From Sedimentisphaerales bacterium (GTDB taxonomy: Bacteria; Planctomycetota; Phycisphaerae; Sedimentisphaerales; Anaerobacaceae), in the NCBI GenBank assembly GCA_035342095.1, contig DAOQWL010000007.1:25015-89014 (forward strand): a DNA stretch of 64,000 nucleotides, read 5' to 3'. Position 1 is the stretch's first letter, and every line of letters starts with the position of its first letter. The position numbers and the translations under genes were made by a program. The notes beneath the pieces were generated by a model. That model worked only from the letters and a program-made list of their open reading frames with translations. It did no database searches and was not told the DNA's origin. Positions 1-64,000 of the stretch are shown here, piece by piece.

Positions 1-2760
1 GGCGAGGCCGTGCCCAGTCTCTACGACGCCTACCTGCGGATCAAGGCGGCCAACGCGTCCCAGCAGCAAGACCCGTTCCTCTCCCACACTCTGGCGACGG
101 TCTTCAAAGACACCGCGGAAACCGGCGCGGTCCTCGACTTCCTGGGAACCGCGTTGACCTCCGGGATACTCCACACGAAGCCCGAGGCGCTCCTGGACTA
201 CGCGGAGGCTCTCCTGCGAGTGGGTTCCTCCGACGCGGCGTTGAACGCGACGGAATCGTTCGACGAACGATTCGGTGCGAACGACCGCAGCCGTGTACTG
301 CGCACTCAGGCATTGCTTGCGAAGGGCCGGATCGAGGAGGCTCAGGAGACCATCGCGCGTCTGAGGCCGGACGACCCGAAGGCCATCGCTCTGAATCTGG
401 ACCTGGCCAGGGCACACACCACCCGCCGGGCCGGCGATCGCGACTTGACGACGGAAGAGCTGCGCAACCAGTACCGCAGCCAGGCGGATTTTGTGCAACG
501 ACTGTTGCAGGCCGACCCGAACGCGGTGGAGGACGCGGACTTCGTGAAGCTCTGCCAATCGCTCATCGAGCATGGCGAGTCCAGCACAGCCAAGGCGCTG
601 GTCGAGTCGGCATTGAAACAATCTCCGGACAACCTGGGGGCGCTCTTCTACAAGGCATTGCTGTCCGAGGCGGACCCGGCCCGCTGTGCCGAGCCCAGAC
701 GAAGCGAGATTCGCGAGCAGGCGATACGCCGCATCGCCGATCCCATTCGTCGATCTCTGGAGCTGGGCCTGTTCTACAAGCAGACTCAACAGGCGGATCG
801 CGCAGCGGCCGAATGGCGAAGCGTGCTGGACGCCACAGCGGTGCAAGGGTGTCAGGACATGCCGTCGTATCTGACGACCCGGAGTGCCAGTCCGAGATCC
901 ATGGCCGCCGGACATCTGTTCGATCTCGCCCGCGATCAGGAGAACTGGAGGCTCGCGGCGGAGGTCGTCGAGCTGGCCAAACGCGAGAACCTGGACGATT
1001 GCCGCGGCTACCTGTTCTCGGCCCGGCTGGCCTTCGCTCGTCGCCAGTACGCGGCGGCGCTGACCTCGCTCGACGAGTGCCTCAAACGCAGGCCGATCTT
1101 CTCCCACGGGTACATGCTCCGCAGCAGGGTGAGGGCGTCGCTCGGCCGGGAACAGGAGTCCATCGACGACATCCGCGAAGCGTCGCGTCTGAATCCCGCC
1201 GATCCGGTGATTGCCGCAGCGAAGGCCAGCGTCCTGCACGCCCGCAATGTCAGGCTGGGCGACCGTGTCTCTTCCGAGCAACAGTTCGAAACCCGACAGG
1301 CGATGGAGCGAGCCATCCAGCTCAATCCGCGCGACGCGGGCCTGCTTTCCGCCTATGTCGATTTCCTGGGCGACAACGACCCGGTCAAGGCGATGGCGCT
1401 TCGCCAGACGATTCAAATCGCTTCGCCGACCCTGCACAACGCGGTGATGCTCGCCAAGCTGGCGACGGAGGCGGCCCGCAAGGAGACCGACCAGTCCAAG
1501 AGAAAGGCGTTCCTCACGGTCGCGGAGACCGCCTTCGAGCAGGCCAGGCAGATGGACCCGAACGATCTGTTCATGCTCGACGCCTACGCGACGTACCTCC
1601 GCGCCCAGGGCCAGAACGACCGGGCCAGACAACTGCTGGCGGAATCGAACGACAGCCGGCTCCTGTGGCGGCACTACCTGCAGGTTCGGGATTTCGACCA
1701 GGCCCGTCGGCTCCTCCTGGATGGGTACGCCCGCCAGGACAGGAGAATCGACGCCCTCAAGGGGCTGGTCCTCGTCGCGGAAGAGACCGCGGACCAGCAG
1801 GGGGTGAAGAAGTACTGCGAGGAACTGCTGGCGCTCGAGGACAGTGCGATCAACCGTCTGGCCGCAGCGAGGGCACACCTGAACGTCGGGCTCGTCGGCG
1901 AGGCCGAGCGGCAATTGCAGGATCTCCAGGCCAAGTACCCGAGCGAGTCCCGCGTGTCGCTGCTGGAGGCCCACCTGGCCAAGCGCTGCGGACAACTCCC
2001 GCGGGCAATGGACCTGGTCAATCGGTGCCTGGAGAACGATTCGCGGGATGCCGCCGCCTGGCAGCTTCGCGGCGAGATCTCCCTGCTGATGGGGGACCGG
2101 GAACAGGCGATTCTCGACTTCCGCAAGAGTCTCGCAATTCGAGACGACCCGGTCACGATGATTGCGCTGGCCAGGGCCCAGGGGAGATATGACGAAGCTG
2201 TCGATTATATCGACCAGCGCATTCGCCTGGCCGGCGCGGACACCGATGCGGGCATCGAGCACGCGTTCCGCAAGGCGGACTTGCTGACCACGGCCTACGA
2301 GGCAACTTCCGATAAAGCGTATCTCGCAAAGGCCATCGCGGCCTACGAAAGTCTGCGGGCGATAATGCCGAATAACAGCAGTGTTTTGAACAACCTGGCC
2401 TACATGCTGGCGCAGGACGACCGCCGGCTCGCGGAGGCATTGGAGTACGCCAAGACGGCGGTCCGGCAGACTCCCGACGTGGCCGGCTACCTGGACACGT
2501 ATGGGTACGTCCTGCACAAGAACGGGCGGAACACCGAGGCTGCCGAGGTGCTGGCCGCCGCGATTCGACGGTACGAGGCCGAAGGGAAGACGTCGGCCGA
2601 AGTCTACGAGCACCTGGGCATGGTGAACGAGGCGCTGGGACAGCAGGAAGAGGCCCGGGCCGCCTATCGTCGAGCGCTGGAGATCGGCGGCCAGGCGGCG
2701 CCCGATGCGATGAAGCAACGGATCGACGCGGCCGTGCGACGGCTGGCGAAACAAGGGTGA
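1..2760 (+). CDS. TPR-repeat protein (5' end probably outside the window)
   Basis: 916-aa ORF with helical, Ala/Leu-rich TPR-like repeats throughout. The frame is open back to nt 1. Its stop lies 6 nt before the next gene start. Confidence 0.7.
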   Translation, partial: GEAVPSLYDAYLRIKAANASQQQDPFLSHTLATVFKDTAETGAVLDFLGTALTSGILHTKPEALLDYAEALLRVGSSDAALNATESFDERFGANDRSRVLRTQALLAKGRIEEAQETIARLRPDDPKAIALNLDLARAHTTRRAGDRDLTTEELRNQYRSQADFVQRLLQADPNAVEDADFVKLCQSLIEHGESSTAKALVESALKQSPDNLGALFYKALLSEADPARCAEPRRSEIREQAIRRIADPIRRSLELGLFYKQTQQADRAAAEWRSVLDATAVQGCQDMPSYLTTRSASPRSMAAGHLFDLARDQENWRLAAEVVELAKRENLDDCRGYLFSARLAFARRQYAAALTSLDECLKRRPIFSHGYMLRSRVRASLGREQESIDDIREASRLNPADPVIAAAKASVLHARNVRLGDRVSSEQQFETRQAMERAIQLNPRDAGLLSAYVDFLGDNDPVKAMALRQTIQIASPTLHNAVMLAKLATEAARKETDQSKRKAFLTVAETAFEQARQMDPNDLFMLDAYATYLRAQGQNDRARQLLAESNDSRLLWRHYLQVRDFDQARRLLLDGYARQDRRIDALKGLVLVAEETADQQGVKKYCEELLALEDSAINRLAAARAHLNVGLVGEAERQLQDLQAKYPSESRVSLLEAHLAKRCGQLPRAMDLVNRCLENDSRDAAAWQLRGEISLLMGDREQAILDFRKSLAIRDDPVTMIALARAQGRYDEAVDYIDQRIRLAGADTDAGIEHAFRKADLLTTAYEATSDKAYLAKAIAAYESLRAIMPNNSSVLNNLAYMLAQDDRRLAEALEYAKTAVRQTPDVAGYLDTYGYVLHKNGRNTEAAEVLAAAIRRYEAEGKTSAEVYEHLGMVNEALGQQEEARAAYRRALEIGGQAAPDAMKQRIDAAVRRLAKQG

Positions 2761-2766
2761 TGCGAT

Positions 2767-4998
2767 ATGACCAAGAGAAATCCGACGCTCGGGGGCACGA
2801 TGCAAAGGCCGTCCGCTGGCAGGGGCGCCGCGGATGCCGCGTTGACGCCGAAGGAGGTCCTGGGGATGCTCCGCCGGCACCTCTGGCTGATCTTCTTCAC
2901 CACGATCCTCGGCGCCGGCCTCGGCGGCGGCGGCTGGTATCTCGCCTGTCGATTCCGCCCGCTCTACCAGGCCCAGACCCTCATCAAGGTCCTGCCTCCC
3001 GTCGAGACCGATCCCATGGAGATCGTGGCCTCCCAGGTGCAGCAGGACATCCAGTATGGGCACCGTGTCTCGCTTGCCAACCTGATGAAGAGCCAGAACA
3101 GCCTGCAACGACTCCTGCGAAACGACCAGGTCCGCGCGACGAGTTGGTACCGCCAGACCGCGAAGGGCCGCGGCGGCGCCCTGGCCGCGTTGCAGTACCT
3201 GGAGAAGAACCTCCGCGCCTATCCTCATCGCGAGGCCGAGCACATCATCGTCTCGATGACCTGCGGCCATCCGTCGGAGGCGGCCCTGATCGTCAACAAC
3301 ATGGCCAAACTGTTCATCACGGACCACGGCGACACGGAGAGACAGGATGTCACGGACAAGCTGGTCGAATTGACCGCCCGCCAGAGCGCAGTCGAGAAGG
3401 ACATCCTCACCAGCGAGCAGGCGTTGCAGGAGGTGCGGGAGAGGACCGGGATCACCGATCTGGAAGTCCCCGCGACAGGACGCTACTTCCAGAACACGAT
3501 CACCATCCGTCTGAACGACCTGGAGCTGCAGAAGAACGAGCTCGATCTGGCGGTCGGGCAGATCAAGACGGACATCGAAAACCTCAGTCGCCTGGCGCAG
3601 GGACCGATCACCGAACAGGTCGCGCACCTGATCGAGCGGGACCCGGTCATGATCGCGCTGGCCCAGCAGATCGCGCTGCTGGAGGCCCAGTTGTCCGGGC
3701 GGCTCTCCAAATTCGGCGAGAATCATCGCAGCGTCCGCCAGGCGCAGGAGCAAATCCAGGAGCTCCAGGCCAAGAGGGACCTGCGTAAGACCGAGATCGC
3801 GGAACAGACCCGTCGAGCCAACCTCCAGAACGCCCAGGATAACCTCCGCGTGCTCGATGCGCGCCTGGTGGAGCTGGATCGCATGCGCGAGGCCGCCCAG
3901 GGGCAGCAGAAGGCCCTGGACGACGCCCGTGCCGAGTACGGGCGACAGATGAAGATCCGCGACGAACGGACCGAGACCCTCAACCAGATCAAGACGCAGA
4001 TCGAGAAGCTGCGGATCATGGTCAAGGCCCCGGACACGCCCAAGATGCAGCTCCTGGGCGAGGCCCCGGCGCCGCTGGAGATGGTGGTCTCGCGCAGCAT
4101 GATCCTGTGGATTCCCGGCGGGACCCTGCTGGGACTGATCTTCGGGCTGTCGATGGCGTTCCTCGTCGAGATGCTGAACGACCTCGTCCGGACCCCCAGT
4201 GACATCCGTCGGTTCCTCCACATCCCGCTGCTGGGGATCATCCCCGACGCCGCGGAGGATCGCGCCGTAGACGACGTCGATCTGTGCCACGTGGTGGACG
4301 AGGCGCCGTATTCGCTGACCGGGGAGTGCTACCGCCGGTGTCGGACCCATCTGGAGCTGTCGTTCGAGGGGACGTTCAAGACGCTGCTCGTCGCAGGCGG
4401 CCAGCCGGGCGACGGCCGGACCTCGGTCGCGTGCAATCTGGCCGAGGCGTTCGCCGCCAAGTACGAGAGAGTGCTCCTGATCGACGGCAACCTGCGCCAG
4501 CCGGGCTTGCACCTGGTCTTCCCGCGCGACGCGGCACCGAGCGAGGCCATGCGTCCCGGCGTAACGGATGTCCTGACCGGCGAGTGCGACTGGGCCGATG
4601 TGATCTCGCCGAGCGGCCTGCTGGGCCTGGACGTCGTCTACGCGGGTCCGCCCACGCCAAATCCCGCGGAACTGCTGGCCAGCCCTCGGATGAAGGACCT
4701 GATCGAGAACGCGGCCAAGGAATACGACCGAGTCATCGTCGACACGCCGCCCGTGCTGCTGGTCAGCGACGTCAAGATGCTGGCGAGACTCGCAGACGCG
4801 ACGATCCTCGTCTTCAACGCCGCGACTACCAAGCGAGGGGCCGCCGAGCGGACGATCTTCGAGCTTCAGGACGTGGGCGCCCATGTCGTCGGTTGTGTCT
4901 TGTTCGGCGTCGAGGCCATGAAGGGCGGCTACTTCCGCCAGCAGTTCAAGGCGTATCGCCGGTATCTCAAGGGACAAATGGCCGCGGGCTCCGCATGA
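2767..4998 (+). CDS. Polysaccharide co-polymerase / bacterial tyrosine autokinase (Wzc/GumC/EpsB-like)
   Basis: N-terminal TM segment, long coiled-coil Wzz-like region and second TM segment. C-terminal P-loop domain (LLVAGGQPGDGRTSVACNLA, VIVDTPPVL) is typical of BY-kinases. Confidence 0.85.
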   Translation: MTKRNPTLGGTMQRPSAGRGAADAALTPKEVLGMLRRHLWLIFFTTILGAGLGGGGWYLACRFRPLYQAQTLIKVLPPVETDPMEIVASQVQQDIQYGHRVSLANLMKSQNSLQRLLRNDQVRATSWYRQTAKGRGGALAALQYLEKNLRAYPHREAEHIIVSMTCGHPSEAALIVNNMAKLFITDHGDTERQDVTDKLVELTARQSAVEKDILTSEQALQEVRERTGITDLEVPATGRYFQNTITIRLNDLELQKNELDLAVGQIKTDIENLSRLAQGPITEQVAHLIERDPVMIALAQQIALLEAQLSGRLSKFGENHRSVRQAQEQIQELQAKRDLRKTEIAEQTRRANLQNAQDNLRVLDARLVELDRMREAAQGQQKALDDARAEYGRQMKIRDERTETLNQIKTQIEKLRIMVKAPDTPKMQLLGEAPAPLEMVVSRSMILWIPGGTLLGLIFGLSMAFLVEMLNDLVRTPSDIRRFLHIPLLGIIPDAAEDRAVDDVDLCHVVDEAPYSLTGECYRRCRTHLELSFEGTFKTLLVAGGQPGDGRTSVACNLAEAFAAKYERVLLIDGNLRQPGLHLVFPRDAAPSEAMRPGVTDVLTGECDWADVISPSGLLGLDVVYAGPPTPNPAELLASPRMKDLIENAAKEYDRVIVDTPPVLLVSDVKMLARLADATILVFNAATTKRGAAERTIFELQDVGAHVVGCVLFGVEAMKGGYFRQQFKAYRRYLKGQMAAGSA

Positions 4999-5124
4999 GA
5001 TTTACGATTTACTATTTACGATTTGTGGTTTAGTATCGTCGCCATGTCGGTCTGTGCGCCGCGGGAGTGGATACGCAGCGGCGGGAGACCGAATCGAAAA
5101 TAGTAATTCGTAAATCGCAAATTC
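4999..5124. repeat. Inverted pair of A+T-rich heptad arrays flanking a GC-rich core
   Basis: 4999-5031 GATTTACGATTTACTATTTACGATTTGTGG is roughly the reverse complement of 5091-5124 GAATCGAAAATAGTAATTCGTAAATCGCAAATTC. About 23 of 26 positions pair by hand alignment. Confidence 0.6.
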
Positions 5125-5135
5125 CGAGGGTTCGG

Positions 5136-6071
5136 ATGGACAAGTTCTTGGTGACGGGCGGAGCCGGATTCATCGGCTCGAATCTCTGCAAGCGTCTGGT
5201 GACGGAAGGATGTTTCGTCCGCGTCGTGGACAATCTCCTGACCGGCAAGCGAAGCAACCTGGCCGCGATCATGGACAAGATCGAGTTCGTCGAGGCGGAC
5301 ATGGGCGACCCCGACGTGGCCCGCTCAGTCATGCAGGGCATCGACGTGGTCCTGCACGAGGGGGCGCTGCCCTCGGTCCCGCGGAGCGTGGACGATCCCG
5401 CCAGCAGCCACCGGCACTGCGTGGACGCGACGTTCACACTGCTGCTGGCCGCGCGTGACGCCCGCGTGAAGCGGTTCGTCTACGCCGCCAGTTCCTCTGC
5501 CTACGGCGACACGCCCACCTTGCCCAAGGTCGAGACGATCCGCCCGGACCCGCTGAGTCCCTACGCGGTCGGCAAGCTCGTCGGCGAGCACTATTGCTCG
5601 GTGTTCGCGAAGGTCTACGGCCTGGAGACGATCGCGCTGCGATACTTCAACGTGTTCGGGCCGCAGCAGGACCCCGCCAGCCAGTACGCCGCGGCCATTC
5701 CCGCCTTCGTTACCGCCATCCTGCGGGACCAGCCCCCGACCATCTACGGCGACGGCGAACAGAGCCGCGATTTCACGTATATCGACAACGTCGTACATGC
5801 CAACTTGCTGGCCGCCCGCGCGAAGAAGACCGCCGGCCAGGTCGTCAACGTCGCCTGCGGCGAGGCCGTCACGGTCAACGCGATCATCGCCATGATCAAC
5901 CGCCTGCTCGGCAAGAGCGTCAAGCCGAACTACGTCCCCGCCCGCGTGGGCGACGTGAAGCACTCGCTCGCGGACATCACCGCCGCGAGAGAGCTGATCG
6001 GCTTCGAGCCCGTCGTCCCGTTCCGCGAGGGCCTCGAAAAGTCCATCGATTGGTACCGCCGCAACCTCTGA
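5136..6071 (+). CDS. NAD-dependent sugar-nucleotide epimerase/dehydratase (SDR family)
   Basis: Rossmann motif VTGGAGFIGSN at the N-terminus and catalytic SPYAVGK (YxxxK). ATG at 5136 was chosen over the ORF-track start at 5067. Confidence 0.85.
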   Translation: MDKFLVTGGAGFIGSNLCKRLVTEGCFVRVVDNLLTGKRSNLAAIMDKIEFVEADMGDPDVARSVMQGIDVVLHEGALPSVPRSVDDPASSHRHCVDATFTLLLAARDARVKRFVYAASSSAYGDTPTLPKVETIRPDPLSPYAVGKLVGEHYCSVFAKVYGLETIALRYFNVFGPQQDPASQYAAAIPAFVTAILRDQPPTIYGDGEQSRDFTYIDNVVHANLLAARAKKTAGQVVNVACGEAVTVNAIIAMINRLLGKSVKPNYVPARVGDVKHSLADITAARELIGFEPVVPFREGLEKSIDWYRRNL

Positions 6072-6137
6072 AGCTGTTCGGTGATTCTATCAATCAGGCG
6101 GGCTTGTCTGTCTCAGGTCAGCGGACGGTCTTTTCCG

Positions 6138-6166
6138 TTGACCTACTGCTCCAGAGGACATATGCT
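6138..6166 (+). promoter_or_regulatory. Putative sigma70-like promoter for the ATPase/Toprim-like pair
   Basis: TTGACC (6138-6143), 17-nt spacer, TATGCT (6161-6166), about 65 nt upstream of the ATG at 6231. Confidence 0.3.
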
Positions 6167-6230
6167 ACTCTTGGACGGTGCGCTGCTTGGCAGTTCGCCG
6201 TGGGATTCTACTGTGAGCTGGGGTCGAGCT

Positions 6231-7283
6231 ATGTTCAAACGAGTGACGGTGAGAAACTTCCGCGCCATTACCGACCTGAGCGTTGATGGCCTAAGCAGGG
6301 TGAATCTGTTTGTCGGGCACAATGCGTGTGGAAAGACGTCGCTGCTGGAAAGCATATTCTTTCTCATCGGAGCAACAAACCCAAGACTCCCTGTCAGCGT
6401 GAATACTTTCCGAGGGTTCCCCTATGTGAGTTTGGCCCTCTGGTCGACGTACTTCCACAATATGGATGTCACTGTGCCGGTCGAGATTCGCGGCAACGAG
6501 ACGGATAGTGGGGACGAACAGCGACTTGTCATACGCCCTCGCTACGAGCATCCTAGATCAGACACAGAGGTTTCGTCACCAGCGTTGTCCGGCGGGTGGG
6601 TGCGTACGGTCTCTACAGCCGTCGGGAACATAAATGGGCTCGAACTCGAGTACTCAACTTCATCTGACCTCTCGCCGGTTGTGTCGAGGGTGTTTGTGAA
6701 AGGTGGGGAGGTTATGGAAGAAGGGGCGCGGGTGCGCCTGCCCACAGGCGCATTTGTGTTGCCCATGGAAAAAGATCTCCGGGATCGATTCAGCGAGATT
6801 CAGCGGAAGAAACAGGTTGCGGACGTAATCTCACTGTTGAGGGAAATCGAACCAGCAATTGCAGATCTGAGATTGCTGGACCCTCCAGGAGTGCTGCACG
6901 GCGACGTGGGTGCTCCTGAGCTCGTGCCGGTGAACCTGATGGGCGGCGGGATGATGAAGCTACTCACCACGGGCCTTATGATGCTCACGTTGCAGGACGG
7001 ATATGTGCTCATAGATGAGATTGAGAACGGACTGGATTACTCATCTCAGCGGAAGCTGTGGGACGCGATCTTCAGTTGGTCGCAGAAGTTGAACATCCAG
7101 GTATTTGCAAGCACGCACTCTGTGGAATGCATCAGAGCTTTCAGTGATCGCGCAGAAGGCGAGTTGTTCGAAGTGGATGCCAAGCTGTTTCGCATCGAAC
7201 GCAACGAGAGCAAGTTCAGGGCCGTCGAGTATACGCGGGAGTTACTCGCCGAGTCTCTGGACAGCAATTGGGAGGTGCGATAG
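6231..7283 (+). CDS. ABC/AAA_21-type ATPase (OLD/AriA/AbiLi-like class)
   Basis: Starts MFKRVTVRNFRAI. Walker A GHNACGKTS, signature-like MGGGMMKLL, Walker B YVLIDEIENGLD and H-loop ASTHS. Sampled G+C is about 48% (6301-6360). Confidence 0.8.
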   Translation: MFKRVTVRNFRAITDLSVDGLSRVNLFVGHNACGKTSLLESIFFLIGATNPRLPVSVNTFRGFPYVSLALWSTYFHNMDVTVPVEIRGNETDSGDEQRLVIRPRYEHPRSDTEVSSPALSGGWVRTVSTAVGNINGLELEYSTSSDLSPVVSRVFVKGGEVMEEGARVRLPTGAFVLPMEKDLRDRFSEIQRKKQVADVISLLREIEPAIADLRLLDPPGVLHGDVGAPELVPVNLMGGGMMKLLTTGLMMLTLQDGYVLIDEIENGLDYSSQRKLWDAIFSWSQKLNIQVFASTHSVECIRAFSDRAEGELFEVDAKLFRIERNESKFRAVEYTRELLAESLDSNWEVR

Positions 7284-7915
7284 TGGCAGGCGAAGGACCG
7301 AGGACCATCACGAAGAGGAACGTGCTGGCTGTCGAGGGGGAGGACGACAGGAATTTCTTTGAAGCCCTGCTACGCCACATGGGCATTGTCGACGTGCAGA
7401 TCGAGCCGGTTGGCGGCAAGGATCAGTTCAAGAACAAGCTTCCCGCATTGCCGAAAACGCCCGGTTTCTTCGACGCGAATGGGGTTTCATTCGTCCGGCA
7501 TTTGGCCATTGTCCGAGACAAAGGTGATGACCACGCTTTCGAGAGCATCGCGAACATCGTGAAAGCAGCGGGTTTCACACCACCGCTTGCCAGTGGCCGG
7601 TTCTCAGATGGGGCTCCACGCGTGGGGATCTTCATCATGCCGGGCCAGGGTGTTTACGGGACGATGCTGGAGGACCTGTGCCTGGAGACGGTCAAGAACC
7701 ATCCGGCAATGGACTGTGTCGGGCCATTTGCTGAATGCATACGGGGTCTGACGCATCCGCCTCGCAGCCCATCCAAGGCGAAGTGCCAAGCCTTTCTTGC
7801 TGCCCAAGTAGAAATCGCCAATGCCGTAGGTGTGGGCGCGCTCAAGGGGTACTGGAACCTGAACTCACCGGCCTTGGATGGGTTGAAGGGATTCCTGAGC
7901 CAGATGAGATGTTGA
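7283..7915 (+). CDS. Small Toprim-like partner protein (DUF4276/DUF3226/DUF4435 class)
   Basis: GTG start overlaps the ATPase stop (ATAGTG). Motifs NVLAVEGEDDRNFFEALL, AIVRDKGDD and GIFIMPGQGVYGTMLEDLCLE resemble the acidic Toprim-type core of partners of AAA_21 ATPases. The family call is from memory of motifs. Confidence 0.55.
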   Translation: MAGEGPRTITKRNVLAVEGEDDRNFFEALLRHMGIVDVQIEPVGGKDQFKNKLPALPKTPGFFDANGVSFVRHLAIVRDKGDDHAFESIANIVKAAGFTPPLASGRFSDGAPRVGIFIMPGQGVYGTMLEDLCLETVKNHPAMDCVGPFAECIRGLTHPPRSPSKAKCQAFLAAQVEIANAVGVGALKGYWNLNSPALDGLKGFLSQMRC

Positions 7916-7966
7916 CCTGCATTGCCACACTGCACGCCCGACCCGCAGGTTCTTGACTCTGCCTTG

Positions 7967-8413
7967 TCACTGCTGAGCTGCCGGCGGCTGAAGCTGGGTG
8001 CGGAGGGACTGGCCCTCCTGGATCAGCTCGTCGCGGGTGGGATAGACCTTGGGCGCCAGGTCGAAGGTCCAATCATACGCCTTCACGATCCGACCGGGCC
8101 AGAGAACCTGGGCGAAGAAGTCGAACGGCGGGTAGTCGAGCACAGGGGCCTTGAGCCTGCGGTGCGTGTTGAGCGTCTCGTAGCCTTCCTTGCCCGCGCG
8201 GACCCAGTAGTCGCCATACCAGTTGAACGGCACCGTCACGGGCGAGACCCCGATCTCCTGGTCGTTCAGCACGACCACGGCGCCCTGCGGCTCCGTGTTG
8301 ATCGTCAGCGTCCGCTCCACACAGCCCGCCGGGAGAATGGCCGCCAGGCACAGGGCGAGACCGAACCATTTTCGACTCTTGATCTTTGATCTTCGATTTC
8401 TTGGCATTGGCAT
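7967..8413 (-). CDS. PEGA-domain lipoprotein
   Basis: Basic n-region, hydrophobic core and lipobox LPAGC. PEGA-like segment TEPQGAVVVLNDQEIGVSPVTV. Lies 12 nt downstream of the Ycf46-like gene on the same strand. Confidence 0.65.
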   Translation of the reverse strand: MPMPRNRRSKIKSRKWFGLALCLAAILPAGCVERTLTINTEPQGAVVVLNDQEIGVSPVTVPFNWYGDYWVRAGKEGYETLNTHRRLKAPVLDYPPFDFFAQVLWPGRIVKAYDWTFDLAPKVYPTRDELIQEGQSLRTQLQPPAAQQ

Positions 8414-8425
8414 CCGTTCCTGTCC

Positions 8426-9913
8426 TCATTCCGCAATCACACACCGTCCTTTGGCCCACAGACGCAGCGCCGCCACCTTTTCCGCCATCGTCGCCGACAG
8501 GGGGGGTGAGCTCTTCAACGCCGCGACGATCCTGTCTGTGTCGAGGTCGGCCTTGGCCGCGTAGGCGTCGTGCAGGGCCGCGATCACCGCCTGTTCAATC
8601 TCCGAGCCGCTGTGGTCCTGCGACGCCTCCGCGAGCACATCCAGGTCGAAGCGGGCCGGGTCGCGCCCGCGCTTGCGGAGGTGGATCGCGAAGATCTCCT
8701 TGCGGACCTCGCGCGTGGGGAGGTCCACAAAAAAGATCTCGTCGAAGCGTCCCTTTCGCAGCAGTTCCGGCGGGAGGGCTTCGATATCGTTGGCGGTCGC
8801 GACCACGAACACCGGCATCTGGTGCTCCTGCATCCAGGTGAGCAGGGTGCCGAACATTCGCTGGGAGAGCCCGCCGTCGGCGCTGCGGCTGGCTGCGGAC
8901 GCGAACGCCTTCTCAATCTCGTCGATCCACAGGATCACCGGCGCCATCATCTCCGTCTGGCGCAACGCCTCGCGGAGGTTCTTCTCCGACTCCCCGATGT
9001 AGCTGGCGTACAGCGTGCTCGGGTCCAGTCTCAGCAGGGGTTGCTGCCAGGCGGTGGCGATCGCCTTGGCGCACAGGCTCTTGCCCGCGCCCTGGACGCC
9101 CAGCATGAGCACGCCCTTGGGCGGGACGATCCCGAAGGCCTTGGCCTCGGGACTGAACACGTCCTTGCGGTGGTTGAGCCATCTCTTGAGGTTGGCCATG
9201 CCGCCGATCTCGTCGAGGTCCAGCGGGGTCTGGATGTACTCGAGCAGGCCGCCTTGCTGGATCATGCGCCGCTTGTTGGCGATGATGACGTTGATGTCGT
9301 CGTCGCTGAACCGCCGGTCGACCGCGACCGCGTCGCTGATGACCCGCACCGCCTGGCGGCGGGTGAGCCCTCGCAGGTTCCGCACGATGGTGTCGAGGCC
9401 CTTCTGGGAGATGCCGATCTCGATCGGCTTCTTCCGGCGGAGTCGGCTCAGCGTGGCGCGGATGATCTCCTGAAGCTCCTGCTCGTCCGGATAGGAGATC
9501 TCGAACGGGCGGGCGTACGTCTTGATGACCTCGGGCAGATTCCCGCTGCTGTCGATCATCACGATGGTGATGCCGGTCTTGTGGAAGTTGTCGACGAGGT
9601 CCCGCAGGATGCGGAGGGCCTTGCCGCTCTTGAGGTGGTCGGCGAGGTCGAGCGTGACGCAGATCGATCCGGGCTTGGCTTGCGCCATATTCAACAGTCC
9701 CGCCGCGGGCACGTCCGTATCGGAAATGCACGGGCCGCCGTCGATGGCGCCGTCGCGGACGCCGTCTGCGACAGACCAGACCCACAGGTCGCGTTTGAGC
9801 TTGGCTGCGGTCTTGCGCACGATCTCCAGAGCGTACCGCTCCTCGTGCGTCACGACGGAGATGCAGTAGCTGCCTCCCTCAATCAGTTGCTCGAATCGTT
9901 CGAAATCATTCAT
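8426..9913 (-). CDS. Ycf46-like AAA+ ATPase
   Basis: Walker A GVQGAGKSL, Walker B ILWIDEIEKAF, and VVATANDIEALPPELLRKGRFDEIFFVDLP. ATG at 9913 is preceded by AGGTAAAGGA. The ORF-track N-terminal extension was rejected. Confidence 0.85.
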   Translation of the reverse strand: MNDFERFEQLIEGGSYCISVVTHEERYALEIVRKTAAKLKRDLWVWSVADGVRDGAIDGGPCISDTDVPAAGLLNMAQAKPGSICVTLDLADHLKSGKALRILRDLVDNFHKTGITIVMIDSSGNLPEVIKTYARPFEISYPDEQELQEIIRATLSRLRRKKPIEIGISQKGLDTIVRNLRGLTRRQAVRVISDAVAVDRRFSDDDINVIIANKRRMIQQGGLLEYIQTPLDLDEIGGMANLKRWLNHRKDVFSPEAKAFGIVPPKGVLMLGVQGAGKSLCAKAIATAWQQPLLRLDPSTLYASYIGESEKNLREALRQTEMMAPVILWIDEIEKAFASAASRSADGGLSQRMFGTLLTWMQEHQMPVFVVATANDIEALPPELLRKGRFDEIFFVDLPTREVRKEIFAIHLRKRGRDPARFDLDVLAEASQDHSGSEIEQAVIAALHDAYAAKADLDTDRIVAALKSSPPLSATMAEKVAALRLWAKGRCVIAE

Positions 9914-10067
9914 TCCTTTACCTCGGCCCGGTCCTGCACTCTTCGCGGGTGTTCCCGACGTGCCGTCAGGATACCGCAAAGGTCCGCCGTCGGCAAGCTC
10001 GCGCGTGCGGGCGGGTACATGACCATATTTGCACGCGTGCCATGGGGGTTCATAGAAACCCTGGATT

Positions 10068-10148
10068 GTCATTCCCGCGAAGGGAATCCACTTCCTGGGA
10101 CATGTCGTATCCCACGGCTTGTGGATTCCTGCTTGACGCAGGAATGAC
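10068..10148. repeat. REP-like nested-hairpin element
   Basis: GTCATTCC-CGCGAAG-GGAATCCAC ... GTGGATTCC-TGCTTGACGCA-GGAATGAC. The termini and the inner arms are mutually complementary. Confidence 0.6.
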
Positions 10149-10293
10149 AGCGTCTGGCCCATGCCTGGTCGCACCACGGGAGGCCGTAACAGCGGTGGTG
10201 CACCCGACGCGAGTGCTGAGACGCGCTGTTGACAGGCAGGCTGATTGAGGGTAATCTACTGGGTTTCTACCGCTTTCTGTAAGGGTGTGCGAC

Positions 10294-12306
10294 ATGAAAG
10301 TATCCGTCAACTGGCTTCGCGACTACGTGGAGATCGACCTCTCGGCCGAGCGGATCGCCGAGATCCTGATGAACCTGGGCCTGCCCTGCGAAGGGATCGA
10401 GCAGACGGCCGACGACGCGGTGATCGACGTGGAGGTGACGAGCAACCGCGGCGACTGCCTGAGCCACATCGGGATCGCCCGGGAACTGGCTGCGGCGACC
10501 GGCAAGACGCTCCGGCTGCCCGACGTGCATCTGGAGGAGATGGATCGTCCCGCGTCGGATTTCGTCTCGGTGGAGATCCGCGAGCCGGCCGCCTGCGCCC
10601 GGTACACCGCCCGGGTCATCGAAGGCGTCAAGATCGGGCCTTCGCCCGACTGGGTCGTCAAGCGCCTGGAAGCGGTCGGCATGCGGAGCGTCAACAACGT
10701 CGTCGACGCGACGAACTACGCGATGATGGAGACGGGCCAGCCGCCTCATGCGTTCGACTGCGCGACCATCGAGGGCGCCAGGATCATCGTGCGAAAGGCA
10801 ACGCCGGGCGAGCAGCTCGTCAGCATCGACGGGACGAAGTGCGAGCTGACGCCGGAGATGCTCGTGATCGCCGACGCCAATCGCCCTGTGGCGCTGGCAG
10901 GTGTCATGGGCGGATTACAGACGGAAGTGAAAGACGGAACCACGACGATCCTCCTGGAGGACGCCTGGTTCGACCCGGTTACGATCCGTACGACCTCGCG
11001 CCGGCTCTCGCTGCCGTCGGAGGCGTCGTTCCGGTTCGAGCGGATCGTGGACGTCGAGCGGATCGACTGGGCCTCCCGCCGGACCGCGCAGCTCATCGTG
11101 CAGTGGGCGGGCGGCAGGGTGGCCAAGGGCGTCGTGGACGCCTATCCTCGTCAGCCCAAGCCCAGGCAGGTCCGCATGAGATTGTCCCGGCTCAGCAAGC
11201 TGCTCGGCATCGAGGTGCCCCAGGAGGCCGCGATGAAGATCCTCGCGGCGCTGCAGTTCGAGCCGCGATGGGAGGATGGGTCGATCCTCTGCACCTCGCC
11301 CACCTGGCGGAGCGACATTTCTCGGGAGGTGGACCTGATCGAGGAGGTCGCCCGGGTGTACGGCTACGACAAGGTCGGCACGCGGACGCGGATTCAGATC
11401 GAGGCCCGGCCCGCCGATGCCCGACAGAAGCTCTCCGAGGCGATCGGGACCTTCCTGAACGGGTGCGGCTACTACGAGACGGTCAACGTGACGTTCGTCG
11501 ACCGGGGCGTCGCGGACCTGTTCGTCGCGCCCGGCGCGGGACACCTGGCTGTCCGCGATGTCACTCGCAAGACGGGCAACCTGCTGCGCCAGACCCTCCT
11601 GACCTCGCTGCTGGAGGTGCTCAAGACGAACGTGAACGCGAGGAACCTGCCGTGCTGCATCTACGAGATGGCGGACACGTTCGTGCCGTCGGGGGCCTTG
11701 GGCTCGCTGCCGACGGAGCGGACGAAGGTTGCGCTGGTGACCGACGGTTCCTTGCGGCAGCTTCGCGGGGCGGTCGAGGGGCTGGTCGGGAGCATCAACC
11801 GCACGGCGGACGTCCGATTCGAGCCGATGGAGCTGGTCTGGGCCGAGGTGGGGGCCCGGATCATGGTGAACGGGCGCGAGATCGGCCAAGCCGGCGTATT
11901 TGCGGATGCCATTCGTCAGAAATTCGACCTCAAGGACCTCGCCCCCTGCGGGGCCGAGCTGGACTTCGAAGAGCTGGCGGCCCTCAAGAGCGGGCCGATC
12001 AAGATCCGGCCCATCCCTCGCTTCCCGGCCATCGATCGCGACTTGTCCATCCTCGTTCCGGAACAGACCGCCTGGGTGCAGATCGCGCAGGCGGTCGAGA
12101 GCGTCGCGCCGGCCGAGCTGGAGGAGACCCGCTTCGTGGACATCTACCGCGGCAAGGGGATCGCCCCCGGCGTCAAGAGCGTCACGCTCTCGCTTCGGTT
12201 CCGCGACGACGACGGCACGCTCACGCACGACGCGGTGGACCGCCACCAGGCGGCCATCCTGGAGAGCCTGGCCAAGGCGGTCGGCGCCGAGCTGCGGACC
12301 GTGTAG
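10294..12306 (+). CDS. pheT: Phenylalanine--tRNA ligase beta subunit (short form)
   Basis: N-terminus MKVSVNWLRDYVEIDLSAERIAEILMNLGLPCEGIE and DVEVTSNRGDCLSHIGIAREL, with the B3/4, B5 and C-terminal anticodon-binding-like domain order. Confidence 0.9.
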   Translation: MKVSVNWLRDYVEIDLSAERIAEILMNLGLPCEGIEQTADDAVIDVEVTSNRGDCLSHIGIARELAAATGKTLRLPDVHLEEMDRPASDFVSVEIREPAACARYTARVIEGVKIGPSPDWVVKRLEAVGMRSVNNVVDATNYAMMETGQPPHAFDCATIEGARIIVRKATPGEQLVSIDGTKCELTPEMLVIADANRPVALAGVMGGLQTEVKDGTTTILLEDAWFDPVTIRTTSRRLSLPSEASFRFERIVDVERIDWASRRTAQLIVQWAGGRVAKGVVDAYPRQPKPRQVRMRLSRLSKLLGIEVPQEAAMKILAALQFEPRWEDGSILCTSPTWRSDISREVDLIEEVARVYGYDKVGTRTRIQIEARPADARQKLSEAIGTFLNGCGYYETVNVTFVDRGVADLFVAPGAGHLAVRDVTRKTGNLLRQTLLTSLLEVLKTNVNARNLPCCIYEMADTFVPSGALGSLPTERTKVALVTDGSLRQLRGAVEGLVGSINRTADVRFEPMELVWAEVGARIMVNGREIGQAGVFADAIRQKFDLKDLAPCGAELDFEELAALKSGPIKIRPIPRFPAIDRDLSILVPEQTAWVQIAQAVESVAPAELEETRFVDIYRGKGIAPGVKSVTLSLRFRDDDGTLTHDAVDRHQAAILESLAKAVGAELRTV

Positions 12307-12378
12307 GCAAGGCGGCGTATGGGACGCTTCGCGTTTGTCGTGTGCCCGTGAGGGCATCTCTTCGAGACCGAGGAAGAG

Positions 12379-12474
12379 AACGCCTGACGGCGTCACTACG
12401 AACGGAAGATGCGTACCGACTTCGGACGCCACGTCTCCTCTGGGGCCCGGATGCTTCACTTCGTTCAGCACGAC
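12379..12474 (+). repeat. MITE/REP-like element, copy A (degenerate left arm)
   Basis: 12404-12474 matches 27390-27460 at 61 of 71 positions (hand alignment). 12379-12404 (AACGCC-TGAC-GGCGTCACTACGAACG) recurs inverted at 22273-22298. Confidence 0.7.
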
Positions 12475-12630
12475 AATCCTGCGTGGGTGCGGGAGAATCC
12501 GGTCTCACCTGCTTTCCAATGCCTCGCGATTTCCTGAAGAGAAGACGCGCGAGGAGCCGATAACACAGTGGACGAGCGCCGCGACGGCGGGGCTCGTGTG
12601 TGGGGTACGCCGCAGGTCGCCCAGATTTCC

Positions 12631-12659
12631 TTGACCGAGCGGCGCGGATTTGTTATATG
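12631..12659 (+). promoter_or_regulatory. Putative extended -10 sigma70-like promoter
   Basis: TTGACC (12631-12636), 17-nt spacer ending in TGT, then TATATG (12654-12659). Confidence 0.4.
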
Positions 12660-12665
12660 TAGATT

Positions 12666-12874
12666 GCGGGCTGACCCCTGCAGTGTTCGTATTCAGGGCG
12701 TGTATTTGAAGGAACCGATACCCGTACTGAGGGAGGATCAGGCCTTGACGGGCCGAACATGCCTGCCAGCAGGAAGTTTGGACGCAAGCAACGATCTGCC
12801 CACTTGAAGTAATGGGTTCCCTTCAATCGCCCCTTTTACGGCACAGGTGGAGGTGAGCTGGCATATAAGAAAAG
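12666..12874 (+). ncRNA. Candidate structured sRNA, 6S (SsrS)-like long irregular hairpin; alternatively a glgP leader
   Basis: Nested long-range pairings: 12666-12675/12853-12862, 12696-12700/12827-12831 and 12706-12716/12814-12825. Bounded by a promoter and an intrinsic terminator. No convincing CDS. Confidence 0.4.
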
Positions 12875-12901
12875 GGCCTGTGTTTGCGCAGGCCTTTTTT
12901 T
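12875..12901 (+). terminator. Rho-independent terminator
   Basis: 8-bp stem GGCCTGTG/CGCAGGCC with loop TTTG, followed by T7 and preceded by A4. Confidence 0.8.
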
Positions 12902-13082
12902 CGTTTCCTCGTGACATCGTCCTCGTCTGCTTTATCGGGCACAGGGACATTCGACGCCCGCAAATCCTGGACCCTTTTGAGGTTAAGCAATCCCCTTATC
13001 CTGCCGATGACAACGCAGGGCTTGCCCGCGTCGGTTGAGGGGGGCCTGTTTCGTACGGACGATTGGATAGTGAGGAGATGAA

Positions 13083-15683
13083 ATGCCGAGTGTTCGAAGT
13101 TTCACGGTCCTGCCGGCGCTGCCCGAATCCCTGATGGAACTGGATGTTCTCGCGAGGAACGTGGTCTGGTCCTGGAATCCGCAATTCGTGGAGTTGTTCA
13201 AGAGGATCGATCCGGCCCTCTGGGCCTCGTGCGGTCACAATCCCGTGAAGCTCCTCGGCACCGTCTCGCAATCCCGATTGGAGGCGCTGTCGCAGAGCGA
13301 GAGCTTCCTCAACGAGCTGCGCCGCGCGTCGGAGACGCTGGCGGAGTACATGCAGGCGTCGACCTGGTACCAGAAGGTCTGCAGCGACAACCCCGACGCG
13401 GTGATCGCCTACTTCAGCGCGGAGTTCGGACTGCACGAATGCCTGCCGATCTACGCAGGCGGCCTGGGCATCCTGGCGGGCGACCATCTCAAGAGCGCAT
13501 CGGACCTGGGCATCCCGCTCGTGGGCATCGGCCTGATGTACCAGACGGGCTACTTCCGCCAGTATCTGAACCTCGACGGCTGGCAGCAGGAAGCGTACCA
13601 CGAGAACGACCTGTTCAACATGCCGGCCTCGCTCGTGCGCGACTCGGGCGGCCGGCCCATAACGATCTGGGTGGAGTATCCGGGACGCTCGGTCGAGGCG
13701 CAGATCTGGTGCATCGACGTCGGCCGGCTCAAACTGTATCTGCTCGATACGAACATCCCGTCGAATTCTCCCGCGGATCGCATGGTGACCAGCAGCCTCT
13801 ATGGCGGCGACCGCGAGCTGCGGATTCGCCAGGAGATCCTGCTGGGCATCGGGGGCTTGAGGGCGCTGGCGGCGATGGGCATCGCGCCGTCGGTCTGTCA
13901 TATGAACGAGGGACATGCGGCGTTCATGGCCCTCGAACGCATTCGCCAGACTCGAGGCGCCACGAACATGACGTTCGAGGAGGCCGTCGAGGCCACGAAA
14001 GCGGGCAACGTCTTCACCACGCACACGATCGTCAAAGCGGGGCTCGATGAGTTCGAAGTGGACCTGATGGACAAGTACTTCGGCGGCTACTACCCCCAGC
14101 TCGGCGTGGACCGCCGGCAGTTCCTGGCCCTGGGCAGGATTCTGCCCGACGACGAGAACGAGCCGTTCAAGATGCCCGTGCTCGCGATCAAGCTCAGCAG
14201 CTACCTCAACGGCGTCAGCAAGCTGCACGGCCAGATCTCCCGCGAGGTCTGGGGCTCCTTGTGGCCCGGACTGCCGTCCCGAGAGGTACCGATCGTTTCG
14301 ATCACCAACGGGATTCATCTCAAGAGCTGGCTGTCGGACGAGGTCGCTTCTCTCTACGAGCGGTACATCGGACCGACGTGGTCGTCCACGGTCTTCGACA
14401 AGTCGAGCTGGGAACAGGTGGACCACATCCCGGACGAGGAACTCTGGAGCGGGCACCAGCGGTGCAAGGACCAGTTGATCGTTTTCGCCCGCAAGAGGCT
14501 CATGGCCCAGATGCAGCGCCGGGGCACCTGCCAGGGCGAACTGCGGCAGGCGGAGGAAGTGCTCGATCCCGAAGCGCTGACCATCGGTTTCGCCCGACGG
14601 TTCGTCGCCTACAAGCGAGGCGACCTGCTCCTGCGCGACGCGGAGCGTCTCATCCGGATGGTCAACGACACAGATCGGCCTGTGCAGTTCATCTTCGCCG
14701 GCAAGGCGCATCCGAAGGACAATGCGGGCAAGGAGATCATCCGCAATATCGCCCATTTCACCTCCCAGGACGCGGTCCGGCGGAGGATCGTCTTCCTCGA
14801 GGACTACGACATCGACGTCGCCCGATTCCTCGTGCGAGGCGTCGACGTCTGGCTGAACAATCCGAGACGACCCATGGAGGCCAGCGGCACCAGCGGCATG
14901 AAGGCGGCCGCCAACGGCGTCTTGAACCTCAGCACCCTGGACGGCTGGTGGTGCGAAGGCTATATCCCCGACGGCGGCTGGGTGATCGGGGCCGGCGAGA
15001 ACTACGAGAACCTCGAGTACCAGGACAGCGTCGAATCGCAGGCCCTGTACAACGTGCTGGAGAACGAGATCGTGCCGCTGTTCTATGCCCGATCCGCGGA
15101 CAACCTGCCTCGCGGGTGGATCGCCAGGATGAAGGCCTGCGTCAAGTGGGTGGCGCCGCGGTTCAACACGCACCGCATGTTGGCGGAGTACACCCGGCGG
15201 TTCTACTGTCCGGCGGCGACCCGATATCACCATCTGACCTCCGGGGCAATGAGCAAGGCGAAGGCCTTCGCGCGATGGAAGTCCGAGATGCGACAGGCCT
15301 GGTCGCAGTTCGCGGTCCGCGAGGTGATCCTGAACGCCGCCAACGGCAACGGGGGCGAGCAGTTGAATCCGCGCCAGCCGCAGTTGAAGGTGGGGACGGA
15401 ACTGGCGGTGCGAGCGCTGGTCAACCTCGGGCGGGCCCAGCCGCGAGATGTCAGCGTCGAGCTCTATCACGGCCCGACCGATTCCTGGGGCAACATCCGC
15501 GACGGAATGGCGATTGCCATGACCCACGAGCAGAAGGCCGGCGACAACGGCGACCACTGGTTCACCGGACGCATGGAATGCCGTGCGACGGGCCAGCATG
15601 GGGTGGCCGTGCGGATTCTCCCCAACCATCCGGACCAGAGCAGCCCGTTCGAGATGGGCCTGATCCTGTGGGAGAGGAACTGA
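13083..15683 (+). CDS. glgP: Alpha-glucan phosphorylase (GT35, GlgP family with DUF3417-type N-terminus)
   Basis: FTVLPALPESL...WSWN N-terminus, YAGGLGILAGDHLKSASDLG and EASGTSGMKAAANG (PLP lysine region). GAGGAG lies 5 nt upstream of the ATG. Confidence 0.9.
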   Translation: MPSVRSFTVLPALPESLMELDVLARNVVWSWNPQFVELFKRIDPALWASCGHNPVKLLGTVSQSRLEALSQSESFLNELRRASETLAEYMQASTWYQKVCSDNPDAVIAYFSAEFGLHECLPIYAGGLGILAGDHLKSASDLGIPLVGIGLMYQTGYFRQYLNLDGWQQEAYHENDLFNMPASLVRDSGGRPITIWVEYPGRSVEAQIWCIDVGRLKLYLLDTNIPSNSPADRMVTSSLYGGDRELRIRQEILLGIGGLRALAAMGIAPSVCHMNEGHAAFMALERIRQTRGATNMTFEEAVEATKAGNVFTTHTIVKAGLDEFEVDLMDKYFGGYYPQLGVDRRQFLALGRILPDDENEPFKMPVLAIKLSSYLNGVSKLHGQISREVWGSLWPGLPSREVPIVSITNGIHLKSWLSDEVASLYERYIGPTWSSTVFDKSSWEQVDHIPDEELWSGHQRCKDQLIVFARKRLMAQMQRRGTCQGELRQAEEVLDPEALTIGFARRFVAYKRGDLLLRDAERLIRMVNDTDRPVQFIFAGKAHPKDNAGKEIIRNIAHFTSQDAVRRRIVFLEDYDIDVARFLVRGVDVWLNNPRRPMEASGTSGMKAAANGVLNLSTLDGWWCEGYIPDGGWVIGAGENYENLEYQDSVESQALYNVLENEIVPLFYARSADNLPRGWIARMKACVKWVAPRFNTHRMLAEYTRRFYCPAATRYHHLTSGAMSKAKAFARWKSEMRQAWSQFAVREVILNAANGNGGEQLNPRQPQLKVGTELAVRALVNLGRAQPRDVSVELYHGPTDSWGNIRDGMAIAMTHEQKAGDNGDHWFTGRMECRATGQHGVAVRILPNHPDQSSPFEMGLILWERN

Positions 15684-15695
15684 GCGTGCCGCGAG

Positions 15696-16154
15696 TTACT
15701 TGGTCTCTCGTTCGCTCAGGAGCTCGTAGGCGGCCTCGGCGGAAGTCGCTCTCTCCAGGGCGGCCTTGAAATCGACGTCGAGCATGAGCCGGCTGATCCT
15801 CGCCAGCGCCTGGATGTGAGGACCCGTCTGATCCTGCGGAGACACCAGCAGGATCACGATAGACACCGGTTTGCCGTCGACGCTCTCGAAATCGATCGGG
15901 GACGCGGCCACCCCCAGGGCCATCACCAGCTCTTTGACCGCCGTACACTTGCCGTGCGGAATCGCGATGCCCGAGCCGATGCCGGTGCTCCGGGTCCGCT
16001 CGCGCGTGAAGACCGCGTCGATGACCGTCTGTCGGTTCTGGATCTGCTTGTTCCGGTCAAGAACGTCGATCAGCTCCGTGATGACGGCGTCCTTGTCCTT
16101 GCCCTCCAACGGGATCTTGACACACGTTGGCTGTAGTATCTGCGTCAGAATCAT
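15696..16154 (-). CDS. ptsN: PTS EIIA-Ntr type nitrogen regulatory protein
   Basis: 152 aa. GIGSGIAIPHGK phospho-His motif. ATG at 16154. Confidence 0.85.
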   Translation of the reverse strand: MILTQILQPTCVKIPLEGKDKDAVITELIDVLDRNKQIQNRQTVIDAVFTRERTRSTGIGSGIAIPHGKCTAVKELVMALGVAASPIDFESVDGKPVSIVILLVSPQDQTGPHIQALARISRLMLDVDFKAALERATSAEAAYELLSERETK

Positions 16155-16285
16155 CTCACGAACGACCAAAGAAACCCACACTCATTGTTTCGGAACGAGT
16201 CAGGGAGTATATCTGGGGGCCATCGCGCTGCCAAGTATTTTATTTTACGAAATGAACCGCGCGGATTCCTGTCGATATCATAGGC

Positions 16286-17746
16286 ATGACCAGGCAGTCC
16301 GGCCTGCCGGCGGGCGGTCCCATCGGTCCTCCGCGGCAGGGCGGCGCCGGTCTCGGGAGTCGGGCGGTGACCCAGGACGACAGCAAGAGAATTGAGAGAA
16401 TCCGCGAACGGATCAAGGAGTTCCCGACCGGGCCGGGGGTGTACTTCATGAAGAGCCCCGACGACGTCGTGCTCTACATCGGCAAGGCCAAGTCCCTGCG
16501 ATCCCGCGTCGGCAGCTACTTCCAGCCCTCCAGCAACCTGGAAGCCTCCCGCGGGCCGCACATCGCGGAGATGGTCAGCCGGGTCCACACGGTCGATTGC
16601 ATCGAGACCGAGAGCGAGGTCGACGCCATGCTCAAGGAGGCCCGCCTGATCAAGGACATCCGTCCGCCGTACAACATGGACCTGACGGACGACAAGACGT
16701 TCCCCTACCTGGAGATCGCGGTCCGCGAGGACTTCCCTGGCGTCTACATCACCCGCAAGCCGCAGGAAAAGGGGACCATTCTGTTCGGCCCGTTCACGAA
16801 CGTCCGCGATCTTCGCGACGTCCTCGTCGAGCTGCAGAAGATCTTCCGGTTCCGCACGTGCGGCCTGGAGATCGATGCGGATGACCCGAAGCGGCGATTC
16901 TTCCGCCCGTGCCTGTTGCACAGCATCCATCAATGTACGGCTCCCTGTGCGGCCCGGATCGAGAAGGCCGAGTACCGCAGGACGGTCAAGGACCTCGTCC
17001 GCTTCCTGCGGTCGAAGCGATCCGCGGTGCTGCGAGAGATGCACGAGCAGATGACCGCGGCGTCGAAGCACCTGGAATACGAGAAGGCCGCGATGCTCCG
17101 CGACCGCATCCGCCTGATCGAGAGCCTGGACCAGCGAGGCACGCCGGACGAGCACGTCCAGCCGGAGGTCTTCGCCGCCGACCCGACGGAAGGGCTCATC
17201 AAGCTCCGCGACATCCTCCAGACGCCAGCCCAGGTCCGCATCATCGAGGGGATCGACATCGCCAACATCAGCGGCGCCGAGGCGGTCGGCTCGCTCGTCA
17301 AGTTCATCGACGGCCGGCCCTTCAAGGCCGGCTACCGGCGTTTCCGCATCAGGACCGTCAAGGGCATCGACGACTACGCGATGATCGCGGAAGTGGTCCG
17401 GCGCCGCTACAAGTACGCCCTGCGCGGCGAGGAGCTCTGGCCCGATCTGATCCTCATCGACGGCGGCTTGGGCCACCTGCACGCCGCCCAGACCGCCCTT
17501 GCGGCCATGATCGACGAGGCGGTCGCGGCGGGGGGGGCAGATCTCCAGAGACCGCACACGAAGATGGCCTCGATTGCCAAACGCGAGGAGGACATCTACC
17601 TCCAGGGCGCCGCGGCGCCCCTGAAGCTGCCCGCCAACTCGCCGGTCCGCAAGCTCCTGCAATATGTCCGCGACGAGGCCCACCGTTTTGCCCAGCATTA
17701 CCATCACCTCCTCCGCACGAAGAAGATGCTGAACGAGAACCCCTGA
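16286..17746 (+). CDS. uvrC: Excinuclease ABC subunit C, lacking the C-terminal (HhH)2 domain
   Basis: GIY-YIG (GVYFMK...VLYIGKAKSLRSRV), UVR motif (LEYEKAAMLRDRI) and RNase H-like endonuclease region ending DEAHRFAQHYH. The stop follows directly after. Confidence 0.9.
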   Translation: MTRQSGLPAGGPIGPPRQGGAGLGSRAVTQDDSKRIERIRERIKEFPTGPGVYFMKSPDDVVLYIGKAKSLRSRVGSYFQPSSNLEASRGPHIAEMVSRVHTVDCIETESEVDAMLKEARLIKDIRPPYNMDLTDDKTFPYLEIAVREDFPGVYITRKPQEKGTILFGPFTNVRDLRDVLVELQKIFRFRTCGLEIDADDPKRRFFRPCLLHSIHQCTAPCAARIEKAEYRRTVKDLVRFLRSKRSAVLREMHEQMTAASKHLEYEKAAMLRDRIRLIESLDQRGTPDEHVQPEVFAADPTEGLIKLRDILQTPAQVRIIEGIDIANISGAEAVGSLVKFIDGRPFKAGYRRFRIRTVKGIDDYAMIAEVVRRRYKYALRGEELWPDLILIDGGLGHLHAAQTALAAMIDEAVAAGGADLQRPHTKMASIAKREEDIYLQGAAAPLKLPANSPVRKLLQYVRDEAHRFAQHYHHLLRTKKMLNENP

Positions 17747-17774
17747 CCGCTCCGTGGCAGGTCACGGAGTCCGT

Positions 17775-18713
17775 CTACCTGGCCGCGTTCTTCTCGCAGG
17801 ACGAGGCGATCAGCTCCCCCGACCGATAGGCGGGGAAGTAGTCGGTCTGGGCGATGCCCCGGGCTCTCACGATTTCGTCGTACTGAGCCCGATCGAAGAT
17901 GCGACCGCAGAGATAGGCGGGTTTGGTCCCGGAGGACCACTGCCGTTTGAATTCGGCCAGGCCGGCCTTCTCGTCGTGGCGACTGCCCGCAGGCCCGGCG
18001 AAGTCGATCCATCGCACCTTGCCGACGAAGTGCCGAATCGCCGACCAGTACAGCGCGTAGGCCGCGCGCAGCGCGTACCCGGTCGCGTCCGAGCACGCCA
18101 GGTGGCTGTAGGCGACGTCTCCCTGGACGTACCAGGCCATCATTCCGACCGTGTCGCGCCCGCTGACGGCGCGGAACATCACGAGACCCGGGACCTTCAT
18201 CTGCGTGAGGAAAGCCTCCGGGGAGAATCGGTGCAGACCGCGGAGGTCGTGTCTGCGAATCAGACAGCCATAGAGTCGGACCCAGTCGGCGAGGTAGTCG
18301 GTCGGATGGGGGCATAGTTCCACGTCGAGCCGGCGCAACGCGGCCCGGGCGTTTCGCTGGGCGCTCTTGCTGACCGTCTGCTCGATGGGGCACTGCGTAT
18401 CGAGCACGTAGTGCTGCTTGAAGACGATCATGCGATCGGGGAAACACTCGCGAAGTTGCGCTTCCGTGTAGTCTCCAAAGGGATCGGCTACGAGGCAGAC
18501 GGACACGAGATCCGAGGCCAGCGCGTCCAGATCGCCTTTCAACGCCGACCAGTCCCGGCACGCAGACAGCGGGTAGCACCCCATGGCGTCCCGACAAGTC
18601 GAGCCGGGAATCGCTCGTTCGAGGAGCCAGACGCCGCTGCGCGGCAGCTCGCGGGGCAGGCCGTAGGCCGCCAGCGACTTGGCGTAGTCAGGATGGAGAT
18701 AACCGGTCAGCAT
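17775..18713 (-). CDS. GNAT/FemAB-like acyltransferase-fold protein
   Basis: 312 aa. C-terminal AGLAEFKRQW resembles the FemAB/GNAT (Acetyltransf_6-like) family. Weak recognition. Confidence 0.5.
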   Translation of the reverse strand: MLTGYLHPDYAKSLAAYGLPRELPRSGVWLLERAIPGSTCRDAMGCYPLSACRDWSALKGDLDALASDLVSVCLVADPFGDYTEAQLRECFPDRMIVFKQHYVLDTQCPIEQTVSKSAQRNARAALRRLDVELCPHPTDYLADWVRLYGCLIRRHDLRGLHRFSPEAFLTQMKVPGLVMFRAVSGRDTVGMMAWYVQGDVAYSHLACSDATGYALRAAYALYWSAIRHFVGKVRWIDFAGPAGSRHDEKAGLAEFKRQWSSGTKPAYLCGRIFDRAQYDEIVRARGIAQTDYFPAYRSGELIASSCEKNAAR

Positions 18714-18962
18714 AGGATCTCAGTACATATTTCGGCTGCGGAGGGGTGAGGCATTACGCGCCTGCCTGTCTTCCCCGCATGGACACAGGTACAAACCGGA
18801 TCGGGCGACAGCATGGGCGTGCGTCGGCGACTCGCAACGTGCCCTTTCTTGGAGAGTTGTCCGATAATCACGCAGGAGCATAGACCTGTTTTCCGATCGG
18901 AACACCATGATTGGCTTTCTGTACGACAAGAGGTCTGTCCTGTCAAGGCGGCGGCCTGTATA

Positions 18963-20825
18963 ATGGGCAGCCTTGGAGACCATAGGAGACCACGGCATTT
19001 GACCGAGCCGCTCGCAACAGCATTGGAGAAGTACTGGGGATACCGGGAGTTCCGGCCCCTGCAGAAGGAGGCCATGGACTGCCTCTGCGCCGGTCGGGAT
19101 GTCGTCGTCGTGCTCCCCACCGGCGGCGGCAAGTCGCTGTGCTTCCAGGTCCCTGCGGTTACGTCCGACGGGCTGGCGATCGTGGTATCGCCCTTGATCT
19201 CGCTGATGAAGGATCAGGTGGACGCGCTGGCCGAGTGCGGCGTGCCCGCGGCGAGGATCGACAGCTCGCTGACGCCGGAAGAGCGGGACAACGCCCTGAC
19301 GCGGGTTCGCAGGCACCAGCTCAAGCTGCTGTACGTCTCGCCCGAGCGGCTGGTCTCCGAGTCGTTCAGCAGGTTCCTCCAGACGCTCCCGCTGTCCTTC
19401 ATCGCCATCGACGAGGCCCACTGCATCAGCATGTGGGGCCACGATTTCCGACCCGAGTACCGCCAGCTCGGCTCGCTGCGGAAGATCTTCCCCAAGGCGA
19501 CCATCGGCGCCTACACCGCGACCGCGACCGAGCAGGTCCGGCGTGACATCGCGGAACAACTGTCTCTCAAGGACCCCGCCATGCTGGTCGGCTCGTTCGA
19601 CCGGCCCAATCTCATCTACAAGGTCCGCCCGCGGAGCCGGATCGTCAAGCAGGTCTGCGAGGTCCTCGACCGGCATCGCAGCGAGTCCGGCATCGTCTAC
19701 TGCATCCGGCGGCTCGACGTCAACGAGATGGCCGTGGCTCTCACCCAGAAGGGATTCCGCGTAGCGCCCTATCACGCGGGCATGACGGACCAGGCCCGCA
19801 AGAAGAACCAGGACGATTTCGTCGCGGAGCGGGTCGATACCATTGTGGCGACCATCGCCTTCGGCATGGGGATCGACAAGTCGAACGTCCGCTACGTGGT
19901 CCACGCCGGCATGCCCAAGTCGATCGAGCACTACCAGCAGGAAAGCGGCCGCGCCGGGCGGGACGGTCTCGAGGCCGAGTGCTGTTTGTTCTACTCCCCC
20001 GGCGACTACGGCACCTGGAAGAGCCTGATGCGAGACATGGACCCGCAGGCCTTGAAGGTCGCCCTGGCCAAGCTCAGCCGGATGTACAGCTACTGCACGG
20101 AGGGTCTCTGCCGCCGCAAGGCCATTCTCGGCTACTTCGGGCAATCGCTCGCCAAGAGCGACTGCGGCGCGTGCGACATCTGCCTGGAAGACGTGGACTC
20201 GATCGAAGACGCACTCGTGACAGCCCAGAAAGTCCTGTCCTGCGTTCTGCGTCTGGACCAGCGTTTCGGCGGGGCCTACACCGCCCAGGTTCTGACGGGC
20301 TCGCGCGATCAGCGGGTCTTGGACAATAGACATAACACTCTCAGCACCTACGGCCTGCTGGCCGATTGCGACACGCGGGCCGTCCACGATTGGATCGAGC
20401 AGTTGGTCGGGCAGGGCTTCCTGGAGAAGACCGGCGAGTACAACGTGCTCGTCGTTACCCCGGAAGGCCGGCGAGTCCTGCGCGGCGAGGTGGTCCCGCG
20501 ACTCTTGCGCCCGACGCAGAAACCCGAGCGCAAGGCCAAGGTGGCCACCGACGCCTGGCAGGACGTTGACCGGAGCCTGTTCGACGCGCTCCGCGAGGTC
20601 CGCGCGAAACTGGCCCGCGAGCGGGGAGTCCCGGCCTTCGTCATCTTCGGCGACGCCGCCCTGCGGGACATGGCCCGACGTCGGCCCTCGACCCTGGATC
20701 GATTCCTCGAAGTCAAAGGCGTCGGTCAGACGAAAACCAAGCAGTACGGGCGGATCATGGTCGAGCGAATCCGCGCCTACTGCGTCGAGCACGCAGTCGA
20801 AATGGACCTGACGGTCGTGGACTGA
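18963..20825 (+). CDS. recQ: ATP-dependent DNA helicase RecQ
   Basis: LEKYWGYREFRPLQ, PTGGGKSLCFQ, DEAHCISMWGHDFRPEY, QESGRAGRDG, and RQC and HRDC regions. Confidence 0.92.
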   Translation: MGSLGDHRRPRHLTEPLATALEKYWGYREFRPLQKEAMDCLCAGRDVVVVLPTGGGKSLCFQVPAVTSDGLAIVVSPLISLMKDQVDALAECGVPAARIDSSLTPEERDNALTRVRRHQLKLLYVSPERLVSESFSRFLQTLPLSFIAIDEAHCISMWGHDFRPEYRQLGSLRKIFPKATIGAYTATATEQVRRDIAEQLSLKDPAMLVGSFDRPNLIYKVRPRSRIVKQVCEVLDRHRSESGIVYCIRRLDVNEMAVALTQKGFRVAPYHAGMTDQARKKNQDDFVAERVDTIVATIAFGMGIDKSNVRYVVHAGMPKSIEHYQQESGRAGRDGLEAECCLFYSPGDYGTWKSLMRDMDPQALKVALAKLSRMYSYCTEGLCRRKAILGYFGQSLAKSDCGACDICLEDVDSIEDALVTAQKVLSCVLRLDQRFGGAYTAQVLTGSRDQRVLDNRHNTLSTYGLLADCDTRAVHDWIEQLVGQGFLEKTGEYNVLVVTPEGRRVLRGEVVPRLLRPTQKPERKAKVATDAWQDVDRSLFDALREVRAKLARERGVPAFVIFGDAALRDMARRRPSTLDRFLEVKGVGQTKTKQYGRIMVERIRAYCVEHAVEMDLTVVD

Positions 20826-20844
20826 GAACGCCGTGGAAGTCCAC

Positions 20845-20879
20845 AATCAACAATCTCAAATCACAAATCAGAAATCGAG
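20845..20879. repeat. A+T-rich heptad tract (NNAAATC)n
   Basis: AATCAACAATCTCAAATCACAAATCAGAAATCGAG, between the convergent recQ and DUF2961 genes. Confidence 0.5.
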
Positions 20880-20881
20880 CG

Positions 20882-22075
20882 TCACCGCTCATTGCCCCAG
20901 AGCTGGTCGTTGCTGCCGTGGGCCTTCCGCCAGGCGTCTCGCCACCTGTGGACGTCGGTCACGCCGATGAACGACTTGGGCTTGCGAGCCTCCTTGTTCG
21001 GAATCGGAGCCAGCTTCGTCAGCGGTGGAGCCTGATACCAGTACGCGACGCTTGCGAGATCCAGCGTCAGGCAGTTGTTGTGACCGTGCTCGATCGTGAC
21101 CTTCAGCGACTTGTCGAAGTAGACCGGGTCCGCGATGTGGAAGCGGTACACGTGGGTCCTCCCGAGCCAGCCCAGGTCGTCGTTGACGCGACCGTAGCCG
21201 AAGTACGGGTGGCTGTACAGCGTCTTCGGGCACCACGACGTGTTGAAGTAGTCCTCGGTGCCGGTCCCGTGCAGGGTGGGCGTCTGGGCGCCGTCGATGA
21301 AGATCATGTCGTCGCCCTCGCCGTACCACATGGGCGAAGGGCTGTGGACGTAGTAGTTGACCCCGACGTAATGGCCCTTGCCCTTGATGTCCGCGAAGAC
21401 GTAGTTGTCCTTGCCCGTGGTGTTCTTGCCCTCGGGCCCCAGGGTGCCCCATTCGTTCTCGCCGTCGGGGAGGGCCTCGGTCAGCTCGTGGTTGTACCAC
21501 GCACAGAAGCGCCCCATATCCTCCGGCAGCTTCTCGACCTCGACGTAGTCGATGAAGTAATAGAAGGCGCTGATCTCCCTCCCGGCCTGGTTCTCGATCT
21601 CGATCCTCGCGCCGTTGGCGAACGGCATGGCGAAGTACGAGACCATCGCCCGACCCTCGACCGGGCCGACCGCCAGGGGCAGACTCACGAAGGGATAGCT
21701 CTCGTTCCAGCCCTGCCCGAAGAACGGGCCGATGGGCGACTCGACGGACGGAAAGCTGTTCCCGTCCCAGTACATGCGAAGGATGATGTCGTTCCGACTC
21801 AGCGTCTCCGGCGTCGGCGCGATGGTGATCCAGATGTGGTTGATGATGCCGGCGCCCTGGACGTTGAACAGCTCGCGGGTCTCGCCGTCCTTGATGTGCT
21901 CGAAGCGGTCGTTGTTGCCGCCGGAGCGGTCGTAGCTGCTGACGCGCTGGGTCTTGACGCCCGAGCGGATGCGGGCCAAACCGGCCAGATCATCCGGCCC
22001 GGCCGCCAGGCTCGCGCTGCACAGCAGACAGACCGACATGAGACCCGACGTTAGAATCGATGGGAAGCTCCTCAT
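20882..22075 (-). CDS. DUF2961 / GH172-like secreted glycoside hydrolase
   Basis: Signal peptide. SSYDRSGGNNDRF and GAGIINHIWITI motifs typical of DUF2961. Confidence 0.8.
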   Translation of the reverse strand: MRSFPSILTSGLMSVCLLCSASLAAGPDDLAGLARIRSGVKTQRVSSYDRSGGNNDRFEHIKDGETRELFNVQGAGIINHIWITIAPTPETLSRNDIILRMYWDGNSFPSVESPIGPFFGQGWNESYPFVSLPLAVGPVEGRAMVSYFAMPFANGARIEIENQAGREISAFYYFIDYVEVEKLPEDMGRFCAWYNHELTEALPDGENEWGTLGPEGKNTTGKDNYVFADIKGKGHYVGVNYYVHSPSPMWYGEGDDMIFIDGAQTPTLHGTGTEDYFNTSWCPKTLYSHPYFGYGRVNDDLGWLGRTHVYRFHIADPVYFDKSLKVTIEHGHNNCLTLDLASVAYWYQAPPLTKLAPIPNKEARKPKSFIGVTDVHRWRDAWRKAHGSNDQLWGNER

Positions 22076-22177
22076 GGCAATACCTCCTTTGGACCAACCT
22101 TTCCTTCGTCACGACGCCGCGACGTTCCCCGGCGTCCCCGGCCCACGATCATAGCGACCCGCGCCGGCCCCGGCCAG

Positions 22178-23122
22178 TCAATTCCCCGACCCCCCACCTC
22201 CCGGGATTGGGTTCGTTTCGCACGATCGATCGGGAAGCGTTTCGCAGGCAGACCGCGTCGCTCGTCTCTCGTCGTTCGTAGTGACGCCGGAAGGCGTTAT
22301 CGTAGCACGGGCATCTTGCCCGTGAATAGCGTGGGCGTCCCGCCCATGACTCTGACCTACGGGCACAGCCTGCCCTGGGAGCGAAGCCGAAGGGATGCCC
22401 ATGCCATGAGCAACGCCTGTGGGCGGTTTTGAGTTCTCAAACGCGGACCTCCGTGTTCGGGACTCCGCTGCCACATCTGCGTCAAACGAAGCCAATTCCG
22501 CCCGTGCTGGGGGCTCCTGCCCCGCCGGGAGGTCGCCCTCTGAACTCGGGGTTCCTGCCGGCGCGGCTGCCGCCGTGCTTGCCTGACGCGATTCCTGCTC
22601 CCTGCGGAGTTCGGCCATCGTCCGGTACAGGCTGCTCTCGATCCGGCGCTCGTACATCAGGAGTCGGTCGAGGACCCGCGCCCCGGCGAAGTCCTCGACG
22701 ACCACTTTGCCCAGCGAGGCAGTCTCGTCCACCACGCCGGCGATGCTCCGATCCCAGTCACTTCCTTTGATCTGCTTCCACTCTTCGAGCCGGGCCTCCA
22801 GCAGATCCGTCGGCTCCCCCTCGTCCAGGGCCGCGAAGGCAGCATTCTGGAGCCGCTCGGCCCGTCGAAGCCGCCAGGAGAGCCCGACGACCCGCTCGGC
22901 CAGCATCGCTTCCACCGCTCCGGCCGGGCTCAGCTCCTGGAGCATTTCCTCCCGGTACAGCGCAAACTCCTGAGGGTCTTCCCCCTGGATGACCGCCTCC
23001 CGCGCCAGCAGTCCATGCTTGATGGCATTCTGGGAGGCCCGTTCCTTGCCTTCCGGCGTACGCGGACCCGTCGACTTCTGGGCATTCGAACGATTCGCCT
23101 GGATCTGTGCAACGCTTGCCAT
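22178..23122 (-). CDS. Hypothetical protein with conserved N-terminal NRxNAxxSTGPxTxEGKxxSxxNAxKHGL motif
   Basis: ATG at 23122 is preceded by GGAGGG. The C-terminal ~60-80 codons read through GC-rich hairpin repeats and may not be genuine coding sequence. Confidence 0.5.
   Translation of the reverse strand: MASVAQIQANRSNAQKSTGPRTPEGKERASQNAIKHGLLAREAVIQGEDPQEFALYREEMLQELSPAGAVEAMLAERVVGLSWRLRRAERLQNAAFAALDEGEPTDLLEARLEEWKQIKGSDWDRSIAGVVDETASLGKVVVEDFAGARVLDRLLMYERRIESSLYRTMAELRREQESRQASTAAAAPAGTPSSEGDLPAGQEPPARAELASFDADVAAESRTRRSAFENSKPPTGVAHGMGIPSASLPGQAVPVGQSHGRDAHAIHGQDARATITPSGVTTNDERRATRSACETLPDRSCETNPIPGGGGSGN
22273..22440. repeat. Cluster of GC-rich REP-like hairpins
   Basis: Inverted copy of the AACGCC-NNNN-GGCGTCACTACGAACG module (22273-22298). 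CACGGGCATCTTGCCCGTG hairpin plus several GGGCA/TGCCC-type palindromic units. Confidence 0.55.
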
Positions 23123-23134
23123 ACTGAGCCCTCC

Positions 23135-23162
23135 GAATTGACGATTGTCGATTTGCGATTCG
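23135..23162. repeat. A+T-rich heptad tract in a 5' UTR
   Basis: On the coding (minus) strand: CGAATCGCAAATCGACAATCGTCAATTC, immediately upstream of GGAGGG and the ATG at 23122. Confidence 0.5.
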
Positions 23163-23462
23163 TGGCCCCCAATGGGGCGACACTCATGTAGATTATACCA
23201 TAGCCGCAAGCGGTTTCAACAAAAATACAACAAACTGCGTTGATATTTGCCGCACCCTAAGCCCTGCTCCCGCCGGGACTAATGAAACGCTGCCAGAGGA
23301 TCTTCACCCCAGACACGCCTTTGTGGGACAGGTGGATGCGTAGGTGCGGGCTGCGGACACGTGCAACTCAGCCGTTTTTCCTTGCCACTCCCGGTCCTCC
23401 CCGCCACAATAGTGGGGTAGTGCGTGTTGAGATCCAGGATTGAAGTGGCAGGGAGAACCAGC

Positions 23463-25250
23463 ATGAGACATAGCTTCGTTCTGTCGGTGGTGGCGTTCAT
23501 CGTGTGGGTCGGGACGGTCGCGGAGATACAGCCCGCTGTCCGGGCGGAAGAACTGGCGTCTCCGACCCGTGATCGCGACCTCATCGTCTTCGTCGCCAAA
23601 GAGAAGCCGGACCTGTATCGGCTCATCGGCCAGGAGGTGGCGCCCTACGGGACCGCGAAGTTCTCCAATCCCAAGGCGATCGTGGCCGACCCGGGATCTC
23701 AGTGTTTTTACGTCTTTGACGAGCCGCCGCGACTAGATCAGATGCGCAAGATCTGGCGCATCGATGGGCAGGGGAATGCCACGCTTGCCTTTCAGGGACA
23801 CCTGACCACCCATGGCGGCCCATTCGATTGCCCCGTCGGGCTGGGACTCGATGAAACCGGCAGACTGCTCGTGGCGGACGCTATCACAGGACTCTGGCGG
23901 CTCGAGGGCGCCGGCCGGCTCCAGCGGCTCGTGGACGGCAAGGACAAGCCACTCTACCGGATCACCGCAGCGACCGCCACGCGCGAGTACGGCCTGATCG
24001 TCGGCACCAGCTACCTGTATGAGATCACAGGCGGCCAGATGCTGAACCTGCCGAAACGCATGGTTGGCAACTCCGAATTCGAGGGCACGTGGGACCCCAC
24101 GCCGTCCTACAGCCCCATGTCCCAGACTTCGTGGGGCATGGACCTTCCCACCATCAATCTCAAGAATACGGGAGTGGGGAACTCCACGGGCCGCCAGGTT
24201 CCCATTCGAATCTGGAGGAATCAGGGCGGATTGTATCGTGTCGATCCCCGGCGTGCGCCGGCCGGCGTGGACGGTCTGCTCGTCAACCGCCGGCCCGACG
24301 GCGAGGAGTACGACACCTACTGGCGGACGCTCAGGCAGGTCTTCGTCGATGCCGCGGGCCGCGTGGTGCTCGTCGACGCCGGCAGCGCCCGGCAACGCAC
24401 CGAACTGTCCTATACCGGCGGACGTCCCACCGACCACCCGCAGACCCGAACGAGCACCTCGGCCATCAACGGCAGCGTCTTCCTGCTGTACCCCGACGGC
24501 CGGTTCGAGGACTTGACCTTCAAGACGCCGGACCAGAGTTCCGGACCGATGCGCCGTCCCGTCGGCGCCGCCCAGTGGTCCGACGACACCTACATCGTCG
24601 CCGATCCCGAACTGTATGTGCAGGGGATCAACGGCACCGGAGGCCTGCTCCTGCTGAAACTCGACGGCTCCCGCGAGGCGCGCTGGCCCTTCGGATACCG
24701 CCTCAAACCCATGGGCGTAGCGATCCTGCGAGGCGCCGGTGCGCCGGCCGACACGAAACCCGCGATTCCCCTGCAGATTGCGGACCTCGTGGGCGTCCTG
24801 ACGGCCGGACCGATCACGCGGATCGAGAGCGTCTCGCTCGAACGCAAGCCCCAGCCCACGGGCGGTGGCCTGCTCCCCCCGATCATCATCAACTGGGACA
24901 AGCAACCGGCGGCGCAAGCGGAACAGAAGCTCCGAGCCTTCGTCGAAGCAGCGCGGTGGGCGGTCGCAGAAGACGGGACGGTGCGATTCGTCGGGCAGGG
25001 CGTAGACCCACGCGAGGAAGGCAATCCCTGGGTCATGCAGGGCCTAATCACCGTGCACGGGCAGATGGTCAACGCCTCGGTGAGCTACCAGCACAAGAAC
25101 CTGTATGACATCCAGATCGGATCGCTCGATGCGCGCTGGCGCCGCACCGGACCCGACACGGTGACGATGAACGCGACAATGAACGTCTTCACCACGACGG
25201 AGCGCCTCAAAGCCACCTTCGAGCAGACGATGCCGTTGCAGAAGAAATGA
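23463..25250 (+). CDS. Secreted hypothetical protein (possible beta-propeller)
   Basis: Signal peptide MRHSFVLSVVAFIVWVGTVAE. No recognisable catalytic motif. Confidence 0.55.
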   Translation: MRHSFVLSVVAFIVWVGTVAEIQPAVRAEELASPTRDRDLIVFVAKEKPDLYRLIGQEVAPYGTAKFSNPKAIVADPGSQCFYVFDEPPRLDQMRKIWRIDGQGNATLAFQGHLTTHGGPFDCPVGLGLDETGRLLVADAITGLWRLEGAGRLQRLVDGKDKPLYRITAATATREYGLIVGTSYLYEITGGQMLNLPKRMVGNSEFEGTWDPTPSYSPMSQTSWGMDLPTINLKNTGVGNSTGRQVPIRIWRNQGGLYRVDPRRAPAGVDGLLVNRRPDGEEYDTYWRTLRQVFVDAAGRVVLVDAGSARQRTELSYTGGRPTDHPQTRTSTSAINGSVFLLYPDGRFEDLTFKTPDQSSGPMRRPVGAAQWSDDTYIVADPELYVQGINGTGGLLLLKLDGSREARWPFGYRLKPMGVAILRGAGAPADTKPAIPLQIADLVGVLTAGPITRIESVSLERKPQPTGGGLLPPIIINWDKQPAAQAEQKLRAFVEAARWAVAEDGTVRFVGQGVDPREEGNPWVMQGLITVHGQMVNASVSYQHKNLYDIQIGSLDARWRRTGPDTVTMNATMNVFTTTERLKATFEQTMPLQKK

Positions 25251-25326
25251 CAATCTGGGGACAGCATGCTCGGGAACTTCGAGGGGAGACCCCGGCGGGC
25301 GACAGCGTTTCGGTCATTTGGGCTTC

Positions 25327-25366
25327 GCATTTCGAATTTGTTTCGGATTTCGGATTTCGATATTCG
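25327..25366. repeat. A+T-rich heptad tract (GATTTNN)n
   Basis: GCATTTCGAATTTGTTTCGGATTTCGGATTTCGATATTCG. Confidence 0.5.
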
Positions 25367-25435
25367 TGCTTGCCTCCCAGGGGGGCGTCTCGTTGATGGG
25401 ACCTGGCTCTTGACTGATTGCGGGCTGGCGGCCAT

Positions 25436-25470
25436 GATTGTCGATTGTCGCTGTTACGTTCGATTGTGTG
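25436..25470. repeat. A+T-rich heptad tract (GATTGTC)n
   Basis: GATTGTCGATTGTCGCTGTTACGTTCGATTGTGTG, about 35 nt upstream of the 25504 start. Confidence 0.45.
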
Positions 25471-25503
25471 CCGTTCCGGAGGTGTCCGTAGGAGGTGTCT
25501 GTC

Positions 25504-27303
25504 ATGTCGAGTCGTGGGGAACAGAAATGGCTTGGGCTCTTGTCTTGGGCGATCGGTGTGGTTGTGGTTGGGACCGCCTGGGGCCAGCCGGGGCAGTTCA
25601 CCAAGATCGTGCTCGACAAGACGTTCCGGTCGGAGGGCGTGGGCGTCGCCGATGTCAATCACGACGGCAAGCTCGACATCCTCGCGGGCGAGGTCTGGTA
25701 CGCGGCGCCGGACTGGCAGATGCACGAGATCCTGCCGCCGGGAAAGTATGATGGCAACACCGGTTACAGCAAGACCTTCGCGAACTACACGTGCGACGTC
25801 AATCGTGACGGCTGGGTGGATTCGGTCATCACGACGATGATGGGCGAGCCGTCCTTGTGGTATGAGAATCCGCGGAACCAGCCTGGACACTGGAAGGTCC
25901 ACAAAGGGACCCGCAGTGCGTGCAACGAGACGCCGCTTTTCGCCGATCTCCTGGGCGACGGCAAGCCCGTCGCGGTCTGGGGCGTGCAGCCGGAGGGGTA
26001 CATCGCCTGGTTCAGCATTCCCGAGGACCCGTACAAGGAATGGGAGATGCACATCCTCGGCGGTCCGAAAGCCCCCGGCAGCGAGCGGTACGACCACGGC
26101 CTGGGCGTCGGCGACCTCAACGGCGACGGCCGCAACGACGTGCTCGTGACCAAAGGCTGGTGGGAGGCGCCGCAGGACCGCAAGCAGGAGCAATGGAGGT
26201 TCCACGAGGTTGATTTCGGCCCGCCGTGCGCGGACATGGTCGTCTACGATCTCAACGGCGACGGCCTGAACGATGTGATCACCAGCTCCGCCCACAACTA
26301 CGGCATCTGGTGGTTCGAGCAACTGCCCGGTTCCAACGCGGAGCGATTCCACCTGCAGGACATCTGCAAGACCTTCTCGCAGGTCCACGCGATCCGCCTG
26401 GCGGATATGAACAACGACGGCATCCTGGACTTTGTGACAGGCAAGCGGTACTTCGCCCACTGCGGCAACGATCCCGGCGCCCGCGAGCCGGCGCTGCTGG
26501 TCTGGTTCGAGATCCAGCGGCCCGAGAAGGGCAAGGTGAAGTTCGTCCAGCACGTGATCGACGACGACTCCGGCATCGGCACGCAGTTCGAGGTCGTCGA
26601 TATGAACGGCGACGGGCGGATGGACGTCGTCACCGCGAACAAGAAGGGCGTTCACCTGTTCCTGCAGGCTGGGGAGAAGATAACGCCTGACGGCCCTGGA
26701 TCAAGTCCGGGGCAGGCACCCCCTGCAAACGCAGGGGGCACTGCGAACCCGCTGTTTGACGGCAAGACCTTCGCGGGCTGGGAGGGCAATCTCGACTGGT
26801 TCCGCATCGAGGACGGCGCCGTCGTCGCGGGCAGTCTGAAGAAGGCGGCGCCGCGCAACGAGTTTCTGTGTACGACGAGGGCCTATGCGGACTTCGAGCT
26901 GCATCTGAAGGTCAAGCTGCTCGGGGACCTCAATCAGGCGAACGCGGGGATTCAAATCCGCAGCCGGCGGATTCCCAACCACAACGAGGTTTCCGGCTAC
27001 CAGGCGGACATGGGCCAGCAGTACTGGGGGTGCCTCTACGACGAGTCGCGGCGCAACAAGGTCCTGGCTCAGCCCGACGCGGAACTGCTGAAGAAGGCCC
27101 TGAAGGCGGGGGAGTGGAACGACTACGTGATCCGCTGCGAGGGCCGACGCATCCAGTTGTCGCTCAACGGCGTACAGACCGTCGACTACACCGAGCCCGA
27201 TGAGTCCATCGAGCAGGCCGGCGTGATCGGGCTCCAGATCCACGGCGGCCCGCCCGCCGAGGCGTGGTACAAGGACATCCGGATCGTCGAACTCGCCCGC
27301 TGA
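25504..27303 (+). CDS. FG-GAP/VCBS repeat protein with C-terminal DUF1080 (3-keto-disaccharide hydrolase-like) domain
   Basis: Repeated DVNHDGKLD / DLNGDGRND / DLNGDGLND / DMNGDGRMD motifs. C-terminal FDGKTFAGWEG...IQIHGG...YKDIRIVEL. GGAGG lies 8 nt upstream of the ATG. Confidence 0.8.
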   Translation: MSSRGEQKWLGLLSWAIGVVVVGTAWGQPGQFTKIVLDKTFRSEGVGVADVNHDGKLDILAGEVWYAAPDWQMHEILPPGKYDGNTGYSKTFANYTCDVNRDGWVDSVITTMMGEPSLWYENPRNQPGHWKVHKGTRSACNETPLFADLLGDGKPVAVWGVQPEGYIAWFSIPEDPYKEWEMHILGGPKAPGSERYDHGLGVGDLNGDGRNDVLVTKGWWEAPQDRKQEQWRFHEVDFGPPCADMVVYDLNGDGLNDVITSSAHNYGIWWFEQLPGSNAERFHLQDICKTFSQVHAIRLADMNNDGILDFVTGKRYFAHCGNDPGAREPALLVWFEIQRPEKGKVKFVQHVIDDDSGIGTQFEVVDMNGDGRMDVVTANKKGVHLFLQAGEKITPDGPGSSPGQAPPANAGGTANPLFDGKTFAGWEGNLDWFRIEDGAVVAGSLKKAAPRNEFLCTTRAYADFELHLKVKLLGDLNQANAGIQIRSRRIPNHNEVSGYQADMGQQYWGCLYDESRRNKVLAQPDAELLKKALKAGEWNDYVIRCEGRRIQLSLNGVQTVDYTEPDESIEQAGVIGLQIHGGPPAEAWYKDIRIVELAR

Positions 27304-27352
27304 AGGAGCGCGCGAGCGCACCGATGACGGTGACGAGAGGGTCCGTGTGTGC

Positions 27353-27460
27353 GTCATCCTGAGCAACGCGAAGGATCTGGCCTGGGCGTGGAAGATGCGT
27401 ATCGACTTCGGACGCCACGTTCTCTACCGGGCCCAGATGCTTCACTTCGTTCAGGATGAC
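27353..27460 (+). repeat. MITE/REP-like element, copy B (intact 21-nt terminal inverted repeats)
   Basis: GTCATCCTGAGCAACGCGAAG ... CTTCACTTCGTTCAGGATGAC (17 of 21 complementary). Core is 86% identical to copy A. Confidence 0.75.
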
Positions 27461-27492
27461 AGAAACCGCGCAAGTATCGATGCGAGTCCGCA

Positions 27493-28515
27493 TCAGAGGT
27501 GCGTCCGTAGCCAGTCCATGGTTTCCCGCCACATGTCGCGGGTGTAGGCGTGTCCTACGCCGGGGTAGAGCCGCCCGCGGAAGTTCTCGGGCAGGCCGTG
27601 GAGGCGATAGAGGTGCTCCTGGAAGGCGTTGATGGTCTGCACGCCGTCGACGGGGGAGCCTTCGTCGCGGTCGCCGGTCAATGTCAGCAGCGGTCGCGGG
27701 GCGATCAGGCCCACGACCGATTCCGCGTCGATTCCTTCCCTGAGCATGTTCGGGACATAGTAGTAGATTCCGTGGGCGTTGACTGCGCCGCGGGCGATCA
27801 GGTTCTGGTACCGCGTCAGGCAGGCGACGCAGACGGCCACTCTGATGCGGTCGTCCAGTGCTGCGAGCCACCAGGTCCGCGTCGAGCCCATGCTCACGCC
27901 CATCGCGGCGATCCGGCCCGGATTGACCTCGGGTCGCGACGCCAGGTAATTCAACGCCAGCATGTCGTCGCGGACCATCATTCCCCAGAGCGTTCGTCCC
28001 TCCCAGAGGAACGTCTTGAACAAGGCGGCTTCGACGGCGGCCCCGTGTTCTTTTCCGCCGGCGGGCCCCTGGAAACGGCGCTCGCCGAAGCCATAGGCGT
28101 CGATGCACAGGACGACGTATCCTGCCTGCACGAGCTGCTCGCCGGTGGCGAAGCCCAGGTCCGGATGCACCCGGGTGAGGATCTCATCCTTGCCCAGCTC
28201 ATAGTCGTCCGCGTGCCAGTGATTGTAGAGGACGGCGGGTCCGGGTTCCGTGCGCCCCGCCGGGATCAGGATCAGGCCGTATACCGTGTCGCCGACGCCA
28301 TTGTCGAATGCGAACCGCTCGACGATGCAGTCGTGTCTTGCGTCCGTGTCCAGCACGCTTGCCTGGGGCACGAACAACGACGGCCAATCCCCGAGGAGCC
28401 GTCGAATCGTTCGGTCGAGTCTGGCCTTGTCACGGTCCCACTGCGCCGCACCCGTCGGTCGTGCGGTCTGGAACGCAGGGAATCGGCCCTTGAGGGTGTG
28501 CGACGCGTCCAGCAT
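27493..28515 (-). CDS. Alpha/beta hydrolase (dienelactone hydrolase / acetyl esterase-like)
   Basis: Nucleophile elbow GVSMGS and C-terminal GVGHAY histidine region. ATG at 28515. Confidence 0.75.
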   Translation of the reverse strand: MLDASHTLKGRFPAFQTARPTGAAQWDRDKARLDRTIRRLLGDWPSLFVPQASVLDTDARHDCIVERFAFDNGVGDTVYGLILIPAGRTEPGPAVLYNHWHADDYELGKDEILTRVHPDLGFATGEQLVQAGYVVLCIDAYGFGERRFQGPAGGKEHGAAVEAALFKTFLWEGRTLWGMMVRDDMLALNYLASRPEVNPGRIAAMGVSMGSTRTWWLAALDDRIRVAVCVACLTRYQNLIARGAVNAHGIYYYVPNMLREGIDAESVVGLIAPRPLLTLTGDRDEGSPVDGVQTINAFQEHLYRLHGLPENFRGRLYPGVGHAYTRDMWRETMDWLRTHL

Positions 28516-28605
28516 AAGCGACTCCAGCCTGTGTGTCGGTTCCGAGGGACCGGATGGCCCATCCTCGCCTATGATAGTCCGGGGACAGACCGTGGGCAAG
28601 GTCGC

Positions 28606-29025
28606 TCAGATACAACTGAAGTGATGCCCGCCATGCAGGACGCAATCGATGGCAGGCAGCAGGGTCTCGGTGGCCCGCTGTTTCTCGACGAAGCCGGCGG
28701 CGCCTGCGCCCGCGGCTCGAGCGCCGTAGACGGCCTCCTCGTGCATGGAGAGGATCAGCACGACGAGATCGGGGTGCTCCGACTTGAGCATGCCGGTCAA
28801 TTCGATGCCGTCGGTCTCGCCAAGCGAGATGTCGACAATCGCCAGATCGAACGGCTGTCGCCGCGTGATTTCCAGGGCCTGTTTCGCGTCAGCCACCGCC
28901 GAAGGGACGGCAAATCCCGGTCGCTGTTTGAGCATCTCGCAAAGCCCGTCTCTCATGATACAGTGATCATCGACCACCAGGACTCTCGTCCGGGCGGGCA
29001 CGCCTTCATAACTGGACACGCTCAT
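28606..29025 (-). CDS. Stand-alone receiver domain (NarL-type response regulator lacking the HTH)
   Basis: VLVVDDH...DLAIVDISL...VLILSMH. Paralogous to the N-terminal half of the 29472-30158 regulator. Confidence 0.8.
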   Translation of the reverse strand: MSVSSYEGVPARTRVLVVDDHCIMRDGLCEMLKQRPGFAVPSAVADAKQALEITRRQPFDLAIVDISLGETDGIELTGMLKSEHPDLVVLILSMHEEAVYGARAAGAGAAGFVEKQRATETLLPAIDCVLHGGHHFSCI

Positions 29026-29093
29026 CACATCCCCTGGTGCAGATACGACGGCCTTTCCCGCGACCGTGGTCCGCGTCCTGTACCCAGATCGCC

Positions 29094-29414
29094 TCATGCC
29101 ATCGACAAGTCGACAAGAATTCGTTCCAGAATGGCGTCCAGGAGATCATCCCGATCGTACCAGCCTTCCGCCAACCTGCGTCGAACCATCCGGATTCGAT
29201 TGGCGCGTCGTTCCACCTTCACGTCGCGGCCTCTGCCCACGAACTCTCCGATTCCGATCATCTCTTCCGTGCATATGGCCTGCATCGCTGTGTCCTGCCT
29301 ATCCTGTCCGACGATATCCAAACCTGGGCCTCCTTGCCCCCTTCGCCCACATACATACTCAGGATACAAAACCCAGGCAGAATAAGGAATCGGGGCGGAA
29401 GCTGTATTTGTCAT
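29094..29414 (-). CDS. Small FlgM-like (anti-sigma-28 family-like) protein; start uncertain
   Basis: C-terminal RIRMVRRRLAEGWYDRDDLLDAILERILVDL resembles the FlgM C-terminal signature. An internal ATG at 29285 would give about 62 aa. Confidence 0.4.
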   Translation of the reverse strand: MTNTASAPIPYSAWVLYPEYVCGRRGQGGPGLDIVGQDRQDTAMQAICTEEMIGIGEFVGRGRDVKVERRANRIRMVRRRLAEGWYDRDDLLDAILERILVDLSMA

Positions 29415-29471
29415 AGGCTGGACGGCCTGACCCGCTATCGGGTTTTCCCCGATGGTAGTTGGCCGGGCGAT

Positions 29472-30158
29472 CTAGCGTTGCAGTTCCGTGTTGACCCATC
29501 GGATGGCCGAGCGCAACAACTCGCTGGCGTCCTGCAGGCCGAGCTTGTCTTTGATGTGCGCCCGATAGGTCTCGATCGTCTTGACGCTCAAGTGGAGTTT
29601 ATCCGCCATTTCCCGCGTGTTATAGCCCTCGCCGAGCATGCGGAAGACCTCGAGTTCGCGATCGCTGAGGCACTCGACGGGCGAGCCCGTCTTGCCGGGC
29701 CCGCCGACGAGCTTGCTGACCATCTTGGCGGCCATGCCGTTGCTGACGTAGACCTCGCCCGCCAGCACGCGTCGGATCGCCGTGACGACCTTTTCCGTGG
29801 CCTCCTGCTTCATGATGTATCCGCGCGCACCGGCCCGCAGCGCTCGCTCGCCGTATACCGTCTCATCGTGCATGGACAGCGTCAGGACGGGCAGATCCGG
29901 ATACTGGATCTTCAGATCCTTGATGAGTTCCACGCCGCTCGTCTCTTTGAGCGAGATGTCCACGATCACCATGTCGGGATCGGATTCCCGAATGGTCTGC
30001 ATCGCCTCGTACGCGTCCTCCGCCTGGCCGCAGACCAGCAGGTCACTTTCCTGGTTGATCAACTGCGCAAGCCCCTGGCGCACGATCGGGTGGTCATCCA
30101 CGATCACAATCGTTCGTTTGCTGCGACGATCAGTGCTGGGTTGCGTCCGTTGCGACAT
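29472..30158 (-). CDS. NarL/FixJ (LuxR-type) response regulator
   Basis: Receiver (IVIVDDHPIVRQGL, DMVIVDISL) plus LuxR HTH (LSDRELEVFRMLGEGYNTREMADKLHLSVKTIETYRAHI). Confidence 0.9.
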   Translation of the reverse strand: MSQRTQPSTDRRSKRTIVIVDDHPIVRQGLAQLINQESDLLVCGQAEDAYEAMQTIRESDPDMVIVDISLKETSGVELIKDLKIQYPDLPVLTLSMHDETVYGERALRAGARGYIMKQEATEKVVTAIRRVLAGEVYVSNGMAAKMVSKLVGGPGKTGSPVECLSDRELEVFRMLGEGYNTREMADKLHLSVKTIETYRAHIKDKLGLQDASELLRSAIRWVNTELQR

Positions 30159-32265
30159 TCTTTTTCGCCCCTCTACGCCTCTTGGGCCCGACATCGAACT
30201 CGCAGGTGACCCGCGTGCCGCCGGCAAGACCCTGCGTGATGCTCAGTATACCACCAATCACCTCGGCGCGGTAGCCCATCGCCTGCAATCCCATGCCCTT
30301 CTTCTTGGCGGGGCGTTTCGGGAATCGGCGGCCATCATTGATGATGGACAGGGTGGCCCGACGGTGGTCGGCAGCGAGCGAGATGGCAATGTGCCTGGCT
30401 TTGCCATGGCGAATAGCGTTGGAGACGGCTTCCTGGGCGATGCGGTAGAGGTGCACCGCCACCGAGGCGTCGCGGACCAGGACGGGCCTGTCGCACTGGA
30501 ACGTGCATGCCACGCCGGAGACGGTCTCGGTGCTCGCGGCCAGCGATTGCAGCGCCGCCATCAGGCCGTTCTCGTCGAGTGTGACCGGGTGCAGGCCTCG
30601 GGAGAGCTGTCGCGTCTCCTCAATTGCCCGGCTCGTGAGGCGCGCCAGTTCGCCGGCTCTCGCGGCCTCCTCGGGCAACCGGGAGACCAGTCTCTGCTGC
30701 AGCACCTTGCTCATGATCGCGATGCCGGTGAGCTGCTGACCGAGGCTGTCGTGCAGCTCTCGTCCGATGCGCGTCTGTTCCCTCTCGATGATCCCGAGGA
30801 TCTCCTTCTCGAGGTATTTGCGGCGCTGCATTTCCAGGCGAAGATGTTCGTTGGCTTCGGTCAGTTCCGCGGTTCGTTCGAGGACCCGGCGTTCCAGATC
30901 CTCGTTGAGCTTGCGAATCTCGATCTGGGCCCTCACGCGTTCCGTGATGTCCCGAACGACCCCGACCATGCGGATTGCCTTGCCATTCGGGTCGCGGACG
31001 ACGTCGCCTGTCTCGGCGACCCATCGCACGGTTCCGTCCGGCCAGATGATGCGATGCTCGATCCGGTAGTTCTCGTGACGATCCACACAGGCACTGATGG
31101 AATTGACGACGCCTTCCCGATCCTCGGGGTGAACGGACTCCAAGAATGCCTCATAGGTGCCCGGGAAGGCGCCCCGTGCCAATCCGAACATCGGCTCGAT
31201 CTGTTCCGACCAGAGGAGCTTGCCCGTCGCGAGGTTCCAATCCCAGCACCCTATGTTGGCGGCCTTCTGGGCGAGCGAATACCGCTCCTCGCTGGCCTTC
31301 AGGGCGGTCTGCCTGCGCATCCTCTGGATGGCCAGCGCATACAGCTTGGCCATGCGCTCGATGGCGTGGAGGTCTCTGGCCGAGTAGTCCCTCGTGGAAT
31401 TGGCCAAGGCGATCTGTCCAACGACCTGTCCCCATACGACGGCCGGTACGGTCAGGAAATTCCTCACGGGGATGTGCCCCGCAGGCAGGCCCATCGACGC
31501 GGGGTGTTCCCCCGGCGCATTCGTGTAGAAGCCCATGGCTGTATTCAGCGCATGGCCGAACAACCCCGGGTAGAGGCCGTCCGGACCGGGCGGGGTGGTG
31601 ACGCCCTTCCTGTTCTTCACGCGGCACTCTCGCCCCATCATGCCGGTCAGGGTGTGGCCGACGTTGCCACCCGTATCGGGGTCGATGGAGGAGACATACC
31701 CGTGCTCGCTGGCGGTCAGCCGACGGGCCTGTTCCAGGACGGTCTCGGCCACCTCCTCCAGCAAGAAGGACGGATCGATCAGGGCGTCCGCCAGTTCGAC
31801 GAGGGCCTCGTCGACCGCCATTTCCCAGCGATAGTCCTCGATGATGCGACGGTACTCTGTGATGTCCACGCAGTATTCGATGATCTGGGCCACGCGCCCC
31901 TGGTTATCGAGGATCGGGAAGGCGTGAACTTCGACCGTATGGCAATGGCCCTGGGCGTCCTGGTGGACGTGTTCCACCGTGACGGGCGCCCCCGTTTGTC
32001 GAATGAGTTCCAGCGGGCAACGCTGCCCCTCGCGGTCGCAGGGCTGCTCCCGCCGATGTGTCAGGCCATGGCAGGTCCAGACTCCCGCATCGTGCATCTG
32101 CCGGGCAGCTCGATTGGCCAGCAGAATCCGATAGTTCGACGCGTCGACCACATAGAACGGGTAGGGAAGCGAGTCCAGGACGGTCTGGAGCAACAGCGTC
32201 TGAGCCTGCCCCTCGCTGGAGGCGGAAGGTCCCGCATCATGGGCAAGTCCTTTGTCCTCAGCCAT
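30130..32265 (-). CDS. Multi-PAS sensor histidine kinase (HisKA_3 / NarX-DegS type)
   Basis: PAS repeats (RIEHRIIWPDGTVRWV), H-box GRELHDSLGQQL and HATPase_c. Its 3' end overlaps the regulator start by 29 nt. Confidence 0.9.
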   Translation of the reverse strand: MAEDKGLAHDAGPSASSEGQAQTLLLQTVLDSLPYPFYVVDASNYRILLANRAARQMHDAGVWTCHGLTHRREQPCDREGQRCPLELIRQTGAPVTVEHVHQDAQGHCHTVEVHAFPILDNQGRVAQIIEYCVDITEYRRIIEDYRWEMAVDEALVELADALIDPSFLLEEVAETVLEQARRLTASEHGYVSSIDPDTGGNVGHTLTGMMGRECRVKNRKGVTTPPGPDGLYPGLFGHALNTAMGFYTNAPGEHPASMGLPAGHIPVRNFLTVPAVVWGQVVGQIALANSTRDYSARDLHAIERMAKLYALAIQRMRRQTALKASEERYSLAQKAANIGCWDWNLATGKLLWSEQIEPMFGLARGAFPGTYEAFLESVHPEDREGVVNSISACVDRHENYRIEHRIIWPDGTVRWVAETGDVVRDPNGKAIRMVGVVRDITERVRAQIEIRKLNEDLERRVLERTAELTEANEHLRLEMQRRKYLEKEILGIIEREQTRIGRELHDSLGQQLTGIAIMSKVLQQRLVSRLPEEAARAGELARLTSRAIEETRQLSRGLHPVTLDENGLMAALQSLAASTETVSGVACTFQCDRPVLVRDASVAVHLYRIAQEAVSNAIRHGKARHIAISLAADHRRATLSIINDGRRFPKRPAKKKGMGLQAMGYRAEVIGGILSITQGLAGGTRVTCEFDVGPKRRRGAKKNVATDATQH

Positions 32266-32563
32266 ACGCAGAGTCCCTCATTCCAGTCCCGGCGCGTCCG
32301 CCTCTCGGTTGCATATGCCGCGGGACGCCGGGAATTCCACATCCGGCCACCAGACGGCCTGGCCCCTATGATATGCGCAGAGGCCATCGAATCAATGGGA
32401 AACCACAATTTCGGTTCCGTGATCCCGAACCGGCGGAATCCAATCCGGACACTTGTCAGCAAACCCGGAATGGACTATGCTCCTGCATGGTCTGCCAGGA
32501 CGCCGAAGCGTCGGCAGAGGTCAAAGAGATCGGTAGACGGATTAGGCAAAAGGGAGGTTGAGC

Positions 32564-33829
32564 ATGAACCTGAAGGTGATTGTGCTGGTGGGCATCTTGT
32601 TGGGGATTGCCGGTTGTGCGACGGACGGCGCAAAGGAGACATCCCAGGCGGGCAAGGCGAAGACCGTGGCGACCGCACAGAAGAGCGGATTCGCCGATGA
32701 CATCGACTTCCTGCAGACGCACACGGACGTCCTGATCCTGAAGGACCGGTCGGGAAAAGGGCAGGTGGCCGTTCTCCCGAAGATGCAGGGTCGCGTGATG
32801 ACCAGCACGGCCTCCGGCCCGGACGGCCTGAGTTTCGGCTGGATCAACCGCGAGCTGGTCGCCTCGGGCAAGTTCATCGAGCACATGAACGGCTTCGGGG
32901 GCGAGGACCGCTTCTGGCTGGGACCCGAGGGCGGGCAGTTCTCCATCTTCTTCGCGCCGGGCGTCGAGCAGACCTTCGAGAATTGGTTTACGCCGGCCGC
33001 CATCGATACGGAATCGTGGACGCTGGCCTCCAAGTCCGCACACGCCGCGACACTGCAGAAGACCATTCAGATGAAGAACTACTCCGGGACGCAGTTCGAC
33101 CTGCGGGTGGATCGGCAGATCCGAGTCCTCGACCGTGATGCGGCTCTCAGGATGCTCGGGGCAACGGCGGATCCCGCCGTCGAGATGGTAGCCTTCGAGT
33201 CGAGCAACAAGATCGTGAACACCGGCGCGAATCCCTGGACCAAGGACACCGGCCTGCTCTCCATCTGGATCCTGGGCATGTTCACGCCCTCGCCCGACAC
33301 CACGATCGCGATTCCCTTCAAGGAGGGGCCGGAGAGCGAGCTGGGTCCCGTGGTCAACGACACCTATTTCGGCAAAGTGCCCGCGGAGCGTCTGGTCATC
33401 AAGAACGGCGTGATCTTCTTCAGCGGCGACGGCCGGTATCGCAGCAAGATCGGATTGTCGCCGCAGCGAGCCAAGAACGTCGCAGGCAGCTACGACGCCG
33501 GCCACCGCGTTCTCACGATTGTGCAGTACAGCAAGCCCGAGGGAGCCGCGGACTACGTCAACTCCATGTGGCAGAAGGTCCAGGACAAGCCCTTCGAGGG
33601 CGACGTGGTCAACTCCTACAACGACGGGCCGGCTTCGCCCGGCGCCAAGCCCATGGGGCCGTTCTACGAACTCGAGACGTCGTCTCCAGCGGCGGCTCTG
33701 GTCCCGGGAGGCAGTATCCTGCACACGCACCGGACCTTCCACTTCGTCGGCGAGGAGTCCCATCTGGATGCCATCGCAAAGGCCGTCCTAGGAGTCGGTG
33801 TTGGGCAGATCAAGGTCGCGCTGCCATAA
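32564..33829 (+). CDS. Hypothetical lipoprotein
   Basis: MNLKVIVLVGILLGIAGC lipobox. No catalytic motif recognised. Confidence 0.6.
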   Translation: MNLKVIVLVGILLGIAGCATDGAKETSQAGKAKTVATAQKSGFADDIDFLQTHTDVLILKDRSGKGQVAVLPKMQGRVMTSTASGPDGLSFGWINRELVASGKFIEHMNGFGGEDRFWLGPEGGQFSIFFAPGVEQTFENWFTPAAIDTESWTLASKSAHAATLQKTIQMKNYSGTQFDLRVDRQIRVLDRDAALRMLGATADPAVEMVAFESSNKIVNTGANPWTKDTGLLSIWILGMFTPSPDTTIAIPFKEGPESELGPVVNDTYFGKVPAERLVIKNGVIFFSGDGRYRSKIGLSPQRAKNVAGSYDAGHRVLTIVQYSKPEGAADYVNSMWQKVQDKPFEGDVVNSYNDGPASPGAKPMGPFYELETSSPAAALVPGGSILHTHRTFHFVGEESHLDAIAKAVLGVGVGQIKVALP

Positions 33830-33884
33830 CTTATGTGTCCGTGTCTGAAACCGTCAGGGGAGTCGAGGGATTGTGGGTTATTGC

Positions 33885-35285
33885 ATGAACCATCGGTTGT
33901 GCACGCTGGTGGCGGTCCTCGGATTGTGCGGGGCCGCAGGCGCTTCGCTGTCGCAGCGCATTCAGAAGATCGTGGATTCGCAGAAGGCCTCCGACTATTC
34001 CATCCATGTGGTGGACCCCGGTTCGGGGGCCAGCCTGTACGGCTACCTGTCGGACAAACCGCTGATCCCGGCCTCCAACATGAAGCTCGTGACCACCGCG
34101 GCGGCCCTGAAGTATCTCGGGCCGAACTTCGAGTACAGGACCCGCGTGGGACTGTACAACGGCTCGCTCATCGTCCTTGGCTGCGGCGATCCGATCCTGG
34201 GCGATGCCGTGACCGACCGCAAGTACGGGCGGCCCAGCGGCTGGATCTTCGAGAAGATCGTGGGGGCGCTCCGCGAGCGGGGCGTGTCCGAGATCAACGA
34301 CATCGTGATCGACACGACGGTCTTCGATGACGAGCGTGTACATCCGAGCTGGCCCGCCAAAGACCACAACAAGTGGTACGCCTGCGAGGTCTGCGGCCTG
34401 AACTACAACGTCAACTGCATCGAGCTGACGACCACGAACGTCGGCGGGAGCGTCGCCATCCAGGTCGAGCCCAAGACCACCTTCGTCGAGATGGCCAACC
34501 AGGTCGAGGCCATCTCCTCCGGCGACAGCGCGGTCGGCTCCCATCGAACGGTCCAGCCAAACAGGATCGTGGTCTTCGGCAAGTGCAAGACCAGGGACGG
34601 CCCATTCAAAGTAGCCATCGAGAAGCCCGCCGCGTTCTTCGGCTTCTTGCTGGCCGAGCAGCTCGCCCAGGCCGGCATCTCCGCCAAGGGCAGACTGATC
34701 GAGGGGGCATTCGTCGAAACCGAAGCGTTCCAGCCGTTGGTGGAGTTCGTCACGCCGTTGTCGGATGTCCTGAACCGAGCCAATACCGATAGTCTCGGCC
34801 TGGCCACTGAGGCCCTGCTCAAGACGATCCACGCACACAGTCTGCCGACGCGAAAAGGCGGAAGCTGGGCGGGGGGACGGGAGTTGATCGCTCGATACCT
34901 CATGGACCTGGGGGCTTCCGCCGACCAGTTCAAAATCGACGACGGCAGCGGATTGAGCCGCCAGAACCGGCTCACGACCCACATCCTCACGCGTCTGCTT
35001 CTCGACCAATATCGGGGCGCCAACTGGCCGCTCTTCCAGGTGTCTCTGGCCGTGGGCGGGGAAGAGGGCACCATCGACAGGTACTTCAATGAGCCGCGGT
35101 ACCAGGGCAAGATCCATGCCAAGACGGGCTATATCAGCGGTGTGAGAGCCCTCTCCGGCGTCTGCCTGACGGACGCCGGGCCGTACCTGTTCTCCATCCT
35201 CTCCAACGGGCCCAAGGGTCTCAGCCGCGACGCGATCAACGACGTCGCCAAGGCGATCATCGACGAGTACAGAGCCGCCAACTGA
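33885..35285 (+). CDS. dacB: D-alanyl-D-alanine carboxypeptidase/endopeptidase (PBP4, peptidase S13)
   Basis: SxxK motif PASNMKLVTTAAAL, KTG motif HAKTGYISG, and a signal peptide. Confidence 0.85.
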   Translation: MNHRLCTLVAVLGLCGAAGASLSQRIQKIVDSQKASDYSIHVVDPGSGASLYGYLSDKPLIPASNMKLVTTAAALKYLGPNFEYRTRVGLYNGSLIVLGCGDPILGDAVTDRKYGRPSGWIFEKIVGALRERGVSEINDIVIDTTVFDDERVHPSWPAKDHNKWYACEVCGLNYNVNCIELTTTNVGGSVAIQVEPKTTFVEMANQVEAISSGDSAVGSHRTVQPNRIVVFGKCKTRDGPFKVAIEKPAAFFGFLLAEQLAQAGISAKGRLIEGAFVETEAFQPLVEFVTPLSDVLNRANTDSLGLATEALLKTIHAHSLPTRKGGSWAGGRELIARYLMDLGASADQFKIDDGSGLSRQNRLTTHILTRLLLDQYRGANWPLFQVSLAVGGEEGTIDRYFNEPRYQGKIHAKTGYISGVRALSGVCLTDAGPYLFSILSNGPKGLSRDAINDVAKAIIDEYRAAN

Positions 35286-35296
35286 CAACCGACGGA

Positions 35297-36871
35297 TCAG
35301 GGTCGCCAGTACGCCTGCAGGGGCTCCATGCTCTTGTTGTGCCAGTCCGACGGGACGCTCCGTCGCAGAGGGTCCTCCAGACCGCTGAACTTGTCCAGCT
35401 CCACGCCCACGATCACCGCGTCGGCAGGGCGGTCGCCCACCATGTCGTCGATTGTATGCGGACCGACTGCGCGCGTGATCCGACGCTCCTCGGGCGTCAT
35501 TCGATCTGCGATCCGATAGACAATCGAGCCGCTGGAGAGTTCGGGGTAGATGTCACAGCCTGCTTCGAGGGCGTAGAGCGGCCCCAGGGTCAACACGCGC
35601 CTCGGCTCTTTCACCCGTTCGAGCATCGCCTGTGAGACTTGGTGTACTCGAATGGGTTCCCACCTCTCGGGGACGAGCGCGAACACGCATCGCGACAGCG
35701 CCGCCGACCCCACGAGAGCATCCAGGAGAATCGATATACCTGCCGCGGCGGGCAGGGCGACCGTCGCCGCACGCTTTGGCAGATCCTGGGAGGATGCCTG
35801 CCTCCGGGCAGCGGCCAACGGGTACGCCAAGGCAATCGCGATGAACGGGACCGGAACGGCCAGATACTGAAGCCACATCGTAGGGGGGATGTACGCAATC
35901 ACGAGGAACACCAGCGGCAGCACGACCGCTGCGAGCGCCTTTCGCCTCTCCTGGGCGTCCAGGTTCAAGCGGCGTCGCAGCCCGACCCACAGCAAACCGC
36001 ACCCGAGAACCAGAAGGACCAGGCTGGCGGGCATGGAGAACGCCTTGAAAGTCAGCGTGACCTTGTCGAACGTCATCCCGATCTCATGGAGCCACTGCCC
36101 GTAGAGGGTGGGGATTCGCACGAGGTTCAGACGGAACGCCTCCGGCGCCTGGGCGATCACCCACGCCGGCCAGGCCAGCGTCGCCAGGGCTCCCGCCAGG
36201 AAGGGCAGGGCGGTCCGGACCCTGTTCTTCAGGGAGCCGCCCGCCATCCAGAGGACAGCCGCCAGGAACACCGCCTCGACCAGCGCCGTCGTCACGCGCA
36301 TACAGGTTGCGGCGGTGAGCAGGGCGCCGATCAGCCCGACGCGCCAGCAGGTCCTTTGGGCGAAATCGGCGGTCGTGAGCAGCCACAAGGCCGCAACTAC
36401 GCACAGGATCACCACGTCGTGGTTCCACGCATACCCTGCGGCGTAGTCCACGAACGGGTTGAAGACATACAGTGCGGCCGCCGCGAGGCCGAACAGCGAT
36501 CCCTCGGTCCGACGGGGTGCGAACACTGAGCGGTAGATCTGGAGAATCACGAGGACGACGAGGACGTCGCTGACGACCGAGACCAATCGGCCCACGAGCA
36601 GGTAGTGCGTCGTGCCCAGGACCTTGTAGCAGGCCGCGAGCAGCAAAGGGTGGTAGGGCAGTTGCGAGGGATAGGAGAAGTCTCGGTAGATGAGCTTGCC
36701 CTGTGCCAGCATCGCGCCGGCGGTGCAGTACATCTGTTCGTCGCGTGCGATCTCCTTGCTCATGCTGTTGGCCAGGATTGCGACGGCAAGCACGAGGATC
36801 ATGCCCACCGCCAGGAACGGGATGAACGTCCCTGAGGTCAAAGGCCGGTCGCCGGCATCAAGGGACGGCAT
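35297..36871 (-). CDS. Polytopic membrane glycosyltransferase (GT39/GT83 ArnT/PMT-like)
   Basis: About 12 hydrophobic segments followed by a soluble C-terminal domain. The start could be 36871 or 36934. Confidence 0.6.
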   Translation of the reverse strand: MPSLDAGDRPLTSGTFIPFLAVGMILVLAVAILANSMSKEIARDEQMYCTAGAMLAQGKLIYRDFSYPSQLPYHPLLLAACYKVLGTTHYLLVGRLVSVVSDVLVVLVILQIYRSVFAPRRTEGSLFGLAAAALYVFNPFVDYAAGYAWNHDVVILCVVAALWLLTTADFAQRTCWRVGLIGALLTAATCMRVTTALVEAVFLAAVLWMAGGSLKNRVRTALPFLAGALATLAWPAWVIAQAPEAFRLNLVRIPTLYGQWLHEIGMTFDKVTLTFKAFSMPASLVLLVLGCGLLWVGLRRRLNLDAQERRKALAAVVLPLVFLVIAYIPPTMWLQYLAVPVPFIAIALAYPLAAARRQASSQDLPKRAATVALPAAAGISILLDALVGSAALSRCVFALVPERWEPIRVHQVSQAMLERVKEPRRVLTLGPLYALEAGCDIYPELSSGSIVYRIADRMTPEERRITRAVGPHTIDDMVGDRPADAVIVGVELDKFSGLEDPLRRSVPSDWHNKSMEPLQAYWRP

Positions 36872-36899
36872 CCTGCCACCAGATACGCCCGTCCTACGT

Positions 36900-37907
36900 C
36901 TACCATTCCGCGAGTTCACCCATGAGCTCCTCAACGAGGTCCTTCATCGTGACAATCCCCACCGGCACATCCCGCCCACTGCGCCGCCGGGTCACGAGAA
37001 TCATCTTGACCTGCTCTCGGCGCAGCGTCTCGATCGCCTCGGTCACGAGGGTATCCGTGTCCAGGCTCCGAATCGGCTGGAGAAAGCCCTCGACGGTCCG
37101 GAACTCCTCCGCGGAGGCGAGGGCTTCGTAGACATTGACGAAGCCGATCACATTGGCGGGGCCGTCCCCACAGACCAGCAGGCGAGTGAACGCCTGTCGC
37201 TTGAGCCCTTCCAGCAGGGCGGCCCGGTCGGTCTCCAGCGGTATTGCCTGGACACGCGGCATGGGGATCATCACCGTGCCCAGACGCAGGTTCGGGATGT
37301 TCACGACGCGGTCGAGCATTTCCGTCTGCATATGGCTCAACGGTCCTTCCTCCTGCATGTCGCGCAGGATGGCCTTTACCTGGTGGATCTGGCTGGACAC
37401 CATCATCTTCTTCGACGGGATCGGCGCCCCGCCCAGACGGGCCAGAGACCGAGAGATCATCCCCAGGAGCGGCACGACGCCCGACCAGGTCAGAACCTTG
37501 TGGATCGCATAGACAAAAGGTCCGAGGTACGGCGTCAGGACATCCGGGCGATACAGGAAGGTGTTCTTCGGCAGCGACTCGCCGAAGACGAACAACAGTG
37601 GGGCGGTCAGCGACGTGGCCAGCAGCTCCGCCGTGCGGTCCGAGGCGACTGTCAGAAACAGGTACGTGATGCTGCTCGTTGCCAGATAGTTGGCGAGGTT
37701 GTTCGCGACCAGCAGCGTCAGGAGCAGGGAGGAACCGTCGCACAAGGCCTGGCTCAGCAGTACATATCTCAACTCGCCCCGCTCCGCTCCCAGACGCAGG
37801 CGGAGCCGACTCAGACGGTAGATCCCGGTTTCCAGGCCGGAGAACATGCCCGAGAGAACCACGGTAACCAGCGCCAGTGTCAACGCGATGCCCATACGCC
37901 TATCCAT
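36900..37907 (-). CDS. CNNM (DUF21) + CBS-pair membrane protein (hemolysin/CorC family), short paralogue
   Basis: N-terminal DUF21 TM region (SGLETGIYRLSRLRL) and a CBS pair. Overlaps the upstream paralogue by 8 nt. Confidence 0.8.
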   Translation of the reverse strand: MDRRMGIALTLALVTVVLSGMFSGLETGIYRLSRLRLRLGAERGELRYVLLSQALCDGSSLLLTLLVANNLANYLATSSITYLFLTVASDRTAELLATSLTAPLLFVFGESLPKNTFLYRPDVLTPYLGPFVYAIHKVLTWSGVVPLLGMISRSLARLGGAPIPSKKMMVSSQIHQVKAILRDMQEEGPLSHMQTEMLDRVVNIPNLRLGTVMIPMPRVQAIPLETDRAALLEGLKRQAFTRLLVCGDGPANVIGFVNVYEALASAEEFRTVEGFLQPIRSLDTDTLVTEAIETLRREQVKMILVTRRRSGRDVPVGIVTMKDLVEELMGELAEW

Positions 37908-39165
37908 CCGACTTGATCGGCTCGAACGACAGAATCACCGTCTCGATGCGGTGCTTGTTCATTCGGTCCACGGTGAACTTCAGGTTCCCCATGTGGGCGA
38001 TGTCGCCCTCGCGCGGGATCTTGCCCAGCAGCGTGGTCACAAGTCCGCCGATGGTGGACAAACGGGTCTCCTCGATATCGACCCCGAACACGTCCGCCCA
38101 GTCGTGGATGGCCAGGTCGCCCGCGAGACGGTACTCGAAGGGACCCAACTGCATCATCGGCTCGATGTCCGAGACGTGCTCCATCCGCCCGAACAGCTCC
38201 TCGGCGATATCTTCCGGGCGGACCGCCCCGGCAATCCCGCCGTACTCGTCTACCACCACAGCCATATCCGTCCCTGTCTTACGGAAGAAATCCAGCAGCG
38301 ACTCGACCGTCTTCTGTTCGGGAACGAAATGCACAGGCTGGACGAGCCGGTCGATCGAGGCTTCGGGCTTCAAGAGCAACTGGCGCAGATGAATCGTCCC
38401 CACGATGTTGTCCAGTTTCTTCACGTAGACCGGCATCCTGGTCAGCCATCGTTTCTGCATGCGCTCGCGGACGACCGCCGGAGGTTCGATCACGTCGCAG
38501 GCCACCATGTCCACCCGCGGCTGCATCACATGCCGGACCTTGAGCAGGCCCAACTCGACCACCTCGCCGATGAGCTTGTTCTGGCTGGCGGTGATCAGGC
38601 CCCGCTGGCGGCTGAGATTCACCAGCGAGCGGAACTCCGCCAGGGTGATCATCTCGGGCGAGCGGGCCCCGCCAAAGAGCAGGCGGAGAATCGGCTCCAG
38701 GATCACAACGCGGAACACCAAGGCGACCGGACCGAGCACCTGCATGGCCAGGAAGACCGGAACCGTGACTGCAATCGCCAGGGAGCGCGAGTCCGCGTAG
38801 GTCACTGATTTGGGCACGATCTCGCCGAACACGACGAGGGCGACGAAGGTGGCCGCAGCCGTGCCGGTCGCGGCCCCGAACCCCCAGGCCTGACCGATGC
38901 GCAGGACGAGCACGCTGGACGAAGCGAAGTACAGGACATTGACGGTGATATTCGCCAACAGCAGGCAGTTCAGCAGGTGCCCGGGCTTCTGGAGCAGGTG
39001 CGCCGTGAGTTTGTGGACCCGATGGCCAGAGGTCCGCAGTTGCTTGATTTGCCGGCGGGTCAGGTTGAACAGGGCCGTCTCGGATGCCGAGAAGAACGCG
39101 GAGCCACAGAGCAGCAGAAGCATCACGATGGAATGGCCGAGGTGTTGGTAGACTTGGGCAATCAT
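37900..39165 (-). CDS. CNNM (DUF21) + CBS-pair + CorC_HlyC domain transporter
   Basis: FFSASETALFNLTRRQI, a CBS pair and the C-terminal GDIAHMGNLKFTVDRMNKHRIETV. The ATG overlaps the kinase stop (ATGA). Confidence 0.85.
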   Translation of the reverse strand: MIAQVYQHLGHSIVMLLLLCGSAFFSASETALFNLTRRQIKQLRTSGHRVHKLTAHLLQKPGHLLNCLLLANITVNVLYFASSSVLVLRIGQAWGFGAATGTAAATFVALVVFGEIVPKSVTYADSRSLAIAVTVPVFLAMQVLGPVALVFRVVILEPILRLLFGGARSPEMITLAEFRSLVNLSRQRGLITASQNKLIGEVVELGLLKVRHVMQPRVDMVACDVIEPPAVVRERMQKRWLTRMPVYVKKLDNIVGTIHLRQLLLKPEASIDRLVQPVHFVPEQKTVESLLDFFRKTGTDMAVVVDEYGGIAGAVRPEDIAEELFGRMEHVSDIEPMMQLGPFEYRLAGDLAIHDWADVFGVDIEETRLSTIGGLVTTLLGKIPREGDIAHMGNLKFTVDRMNKHRIETVILSFEPIKSDG

Positions 39166-39974
39166 GGCCGATCGTGCGGCGGGGTCCGCGGCAGGCGAAT
39201 CGTGAACGTGCTCCCCCGGCCGACCCGCGACGTGACGCCGATCTCGCCGCCATGCGCGTCCGCGATCCGTTTGCAGAAGGCCAGACCGACTCCCGAGCCG
39301 GAGCCGGTGGGGGAGTCCTTCGCGGTCTTGGTCGTGAAAAAAGGCCGGAAGATGTTCGCCATATGCTCGGCGGGAATGCCGTGGCCGGTGTCGCTCACCG
39401 CCAGCGTGACATGGTCGTCCTCCGTCGCCGCGATCACCTTGAGAATCCCCCCGCCGGGCAGCATCGCCTCGCGGGCGTTCAGGATCAGGTTCATCAGCAC
39501 CTGTTCGATCTGGACCGGCACGCAGTTGACGCACACGCCGTCGGGAATGTCCGTCTGCACCGTGATGGCGTCCTTGGCCAGGTCCCGGCACAGGCAGGTG
39601 AACACCTGCTCGACGAGCGTCTTGACCGCCACCTGTTCCCGCTGGCTCTTCTGGCCGTTGGCCATGGCGAGCATGCTCTGCATGATCTTGGAGGCCCGCT
39701 GGCAGTTCCGCACCGTCTTGTCGAGGACCTTCTTCGCCAGTTCCGTATCATTCGGGTTCTGCACCGCCAGCGCCGCATAGGTCGTCAGCGGGGTCAGGAG
39801 GTTGTTGATCTCGTGCGCGATCATGCACGTGGCGGACCCGAGCGTCGCCAGCGCCTGAAGCTGCAGATTCTGGGACCGCAGCGCGGTGTTCTCCTCTTCC
39901 TTCCGGGCAAGGCATTGATGCAACGACAGGCGTTTTTCGATGATGCTTGTCAACGGCACACTCCTTGTATACAA
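39162..39974 (-). CDS. Cytoplasmic histidine kinase without a sensor or TM domain
   Basis: Coiled-coil, H-box MIAHEINNLLTPL, N-box LILNAREAM, and G-boxes DTGHGIP / GSGVGLAF. No ATG start. A TTG at 39953 preceded by AAGGAG is plausible. Confidence 0.8.
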   Translation of the reverse strand: MYTRSVPLTSIIEKRLSLHQCLARKEEENTALRSQNLQLQALATLGSATCMIAHEINNLLTPLTTYAALAVQNPNDTELAKKVLDKTVRNCQRASKIMQSMLAMANGQKSQREQVAVKTLVEQVFTCLCRDLAKDAITVQTDIPDGVCVNCVPVQIEQVLMNLILNAREAMLPGGGILKVIAATEDDHVTLAVSDTGHGIPAEHMANIFRPFFTTKTAKDSPTGSGSGVGLAFCKRIADAHGGEIGVTSRVGRGSTFTIRLPRTPPHDRP

Positions 39975-40118
39975 TCCCTTCTTGGTGTCCGTACCGGAGC
40001 ATTATCCACCGCCAGCGGCCGTCCCACAAGGGGCTACCCCGCCAGGCGGCCGGTTTTTTTGGAGCGGTCCGCCGAATCCGGTACTGTGAATCCGTGGAAC
40101 CGACCGGGAGTGTACCGA

Positions 40119-40592
40119 ATGGCTGAAGACAGCAAGAGCCGGGGCAAACTGCCTATTGTCCTTGTTGTGGACGACAACCAGCAGAACCTCGAATTGATCC
40201 AGGCCTACCTGGAGGATGTCGAGTGCCAGGCGGAAGCGGCCCACGACGGGATCGAGGCCCTCGAGCGGGTGGCCCGGAAGAAGCCCGATTTGATTCTCCT
40301 CGACGTCATGATGCCCAAGATGAGCGGTTTCGAGGTCTGCCGCAGACTCAAGAACAACCCGCAGACCGCCGACATCCCGGTCATCATGGTGACTGCCCTG
40401 AACGAGTTCGGCGACATCGAGCGGGGCCTCGACTCCGGCGCCGACGATTTCGTCAGCAAACCGATCAACCGCCTGGAGTTGCTCACGCGAATCCGAACCA
40501 TGCTCCGACTCAAACACGTCACGGATCGTCTCCAGCGGACCCTGGCCTATCTGGGCGAAATCGAGGGACACGCCCAGGCCGACGACAGATAA
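40119..40592 (+). CDS. Stand-alone CheY-like response regulator
   Basis: VLVVDDNQQNL, DLILLDVMMPKMSGFEV and DDFVSKP. Only the last 158 codons of the 502-aa track ORF are used. Confidence 0.9.
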   Translation: MAEDSKSRGKLPIVLVVDDNQQNLELIQAYLEDVECQAEAAHDGIEALERVARKKPDLILLDVMMPKMSGFEVCRRLKNNPQTADIPVIMVTALNEFGDIERGLDSGADDFVSKPINRLELLTRIRTMLRLKHVTDRLQRTLAYLGEIEGHAQADDR

Positions 40593-40843
40593 CCTCATCG
40601 AGAGTCCGTCCCTGTGGACCGCGTGTCACCCGGCGGGGGGGGGGCGCCTCCGCAGACTGCCCGATAACACGTCCTCCAATCCCAGACAGACCCTACAGCA
40701 CACACAACCGCCACGTTGACGCTTCGGAAGGCCCTTGCGAGTGGCCGCGTCCCGGAACGGGGGTTAACACCCTGTTCGAATTGGACGATAGCTCAACAGT
40801 ACTCTTTTTCCTACATCACGTGGCAGAATATCAGGAGTGAGGG

Positions 40844-42445
40844 ATGTGCGGTTTGTTGGAGATTCTCGGCAAGGCCATTGCAGTCAACACCTCCGAACTG
40901 ATCTGGCACTGGCTCCATGAGCGAAGACGGGCCCAGGCGGATACCGACATGTCCGAGAATCCGCAAGTGGACCACGTCCTCGACCTCATGGGCCACGGCA
41001 AATTCTCGGAGGCCCGAGAGCAGGTGAAGCTGTATCTGTTCAGTCGTCCATCCTGCTGTCTGGGGCGAATGGCCGCCGCCGCGTTGCTGTTGCAGGAGAA
41101 CGACCTCAAGGAGGCCATCCAGGAACTCAACTCGATCTACACGCGACAGCCCAGCAACACGCTGGCTCTGTATGCCCTGGGCCATTGTTACGAGCGACTG
41201 GGCTACGAGGCCCAAGCCGTGGAGTTCTACCAGGACTGCATCAAATTCAACAGTCAGCTCCAACTGCCCGCCCAGCGACTGGCCGCGATCTACTTCAAAG
41301 ACGGACGTATCCCCGACGCCATCGCCCAGTACGAACCGTTGAAGGAGTTCTATCCGGACGACATCTCCACCCTGGTCATGCTCGGGCATCTATACACCGC
41401 CATGGGCGAGTACCCGAAGGCCATTGCCACCTTCAACACGGCTATCCTGATCCACCCGGACAACTTCATCGCTCCCGACGACACGCTCGAACAGCACCTG
41501 TGCGAGGGGCAGTTCCAGGAGGCGCTGGATCGCGTAGAGATCCTCCTGACCGAGGAGCCCGACCGGGCGGACCTGATCGCCAAGCAGGCCGATATCGTGA
41601 GCATGATGGGGGGGATCAGCGATGCGATTGCCCTGTACCAGCAAGCCTTGCGGATCTGCCCGGACTTTCTGGAGGTGACCATCAAGCTGGGCACCAGCTA
41701 CCTGAAGATGCACGCCGACCAGCTTGCCGCTCAGCAATTCAACAAGGCCATCGAGATCAACGACGAGATCGTCGAGGCCTACATGGGCCTGGCCGCGGCC
41801 CAGAAGCTGGCCGGACAGGACGCGGAGGCGTTGAACACCCTGTCGCTGGCATCGGCCATCCAGCCCAATACGTCGTTCCTGTTCGCCGAGACCGCCAAGC
41901 TCATCTTGAAGGCGGCCCTCGAAGCCAACCTGCTGCCGGCCCCAACGGACGGACGGTCTCTGGAACAGACCATTCTGGCTGCCCACGAACGCCAGTCGGT
42001 TCGCTTCCCGCACAATCCCGATCTGCACTACAGGCTGGGCATCCTCCACATGAACGCCTTGCACCTCCAGGAAGCCTGCGACTGCTTCCAGGCGGCTCTG
42101 CAGATCAACCCGACGTTCGCACGCGCCGCCACGAAGCTGGCCGTCGCGTTGTTCGAGCTCGGCAGAGCGCCGGAGGCCCTCGCGCTGATCGCGCCGCCGC
42201 AGGAGTACGACGCCAAGACGCTGGATCTGTACTACAAGACCGCGCTGTTGTACTGCAACCGGGTGAAGTTCGCGTCCTCGGTCATCAACCTCCAGCGACA
42301 GATCGACCAGAAGGCCGGCACAGGCGTCGATCCTGCGACGAACATTTCGATCGTCCTGCAGAATCTCGGCCTCTCGGACACGATTGGCCTGATGTGGGAG
42401 AATCTCTGCCAGACCGCGGCCCATGCAGCCGTCGGAAGCCCGTGA
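40844..42445 (+). CDS. TPR-repeat protein
   Basis: Repeated A..Y/F...P TPR units (ALYALGHCYERLGYEAQAVEFYQDCIKFN and others). AGGAGTGAGGG lies upstream of the ATG. Confidence 0.75.
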   Translation: MCGLLEILGKAIAVNTSELIWHWLHERRRAQADTDMSENPQVDHVLDLMGHGKFSEAREQVKLYLFSRPSCCLGRMAAAALLLQENDLKEAIQELNSIYTRQPSNTLALYALGHCYERLGYEAQAVEFYQDCIKFNSQLQLPAQRLAAIYFKDGRIPDAIAQYEPLKEFYPDDISTLVMLGHLYTAMGEYPKAIATFNTAILIHPDNFIAPDDTLEQHLCEGQFQEALDRVEILLTEEPDRADLIAKQADIVSMMGGISDAIALYQQALRICPDFLEVTIKLGTSYLKMHADQLAAQQFNKAIEINDEIVEAYMGLAAAQKLAGQDAEALNTLSLASAIQPNTSFLFAETAKLILKAALEANLLPAPTDGRSLEQTILAAHERQSVRFPHNPDLHYRLGILHMNALHLQEACDCFQAALQINPTFARAATKLAVALFELGRAPEALALIAPPQEYDAKTLDLYYKTALLYCNRVKFASSVINLQRQIDQKAGTGVDPATNISIVLQNLGLSDTIGLMWENLCQTAAHAAVGSP

Positions 42446-42601
42446 AAAGGGCCGAAATCATGCCGCACAGACCGATCCGCCCGAGCAACCCCAATGAAAC
42501 ATAACATATCTTATGGGACGTTGAGGAGGGGGGCTTCATCGCCCATTTCTGTGCGAGGAGGATCGGTCCCAGCCCATCATTGCGGGCGGTCCGCCACCCT
42601 T

Positions 42602-43285
42602 TCAGAACATGGATGCTTCCTCTGAGGGGCTACGCAGAGCCATCGGCTTGCCAAGGATCTCGTAGTGCAGGATGGCTTTCCTGAGTGCGTCGGAGTCCGC
42701 GGCGTCGAAGACCTCGTCGTACGGGAACGACTGGGATTGTGTGTCCGGCCGTGACGCAGGCTTCCGGGCAGGCTCGATCGAAACCGGCCGCAACGACCGC
42801 TCGATGGGCAACTCGACCTCCGGCTCGACCGGCCGGGGCCAGGCGGTCTTCTGATTGACGGGAACGGCGTCGTACACTGCCTCACGGACCGGCGAAGGCG
42901 CGGGACGCTCGTAGACCATGACGGAGTCGCCCTGGGCCCCGCGGCGGATCGTGATTTTGCCGGTAGGCGGCTGAGGAGCCTGCGAGAAGGGTCGCGGACG
43001 AGTCTGGGGCTTTGGCTGCCCAGCCTGTGCCTGCTGAGCGGCCTGCTGGATCTCCTGGGCCTTGCGAGCCAGGCGCTCGTGCCACGTCTCTCGCCGGCGG
43101 GCTTGGCCCTTGGCCTGTTCCTTCTGCTGACCCGGCTGGCTGGCGCCCTTCCTGGCGGTGAGTGCCTTGGCCATGGCGCCCCCCAGCCAGAGGACCGCCA
43201 TCACGACGATGACGAGGATATCGCCCCATCGGTCGATATCCAGCCCTTGGGCCAGGAGATCAAGTTGTGTGATCCACGGTGCCAT
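42602..43285 (-). CDS. Hypothetical membrane-anchored protein with a Gln/Ala/Pro-rich linker
   Basis: One N-terminal TM segment (ILVIVVMAVLWLGGAM) followed by low-complexity sequence. Lies 35 nt downstream of floA on the same strand. Confidence 0.5.
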   Translation of the reverse strand: MAPWITQLDLLAQGLDIDRWGDILVIVVMAVLWLGGAMAKALTARKGASQPGQQKEQAKGQARRRETWHERLARKAQEIQQAAQQAQAGQPKPQTRPRPFSQAPQPPTGKITIRRGAQGDSVMVYERPAPSPVREAVYDAVPVNQKTAWPRPVEPEVELPIERSLRPVSIEPARKPASRPDTQSQSFPYDEVFDAADSDALRKAILHYEILGKPMALRSPSEEASMF

Positions 43286-43320
43286 CAGCAACGGCCCACC
43301 TTAGCTGCAACTCAAGACGC

Positions 43321-44322
43321 CTAGTCCGTCTTCTTCGGCTTGGCGATCGACTCGCGCATCTGCGTATCGGCGCCGATGTTCTTGAGCCGGTAGTAATCCA
43401 TGATGCCCAGATTGCCCGCACGGAAGGCCTCGGAGATGGCCAGCGGGACCTTCGCTTCGTTCTCGACGACGAGCGCCCGCATTTCCTGCTCCCGCGCAAC
43501 GGCCATGGCGCGTCGTTTCTCGGCTTCGGCTTTGGCCCGCCGCATATCGGCTTCCGCCTGGGCCGCCTGGAGCTGCGCGCCGACGTTCTCGCCGACGTCC
43601 ACGTCCGCGATATCGATCGAGAGAATCTCGAACGCGCTGCCGGCGTCGAGCCCTTTGTCCAGCACCGCCTTGGAGATCCGGTCCGGGTTCTCGAGCACGT
43701 TCTTGTACGTAATGGCGCTGCCGATCGTCGTCACGATGCCCTCGCCGACGCGGGCGATGATCGTCTCTTCCGTGGCGCCGCCGACGAGGCGCTGGATGTT
43801 CGTCCGCACGGTCACGCGGGCCTTGGCCCTCAACTGGATCCCGTCCTGGGCGACCGCGTCGATGGTCTCCTTGCCTTTCTTCGGGTCGGGGCAGTCGATC
43901 ACCTTCGGATTGACGCTGGTCTGAATGGCGTCGAGGATGTCCCGCCCTGCCAGGTCAATGGCGGTGGCCGTCTTGAAGCTCAGGTCGATGTTGGCGCGAT
44001 CCGCCGCGATGAGCGCCCGCACGACGTTCGGGACGCGCCCGCCCGCCAGGTAGTGACTTTCGAGGTCTTTCGTTGTCAGTTCCAGGCCCGCCTGGACCGC
44101 GGTGATCTTGCTCAGTACGATGGTCCGAGAATCCACACGGCGAAGCCACATCCCGATCAGCTCGCTGAGTCGGACATCGGCGCGGGAGAAGTACGCTTGC
44201 AGCCACAACCGTGCGAATTTCAGCACGATCAGGGCCACCACCAGTACCCCGATCCCGATGATGATCAGAATCCCCGCGATCATCGGATCAAGCTGCAGCA
44301 ACACTCCATCGATTTGTGACAT
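43321..44322 (-). CDS. floA: Flotillin-like protein FloA (SPFH domain, UPF0365)
   Basis: [28 protein letters not shown]...[22 protein letters not shown]...[12 protein letters not shown] closely parallels Bacillus FloA/YqfA. Confidence 0.9.
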
Positions 44323-44337
44323 CTTCCGATCCTTTCC

Positions 44338-44832
44338 CTAAGCCTCGTCCATGACCCGCACGGTCACCTGGGTCCCTTCGACGCGAATCACCTTGACCTG
44401 TCTATCCTTCTGTAGATACCCGGATTCGGCGACACATTCAACCCTTCGCCCGTCGAAATCGCACATGCCCACGGGGCGCATCGTCGTGATCACCGTGCCC
44501 GCGCGTCCGATCAGGCGAGCCAGTTCCGGCGTGTCCGCGATCGCATCGCCGCGATCCCGGGTCGGCGGCGTCAGGATTACCCGCCGGCCGAACCGTGTCT
44601 TTGGCAACACCTTGTAGGCCAGCGCCAACAGCAGCGGCACCATCACCAGAGCAACGACCACGCCGATCCATCCGGCAACCGGACTGTGTTGAAAGAAGAT
44701 CCAGAGGCCGCCCACGAGACACGCCATCGCACAGATGCCCAACAACCCGGCGCTCGGAATGAAGACCTCCGCGACGATCAATACGGCGCAGGCGAAGAAC
44801 AGGAAAACTGCGAACAAGAGCCACCAATCCAC
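44338..44832 (-). CDS. NfeD-family membrane protein (short form, C-terminal OB fold)
   Basis: Three or four TM segments followed by GRAGTVITTMRPVGMCDFDGRRVECVAESGYL...VKVIRVEG. GTG start. Confidence 0.75.
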   Translation of the reverse strand: MDWWLLFAVFLFFACAVLIVAEVFIPSAGLLGICAMACLVGGLWIFFQHSPVAGWIGVVVALVMVPLLLALAYKVLPKTRFGRRVILTPPTRDRGDAIADTPELARLIGRAGTVITTMRPVGMCDFDGRRVECVAESGYLQKDRQVKVIRVEGTQVTVRVMDEA

Positions 44833-44881
44833 CAGCGTTTCCTTCCTTTCCGAGGCGCAGTTCCGGCCGGGCGTTCCGGCC

Positions 44882-46432
44882 TCACTCGCCCTTGCCGCCC
44901 TGCTCCAGACGTTTTACGACGACTCGGCTGCCGTTTATCGCAATGATCTGGACTTTCGTCCCTTTGTCCAGGAAATCGCCTGTAGCGACGATGTCCACGA
45001 CGGCGTCGCCGAAGCGGGCCTTGCCCGCGGGGCGCAGTCGCGCAATCACCTCGCCGGTGTCGCCCACCTGCACCGGCCGCTGGGATCGCTCCGGCGGGGC
45101 GGTCATGCTGATCTGCGAGCCGCCCCCCCTGCCGGCCGTCGCCGGAGCCAGGATCAATCCGCCCAGGAACGGCAGCTTCGGCAGATAACGAGACAGAATC
45201 CACGCGAGCACGACGAATCCCGCGAATCCCAGGGCCAGCGAGACCGCGCCGGAAGAGAGCGAATCCCAGTCCGCCGGCGTGTGAGGCCACGGGAACTCGT
45301 CCGGCGCGTTGCGGATCAGCATGCCGAACAGGCCGAAGAGGATCATCGCAATGCCCAGGATGCCGGCAATTCCGAAGCCCGGCAGCACGAAGATCTCGAC
45401 CAGCAACAGGAGGATTCCCGCAAACAGCAGCACCACCTCCAGCCAATTGGCCATGCCGACCATGTACTTGCTTCCGAGCATCAGGGCAAAACAGACCACG
45501 GCCACGATCCCGGGCAATCCGAAGCCCGGCGTGCTGAATTCGATATACACGCCCAGCATCGCCAGCATGACGAGAACCCCCATGACCGCGGGCGAGGTCA
45601 GCCAACTGACCATGTGCTCCGACCACGTGGGCGCCAGCAGGATGGGCTGCCCGACGAACGTCACGCCGTCGCGATTCGCGAGGAACGCGACGGCCTGATT
45701 CACGTCGGGAACGACCGCCCTGGCGATGCCGTACTCGAGCGCCTGCGACGCAGTCAGCGTCAGCAGCTCGTCGTCGCCGTTGATCTCCTGCGCGCCGGCG
45801 ATATCATACTCATTGGCGTCTTTCGGCAGCTTGTCGCCCTCGAAGAACTCGTAGCCGCCGGTCCGGAGGTTGCGGATGCGATAGACCTCGATTTGCATGC
45901 TGACCATGGCTCTCAGGAGCAGATCGGGGTAGCCGTTGGCCTCCGCAGCCCGCTGAAACGCGGCGCGGATGAAGCTCTCGGCCTTCTCCCGCTCGACGCC
46001 TTCGAGCTTGCCGCCCAGCGTGATGGGGGCGCAGTCGCCGATGGTCGTGTTCTCCCGCATGATGATGTCCTGGCACGAGACGCTGATGAGCGCCCCGGCC
46101 GAGATGGCCTCCGTCGTGACATAGGCGATGGTCCGTCCTCGCGAAGCGACATCCTGGATCAGGTACTTGGCAATAGAGTCCGCCGCATCGACCATGCCGC
46201 CGTACGTGCTGATCTGGTAGATCAGGTAGCTCGCGCCGTCGTCCAGCGCAAGCTTCGTGCGGCGCTGAATGGAATAGAACAGGGCCTGATCGATCGTCCC
46301 CTCGCAGGGAATGATCGCGGCCTTGGCCGGTGTCACGACGGTCTGGGTCTCGCCCGCGACCGCCCCGCCGGACGAAAAGCACGTCCCGGCACAGACGGCC
46401 AGAATCAAAGTCGCTCCGACTATCCTTGTCAT
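44882..46432 (-). CDS. Membrane-bound ClpP-class serine protease (NfeD long form, YqeZ-like)
   Basis: Signal peptide, ClpP-like domain (ISTYGGMVDAADSI, TEAISAGALIS), TM block and C-terminal NfeD OB domain. ATG at 46432. The track ORF extension to 47239 was rejected. Confidence 0.8.
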   Translation of the reverse strand: MTRIVGATLILAVCAGTCFSSGGAVAGETQTVVTPAKAAIIPCEGTIDQALFYSIQRRTKLALDDGASYLIYQISTYGGMVDAADSIAKYLIQDVASRGRTIAYVTTEAISAGALISVSCQDIIMRENTTIGDCAPITLGGKLEGVEREKAESFIRAAFQRAAEANGYPDLLLRAMVSMQIEVYRIRNLRTGGYEFFEGDKLPKDANEYDIAGAQEINGDDELLTLTASQALEYGIARAVVPDVNQAVAFLANRDGVTFVGQPILLAPTWSEHMVSWLTSPAVMGVLVMLAMLGVYIEFSTPGFGLPGIVAVVCFALMLGSKYMVGMANWLEVVLLFAGILLLLVEIFVLPGFGIAGILGIAMILFGLFGMLIRNAPDEFPWPHTPADWDSLSSGAVSLALGFAGFVVLAWILSRYLPKLPFLGGLILAPATAGRGGGSQISMTAPPERSQRPVQVGDTGEVIARLRPAGKARFGDAVVDIVATGDFLDKGTKVQIIAINGSRVVVKRLEQGGKGE

Positions 46433-46524
46433 AGCCACGATTCTACCTGCCGATCCCGCCGTTCGCAACCCCGGCGGCCGGGCAACCCAAAATTCTCCCC
46501 TCCGCTCTCCCTTCCCAGTTTCCG

Positions 46525-47637
46525 CTACGCCAGGCGGCGCAGGATGTCCACACCCCGCCGGATTTCCTCGTCCGTGGTCGCGAAGCTGATTCGGAAATGC
46601 GTGTCCTTTTCGCTGAAGACGTTGCCGGGGATTACGAGCACATTGTTCTGGATCACTCGCTTGACGAACTCGCTTCCCGATGAGCCGTTCGGCGCTTTGG
46701 CGAACGCGTAGAAGGCCCCCTGCGGCTTGCACAGCTCGAACTTGTCGCGAAGCCCCTCGAACAACAGGTCCCGCTTGCGGATGTAGCCCTTCACGAGGTC
46801 GTGGACGTCGTAGCTCATCGCAGCGACCGCCGCCCGCTGGAACGGGGTCGGCGCACAGACGAACGTATACTGCTGGATTTTGACCATCTCCTCGACGACC
46901 GGTCGCAGCGAGGCCGGCGCTGCGACGTAGGCCAGGCGCCACCCGGTCATCGCATAGCTCTTGCTGAAGCCGCGCATGACGAGCACATTCTCGCAGTACT
47001 TGCCGATGCTCGTCGCCGGCCCGTCGTAGCTGAACTGCTCGTAGATCTCGTCGGTGAGCACGAGCACGTCCTTCTCGGCCGCCACCTTCGCCAGCGCCTG
47101 GATCTCCTCGGGCGAGTAGACGATGCCCGTCGGATTGCACGGCGAGTTCAGGATGATCAGCTTGGTCCGCGGGGTGATCGCGGCGGCGATCTTCTCCACG
47201 GGAAGGCGGAAGTCGGGATAGCTGTCCACGAAGACGCACTTGCCGCCCAGCAGGTTCACCACGTGCTTGTAGATGACGAAGTACGGGTCGGGTATGATCA
47301 CCTCATCGCCCGGGTTGATCAGCGCCAGGAACGCGAGAAGCAGGCCGCCGCTGACGCCGCTGGCGACGAGAACGGCCGGGTTCTTCCAGCCGAACTCTGC
47401 GGTGACCTGGGCCGCGACCTTGTCCATGAGGTCCTTCTCGCCGGCCGTCTGGGAGTAGCGGTTCATCCCGGCCTCAATGGCCTTGATCGCCTCCCGTTTG
47501 AGCGGCTCGGGCACATCGAAATCCGGCTGGCCAATCGAGAAGTTGACCGGGTTCTTCAATTCCCCCGCCAAGGCGAAGACTTTTCGTATTCCGCTTGCAT
47601 CGATCAGACTCGTCCGATCTGCCACGAGCTTCTTCAT
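46525..47637 (-). CDS. Class I/II pyridoxal-phosphate-dependent aminotransferase (aspartate aminotransferase-like)
   Basis: NSPCNPTG, and SFSKSYAMTGWRLAY (PLP lysine). ATG at 47637. Confidence 0.88.
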   Translation of the reverse strand: MKKLVADRTSLIDASGIRKVFALAGELKNPVNFSIGQPDFDVPEPLKREAIKAIEAGMNRYSQTAGEKDLMDKVAAQVTAEFGWKNPAVLVASGVSGGLLLAFLALINPGDEVIIPDPYFVIYKHVVNLLGGKCVFVDSYPDFRLPVEKIAAAITPRTKLIILNSPCNPTGIVYSPEEIQALAKVAAEKDVLVLTDEIYEQFSYDGPATSIGKYCENVLVMRGFSKSYAMTGWRLAYVAAPASLRPVVEEMVKIQQYTFVCAPTPFQRAAVAAMSYDVHDLVKGYIRKRDLLFEGLRDKFELCKPQGAFYAFAKAPNGSSGSEFVKRVIQNNVLVIPGNVFSEKDTHFRISFATTDEEIRRGVDILRRLA

Positions 47638-47742
47638 CGTTTCGTCACCGTATCCACGAAGGCATCTGCCACTCAAGAGACACAACGCCTACATCGTATC
47701 CGCTCTCGTGGTGTTGACAAGCGAAAAATCGGCAGTCGAGCC

Positions 47743-47772
47743 TTCCCACGATCGCCGCCGACACGGTATAAT
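47743..47772 (+). promoter_or_regulatory. Weak candidate promoter for tatA
   Basis: TTCCCA, 18-nt spacer, perfect TATAAT (47767-47772), 55 nt upstream of the ATG at 47827. Confidence 0.25.
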
Positions 47773-47826
47773 CCACTATCGCCCATCGGGGGCTGGGTCA
47801 GGTTCTGATCGTTGGACGAGGTGATC

Positions 47827-48288
47827 ATGGCTGTTTTCACACATGGTATGGCGTTCATCTCGATGCCGGGCAGCGGCGAATGGATCGTCATTCTCATCAT
47901 TGGCCTGCTGATCTTCGGGCGGCGCCTGCCGGACGTGGCCCGCAGCCTGGGCAAGAGCGTCAATGAGTTCAAGAAGGGAATGCGGGAGTTCCAGGACAGC
48001 GCCGACGAGGTCGTCCGCGACGTGAACAAGGTCACCAACGAGGTCGCTTCCGATGTAGAAAAGGCTTCCGGCCTGAACGACTCCGGCTACCAGGACCCGA
48101 ACGCAAACCCCTATGGTTCGGAGCAGTGCGCCGCCCCAGCATCGACCGGAGCGTCCGAGGCCGGCGCTCGCGAAGATCCGCAGCCGACCGATTCCACGTC
48201 TGTCTCCGTCGAAGACAGCGTTCCCCCTGCCGCAGAGACTCCCGCCATGCCGGATGAGAGCGCCCCCCCCGTCGAATCCATGAAGTAG
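47827..48288 (+). CDS. tatA: Twin-arginine translocase TatA/E family protein with an extended acidic C-terminus
   Basis: GEWIVILIIGLLIFGRRLPDVARSLGKSVNEFKKG. Confidence 0.8.
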   Translation: MAVFTHGMAFISMPGSGEWIVILIIGLLIFGRRLPDVARSLGKSVNEFKKGMREFQDSADEVVRDVNKVTNEVASDVEKASGLNDSGYQDPNANPYGSEQCAAPASTGASEAGAREDPQPTDSTSVSVEDSVPPAAETPAMPDESAPPVESMK

Positions 48289-48311
48289 TCCCGGTCGAAA
48301 GGAAGGACTCC

Positions 48312-49184
48312 ATGACGAGAACGCTCCGTTCGGCTGTTTGTCTGCTGCTCGCAACAGCCTGCCAAGCCAGGACGCAGCACACGGCATCAGAACCGCGAAC
48401 CGCTGCTCAGGGAAGCGGCTACGTCCTCGTCTGGGCGGATGAGTTCACCAAGGCCGGCCGGCCCGATCCGAACAACTGGGTCTATGAGAACGGCTTCGTT
48501 CGCAACGAGGAACTCCAGTGGTACCAGTCCGACAACGCATTCTGCAAGGACGGTCTGCTCGTGATCGAGGCCCGCCGGGAACACAGGCCGAACCCGGGAT
48601 ACGCGCCCGACAGCCGAGACTGGAGACGCAGCCGGCCGCACATCGAGTACACCTCCGCGTGTATCAAGACGGTCGGACGGCACGCCTGGACTTGCGGCCG
48701 GTTCGAGATGCGCGGGCGGATCGACACGCGTTCGGGCCTGTGGCCCGCCTTCTGGACGCTCGGCTCCGCCCGCGAGTGGCCGGGCTGCGGCGAGATCGAT
48801 ATCATGGAGTGCTATCGCGGCATGATCCTGGCCAACGCCTGCTGGGCGAGCGGCGCCAGATGGCGAGCCGTCTGGGACGACCTCAAGAAGCCCATCTCCG
48901 AATTCGCCGACGCCGAATGGTCATCCAAGTTCCACGTCTGGCGGATGGACTGGGACAAAGACAGCATCCAGCTCTACGTCGATGACGAGCTTCTGAACAC
49001 GGTCGAGCTGAACAAGACGACCAACGGCACGCCCGACAAGGCCAACCCTTTCCACGAGCCGCACTACATCCTGCTCAACCTCGCCCTCGGCGGAACCAAC
49101 GGCGGCGACCCCGCGGGGACCGAATTCCCCGCCCGCTTCGAAGTGGACTACGTCCGGGTCTATCAAGCCCCAGGGACACCATAG
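48312..49184 (+). CDS. Glycoside hydrolase family 16 (beta-glucanase/laminarinase-like)
   Basis: Catalytic GEIDIMECY (ExDxxE), WPAFWTLG, and a signal peptide. Confidence 0.85.
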   Translation: MTRTLRSAVCLLLATACQARTQHTASEPRTAAQGSGYVLVWADEFTKAGRPDPNNWVYENGFVRNEELQWYQSDNAFCKDGLLVIEARREHRPNPGYAPDSRDWRRSRPHIEYTSACIKTVGRHAWTCGRFEMRGRIDTRSGLWPAFWTLGSAREWPGCGEIDIMECYRGMILANACWASGARWRAVWDDLKKPISEFADAEWSSKFHVWRMDWDKDSIQLYVDDELLNTVELNKTTNGTPDKANPFHEPHYILLNLALGGTNGGDPAGTEFPARFEVDYVRVYQAPGTP

Positions 49185-49218
49185 ACAACACCTCCATCAA
49201 TTGGAGGAAGCAACAGAC

Positions 49219-49734
49219 TCATGTACGCGCTCGCGATCCTTCAAGAATCGCACGCATGTCATCCGAACACAGGAAGTCAACGTTTACTCCAGCTTCTTGG
49301 AGGGCGTCCCGCATGAGCCACCATTTGGCGTCGACTGCCTGGAAGATGGGGGGATGATCCAGGTGCGCGACTGACACGGCCACGAACTTGCGGTCCTTCC
49401 CGTGAAAGCTGGCGAGCCCTGACGAGATCGGGAACTCCTTGAAGTCGGAGGACTCTGCATCCGTTGGCGTGATGGACACCATTTCGCACCGTTCTGAATT
49501 GCGGTAGTTCGTCAAGACCCACTTCAGGAATGCATCCCCGCTTCCTGGCTGACCTGATGATCTGAGATTGGCCATGTACTCTTTGAGAATCAACCATCTG
49601 TCGTCGATCACCAATGTCCCGGCCTCAGTCAACTCTCGAAGGCGAGCAGCACATGTCTGGACACATTTCGCGGACGCCTGGGCTGACTTCCCGTTTGCGA
49701 CGACGGGTACATTCGTGTCGACGACAGCCCTCAC
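49219..49734 (-). CDS. PIN-like domain protein (predicted nuclease)
   Basis: GTG start within a GTGA overlap with the ATPase stop. Starts VRAVVDTNVPVV, then KEY, KDRKFVAVSVAH and QAVDAKWW, spaced as PIN acidic residues. A+T-richer than the flanks. Confidence 0.6.
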   Translation of the reverse strand: MRAVVDTNVPVVANGKSAQASAKCVQTCAARLRELTEAGTLVIDDRWLILKEYMANLRSSGQPGSGDAFLKWVLTNYRNSERCEMVSITPTDAESSDFKEFPISSGLASFHGKDRKFVAVSVAHLDHPPIFQAVDAKWWLMRDALQEAGVNVDFLCSDDMRAILEGSRART

Positions 49735-51110
49735 ACAGCACTCCTCATCTGTCGTTGCATGGCAGCCTCCGTCTTCGCTGTCAATTCGCCCATTTCGTCG
49801 CCGAAGAAGTCCTTTGGCCAATTCCGGATGTCACCGAACATGTCAACATCCAACTTCTCGGCCACGGACGAGGAATTCTCCATACGACAGAAGTAGAGTG
49901 CTGTCTTCTCAACACTGATACTCTCCTCAGCTATCCGTCGCTGCAGCCGGCGAAGAAAATGCTCGCTGTGGCTTTCGAGGATTACCTGCACGTTTCGGTT
50001 CTTCACGACATCGATGAAGACGTCAGCCAGCCACGCCTGCGCCGATGGATGAAGATGCAACTCGGGCTGTTCGAGAAGCAGAATCGATCCCTCTGGGACA
50101 TAATAACACATTACCAGCACCGGAAGCACCTGGGACAGACCAAAGCCGACATCCGTGATCACAACATCAGGTGACCGACGCGTTTTTCTCACCTTGACCT
50201 CGTATTCCTTGCGGTTCTCGGCAATCTGTTTGATGGAGAACGAGTCAATGATGCCCATTTGAGCCAGCCAGAATGCCAGCCTTTCCTCAAGTGTCCTGCG
50301 TCTCATCTTGGGGCCGCGCGAAATATATGGACCCCTGCGCCCGGCCGCCAGCAGTGCGGCAATGGCCAGTTCCCCTTTTCTGCCCACGTCCGGGGGAGCC
50401 TCCCCAGCCCACGTATAGATCCGCCTGGGATATTCTCGCAGAGGCCCAAGGTAGACGGTTCGACCGAACAAGCCCTCAAGCTCCAGAACGATATCCGCGA
50501 GAAAACCGACGTTCTGAAAGTAACCGCGTACCTCGTCAGGGAAGCCATAGAACTTCACAGGAGCAGGGAGAGGCCATGGCCGCCCTCGTTGCCGTTTGGC
50601 TTCGTAGGACCTGGCAACGAGTTCATAGCCTTTCTTCTTCGAATCCCCTGCCTCCCTCTCCATACCGAAGGTCTTATCGGCAAAGGAATACGAAAACCTC
50701 GCAACGCTCGGAGCTCCGGCGCTCCCACTGACCCCCAATTCAAATTGCAGCGACGGGATCTCGAAAAGCATTGCATCCCTCTCTTCAGGGTTCTTGACAC
50801 GCAAAGGGGCTAGAAGATCCCATGATAGAGACAACGATAACGAGTTCTCTGTGTCGTGGCCGTGAATCAAGTCCGCGAACGTACCCAGATCCACGATTGA
50901 CAGGTCATCTCCAGTATGCAAAACACGACGTCTGTCAGCCGACTCGACGGTCTGTTTGAGCATGAGGAGCAACTGGAGGATGCTCGTCTTGCCTGAACTA
51001 TTCGTCCCAAACAGACCCGTGAGCGGAGCCAGTCGTAACCTGCCCGTGTCCTTCCACGATTTGAAATTCTTAACCTGCAATTCCCTGATCACGGTATCTC
51101 TCCTGCTCAT
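49731..51110 (-). CDS. DUF3696-type ABC/OLD-like ATPase (AAA_15/AAA_21 class)
   Basis: LQVKNFKSW, Walker A GTNSSGKTS, LLLEQPELHLHP, ESHSEHF and the C-terminal DIRNWPKDFFGDEM. An alternative GTG start at 51092 has AGGAGA 6 nt upstream. Confidence 0.8.
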   Translation of the reverse strand: MSRRDTVIRELQVKNFKSWKDTGRLRLAPLTGLFGTNSSGKTSILQLLLMLKQTVESADRRRVLHTGDDLSIVDLGTFADLIHGHDTENSLSLSLSWDLLAPLRVKNPEERDAMLFEIPSLQFELGVSGSAGAPSVARFSYSFADKTFGMEREAGDSKKKGYELVARSYEAKRQRGRPWPLPAPVKFYGFPDEVRGYFQNVGFLADIVLELEGLFGRTVYLGPLREYPRRIYTWAGEAPPDVGRKGELAIAALLAAGRRGPYISRGPKMRRRTLEERLAFWLAQMGIIDSFSIKQIAENRKEYEVKVRKTRRSPDVVITDVGFGLSQVLPVLVMCYYVPEGSILLLEQPELHLHPSAQAWLADVFIDVVKNRNVQVILESHSEHFLRRLQRRIAEESISVEKTALYFCRMENSSSVAEKLDVDMFGDIRNWPKDFFGDEMGELTAKTEAAMQRQMRSAV

Positions 51111-51370
51111 CTACGAGCAAGACACGGAACGCCGCACAACTGCGGAGGACCGCGTGCAATAGGTTATGCCACTTGAATCGATCCCGGCATCTACGCACAC
51201 GGTAACGCGATATACCAGGCTTGTCAATTCACTACCAGAATCGAATCCTGCGGACGGAGAGACTGTCTATGCCCAAAAAGACGAGGTGGCAAGTTCGCTC
51301 GTCTATCTGACGGGGAAGCTGGGTTATTGAGTTCTTTCGGCCCGTACGAATTCGCCTACCACCGGGGTTG

Positions 51371-52693
51371 TCACTTCACTTCGTTCTGCGCTGGCTTGCC
51401 GATGCAGTAGAGATTCTGCGCGGTCCGCACGAATAGACGGCCGCCGGAGATGGGGATGGACGACTGGATATCCGGCTCGGCGATCTGGGTCTCGAAGAGG
51501 ACCTTGAATTCGTCCCCGCCCGCCTGGAGGACGACGACCTCCCCTGCCTCGCTGATCGCGTAGAGCTTGCCGTCCGCGGCCGTCGGCGAGGACCACCATG
51601 GGGCGCGTCCGCCGACCCGGCCCTGCCAGAAGGTCTTGCCGGTCTTGGGATCGAGGCAGGTGATCGTCTTTCGCCGGAGGCCGTCGAAGGCGTAGAGCCT
51701 GCCCTCGTAGAATAAGGGCGTGCTGCAATCGGGGGCCGCCTGGTCGAACTCCCACACGATTCGCGCTTCGCCCCCCTCTTGGACGGGCGGCGCGACCGCA
51801 AAGACCCCATTGTGCTTGTGTCGCGTGCCAAAGACGAGGCCTTCCCCGGTCGCCAGCGAGGGGATAATTCGCGAGTCGCGGACCTTCTCAGTCCAGTATT
51901 CCACCCGCCAGAGTTCTCGCCCGGTGGCGGTGTCGTGGGCGGTGATGAAGTCGCCGCCCGTGACGAGCAGTTCGGCCTTGCCTTCGCGAACGAACGGCAC
52001 CGGCGTCGAGTACGTCTCCTGGCCTTCGTCGAAGGCGTTCGTCTTGCGGACTTGCTTCCACAACTCCCGGCCTGTCTTTGGATGGAGGGCCAGCAGGAAC
52101 GAATCCAGGCGACCACTTGCCGGCGGGTCCCGATAGGGCGTCTGACGACGGACCAGCGTGATGAACAGGGTGCCGTCGTAGACCAGCGGGCTGCTGCTGT
52201 AGCCGAATTGCAGCGACAGGTTGCCGTAGTCCTTCTCGATGCCGCGAGACCACAACTCGTTGCCCTCGTAATCGAAGCAGACCAGAGTCCCTTCTCCATA
52301 GAGAAAGAACACACGGTCTCCGTCGGCTGCGGGCGACGGGGACGCCAGGTTGTTGCGCGGGAGCCGGCGGGAATCGGAGCCGACGTCCCTGCGCCACAGG
52401 AGCTGGCCCGTCCCAGCGTCGAGGCACATCGCCACGAAACCGCCGGTCCCTTTCACCGTCGAGGTGACGAACACCCTGCCCTTGGAGATCACCGGCGTGG
52501 CTCCGCTCGGGCCCGGCAACGGGCTCACCCACGCGATGCCCTCCGTCGCGCTCCAGGAGGCCGGGACATCCTTCTCATCGGTGGCGCCGTTGAAGAAGGG
52601 CCCGCGCCACTGCGGCCAATCCGTCGCGATCGCCGTCGCGGAACAGGCCAGAATCCAACCCAGCGACAGCACGATGTACCTGCGATCACTCAT
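51371..52693 (-). CDS. PQQ-like beta-propeller repeat protein
   Basis: Signal peptide. Recurrent D..TG..LW blades (DAGTGQLLWRR, HPKTGRELWKQ, DTATGRELWRV, DPKTGKTFWQG). Confidence 0.8.
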   Translation of the reverse strand: MSDRRYIVLSLGWILACSATAIATDWPQWRGPFFNGATDEKDVPASWSATEGIAWVSPLPGPSGATPVISKGRVFVTSTVKGTGGFVAMCLDAGTGQLLWRRDVGSDSRRLPRNNLASPSPAADGDRVFFLYGEGTLVCFDYEGNELWSRGIEKDYGNLSLQFGYSSSPLVYDGTLFITLVRRQTPYRDPPASGRLDSFLLALHPKTGRELWKQVRKTNAFDEGQETYSTPVPFVREGKAELLVTGGDFITAHDTATGRELWRVEYWTEKVRDSRIIPSLATGEGLVFGTRHKHNGVFAVAPPVQEGGEARIVWEFDQAAPDCSTPLFYEGRLYAFDGLRRKTITCLDPKTGKTFWQGRVGGRAPWWSSPTAADGKLYAISEAGEVVVLQAGGDEFKVLFETQIAEPDIQSSIPISGGRLFVRTAQNLYCIGKPAQNEVK

Positions 52694-52735
52694 TCACTGC
52701 TCTCCTGCACAATTTCCGATATGAAGGTCCGCGTG

Positions 52736-54106
52736 CTATATCTCCGTCCATTTCCCGGGGATGGGGACCGGGTACCGACCCTGCGCATCCGCCTGCAGAG
52801 GCGACGGACTATCCATCGTGAAGTTCACGCTCTCGCAGAACTTGAAATTGGAGGCCAGCATCTCCTCCCACGTGATGACCCGGCCCATGTGGATCGCGGC
52901 GCGTCCCATGATGGACGCGAGGTTCGTGTAGGCCGCTCGCTCGACCTCATTGTGCGCGCTATTCTCGCGGATCGCGGTCAGCAGCGCGTCCCACTCGGCC
53001 TGATAGGGACTCATCTTCTCCCCCTCGGGTTGCCAGACGATGCTGCCTTTCTCGCAGCGTTGGTCCTTGTACAGGTGTACGGTCGGGGCGTGGACGTTGC
53101 CCGAGAATTGTCCGGCGCACCGGGTGCCGTGGACCCACGTCGCGAACTCGTTCTTGCAGTTGGCCTGATTGCGGCTGTTGACCAGCGCCTTGGTCCCGTC
53201 GGGGAAGGTGTACTCGATCGCGTACGTGTGTACGTTCTGACTGCAATCGTCGCTGCCCGGCTCGCGACCGCCCAGTCCCTCCGCGGACACCGGCCAGGCG
53301 TCCTTGATCCAGCAGCACTCGTCCACCTGGTGGATCATCATCTCGATGAACCACGCGGAGGAGGCCCACAGGAAGAAGTAAGGCCGGCGGATTTGCCAGA
53401 GCAGCTCGCTCTCGCCGCCGGGGAAAGGACCCATCCGCGCGCCCGGGTCCATGCGGTAGGCGCGAATCAACTGGATCTGGCCCAGCGCCCCCTCTCGAAT
53501 CTTCTGGATCATCGCCTGGCGGGCGGACGAGTGCCGGCACATGAGTCCGCAGCCGATCTTGAGGTCCTTCTTCCTGGCGGCCTCGCCCAGGCGGAGGATT
53601 TCCTTCGTGCCGCCCGGGTCGGGGGCAAATGACTTCTCGATGAACGCGTTGACGCCCTTCTCGACCGCGTACTTCAGGTGGGTCGGGCGGAACGCAGAGT
53701 GCGTCGCCTGGATCATCACGTCGCCCGGCTTGAGGCAGTCGATCGCCTTGCGATAGGCGTCGAAACCGGTGAACCGCCGGTCGGGCGGGACGTCGACCTG
53801 CCCGCCGAACTGCTCACTGAGCGCCTTGTGCGAGTTCGTCAGCCGGTCCTCGAAGACATCGGCCATTGCGATCAGTTTCGTGGGCCCGGTCTTGGACGAC
53901 ATCGCGTTGCCGGCCGCCCCGCTGCCTCGCCCGCCGCAGCCGACCAAGGCCAGGCGAATCGTGTTGTCCTCGCCGGCCCAGGCCCGGGACAGCAGGCCGC
54001 CCGCCAGCACCGACGCGGCGACTGCCCGTCCGCTGCTCCCAAGGAACTCCCGACGAGAAGATCGATCAGACTTGGCCGATACGTGTTGCCTATTCCGGCG
54101 ACTCAT
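52736..54106 (-). CDS. Tat-exported Gfo/Idh/MocA family oxidoreductase
   Basis: SRREFLGSSGRAVAASVLAGG twin-arginine signal and Rossmann motif IRLALVGCGGRGSGAA. Confidence 0.85.
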   Translation of the reverse strand: MSRRNRQHVSAKSDRSSRREFLGSSGRAVAASVLAGGLLSRAWAGEDNTIRLALVGCGGRGSGAAGNAMSSKTGPTKLIAMADVFEDRLTNSHKALSEQFGGQVDVPPDRRFTGFDAYRKAIDCLKPGDVMIQATHSAFRPTHLKYAVEKGVNAFIEKSFAPDPGGTKEILRLGEAARKKDLKIGCGLMCRHSSARQAMIQKIREGALGQIQLIRAYRMDPGARMGPFPGGESELLWQIRRPYFFLWASSAWFIEMMIHQVDECCWIKDAWPVSAEGLGGREPGSDDCSQNVHTYAIEYTFPDGTKALVNSRNQANCKNEFATWVHGTRCAGQFSGNVHAPTVHLYKDQRCEKGSIVWQPEGEKMSPYQAEWDALLTAIRENSAHNEVERAAYTNLASIMGRAAIHMGRVITWEEMLASNFKFCESVNFTMDSPSPLQADAQGRYPVPIPGKWTEI

Positions 54107-54154
54107 AACTGCTCCTTCCCAGTTGATTGTGTGCCCATGCAGTATTCCACTCGA

Positions 54155-55258
54155 TCATTGGACTCGTTTGTATGCCTCGGCGCCGACACTGGAGACGTAG
54201 ACGCCGCTCTCTTCCGCGACAGGCAGCGAGGGCCTCCGGTCGCCCTCCACGTCGCACCACACATTGCGACGGAAAACGAACGTCTCGACAGCGGTTCCCG
54301 GCCCGACATTTACAAAGACCTGCACTCGGGAATCGTAGAACACGAGGTTGTTCTCAAAGACCCCGCCGTGACAGGGACGAAATCGCGGGTCGGTCGTCTC
54401 CTGGAGGACGCGCAGCACCCACTTGTCGGGCAGGACGATCGTGTTGTGATGGACGCGTCCGCCGTCCGCGGTGACCCAGGCCACCGGCGCGATGCTCCCC
54501 TCGAAGCGGTTGCCCGCGATGGTGATGTTCCTGGCCTCGCAGTCCCCCACCTGGGGACGGAAGAACTGCAGGCCGGTGCTGCCGCCCAAGTTGATCGACC
54601 GCTGGCCGGCGTTCCGGAACAGGCAGCACTGCACGAGCACGTCCTCCGTGCCCCCCTTGAGCTGGACCGCGTTGGACTGCGAGAAGCCCTCGCGGCCTGT
54701 GAACGTGCAGTCCTCGACGACGCCGTGGCGGCAGCCAACCATGTCGATGCCGGACCCGCCCCAGCCCTCGAAATGGCAGTTTCGCACGCGGAAGTGATCC
54801 ACGCCGGACATCTTCAGCCCATCGTAGTTCCCGTCGGGACCGATTCCCGTGATGGTGACATTCTCCAGCGTGATGTGGTGTGCAGGGGTGTCGTACGAAC
54901 CGCCGTCGTCGATGTTGATCCCGTTTCCTGGGAAGCCCTCGACCCGGATGCTCTTCACGACGAGATGGCTGCAATCGGCGAAGTGGAACGCCTGCCCGCC
55001 GCCGCCTCGGAACACGGGCGGCACGTTGGGCTCGGCGCCCTGAATCACGATCGGAGCGTTTTCCGTCCCGGCCACGTTGGACAGATACAGGCCGCCCTCG
55101 TAGACACCCGGCTGCAAGGACACGGTCATCCCGGGCATCAGATGCCCCAGGACGGCTCTCAGTTCACTCGAACCATCGACGCGAATCTCCTGGCCCGACA
55201 GGCTGCCGCCCAGAACGCAGATCAATCCCACCCAGCAGGTCATGGAACGACATCGCAT
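54155..55258 (-). CDS. Secreted right-handed parallel beta-helix repeat protein
   Basis: Signal peptide. Repeated short beta-helix coils (VRNCHFEGWGGSGIDMVGCRHGVVEDCTF). The start could be 55243, 55258 or 55276. Confidence 0.7.
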   Translation of the reverse strand: MRCRSMTCWVGLICVLGGSLSGQEIRVDGSSELRAVLGHLMPGMTVSLQPGVYEGGLYLSNVAGTENAPIVIQGAEPNVPPVFRGGGGQAFHFADCSHLVVKSIRVEGFPGNGINIDDGGSYDTPAHHITLENVTITGIGPDGNYDGLKMSGVDHFRVRNCHFEGWGGSGIDMVGCRHGVVEDCTFTGREGFSQSNAVQLKGGTEDVLVQCCLFRNAGQRSINLGGSTGLQFFRPQVGDCEARNITIAGNRFEGSIAPVAWVTADGGRVHHNTIVLPDKWVLRVLQETTDPRFRPCHGGVFENNLVFYDSRVQVFVNVGPGTAVETFVFRRNVWCDVEGDRRPSLPVAEESGVYVSSVGAEAYKRVQ

Positions 55259-55262
55259 CTCA

Positions 55263-56648
55263 TCACCTCGCAGCATCGGCGGCAGGCATCATCTCGTCGG
55301 CGCCAAGGTCCGGCCTGTCGTCCCGGCGCTGGCTATCGATGTCCTCAGCCAGAGGCGCCGGCAGGACGATGCCCCGGTCAACGATCCCGGACGCCGGCGG
55401 CGTCAGGTGCAGATTGCCCTGGCTCGGATCTGTGAATGTCGCAGACGCATCCTCGAGCAGATTGCCCAGAAACTGAATCTCGCTGTCCGACTCGTTGCTT
55501 ATGCGGGGCCCGCTGAGCAGGTTGTTGGCCACCGTCAACCCATCGTTGGCGAAGACCGTGCGAATCAAACGATTCATCCGGGTCTGCGGATCGTGGATCG
55601 TGTTGTGCAGGATCTGGCAGTCCTTCGTATAGACCGTTACGATGCCGGCCTCGGGTGCCCGCGTGATGAAGTTGTTGCGGGCCACGCAACGAACGCAGTG
55701 GCGCTGCACGCCTTCCGCGCGGTGGGCGTTGCCGAGCTGGAGGCCCACGTCGCAGTCGATGATGATATTCCGCTCGATCGCGCAATCCTGCGAGTCGAAC
55801 CACAGGAAGATGGCCCCGCGTCCCTCGAAGGTTCTGCCCTGAATCCCGACGAACACGTTGTCGCTGATGATCCAGCCCCTCGCGTACATCACGTCGATGC
55901 CGGCGACGTAGTTGCCCTGGGCGATGTCGTCGGGGTCGTCGCTCAACTGCTTGGGCCGGTCGTTGTAGAACAGGCAGTACTGCACGCGGCAGCCATGCGG
56001 GCGGAGGGCCTCGCGGTTCTCCTCGGGGACCTTCACGCCCTTGACGCCCCGCTGCCAGATGTTGTGGATGATGCAGTTGTGGATCGTCAGTCTCTGGACG
56101 CCGGAATCGGAGTTGATCTTGAAGCCGTTGTACCGGACGTTCTGAATGCTCAGATCGGCGATGATCACGTCCGAGCAGCCTCGGAGGCCCAGCAGCTCCC
56201 CATGCTGACTTCGTGCGCCGTCGAGGATGACCCGTTCGCGGTGCCCCGACGCCCCCCGCAGAGTCACGCGGTCCGCGCGGATCTCGATGTACCGAGGCAG
56301 CAGGTAGTGCCCGTCGGCGACACAGATCGTCTGGCCGGGCCTGGCCTGTTCCACGGCATGGACAAGACCCTCCACCGTCGAAACCTCAACCCTGTCTTCT
56401 GACGCAGGCGGCAGCGCCGGCGCCCGCGGGAACCACGCCTGAACCGGTGGGTTCAGAGCGGGACCGGGCGAGGGCTCCCCCGCCGTTGCAGCAGCCGACC
56501 ACAGACAGACGAACAGAGCCAAGCTGCCCGCCGCCGCACATCGGCACGAGTTATATCCGACCACAGACTTGCTCAAACCTTCACTCCTCAAGCACGAATC
56601 CACGGCCAGTGTAGGCGAATCCACGGATCGAATCAAGCTGTAGACCAA
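55263..56648 (-). CDS. Secreted right-handed parallel beta-helix repeat protein (paralogous architecture)
   Basis: Beta-helix coils (IHNCIIHNIWQRGVKG, IERNIIIDCDVGLQLGN, ARNNFITRAPEAGI). The N-terminal start is uncertain. Confidence 0.7.
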   Translation of the reverse strand: MVYSLIRSVDSPTLAVDSCLRSEGLSKSVVGYNSCRCAAAGSLALFVCLWSAAATAGEPSPGPALNPPVQAWFPRAPALPPASEDRVEVSTVEGLVHAVEQARPGQTICVADGHYLLPRYIEIRADRVTLRGASGHRERVILDGARSQHGELLGLRGCSDVIIADLSIQNVRYNGFKINSDSGVQRLTIHNCIIHNIWQRGVKGVKVPEENREALRPHGCRVQYCLFYNDRPKQLSDDPDDIAQGNYVAGIDVMYARGWIISDNVFVGIQGRTFEGRGAIFLWFDSQDCAIERNIIIDCDVGLQLGNAHRAEGVQRHCVRCVARNNFITRAPEAGIVTVYTKDCQILHNTIHDPQTRMNRLIRTVFANDGLTVANNLLSGPRISNESDSEIQFLGNLLEDASATFTDPSQGNLHLTPPASGIVDRGIVLPAPLAEDIDSQRRDDRPDLGADEMMPAADAAR

Positions 56649-56687
56649 CTATGGAACAAGACGCTCCATCGTGCTATGATTATTGCC

Positions 56688-58025
56688 ATGAAGAACCTGT
56701 CCAGACTACTGGTACTCGCGGCGGCCGTGGAGATGATTGCCCTGTCGGCGGCTGCTCGCGCGGACGCCGAGACGTGCGAGAATGAAGAGATATTCCCCAT
56801 CGTGCAGCAACACGTGCATGGCTCGACCATCGTGGAGCTGCCCAATGGCGACCTGCTGACGGCCTGGTTTCAGGGTTCCGGCGAGCGGTGGGCCGACGAC
56901 GTGGCCATCATGGGGGCCCGGCGCAAGGCCGGGGCAACCGCCTGGAGCAAGCCGTTCGTTATGGCCGACACACCGGGCTTTCCCGACATCAATCCTGTCC
57001 TGTTCCTGGATTCGCGGAATCGGCTCTGGCTCCTCTGGTACACGGTTATCGCGAACCAGTGGGATACGTCACTGCTGAAGTACCGTCTCAGCGAGGACTA
57101 CGCGAGCCAGGCCCAGGCGCCGAGGTGGACTTGGCAGGAAGTGCTGCACGTCAAGCCGGGCGACTTGGCGGAGCGCGGCATCCAGCCTGGCGACCGATTC
57201 GTCAAGTCCATCGAACGACAGATCGAGGAGTACGCAGAGTACCTCCAGGAGGCCTACGCATCGCAGCCACTCCAGGCGACCGCGGCCGTTGGTCTATGGA
57301 AGGTGCACAGTTCCCAATTGCTCTCGAAGGCACGAGGCGAGGACATGGTCCGCAAAGGCATCCTTCGGTCCTCCTCGGGCGAATCCGCATCGGCGGACCT
57401 CGGATACCCCTATTTCCGGCGGATGGGATGGCAGACGAAGAACAAGGCGGTTCTCATCGACGGCAAGCGACTGATCGTGCCCCTGTACTCCGACGGATTC
57501 AGCTTCTCCCTGATGGCGATCACGGACGACGACGGCGCGACATGGCAGTTCAGCGAGCCGCTGGTCGGCGCAGGCAATATCCAGCCGAGCATCGCCCGCA
57601 GGGGGGACGGGGCGCTCGTCGCCTACATGCGGGACAACGGTCCCCCGCCGCAACGATTGCACGTCAGCACATCCACCGACGCCGGACTGACCTGGAGTAC
57701 GGTCCACGACTCCGACCTTCCGAATCCGGGCTCCGGGGCCGACATTGTGATGCTGGGCAACGGCCACTGGGTTCTGGCCTACAACGATACGGAAAAGGGC
57801 CGGCACAGCCTGGCGGTCTCGCTCTCCACGGATGACGGCAAGACGTGGTCGCACACGCGGCACCTGGAGCACGCCGAGACCGCCGAAGGTGCACCGAGCG
57901 CGGCCTATCCCTCGATCATCCAGACTTCCGACGGCAGTCTCCACGTCGTGTACAGCCAGCACGGCAACGCGGGCAAGACCATCAAGCACGCCCGATTCAC
58001 CGAGCAGTGGCTCATGGCGAGGTAG
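56688..58025 (+). CDS. BNR/Asp-box repeat exo-alpha-sialidase-like glycosidase
   Basis: Signal peptide. Asp-boxes ITDDDGATWQ, STSTDAGLTWS and SLSTDDGKTWS. Confidence 0.75.
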   Translation: MKNLSRLLVLAAAVEMIALSAAARADAETCENEEIFPIVQQHVHGSTIVELPNGDLLTAWFQGSGERWADDVAIMGARRKAGATAWSKPFVMADTPGFPDINPVLFLDSRNRLWLLWYTVIANQWDTSLLKYRLSEDYASQAQAPRWTWQEVLHVKPGDLAERGIQPGDRFVKSIERQIEEYAEYLQEAYASQPLQATAAVGLWKVHSSQLLSKARGEDMVRKGILRSSSGESASADLGYPYFRRMGWQTKNKAVLIDGKRLIVPLYSDGFSFSLMAITDDDGATWQFSEPLVGAGNIQPSIARRGDGALVAYMRDNGPPPQRLHVSTSTDAGLTWSTVHDSDLPNPGSGADIVMLGNGHWVLAYNDTEKGRHSLAVSLSTDDGKTWSHTRHLEHAETAEGAPSAAYPSIIQTSDGSLHVVYSQHGNAGKTIKHARFTEQWLMAR

Positions 58026-59568
58026 AGGCTTCGAGATCGCCAAAGCGGACGTGGCTGCCGGGCAGGGCCTCGCGATGAGACGCCCGGGTCATCCAGGCGA
58101 CGGCAAGCAACAGCAGCGGGACAAGACAGAGCGACACCCAGAAGCGCCAGCCGAGGCGCCAGGAATCGGCGGACGCAGGACATGGCTGGTTCGGTTCGTT
58201 CACCGCCCGTCCCGGCAGGGCAAGCACGATCAGCGAGCAGATGCCCGCCGTGACCCAGAAACTCATCTGCACGAGGAATGTCGCTCTGCTGGACATCGCG
58301 GGAAGTGCCTGCATGGAGGTCCCGACCGTGAATACCCACAGGACCATGAGGAACAGCAGTTGGGCTCGACCGAAGCTGCTCTCGGGCAGAATCGCCAGGG
58401 TGCCGCGATGACGCCGGAGGATCGCGACCATCAGACTCGCCAACACCAGGATGCCCACGATCCGCAGCCACGCCGTTGCGGAGATGCCGAGGACCTCTCC
58501 GGGAACCTGGTTCCGTGTCACCCAGCTCGTGATGTTCTTCGAGAGGTTGAGATACATCATGACCGGCAGGAGCAGCACGAGCGAGACGGTCCGCAGCCGT
58601 CGGCTCGGGGGATCATCAGCGGGCGGGCTCGAAATCCTCGGGGCGATCCGGAGGAGGAACACGCTGCCGACACCCAATCCCATGATGAAGCCGAACGACT
58701 GCTCCATCCACTTCCAGGTATCCAGTTCTTGGAAGATGGCGCATCGGCCGATCGGTCCCCATTGGGCCCGGCCGAGCATGTTGAGAAAGTCGCCGAGCAC
58801 GAAGCCGGCGCCGCCGATGAGGACGCCCCACGCCGCGGCGGTCACTGCCACGCGATCTCTTCGCCTGAGGAGGTACAGAACCAAAGCGGAAAACAGGCCG
58901 ACACTGCCGGCCCAGTTGTCGCTTCGCGGCGGGGTCATGTGCAGGCCCAGCAGGACCGTCAGAACCAGATACCCGATCCACCAGCCGGCCGCCAGCAGGG
59001 CAACCAGACCGCAGGCGCTGCGGTCCGTGGGAAACAGCACGGCACAGACACCGGCAACCAGAATCGCCGACGACGCGCCCACCCAGTCCGTATCGTGGAG
59101 GCTCCAGAGACTGACCAGACGATCCGTGAGGCCGCTGGTCGCCAGACCGAACCAGGCGACTCCCAGCACAACCAGCGGCCGCGCGAACCGCTCGAGGTGC
59201 GATGCAGACTGCGTGATGCTCCTGGCCAGAATGGCCGAGCCGACGCCCGCCCACAATCCGCCGATGACGAACAGACACGCGTAGCCGTAGCAGACGTCGG
59301 CCGGCGACGAGGACGCGGTATAGCCGATGATCCGACCGTAGCTCATCTGGCCGCCGAAGGCCCAGCCGAGAGCGCCGCACATCCCCATGATGCTTGCCCG
59401 TCGCCACCAGTCCTCGCGTCCGCCTGCGGCGCAGACGGCCAAACCCAGCAGCGCCCCGGGAATCATCGCGCCGGCTTCATGGCCGTAATCCCCGCGAATG
59501 CCCCAGCCGACGGACATGGCCAGACCCGCCAGGAGGACGCCGCCAATCGCGCGAGAACGGTTCGACAT
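58012..59568 (-). CDS. Polytopic integral membrane protein of unknown function (>=12 TM)
   Basis: Hydrophobic segments throughout. The opposite-strand 614-aa ORF is Arg/Pro/Gly-rich junk. Its 3' end overlaps the sialidase 3' end by 14 nt. Confidence 0.55.
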   Translation of the reverse strand: MSNRSRAIGGVLLAGLAMSVGWGIRGDYGHEAGAMIPGALLGLAVCAAGGREDWWRRASIMGMCGALGWAFGGQMSYGRIIGYTASSSPADVCYGYACLFVIGGLWAGVGSAILARSITQSASHLERFARPLVVLGVAWFGLATSGLTDRLVSLWSLHDTDWVGASSAILVAGVCAVLFPTDRSACGLVALLAAGWWIGYLVLTVLLGLHMTPPRSDNWAGSVGLFSALVLYLLRRRDRVAVTAAAWGVLIGGAGFVLGDFLNMLGRAQWGPIGRCAIFQELDTWKWMEQSFGFIMGLGVGSVFLLRIAPRISSPPADDPPSRRLRTVSLVLLLPVMMYLNLSKNITSWVTRNQVPGEVLGISATAWLRIVGILVLASLMVAILRRHRGTLAILPESSFGRAQLLFLMVLWVFTVGTSMQALPAMSSRATFLVQMSFWVTAGICSLIVLALPGRAVNEPNQPCPASADSWRLGWRFWVSLCLVPLLLLAVAWMTRASHREALPGSHVRFGDLEASTSP

Positions 59569-59577
59569 AGGGGAATC

Positions 59578-61869
59578 TCACTCGCGAGAGAATGTCACTC
59601 TCTGTCCCGGTCGCATGTCGAGGAGCAGTTCCTGGTCGTGGATCGTGACGGGCCCCGCGCGAGCGCCGGACAGTGAATAGTGGCTCATGCCGACTGGGTT
59701 CTCCAGACGCAGACGGCCGCCCGCTTCGGCGATGATCTCCAGGGACTGGACGAGACCCTCCTCGCGGCTGGCGGAGACGACAAACGCCCCTTCCGCGCGC
59801 AGTCCTTTGAAGGACACGTCGCGCCAGCTCGCAGGGATTGCCGGGAACAGGCGAATCGTACCGCTGTAGCTCTGGAGGAGCATCTCCTGCAGGCCCGCCG
59901 CGGCGGCGAAGTTGCCCTCCAGCGTGAAGGGCCGGTAGCGGAAGTCAGAGTAGCCTGTGCCAGTCTGGTCGCCATTGCAATGGAACCCGTTGCGGAGGCA
60001 GAAGGCCCGCGAGAAGATCTCCAATGCCTGCTCGGCCTTCTCGCCGTCGCGTGCTCGGGCAGCCAGGTTCGCCAGCCAGGAGAAACTGTAGCCGCACCAC
60101 TGCCTGGTGCCCTTCTGGTCCAGATCGGCCAGCGATGCCCTGATGATGGCACGGTCGCGATCTCCGTTCTCCCAGCGGATTGTGCCCAGCGGATGAATCG
60201 CCATGAGGTGCGAGAAGTGCCTGTGGGAGGCTTGGAGCGGATAGTCCTTTGCCACCAGCAATTTGCTGCTGTTTGGATCGGTCGCCAGGTCCGGCATCTC
60301 CGAGAGAACACCTCGCCAGTGTTGCGCGTCCTGCTTCTTCCCAAGCAGTCCAGCCAGTTCCGCGGTCCGCTCGAACGTCCATCGAATCAGGGCCAGGTCG
60401 TAGTTGGTGATCGAGGGGAACCAGGCGTCCAGGCGATTGTCGTTGATCTCGGGGGACGAACTCAACGGGAGTGTCCGTCTACCGTCCGGGCCTTTCTCCG
60501 TCACCGCCTCCAGGAAAATCGATGTGTCTCGGAACCACGGATAGACGCGCTCCCTGAGAAACCGGCGGTCCATGCTGTAGCGCCATTGCAGCCAGAAGTG
60601 ATGGGCGAGCCAGGCGCTCGTCGTCGCGGAGTGCGTGTACTGGTGCCAGCCGCCGATTTGGTTCTGCTCCAGGTCCGCGGTCATAGGCACATTCAGGCCG
60701 GGAAGATCGAAAAACCGCTTCGTCCATTCGCGGGCATTGTCCCTCGTTGCCCAGAGCCAATTCACATAGCCCGAGGCGCCGTCGAGCCGGTTGCCGCTGT
60801 AGGCGGGCCAGTAGCTCAGTTGCGTGTTCAGATCGTGATGGTAGTCGCCCTTCCACGGCGGGATCTTCATGTCGTCCGCGGTCCACGGCCCCTGGAGCGT
60901 GATCGGCGGGGTATCCGCCCGAGCCGCAGCGCCGAACTTGTAGGTCTCCAGGTGCCACTGTCGCTCGATCACGGGATTCGGCACGGAGACCGCGGTCCGA
61001 TCCCAGTAGGAAGCCCACCACTGGCGGTGAGTCCGTGCCAAGGCATCGGGTTTGCGTCGAAGCGCCGTCTCGCAGCGTTTCCTCGCCGTCGCCAGCGGGT
61101 CGCGCGATTCCTGGGACGTCGCGATCGACCAGACGCCGAGCCAGCCTTCGTTCGACTGCCTCCAGGCAAGGGCTACCGCGAAGCTGAAACCGCCCCACCC
61201 CTTCTGCAGGTAGCCGGTCCAGTTGTCGCCATGTTGCTCGATGGGCGCCTCATACCGCAGGGTGGCCAGGTCGCCGGCGCTGATCTTGCCTGCCCCCGCC
61301 TCCTCGGTGACCTTGCCGGCGAATGGCGGCGCAATCAGCGAGACTGATGCCGGTTTGCGAGACGCGACCTGGATCACGCCGAGCGGCTGTTCCGCGTGTA
61401 CGAAGATCCGCACCGTGACCTCATCTGCAAACCGCACCTCGCAAGTCGCTGTTGCGAGGTCCAGCGAGGCGTCCTTGAACGCGGAGTCGTCGAACGTCAA
61501 CTCGATGCGACCGGCGGGGATCTTCGTCGGGCCGGGGTGGCCGTAAGGATCGTCATAGAGCCGGTGCAGGTCCTGAATGCGGCCCTCCTTGACCCACTGA
61601 CGCATCGTCTTGTACGAGTAGTCCGCGGAATGGAACTCGGGCACCGGACGCAAGTCCCAGAGGTCCGTCCGGTCCAGCGAGATCCGCAGGGGTTTGCCGT
61701 CGCCCCAGACGAGCGCCCCGAGCAACCCGTTGCCCAGGGGCATGGCTTCGTCCCAGACCAGAGCAGGCTCGGCGTAATGAAGCCCATGCTCTGACCGAGG
61801 CTGCGCATTGGCCCATCCGCACAGGGCACTCGAAAGCACAATCAGACACAAGACGATTCGCTGCCGCAT
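59578..61869 (-). CDS. Glycoside hydrolase family 95-like (alpha-L-fucosidase-type)
   Basis: N-terminal WDEAMPLGNGLLGALVWGDG...ISLDRTDLWD, a large (alpha/alpha)6-type central region, and a signal peptide from the ATG at 61869. Confidence 0.78.
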   Translation of the reverse strand: MRQRIVLCLIVLSSALCGWANAQPRSEHGLHYAEPALVWDEAMPLGNGLLGALVWGDGKPLRISLDRTDLWDLRPVPEFHSADYSYKTMRQWVKEGRIQDLHRLYDDPYGHPGPTKIPAGRIELTFDDSAFKDASLDLATATCEVRFADEVTVRIFVHAEQPLGVIQVASRKPASVSLIAPPFAGKVTEEAGAGKISAGDLATLRYEAPIEQHGDNWTGYLQKGWGGFSFAVALAWRQSNEGWLGVWSIATSQESRDPLATARKRCETALRRKPDALARTHRQWWASYWDRTAVSVPNPVIERQWHLETYKFGAAARADTPPITLQGPWTADDMKIPPWKGDYHHDLNTQLSYWPAYSGNRLDGASGYVNWLWATRDNAREWTKRFFDLPGLNVPMTADLEQNQIGGWHQYTHSATTSAWLAHHFWLQWRYSMDRRFLRERVYPWFRDTSIFLEAVTEKGPDGRRTLPLSSSPEINDNRLDAWFPSITNYDLALIRWTFERTAELAGLLGKKQDAQHWRGVLSEMPDLATDPNSSKLLVAKDYPLQASHRHFSHLMAIHPLGTIRWENGDRDRAIIRASLADLDQKGTRQWCGYSFSWLANLAARARDGEKAEQALEIFSRAFCLRNGFHCNGDQTGTGYSDFRYRPFTLEGNFAAAAGLQEMLLQSYSGTIRLFPAIPASWRDVSFKGLRAEGAFVVSASREEGLVQSLEIIAEAGGRLRLENPVGMSHYSLSGARAGPVTIHDQELLLDMRPGQRVTFSRE

Positions 61870-61916
61870 ACTGTTCCGCCCTCCGGTGTCTGCCATCTTC
61901 GATTCTCCGTCAAGCC

Positions 61917-62996
61917 CTATACGTGTACACAAGGACAATACCCATGCGGGCTGTCGAGATGGAACGACCTGTGCAACGGCAGTCCCATGGCGACCCGTTC
62001 TTCATCGGCCTTGAAGACAGACCCACGGCCTGTCCCCAGTTCCTGAAGCCTGGCGACTTCCGCATCCGTGATCGGCCGATACGACCGTCCCGCGACGATG
62101 GCCTTGTCCACGAGGTCCAGGAATGAAGGCGGAATCGCCGCGACCACGCCAGCCTGCGAGAGCGAGAAGCGGACCGCCAGATCGATCTCGTCCTGGCTCT
62201 CGACGGTCCGATACCACCATTTGCGGGTCCGCGTCGCGCCCTGGGGCCACGCCCCTGCGCACAACGTCTTCATGGCGAACACCGCGACGCCCCGCTCCCG
62301 GGCACACTCGATCACCGTCTTGCCGAATCCCCACTGGAGATAGTCCACGAAGTCTATCGGGAACATGATCGAGTCGAATGGATAGCCTTTCAGCATCTCG
62401 ATCGCGCCCTTGGTTGTGTGCGCTGAAAGGCCCAGGTAGCGGACCTTCCCTTCTTCCTTGGCCTTGAGGAAGGTCTCGAGGGCGCCGCCCGGCCCGAGGG
62501 CTTGCCGGGCTTCCTCGGGTGTGAAGACCGCGTGCGCCTGGTAGAGGTCGAAGTGATCGGTCTTGAGCCGCGTCAGGGACCGTTCCAGTTCCTCGCGGGC
62601 CCCCTGCTTGTCGCGTTTCTTCGTCTTGCAGGCGAGGAAGATCTTGCTGCGGTCGATGCCCTCCAGGCCGACGCCCATCTTGATCTCGCATTCCCCGTCC
62701 CGCCCGTAGGCAGGCGCCACGTCGAAGTAGTTGATTCCCTCGTCGAAAGCCTTGCGAATCCCGGCGGCGCCTTCCTCCTGGCCCTGCTGGGATAGCGCCA
62801 AGCCCGGGAAACCGATGACCGAGAGCTTCTCGCCCGTCTTCCCGAGGACCCGTCGAGGTAACTCGGCCGCCCTTTCGCCGCCGACTGCCGGCAACGCCTG
62901 GGCTGCAAGTAGTGTGCAGGGTGCCGCCGCACAACTGCCGGCCGCCGCGCTCGCCACTTTCAGGAACTCTCTTCTTTGCATGACTGCCCCCTTCAT
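61917..62996 (-). CDS. Tat-signal aldo/keto reductase
   Basis: MQRREFLKVASAAAGS twin-arginine signal. AKR motifs INYFDVAPAYG and HFDLYQAH. Confidence 0.85.
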   Translation of the reverse strand: MKGAVMQRREFLKVASAAAGSCAAAPCTLLAAQALPAVGGERAAELPRRVLGKTGEKLSVIGFPGLALSQQGQEEGAAGIRKAFDEGINYFDVAPAYGRDGECEIKMGVGLEGIDRSKIFLACKTKKRDKQGAREELERSLTRLKTDHFDLYQAHAVFTPEEARQALGPGGALETFLKAKEEGKVRYLGLSAHTTKGAIEMLKGYPFDSIMFPIDFVDYLQWGFGKTVIECARERGVAVFAMKTLCAGAWPQGATRTRKWWYRTVESQDEIDLAVRFSLSQAGVVAAIPPSFLDLVDKAIVAGRSYRPITDAEVARLQELGTGRGSVFKADEERVAMGLPLHRSFHLDSPHGYCPCVHV

Positions 62997-63111
62997 ACTC
63001 CCATACGAATCGTGACCGGCAACCCCGTGGCGGGTTCAACCCTGCCGCGGACTTCAATGTCATTGTAGAGGTCAATCCGGCCTCTGGCAACCACCAGGAT
63101 CGTGAAGGTCA

Positions 63112-64000
63112 TTAGGCGAGTCGGCCGCAGGCGGAGCAATCGACGGAAAGGGACGACAGGTGCTCCGCGACCTTGCCGGCAATCCAGACCGGGCCGCCAT
63201 AGGAACAAATCGTTCGATAGAGCGGGAGCTTGTCGGGGAAAAAGCTGGCTTCGACCATCCCCGTGGCGTCCTCCAGCGTCGCAAAGCCCATCACGCGGTT
63301 ATCGCTGGTGCGGGCCCGACGGGCCGTGGCGACGAATCCCGCGACGGTGACGGTTCTGCCGAGAAAGCCATGCAGCCGGGAGGCAGTCACATAACGTTTG
63401 GGCAGCAGAACCGACGGATGCATGACGAATGATACGCCCGTGACGTCGAGCTCCGCCTCCAGTTTGGCGATCCCATCGTAGTCGGGCAGGCTTCGAGGCG
63501 ACGATGCGTGGATGTCAAACAGCATGGGCTCCTGCGACGGCAGGGCAAAACGCAGTTCGCCCAGCATCGCCGGTCGCGTGGGCCCCAGGCCGTCGCAGGC
63601 CCCCACGTGAATGAGATTCTGCAATTCCGGCTTGCGGAACCTTATGCGTCTGCGCAGATCGGCCAGGTCGCGGAATGGACCATGACGACGCTGCTCGACA
63701 ATCGCTCGCGAGGTCGCGCCGGTCAATCCTTTCACCAGATTCAGTCCCGCGCGGATGGCGCAATCCTGGAGGCTCCATTCGATCTCGCTGTGGTTCACGT
63801 GCGGCGGCCGGACCGCGATGCCGTGTCGCTTGGCGTCCCAGACATACACTCGCAGCGGGTACATCCCTTGGTGATTGTTGAACAGGGAGCAGTAGAACTC
63901 CTGGGGATAGTGGGCCTTCAGCCAGGCGGTCTCCCAGGCGATATTGGCGTAGACGGTTGCGTGGGCTTTGCAGTAGGAGTAAGCGGCGAAGCGCAGGACC
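63112..64000 (-). CDS. dnaE: DNA polymerase III alpha subunit, C-terminal fragment (gene continues beyond the window)
   Basis: The frame is open to nt 64000. FAAYSYCKAHATVYANIAWETAWLKAHYPQEFY, an HhH region and an OB-fold (VTVAGFVATARRARTSDNRVMGFATLEDATG). Confidence 0.85.
   Translation of the reverse strand, partial: VLRFAAYSYCKAHATVYANIAWETAWLKAHYPQEFYCSLFNNHQGMYPLRVYVWDAKRHGIAVRPPHVNHSEIEWSLQDCAIRAGLNLVKGLTGATSRAIVEQRRHGPFRDLADLRRRIRFRKPELQNLIHVGACDGLGPTRPAMLGELRFALPSQEPMLFDIHASSPRSLPDYDGIAKLEAELDVTGVSFVMHPSVLLPKRYVTASRLHGFLGRTVTVAGFVATARRARTSDNRVMGFATLEDATGMVEASFFPDKLPLYRTICSYGGPVWIAGKVAEHLSSLSVDCSACGRLA

Follow-up and report, generated by a model that had tools for sequence, protein, structure and literature searches.

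A Planctomycetota gene pair encoding a DUF3696-type ABC ATPase and a predicted PIN nuclease very probably represents the known phage-defence system HEC-03 on the chromosome

Two adjacent genes on the minus strand of the window (the whole 64,000-nt stretch of Planctomycetota DNA analysed here) encode an ABC ATPase and a small PIN-like protein (Table 1). The open reading frames and the junction sequence bear out the initial annotation of this DNA, which had described products of 459 and 171 aa joined by a GTGA overlap, and the motifs that it quoted are all present in the translations: GTNSSGKTS (residues 35-43), LLLEQPELHLHP (344-355), ESHSEHF (379-385) and DIRNWPKDFFGDEM (427-440) in the ATPase, and VRAVVDTNVPVV, KEY, KDRKFVAVSVAH and QAVDAKWW in the small protein. 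An ATGA or GTGA gene junction is also found at five other loci carrying the pair. The longest frame for the small protein (49219..49821, minus strand) would yield 200 aa from a TTG; since homologues measure 165-175 aa and the HEC-03 profile model introduced below begins at V30 of this 200-aa frame, the GTG start, which has a GAGGAG 6 nt 5' of it, is the right one. For the ATPase, codon 7 is where homologues start (an M7 in 90% or more of the A2 set), and an AGGAGAG lies 6 nt 5' of the codon-7 GTG, so that, judging from the sequence, the true start is probably the GTG at 51092, giving a product of 453 aa.

Table 1. Features of the gene pair and its immediate flanks (window coordinates).
Feature	Position	Strand	Details
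ATPase ORF	49731-51110	minus	459 aa from ATG; 453 aa if GTG 51092 used
Small-protein ORF, GTG-start form	49219-49734	minus	171 aa
GTGA stop/start overlap, translational coupling	49731-49734	minus	sequence ...GCT GTG TGA GGG...
Walker A, G35-T-N-S-S-G-K41-T42	50985..51008	minus	G35, N37, G40, K41 invariant in 78 diverse homologues
Walker B, I-L-L-L-E347-Q348-P-E350	50061..50084	minus	E347, Q348, P349, E350 invariant, 78/78
H-loop, E379-S-H381-S	49965..49976	minus	invariant, 78/78
DUF3696 C-terminal tail, residues 398-443, including N430-W-P and F435-F-G-D	49782..49919	minus	Pfam PF12476, 3e-08
PIN-like protein, predicted nuclease effector	49219..49734	minus	acidic residues D6, E52, D114, D135
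Acidic codons	D6 49717-49719; E52 49579-49581; D114 49393-49395; D135 49330-49332	minus	
Promoter-like TTGACA-N17-TACCGT, putative	51199..51227	minus	comparative motif; carried with the cassette
Decayed 3' end of a beta-lactamase-family gene	51241..51351	minus	in relatives, a complete gene lies upstream of the pair
Short hairpin with T-rich tail, 3' of the PIN stop codon; possible terminator	49191..49207	minus	only such site in the region

The low G+C content already remarked upon at first reading is real, at 0.552 in the pair compared with 0.634 in the window, and GC3 is 0.64-0.66 against 0.79-0.88 in the neighbouring genes; the pair is thus A+T-rich relative to its flanks only. Its solitary position between a GH16 gene and a PQQ-propeller gene, with no integrase, transposase or tRNA, was likewise described correctly. 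The surrounding genes encode GH16, TatA, an aminotransferase, a PQQ_2 propeller and a GFO/IDH/MocA-like protein, and no tRNA was found anywhere in the window. Except for one generic TPR match, there are no defence matches within ~10 kb of the pair, which is not part of a defence island. Elsewhere in the window, at 6081-7915, lies a second ABC-ATPase pair, resembling AbiL/PDC-M38. The region upstream of the ATPase holds only a gene remnant and the PQQ propeller gene. The remnant matches the last 37 aa of a 704-aa ORF at locus L015 (46% at the amino acid and 76% at the nucleotide level, over 63 nt), and L001, L003 and L092-L108 retain the corresponding beta-lactamase-family gene in full. A strict sigma-70 consensus scan reported no promoter upstream of the pair; the motif TTGAC[AGT]-N16-18-TAnnnT was found there in 9 of 79 distinct loci, mostly those of Planctomycetota relatives, compared with 0.6% of random windows. 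On the downstream side, the possible terminator belongs to a class of hairpin/T-tail sites that is no more frequent in the region than in shuffled sequence.

The assignment of the larger protein to the DUF3696-type ABC ATPases holds at the level of both profiles and structure. Pfam returned AAA_15 (4.8e-26), AAA_21 (1.4e-20) and, over residues 398-443, DUF3696 (3e-08), and an AlphaFold model (pLDDT 81, pTM 0.85) gave 225 PDB matches at E ≤ 1e-3 in Foldseek, the best of which (E ~1e-11) are the heads of Rad50, OLD, GajA, PtuA and SMC proteins. The modelled fold is of the ABC type, not AAA+. Besides Walker A, Walker B and the H-loop, a GxG-S-Q signature is conserved, and N430, W431 and P432 of the DUF3696 tail are invariant among the homologues. 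The Walker B segment aligns with "IIEEPE" in Thermus OLD and with "LIDEIE" in PtuA, with a Gln at the position of the usual catalytic Glu in all 78 homologues and also in the plasmid copies; PtuA entries carrying a Q at this position (9nnb, 9nnk) outscore the wild type. Given this Gln in place of the catalytic Glu, the protein probably acts as a switch that binds ATP and hydrolyses it slowly or not at all.

The small protein required a more indirect assignment. Its model (pLDDT 93.3) is a single domain with beta-alpha PIN topology, and Foldseek ranked PIN folds at the top (best E 0.05, TM 0.4-0.5) with no match at E ≤ 1e-3, so that the fold call rests on ranking, topology and profile-profile alignment. 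Pfam PIN_3 is weakly matched by 14 of 48 family members, spanning positions 1-104 of the 115 in the profile, and hhalign of the family profile against bona fide PIN_3 gave E values of 1.3e-4 to 2.4e-4. Other searches contributed little: the window protein itself has no PIN match in Pfam (GREB1_N, at E 0.15, was the sole match and is spurious) and nothing in NCBIfam, the family profile found chance matches only among PDB sequences, hhalign against single PIN sequences was uninformative, and in an exhaustive representative search the best 150 matches were all at E ≤ 1e-41, none bridging to annotated distant PIN families. One might therefore suppose, from the lack of a significant match to solved PIN structures, that the small protein is an inert adaptor or sensor and not a nuclease, with toxicity arising elsewhere, for example from ATP depletion or host-factor recruitment; the Menshen system indeed employs PIN-like domains as adaptors only, all of them catalytically dead and devoid of the D-E-D-D set (PMC12065111). 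However, D6, E52, D114 and D135 occupy the canonical PIN positions, stand in register with the catalytic residues of PIN_3 in the hhalign alignments, and are 99-100% conserved across 138 sequences that are 34-54% identical to the window protein, a degree of conservation not expected of an inert adaptor. We consider the adaptor reading very unlikely and, with moderate confidence, predict from sequence and model that the partner is a VapC-like PIN domain with its catalytic acidic residues, in keeping with the four acidic positions recognised in the initial annotation. Also conserved are a GQPG-GD-FLKW loop and four Cys residues.

Comparison with PADLOC models gave the pair a name. The ATPase matches PDLC04148 at E 1.4e-149 (497 bits; protein residues 8-457 on profile positions 2-455 of 458), and the sole PADLOC match of the small protein is PDLC04147, at E 4.6e-32 over profile positions 3-154 of 159. 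Both are models of HEC-03, with the letters swapped between sources: the ATPase is HEC-03A in the preprint and "HEC-03B" (PDLC04148) in PADLOC-DB v2, and the PIN protein is HEC-03B in the preprint and "HEC-03A" (PDLC04147) in the database. HEC-03, or Hma-embedded candidate 03, was described as an ABC ATPase with a VapC-like PIN protein; a representative lowered the plaquing of at least two coliphages in E. coli by orders of magnitude, required both genes for this activity, and was toxic on IPTG induction or over-expression (Payne et al., bioRxiv 10.1101/2024.01.29.577857). These near full-length matches overturn the earlier view that no named system combines a DUF3696 ATPase with a stand-alone PIN protein: by its sequence the combination is already catalogued, and the pair is an ordinary further copy. 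That a match of this kind would cost the pair its novelty and not its function had been foreseen. No Hma or other DNA-modification system surrounds the pair, and its neighbours have no PADLOC matches. As the same authors kept candidates that also occur outside hma loci (bioRxiv 10.1101/2024.01.29.577857), the absent Hma context is no argument against membership, and Hma embedding is the discovery context of HEC-03, not a defining feature.

The distribution of the pair points in the same direction. A check of synteny in other genomes, as initially proposed, found the ATPase directly upstream of the PIN gene and co-oriented with it in 80 of 80 genomes from about ten phyla, and the pairing recurs in 5/5 metagenome contexts. 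Together with the HEC-03 models, this synteny supports the original reading of a predicted defence module, and we regard it as highly probable that this Planctomycetota (Phycisphaerae-like) genome carries, in the form of the pair, the phage-defence system HEC-03 on its chromosome; the representative with demonstrated activity was assayed in E. coli only. Homologues matching the same two models are also carried on conjugative plasmids, beside AbiEii and Hok/Gef; a phage collection contained no homologue of the ATPase. An RNA ligase gene lies directly downstream of the pair in four other lineages; one instance of this three-gene arrangement is Aeromonas pWP9-W18-ESBL-04_1, 62255-64883.

Within Planctomycetota relatives the pair occupies a fixed site, which was assessable in 38 cases and is filled in six and empty in 32. 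It is thus an accessory cassette at one site of diverged relatives, and the term "island" used in the initial annotation stands as far as accessory status and deviant composition are concerned and fails as regards a fresh insertion. A recent insertion peculiar to the window genome was rejected since diverged relatives carry the pair at the same site, a core and vertically fixed pair was rejected on the empty sites, and a mobile-element origin was rejected after a search found neither repeats at the flanks, direct or inverted, nor target-site duplications, nor tRNA, integrase or transposase genes. Defence cassettes are not usually retained at one site across diverged relatives, a point against the HEC-03 reading. 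This persistence at a single chromosomal site could also be read as the mark of a toxin-antitoxin-like addiction module, in which a VapC-like PIN toxin would be neutralised by the ATPase and would serve self-maintenance or stress responses over phage defence; the resemblance of the PIN protein to VapC/PIN_3 toxins, the toxicity of HEC-03 on induction and the proximity of plasmid copies to Hok/Gef and AbiEii would all fit. Against this, anti-phage activity has been measured for HEC-03 and needs both genes, and the 32 empty sites among 38 indicate that the pair is readily lost. Toxin-antitoxin and abortive-infection roles can moreover coexist, and we judge the addiction module improbable as an alternative to HEC-03 defence.

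How such a defence might operate can be sketched by analogy with NsnB-NsnC of Menshen, PARIS and Septu. DUF3696 tails of ATPase dimers or oligomers would hold the PIN protein in an inactive state; an infection cue, sensed via variable inserts of the ATPase, would shift its nucleotide state; the PIN nuclease, freed or activated, would then cut RNA (tRNA, rRNA or mRNA), and RNA cutting would halt translation and phage growth. An RNA target fits with the linkage to an RNA ligase gene. One could further envisage, as a conjecture more apt to fail than to hold, that HEC-03 is a minimal, sensor-less relative of Menshen, in which a Gln-fixed, hydrolysis-impaired switch would cage an active PIN RNase with its DUF3696 tails, that the ligase-bearing lineages would reverse the RNA damage ("cut and repair"), and that the Planctomycetota cassette would be a long-lived presence/absence polymorphism kept by recombination between relatives and not by a mobile element.

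Genome annotations should give the two genes the name HEC-03 (ABC ATPase + PIN). That system is validated against phages, and the window contributes an example from Planctomycetota that lies in no defence island. The invariant Walker B Gln bears on the question raised by Payne et al. of whether ATP binding or hydrolysis is involved, the kinship of the ATPase with NsnB via the DUF3696 tail suggests how the PIN protein may be held, and the ligase linkage points to an RNA target; none of the three changes the verdict that the pair is already known.

Among other known systems, type II VapBC shares the small PIN protein with a D-E-D-D set in register with PIN_3, but the partner here is a ~450-aa ABC ATPase, and the window PIN protein has the GQPG-GD-FLKW loop and the four conserved Cys in addition; upstream of the PIN gene lies no small VapB-type antitoxin gene but the 453/459-aa ATPase. 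In Septu and retron I-A (PtuA-PtuB), an ABC ATPase oligomer binds the nuclease between its C-terminal domains, and PtuA structures rank with the best matches of the window ATPase, by fold as well as by sequence. The Septu effector, however, is an HNH DNase, for which Pfam and PADLOC found no PtuB counterpart in the pair, and PtuA has a canonical D-E in Walker B where HEC-03 natively has E-Q. PARIS likewise consists of an ABC ATPase (AriA) and a nuclease (AriB, Toprim), and its ATPase is reported to keep the nuclease sequestered until a trigger arrives, whereupon the effector cuts tRNA. The window ATPase shows a weak similarity to AriA models (1.8e-27, PADLOC) but differs from AriA in its DUF3696 tail and other inserts, and the effector is a PIN protein instead of Toprim/DUF4435; the small protein matches the HEC-03 model only, leaving no AriB partner.

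Menshen (NsnA-NsnB-NsnC; PMC12065111) shares more with the pair, NsnB being the next PADLOC match of the ATPase after HEC-03 (1e-61 over residues 8-437). Common to both are the DUF3696 helical tail with a GxG signature variant, an acidic-amide Walker B (EN in NsnB, EQ here) and a partner with a PIN-like fold, which in Menshen is the N-domain of NsnC. The NsnB tail is predicted to clamp this PIN-like domain (PMC12065111), a docking that by analogy probably applies to HEC-03 as well. These likenesses could point to a Menshen in reduced or degenerate form, NsnB and NsnC having lost the NsnA sensor and perhaps being inactive. Yet the match to the HEC-03 models is far stronger (1.4e-149 vs 1e-61), no NsnA gene (ParB-DUF262 + ParBDB) lies upstream of or adjacent to the ATPase in the window, and the ATPase-PIN pair itself recurs at all 80 genome loci; NsnC has a C-terminal toxin domain, whereas the partner here is a 171-aa single-domain PIN protein with D-E-D-D intact, unlike all Menshen inPIN domains; and the two-gene HEC-03 form is active in E. 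coli. A degenerate Menshen is therefore extremely unlikely, and the data suggest that HEC-03 ATPases form a clade apart from NsnB with a stable two-gene architecture. From HEC-03 as first described, the window copy differs in lying outside Hma, alone among housekeeping genes on a Planctomycetota chromosome, and it shares with that system the co-oriented AAA_15/AAA_21 + DUF3696 ABC ATPase and PIN protein of ~170 aa.

The statement in the initial annotation that no named system combines a DUF3696 ATPase with a stand-alone PIN protein is wrong, since this architecture already has a name. In PADLOC-DB v2.0.0, the defence-family model that fits the large protein best is PDLC04148 ("HEC-03B"), with 1.4e-149 across profile positions 2-455 of 458, and the small protein hits PDLC04147 ("HEC-03A") with 4.6e-32 across positions 3-154 of 159. 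The runner-up models for the ATPase are far weaker (Menshen NsnB, 1e-61; PDC-M55A, 1e-56; AriA, 1.8e-27). HEC-03 is one of the nine "Hma-embedded candidate" systems of Payne et al.; when expressed in E. coli, it makes at least two phages plaque orders of magnitude less efficiently, defence requires both genes, and induction is toxic (bioRxiv 10.1101/2024.01.29.577857). We found no later paper giving HEC-03 another name or a mechanism. The pair shows all the defining features of HEC-03 that can be tested and is thus an already known system, apparently an intact and unremarkable member on a Planctomycetota chromosome. The subunit letters are swapped between the two sources, the preprint using HEC-03A for the ATPase and HEC-03B for the PIN protein and PADLOC-DB the reverse, which could mislead annotation.

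Both overlapping minus-strand ORFs described initially were found, as were all the motifs quoted from them (see table). Their junction reads ...GCT GTG TGA GGG..., a four-base GTGA overlap, and GAGGAG lies six bases 5' of the GTG of the small protein, a start confirmed by homologue lengths of 165-175 aa. Homologues of the ATPase begin at codon 7 of the window ORF, where AGGAGAG precedes a GTG by 6 nt, and the true start is therefore likely at 51092, for a product of 453 aa.

Features of the HEC-03 pair, its surroundings and related loci
Feature	Position	Strand	Description
ATPase ORF	49731-51110	-	459 aa from ATG
Small-protein ORF	ends 49219	-	longest form from TTG 49821, 200 aa; form from GTG 49734, 171 aa
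E347-Q348 of ATPase	50067-50072	-	Gln at catalytic Walker B Glu position; 78/78 HEC-03 ATPases and plasmid copies
Promoter-like element	51199-51227		TTGACA-N17-TACCGT, upstream of ATPase gene
Beta-lactamase-family remnant	51241-51351	-	last 37 codons, degenerate; in spacer upstream of ATPase
Second pair, first gene	within 6081-7915	+	AAA_15/AAA_21 ABC ATPase; PADLOC AbiLi 6.9e-55 (whole model, from residue 51), PDC-M38A 3.5e-51
Second pair, second gene	within 6081-7915	+	215-aa DUF3226 protein; Pfam 4.1e-25, PADLOC PDC-M38B 1.4e-10
6S RNA	12672-12857	+	Rfam RF00013, 54.2 bits, full-length
RNA ligase gene, locus L170	10939-11631
RNA ligase gene, locus L171	8928-9629
RNA ligase gene, locus L083	6507-7181
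RNA ligase gene, locus L041	2620-3084

Pfam bore out the ATPase assignment of the large protein (AAA_15, 4.8e-26; AAA_21, 1.4e-20; DUF3696, 3e-08, residues 398-443) and gave no match for the small one. The AlphaFold model of the ATPase (alignment of 52 sequences; pLDDT 81.4, pTM 0.85) matched 225 PDB chains at E<=1e-3, with Rad50, Thermus OLD, Gabija GajA, retron/Septu PtuA and SMC heads on top at about 1e-11, confirming the ABC-type fold claimed for it. Little or no variation is seen among 78 diverse homologues in Walker A (G35, N37, G40, K41), Walker B, the signature variant G322-F-G324-x-S-Q327 and the H-loop E379-S-H-S. Walker B reads hhhh-E347-Q348-P-E350 throughout; the aligned stretch is "IIEEPE" in Thermus OLD and "LIDEIE" in PtuA. 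In ABC ATPases, replacement of the Walker B Glu by Gln is the classic change that blocks hydrolysis. The PtuA entries 9nnb and 9nnk, which carry Q at this position and are presumably engineered E-to-Q mutants, outscore wild-type PtuA against the HEC-03 profile.

The small protein had been read as PIN-like from four acidic positions, and this reading held with moderate strength. Its structure model (alignment of 48 sequences; pLDDT 93.3, pTM 0.89) has the order beta1-alpha-alpha-beta2-alpha-alpha-beta3-(insert)-alpha-beta4-alpha-beta5-alpha. Foldseek against the PDB returned nothing at E<=1e-3, though the top ranks are mostly PIN folds, namely 5yww (probability 0.95), AF1683 (1w8i), VapC4 (5h4g), HARP RNase P (7e8k), Nmd4 (8rd3) and 1y82/1ye5, with TM-scores of 0.4-0.5 across the list. 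Weak Pfam PIN_3 matches occur in 14 of 48 family members (best E 0.005), covering profile positions 1-104 of 115. We then built one profile from 138 diverse members of the family, which share 34-54% identity with the window protein, and another from 48 bona fide PIN_3/PIN proteins, starting from a neighbour gene in locus L041 that scores 6.9e-19 on PIN_3, and aligned the two by hhalign. The local alignment gave E 1.3e-4 (probability 54%) and a greedier one E 2.4e-4 over 136 columns, the latter placing D6, E52, D114 and D135, each conserved in 99-100% of the 138 sequences, opposite the conserved acidic PIN_3 residues D9, E47, D94 and D113. The same 138 homologues conserve the cysteines C24, C28, C83 and C156 (95%, 87%, 78% and 97%), a possible metal site or set of disulfides with no counterpart in canonical VapC PINs. 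In the family representative P0222 (479 aa), the PIN-like part spans residues 320-477, which may reflect a fusion to the C-terminal part of the ATPase or read-through from it.

The proposed coupling of the two genes is conserved well beyond the window. In five independent metagenome contexts, the gene directly upstream of the PIN gene encodes an AAA_15/AAA_21/DUF3696 ATPase of 448-457 aa and overlaps it by 1 or 4 bases. The arrangement recurs in all 80 of 80 loci examined in named genomes, which belong to Planctomycetota, Chloroflexota, Poribacteria, Cyanobacteria, Thiotrichaceae, Myxococcus, Latescibacterota, Armatimonadota, Gemmatimonadota and Acidobacteriota. At 50% identity, the family of the small protein falls into 1530 clusters (E<=1e-3). 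Full-length copies, 44-48% identical, reside on one Azotobacter, six Aeromonas and one Rhodococcus plasmid, the Aeromonas copy that we looked at adjoining AbiEii and Hok/Gef; none was found in the phage collection. In the Poribacteria loci L045, L055, L076, L081, L082 and L085, the ORF directly before the pair ends ...GYEINFNRYFYQYTPLRSLKEI... ~120 nt ahead of the ATPase start, and its C-terminus may be that of an N6-adenine DNA methylase. These copies would then sit in a modification system, like the original HEC-03 discovery context.

On the chromosome, the pair is flanked on one side by GH16, TatA, aminotransferase and NfeD/FloA genes and on the other by a PQQ_2 propeller, a GFO/IDH/MocA-like gene and a beta-helix protein, with no tRNA, no flanking repeats and, within ~10 kb, no defence-gene match except a generic TPR match. 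The nearest named relative, Phycisphaerales bacterium UBA2218 (L015), shares 80-81% DNA identity across ~7 kb. The pair adjoins the convergent GH16 gene in the window and in loci L003, L010, L011 and L015, with a beta-lactamase-family gene on its far side in the flanks looked at (L003, L015), and lies directly upstream of the aminotransferase in L001, L004, L012, L016 and L022. A fresh insertion is rejected, since identities to L003, L004 and L001 rank alike for the aminotransferase (82, 73 and 66%), the ATPase (72, 70 and 67%) and the PIN protein (73, 64 and 62%). Among 80 metagenome loci picked by the aminotransferase alone, the pair was present in 6 and absent in 32, with 42 too short to judge; three of the empty loci, L092, L093 and L098, whose aminotransferases are 83-89% identical, have just a few to ~40 bases between the two convergent stop codons. 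The pair is thus a ~2 kb accessory cassette of variable presence at one fixed site, where we found neither target duplication nor mobile-element gene. It seems to carry its own promoter-like element, similar elements occurring in 9 of 79 distinct upstream regions versus 0.6% of random windows. At the position of the beta-lactamase-family remnant, relatives have an intact gene (~700 aa); the window lineage lost most of it, and this loss put the PQQ propeller gene beside the cassette. In L015, the ATPase ORF (5117-6004) has just 295 aa, matches residues 198-459 of the window ATPase with 95% identity and directly adjoins the stop codon of a 704-aa gene upstream; it appears that the first 197 codons, including Walker A, were deleted or that the MAG contig is chimeric.

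The description of the pair as A+T-rich is true only relative to its surroundings (G+C 0.552 versus 0.634 in the window; GC3 0.64-0.66 versus 0.79-0.88 in neighbouring genes). Its GC3 is ~0.2 below that of neighbouring genes in all loci checked (window, L001, L003, L004, L006, L008), also where it shares site and identity ranking with housekeeping neighbours; the deviation persists without amelioration despite an apparently long stay at the site. A second overlapping pair of low GC3 (0.64/0.68 versus ~0.85 around it), 43 kb from HEC-03 between an epimerase and a PEGA-domain gene, is probably a candidate AbiL-like or PDC-M38 defence pair. The 6S RNA is the sole Rfam match within the window.

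The two genes form an operon, have intact motifs and are obligately paired. The ATPase is like NsnB of Menshen in its DUF3696 tail, GxG signature variant and acidic-amide Walker B (EN in NsnB, EQ in HEC-03), and for Menshen a clamp of two DUF3696 tails around the PIN-like N-domain of NsnC has been predicted (PMC12065111). Based on these three common features and this predicted clamp, we propose that the HEC-03 ATPase would probably hold its PIN partner via the tail. Given the Gln in its Walker B, it likely acts as a switch that binds ATP and turns it over slowly or not at all, unless E350 serves as catalytic base. Sensing of infection would then free or activate the PIN protein, leading to RNA cleavage.

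An RNA ligase gene (Pfam PF09414, ~1e-31 to 1e-33) lies directly 3' of the PIN gene in four lineages: an Azotobacter plasmid, Aeromonas plasmids, Myxococcus sp. and a Desulfosalsimonadaceae MAG. Two plasmid copies score 9e-31 and 2e-33, and those in L083 and L041 were detected via tblastn (45-54% identity). PADLOC lacks a model for the ligase, and the HEC-03 preprint (bioRxiv 10.1101/2024.01.29.577857) makes no mention of one. The linkage hints at an RNA target with possible repair, the PIN protein making cuts open to religation. HEC-03 researchers may find modest leads in the Gln native to Walker B in place of Glu, the relation to Menshen, the variant with a ligase gene and the polymorphism at a fixed site.

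Identity with Menshen is ruled out by the absence of NsnA and of a C-terminal toxin domain and by the active-type PIN, identity with PARIS or Septu by a different effector fold, and identity with VapBC by the absence of VapB. In its likely working, the pair resembles the ABC ATPase plus nuclease systems Menshen, PARIS and Septu.
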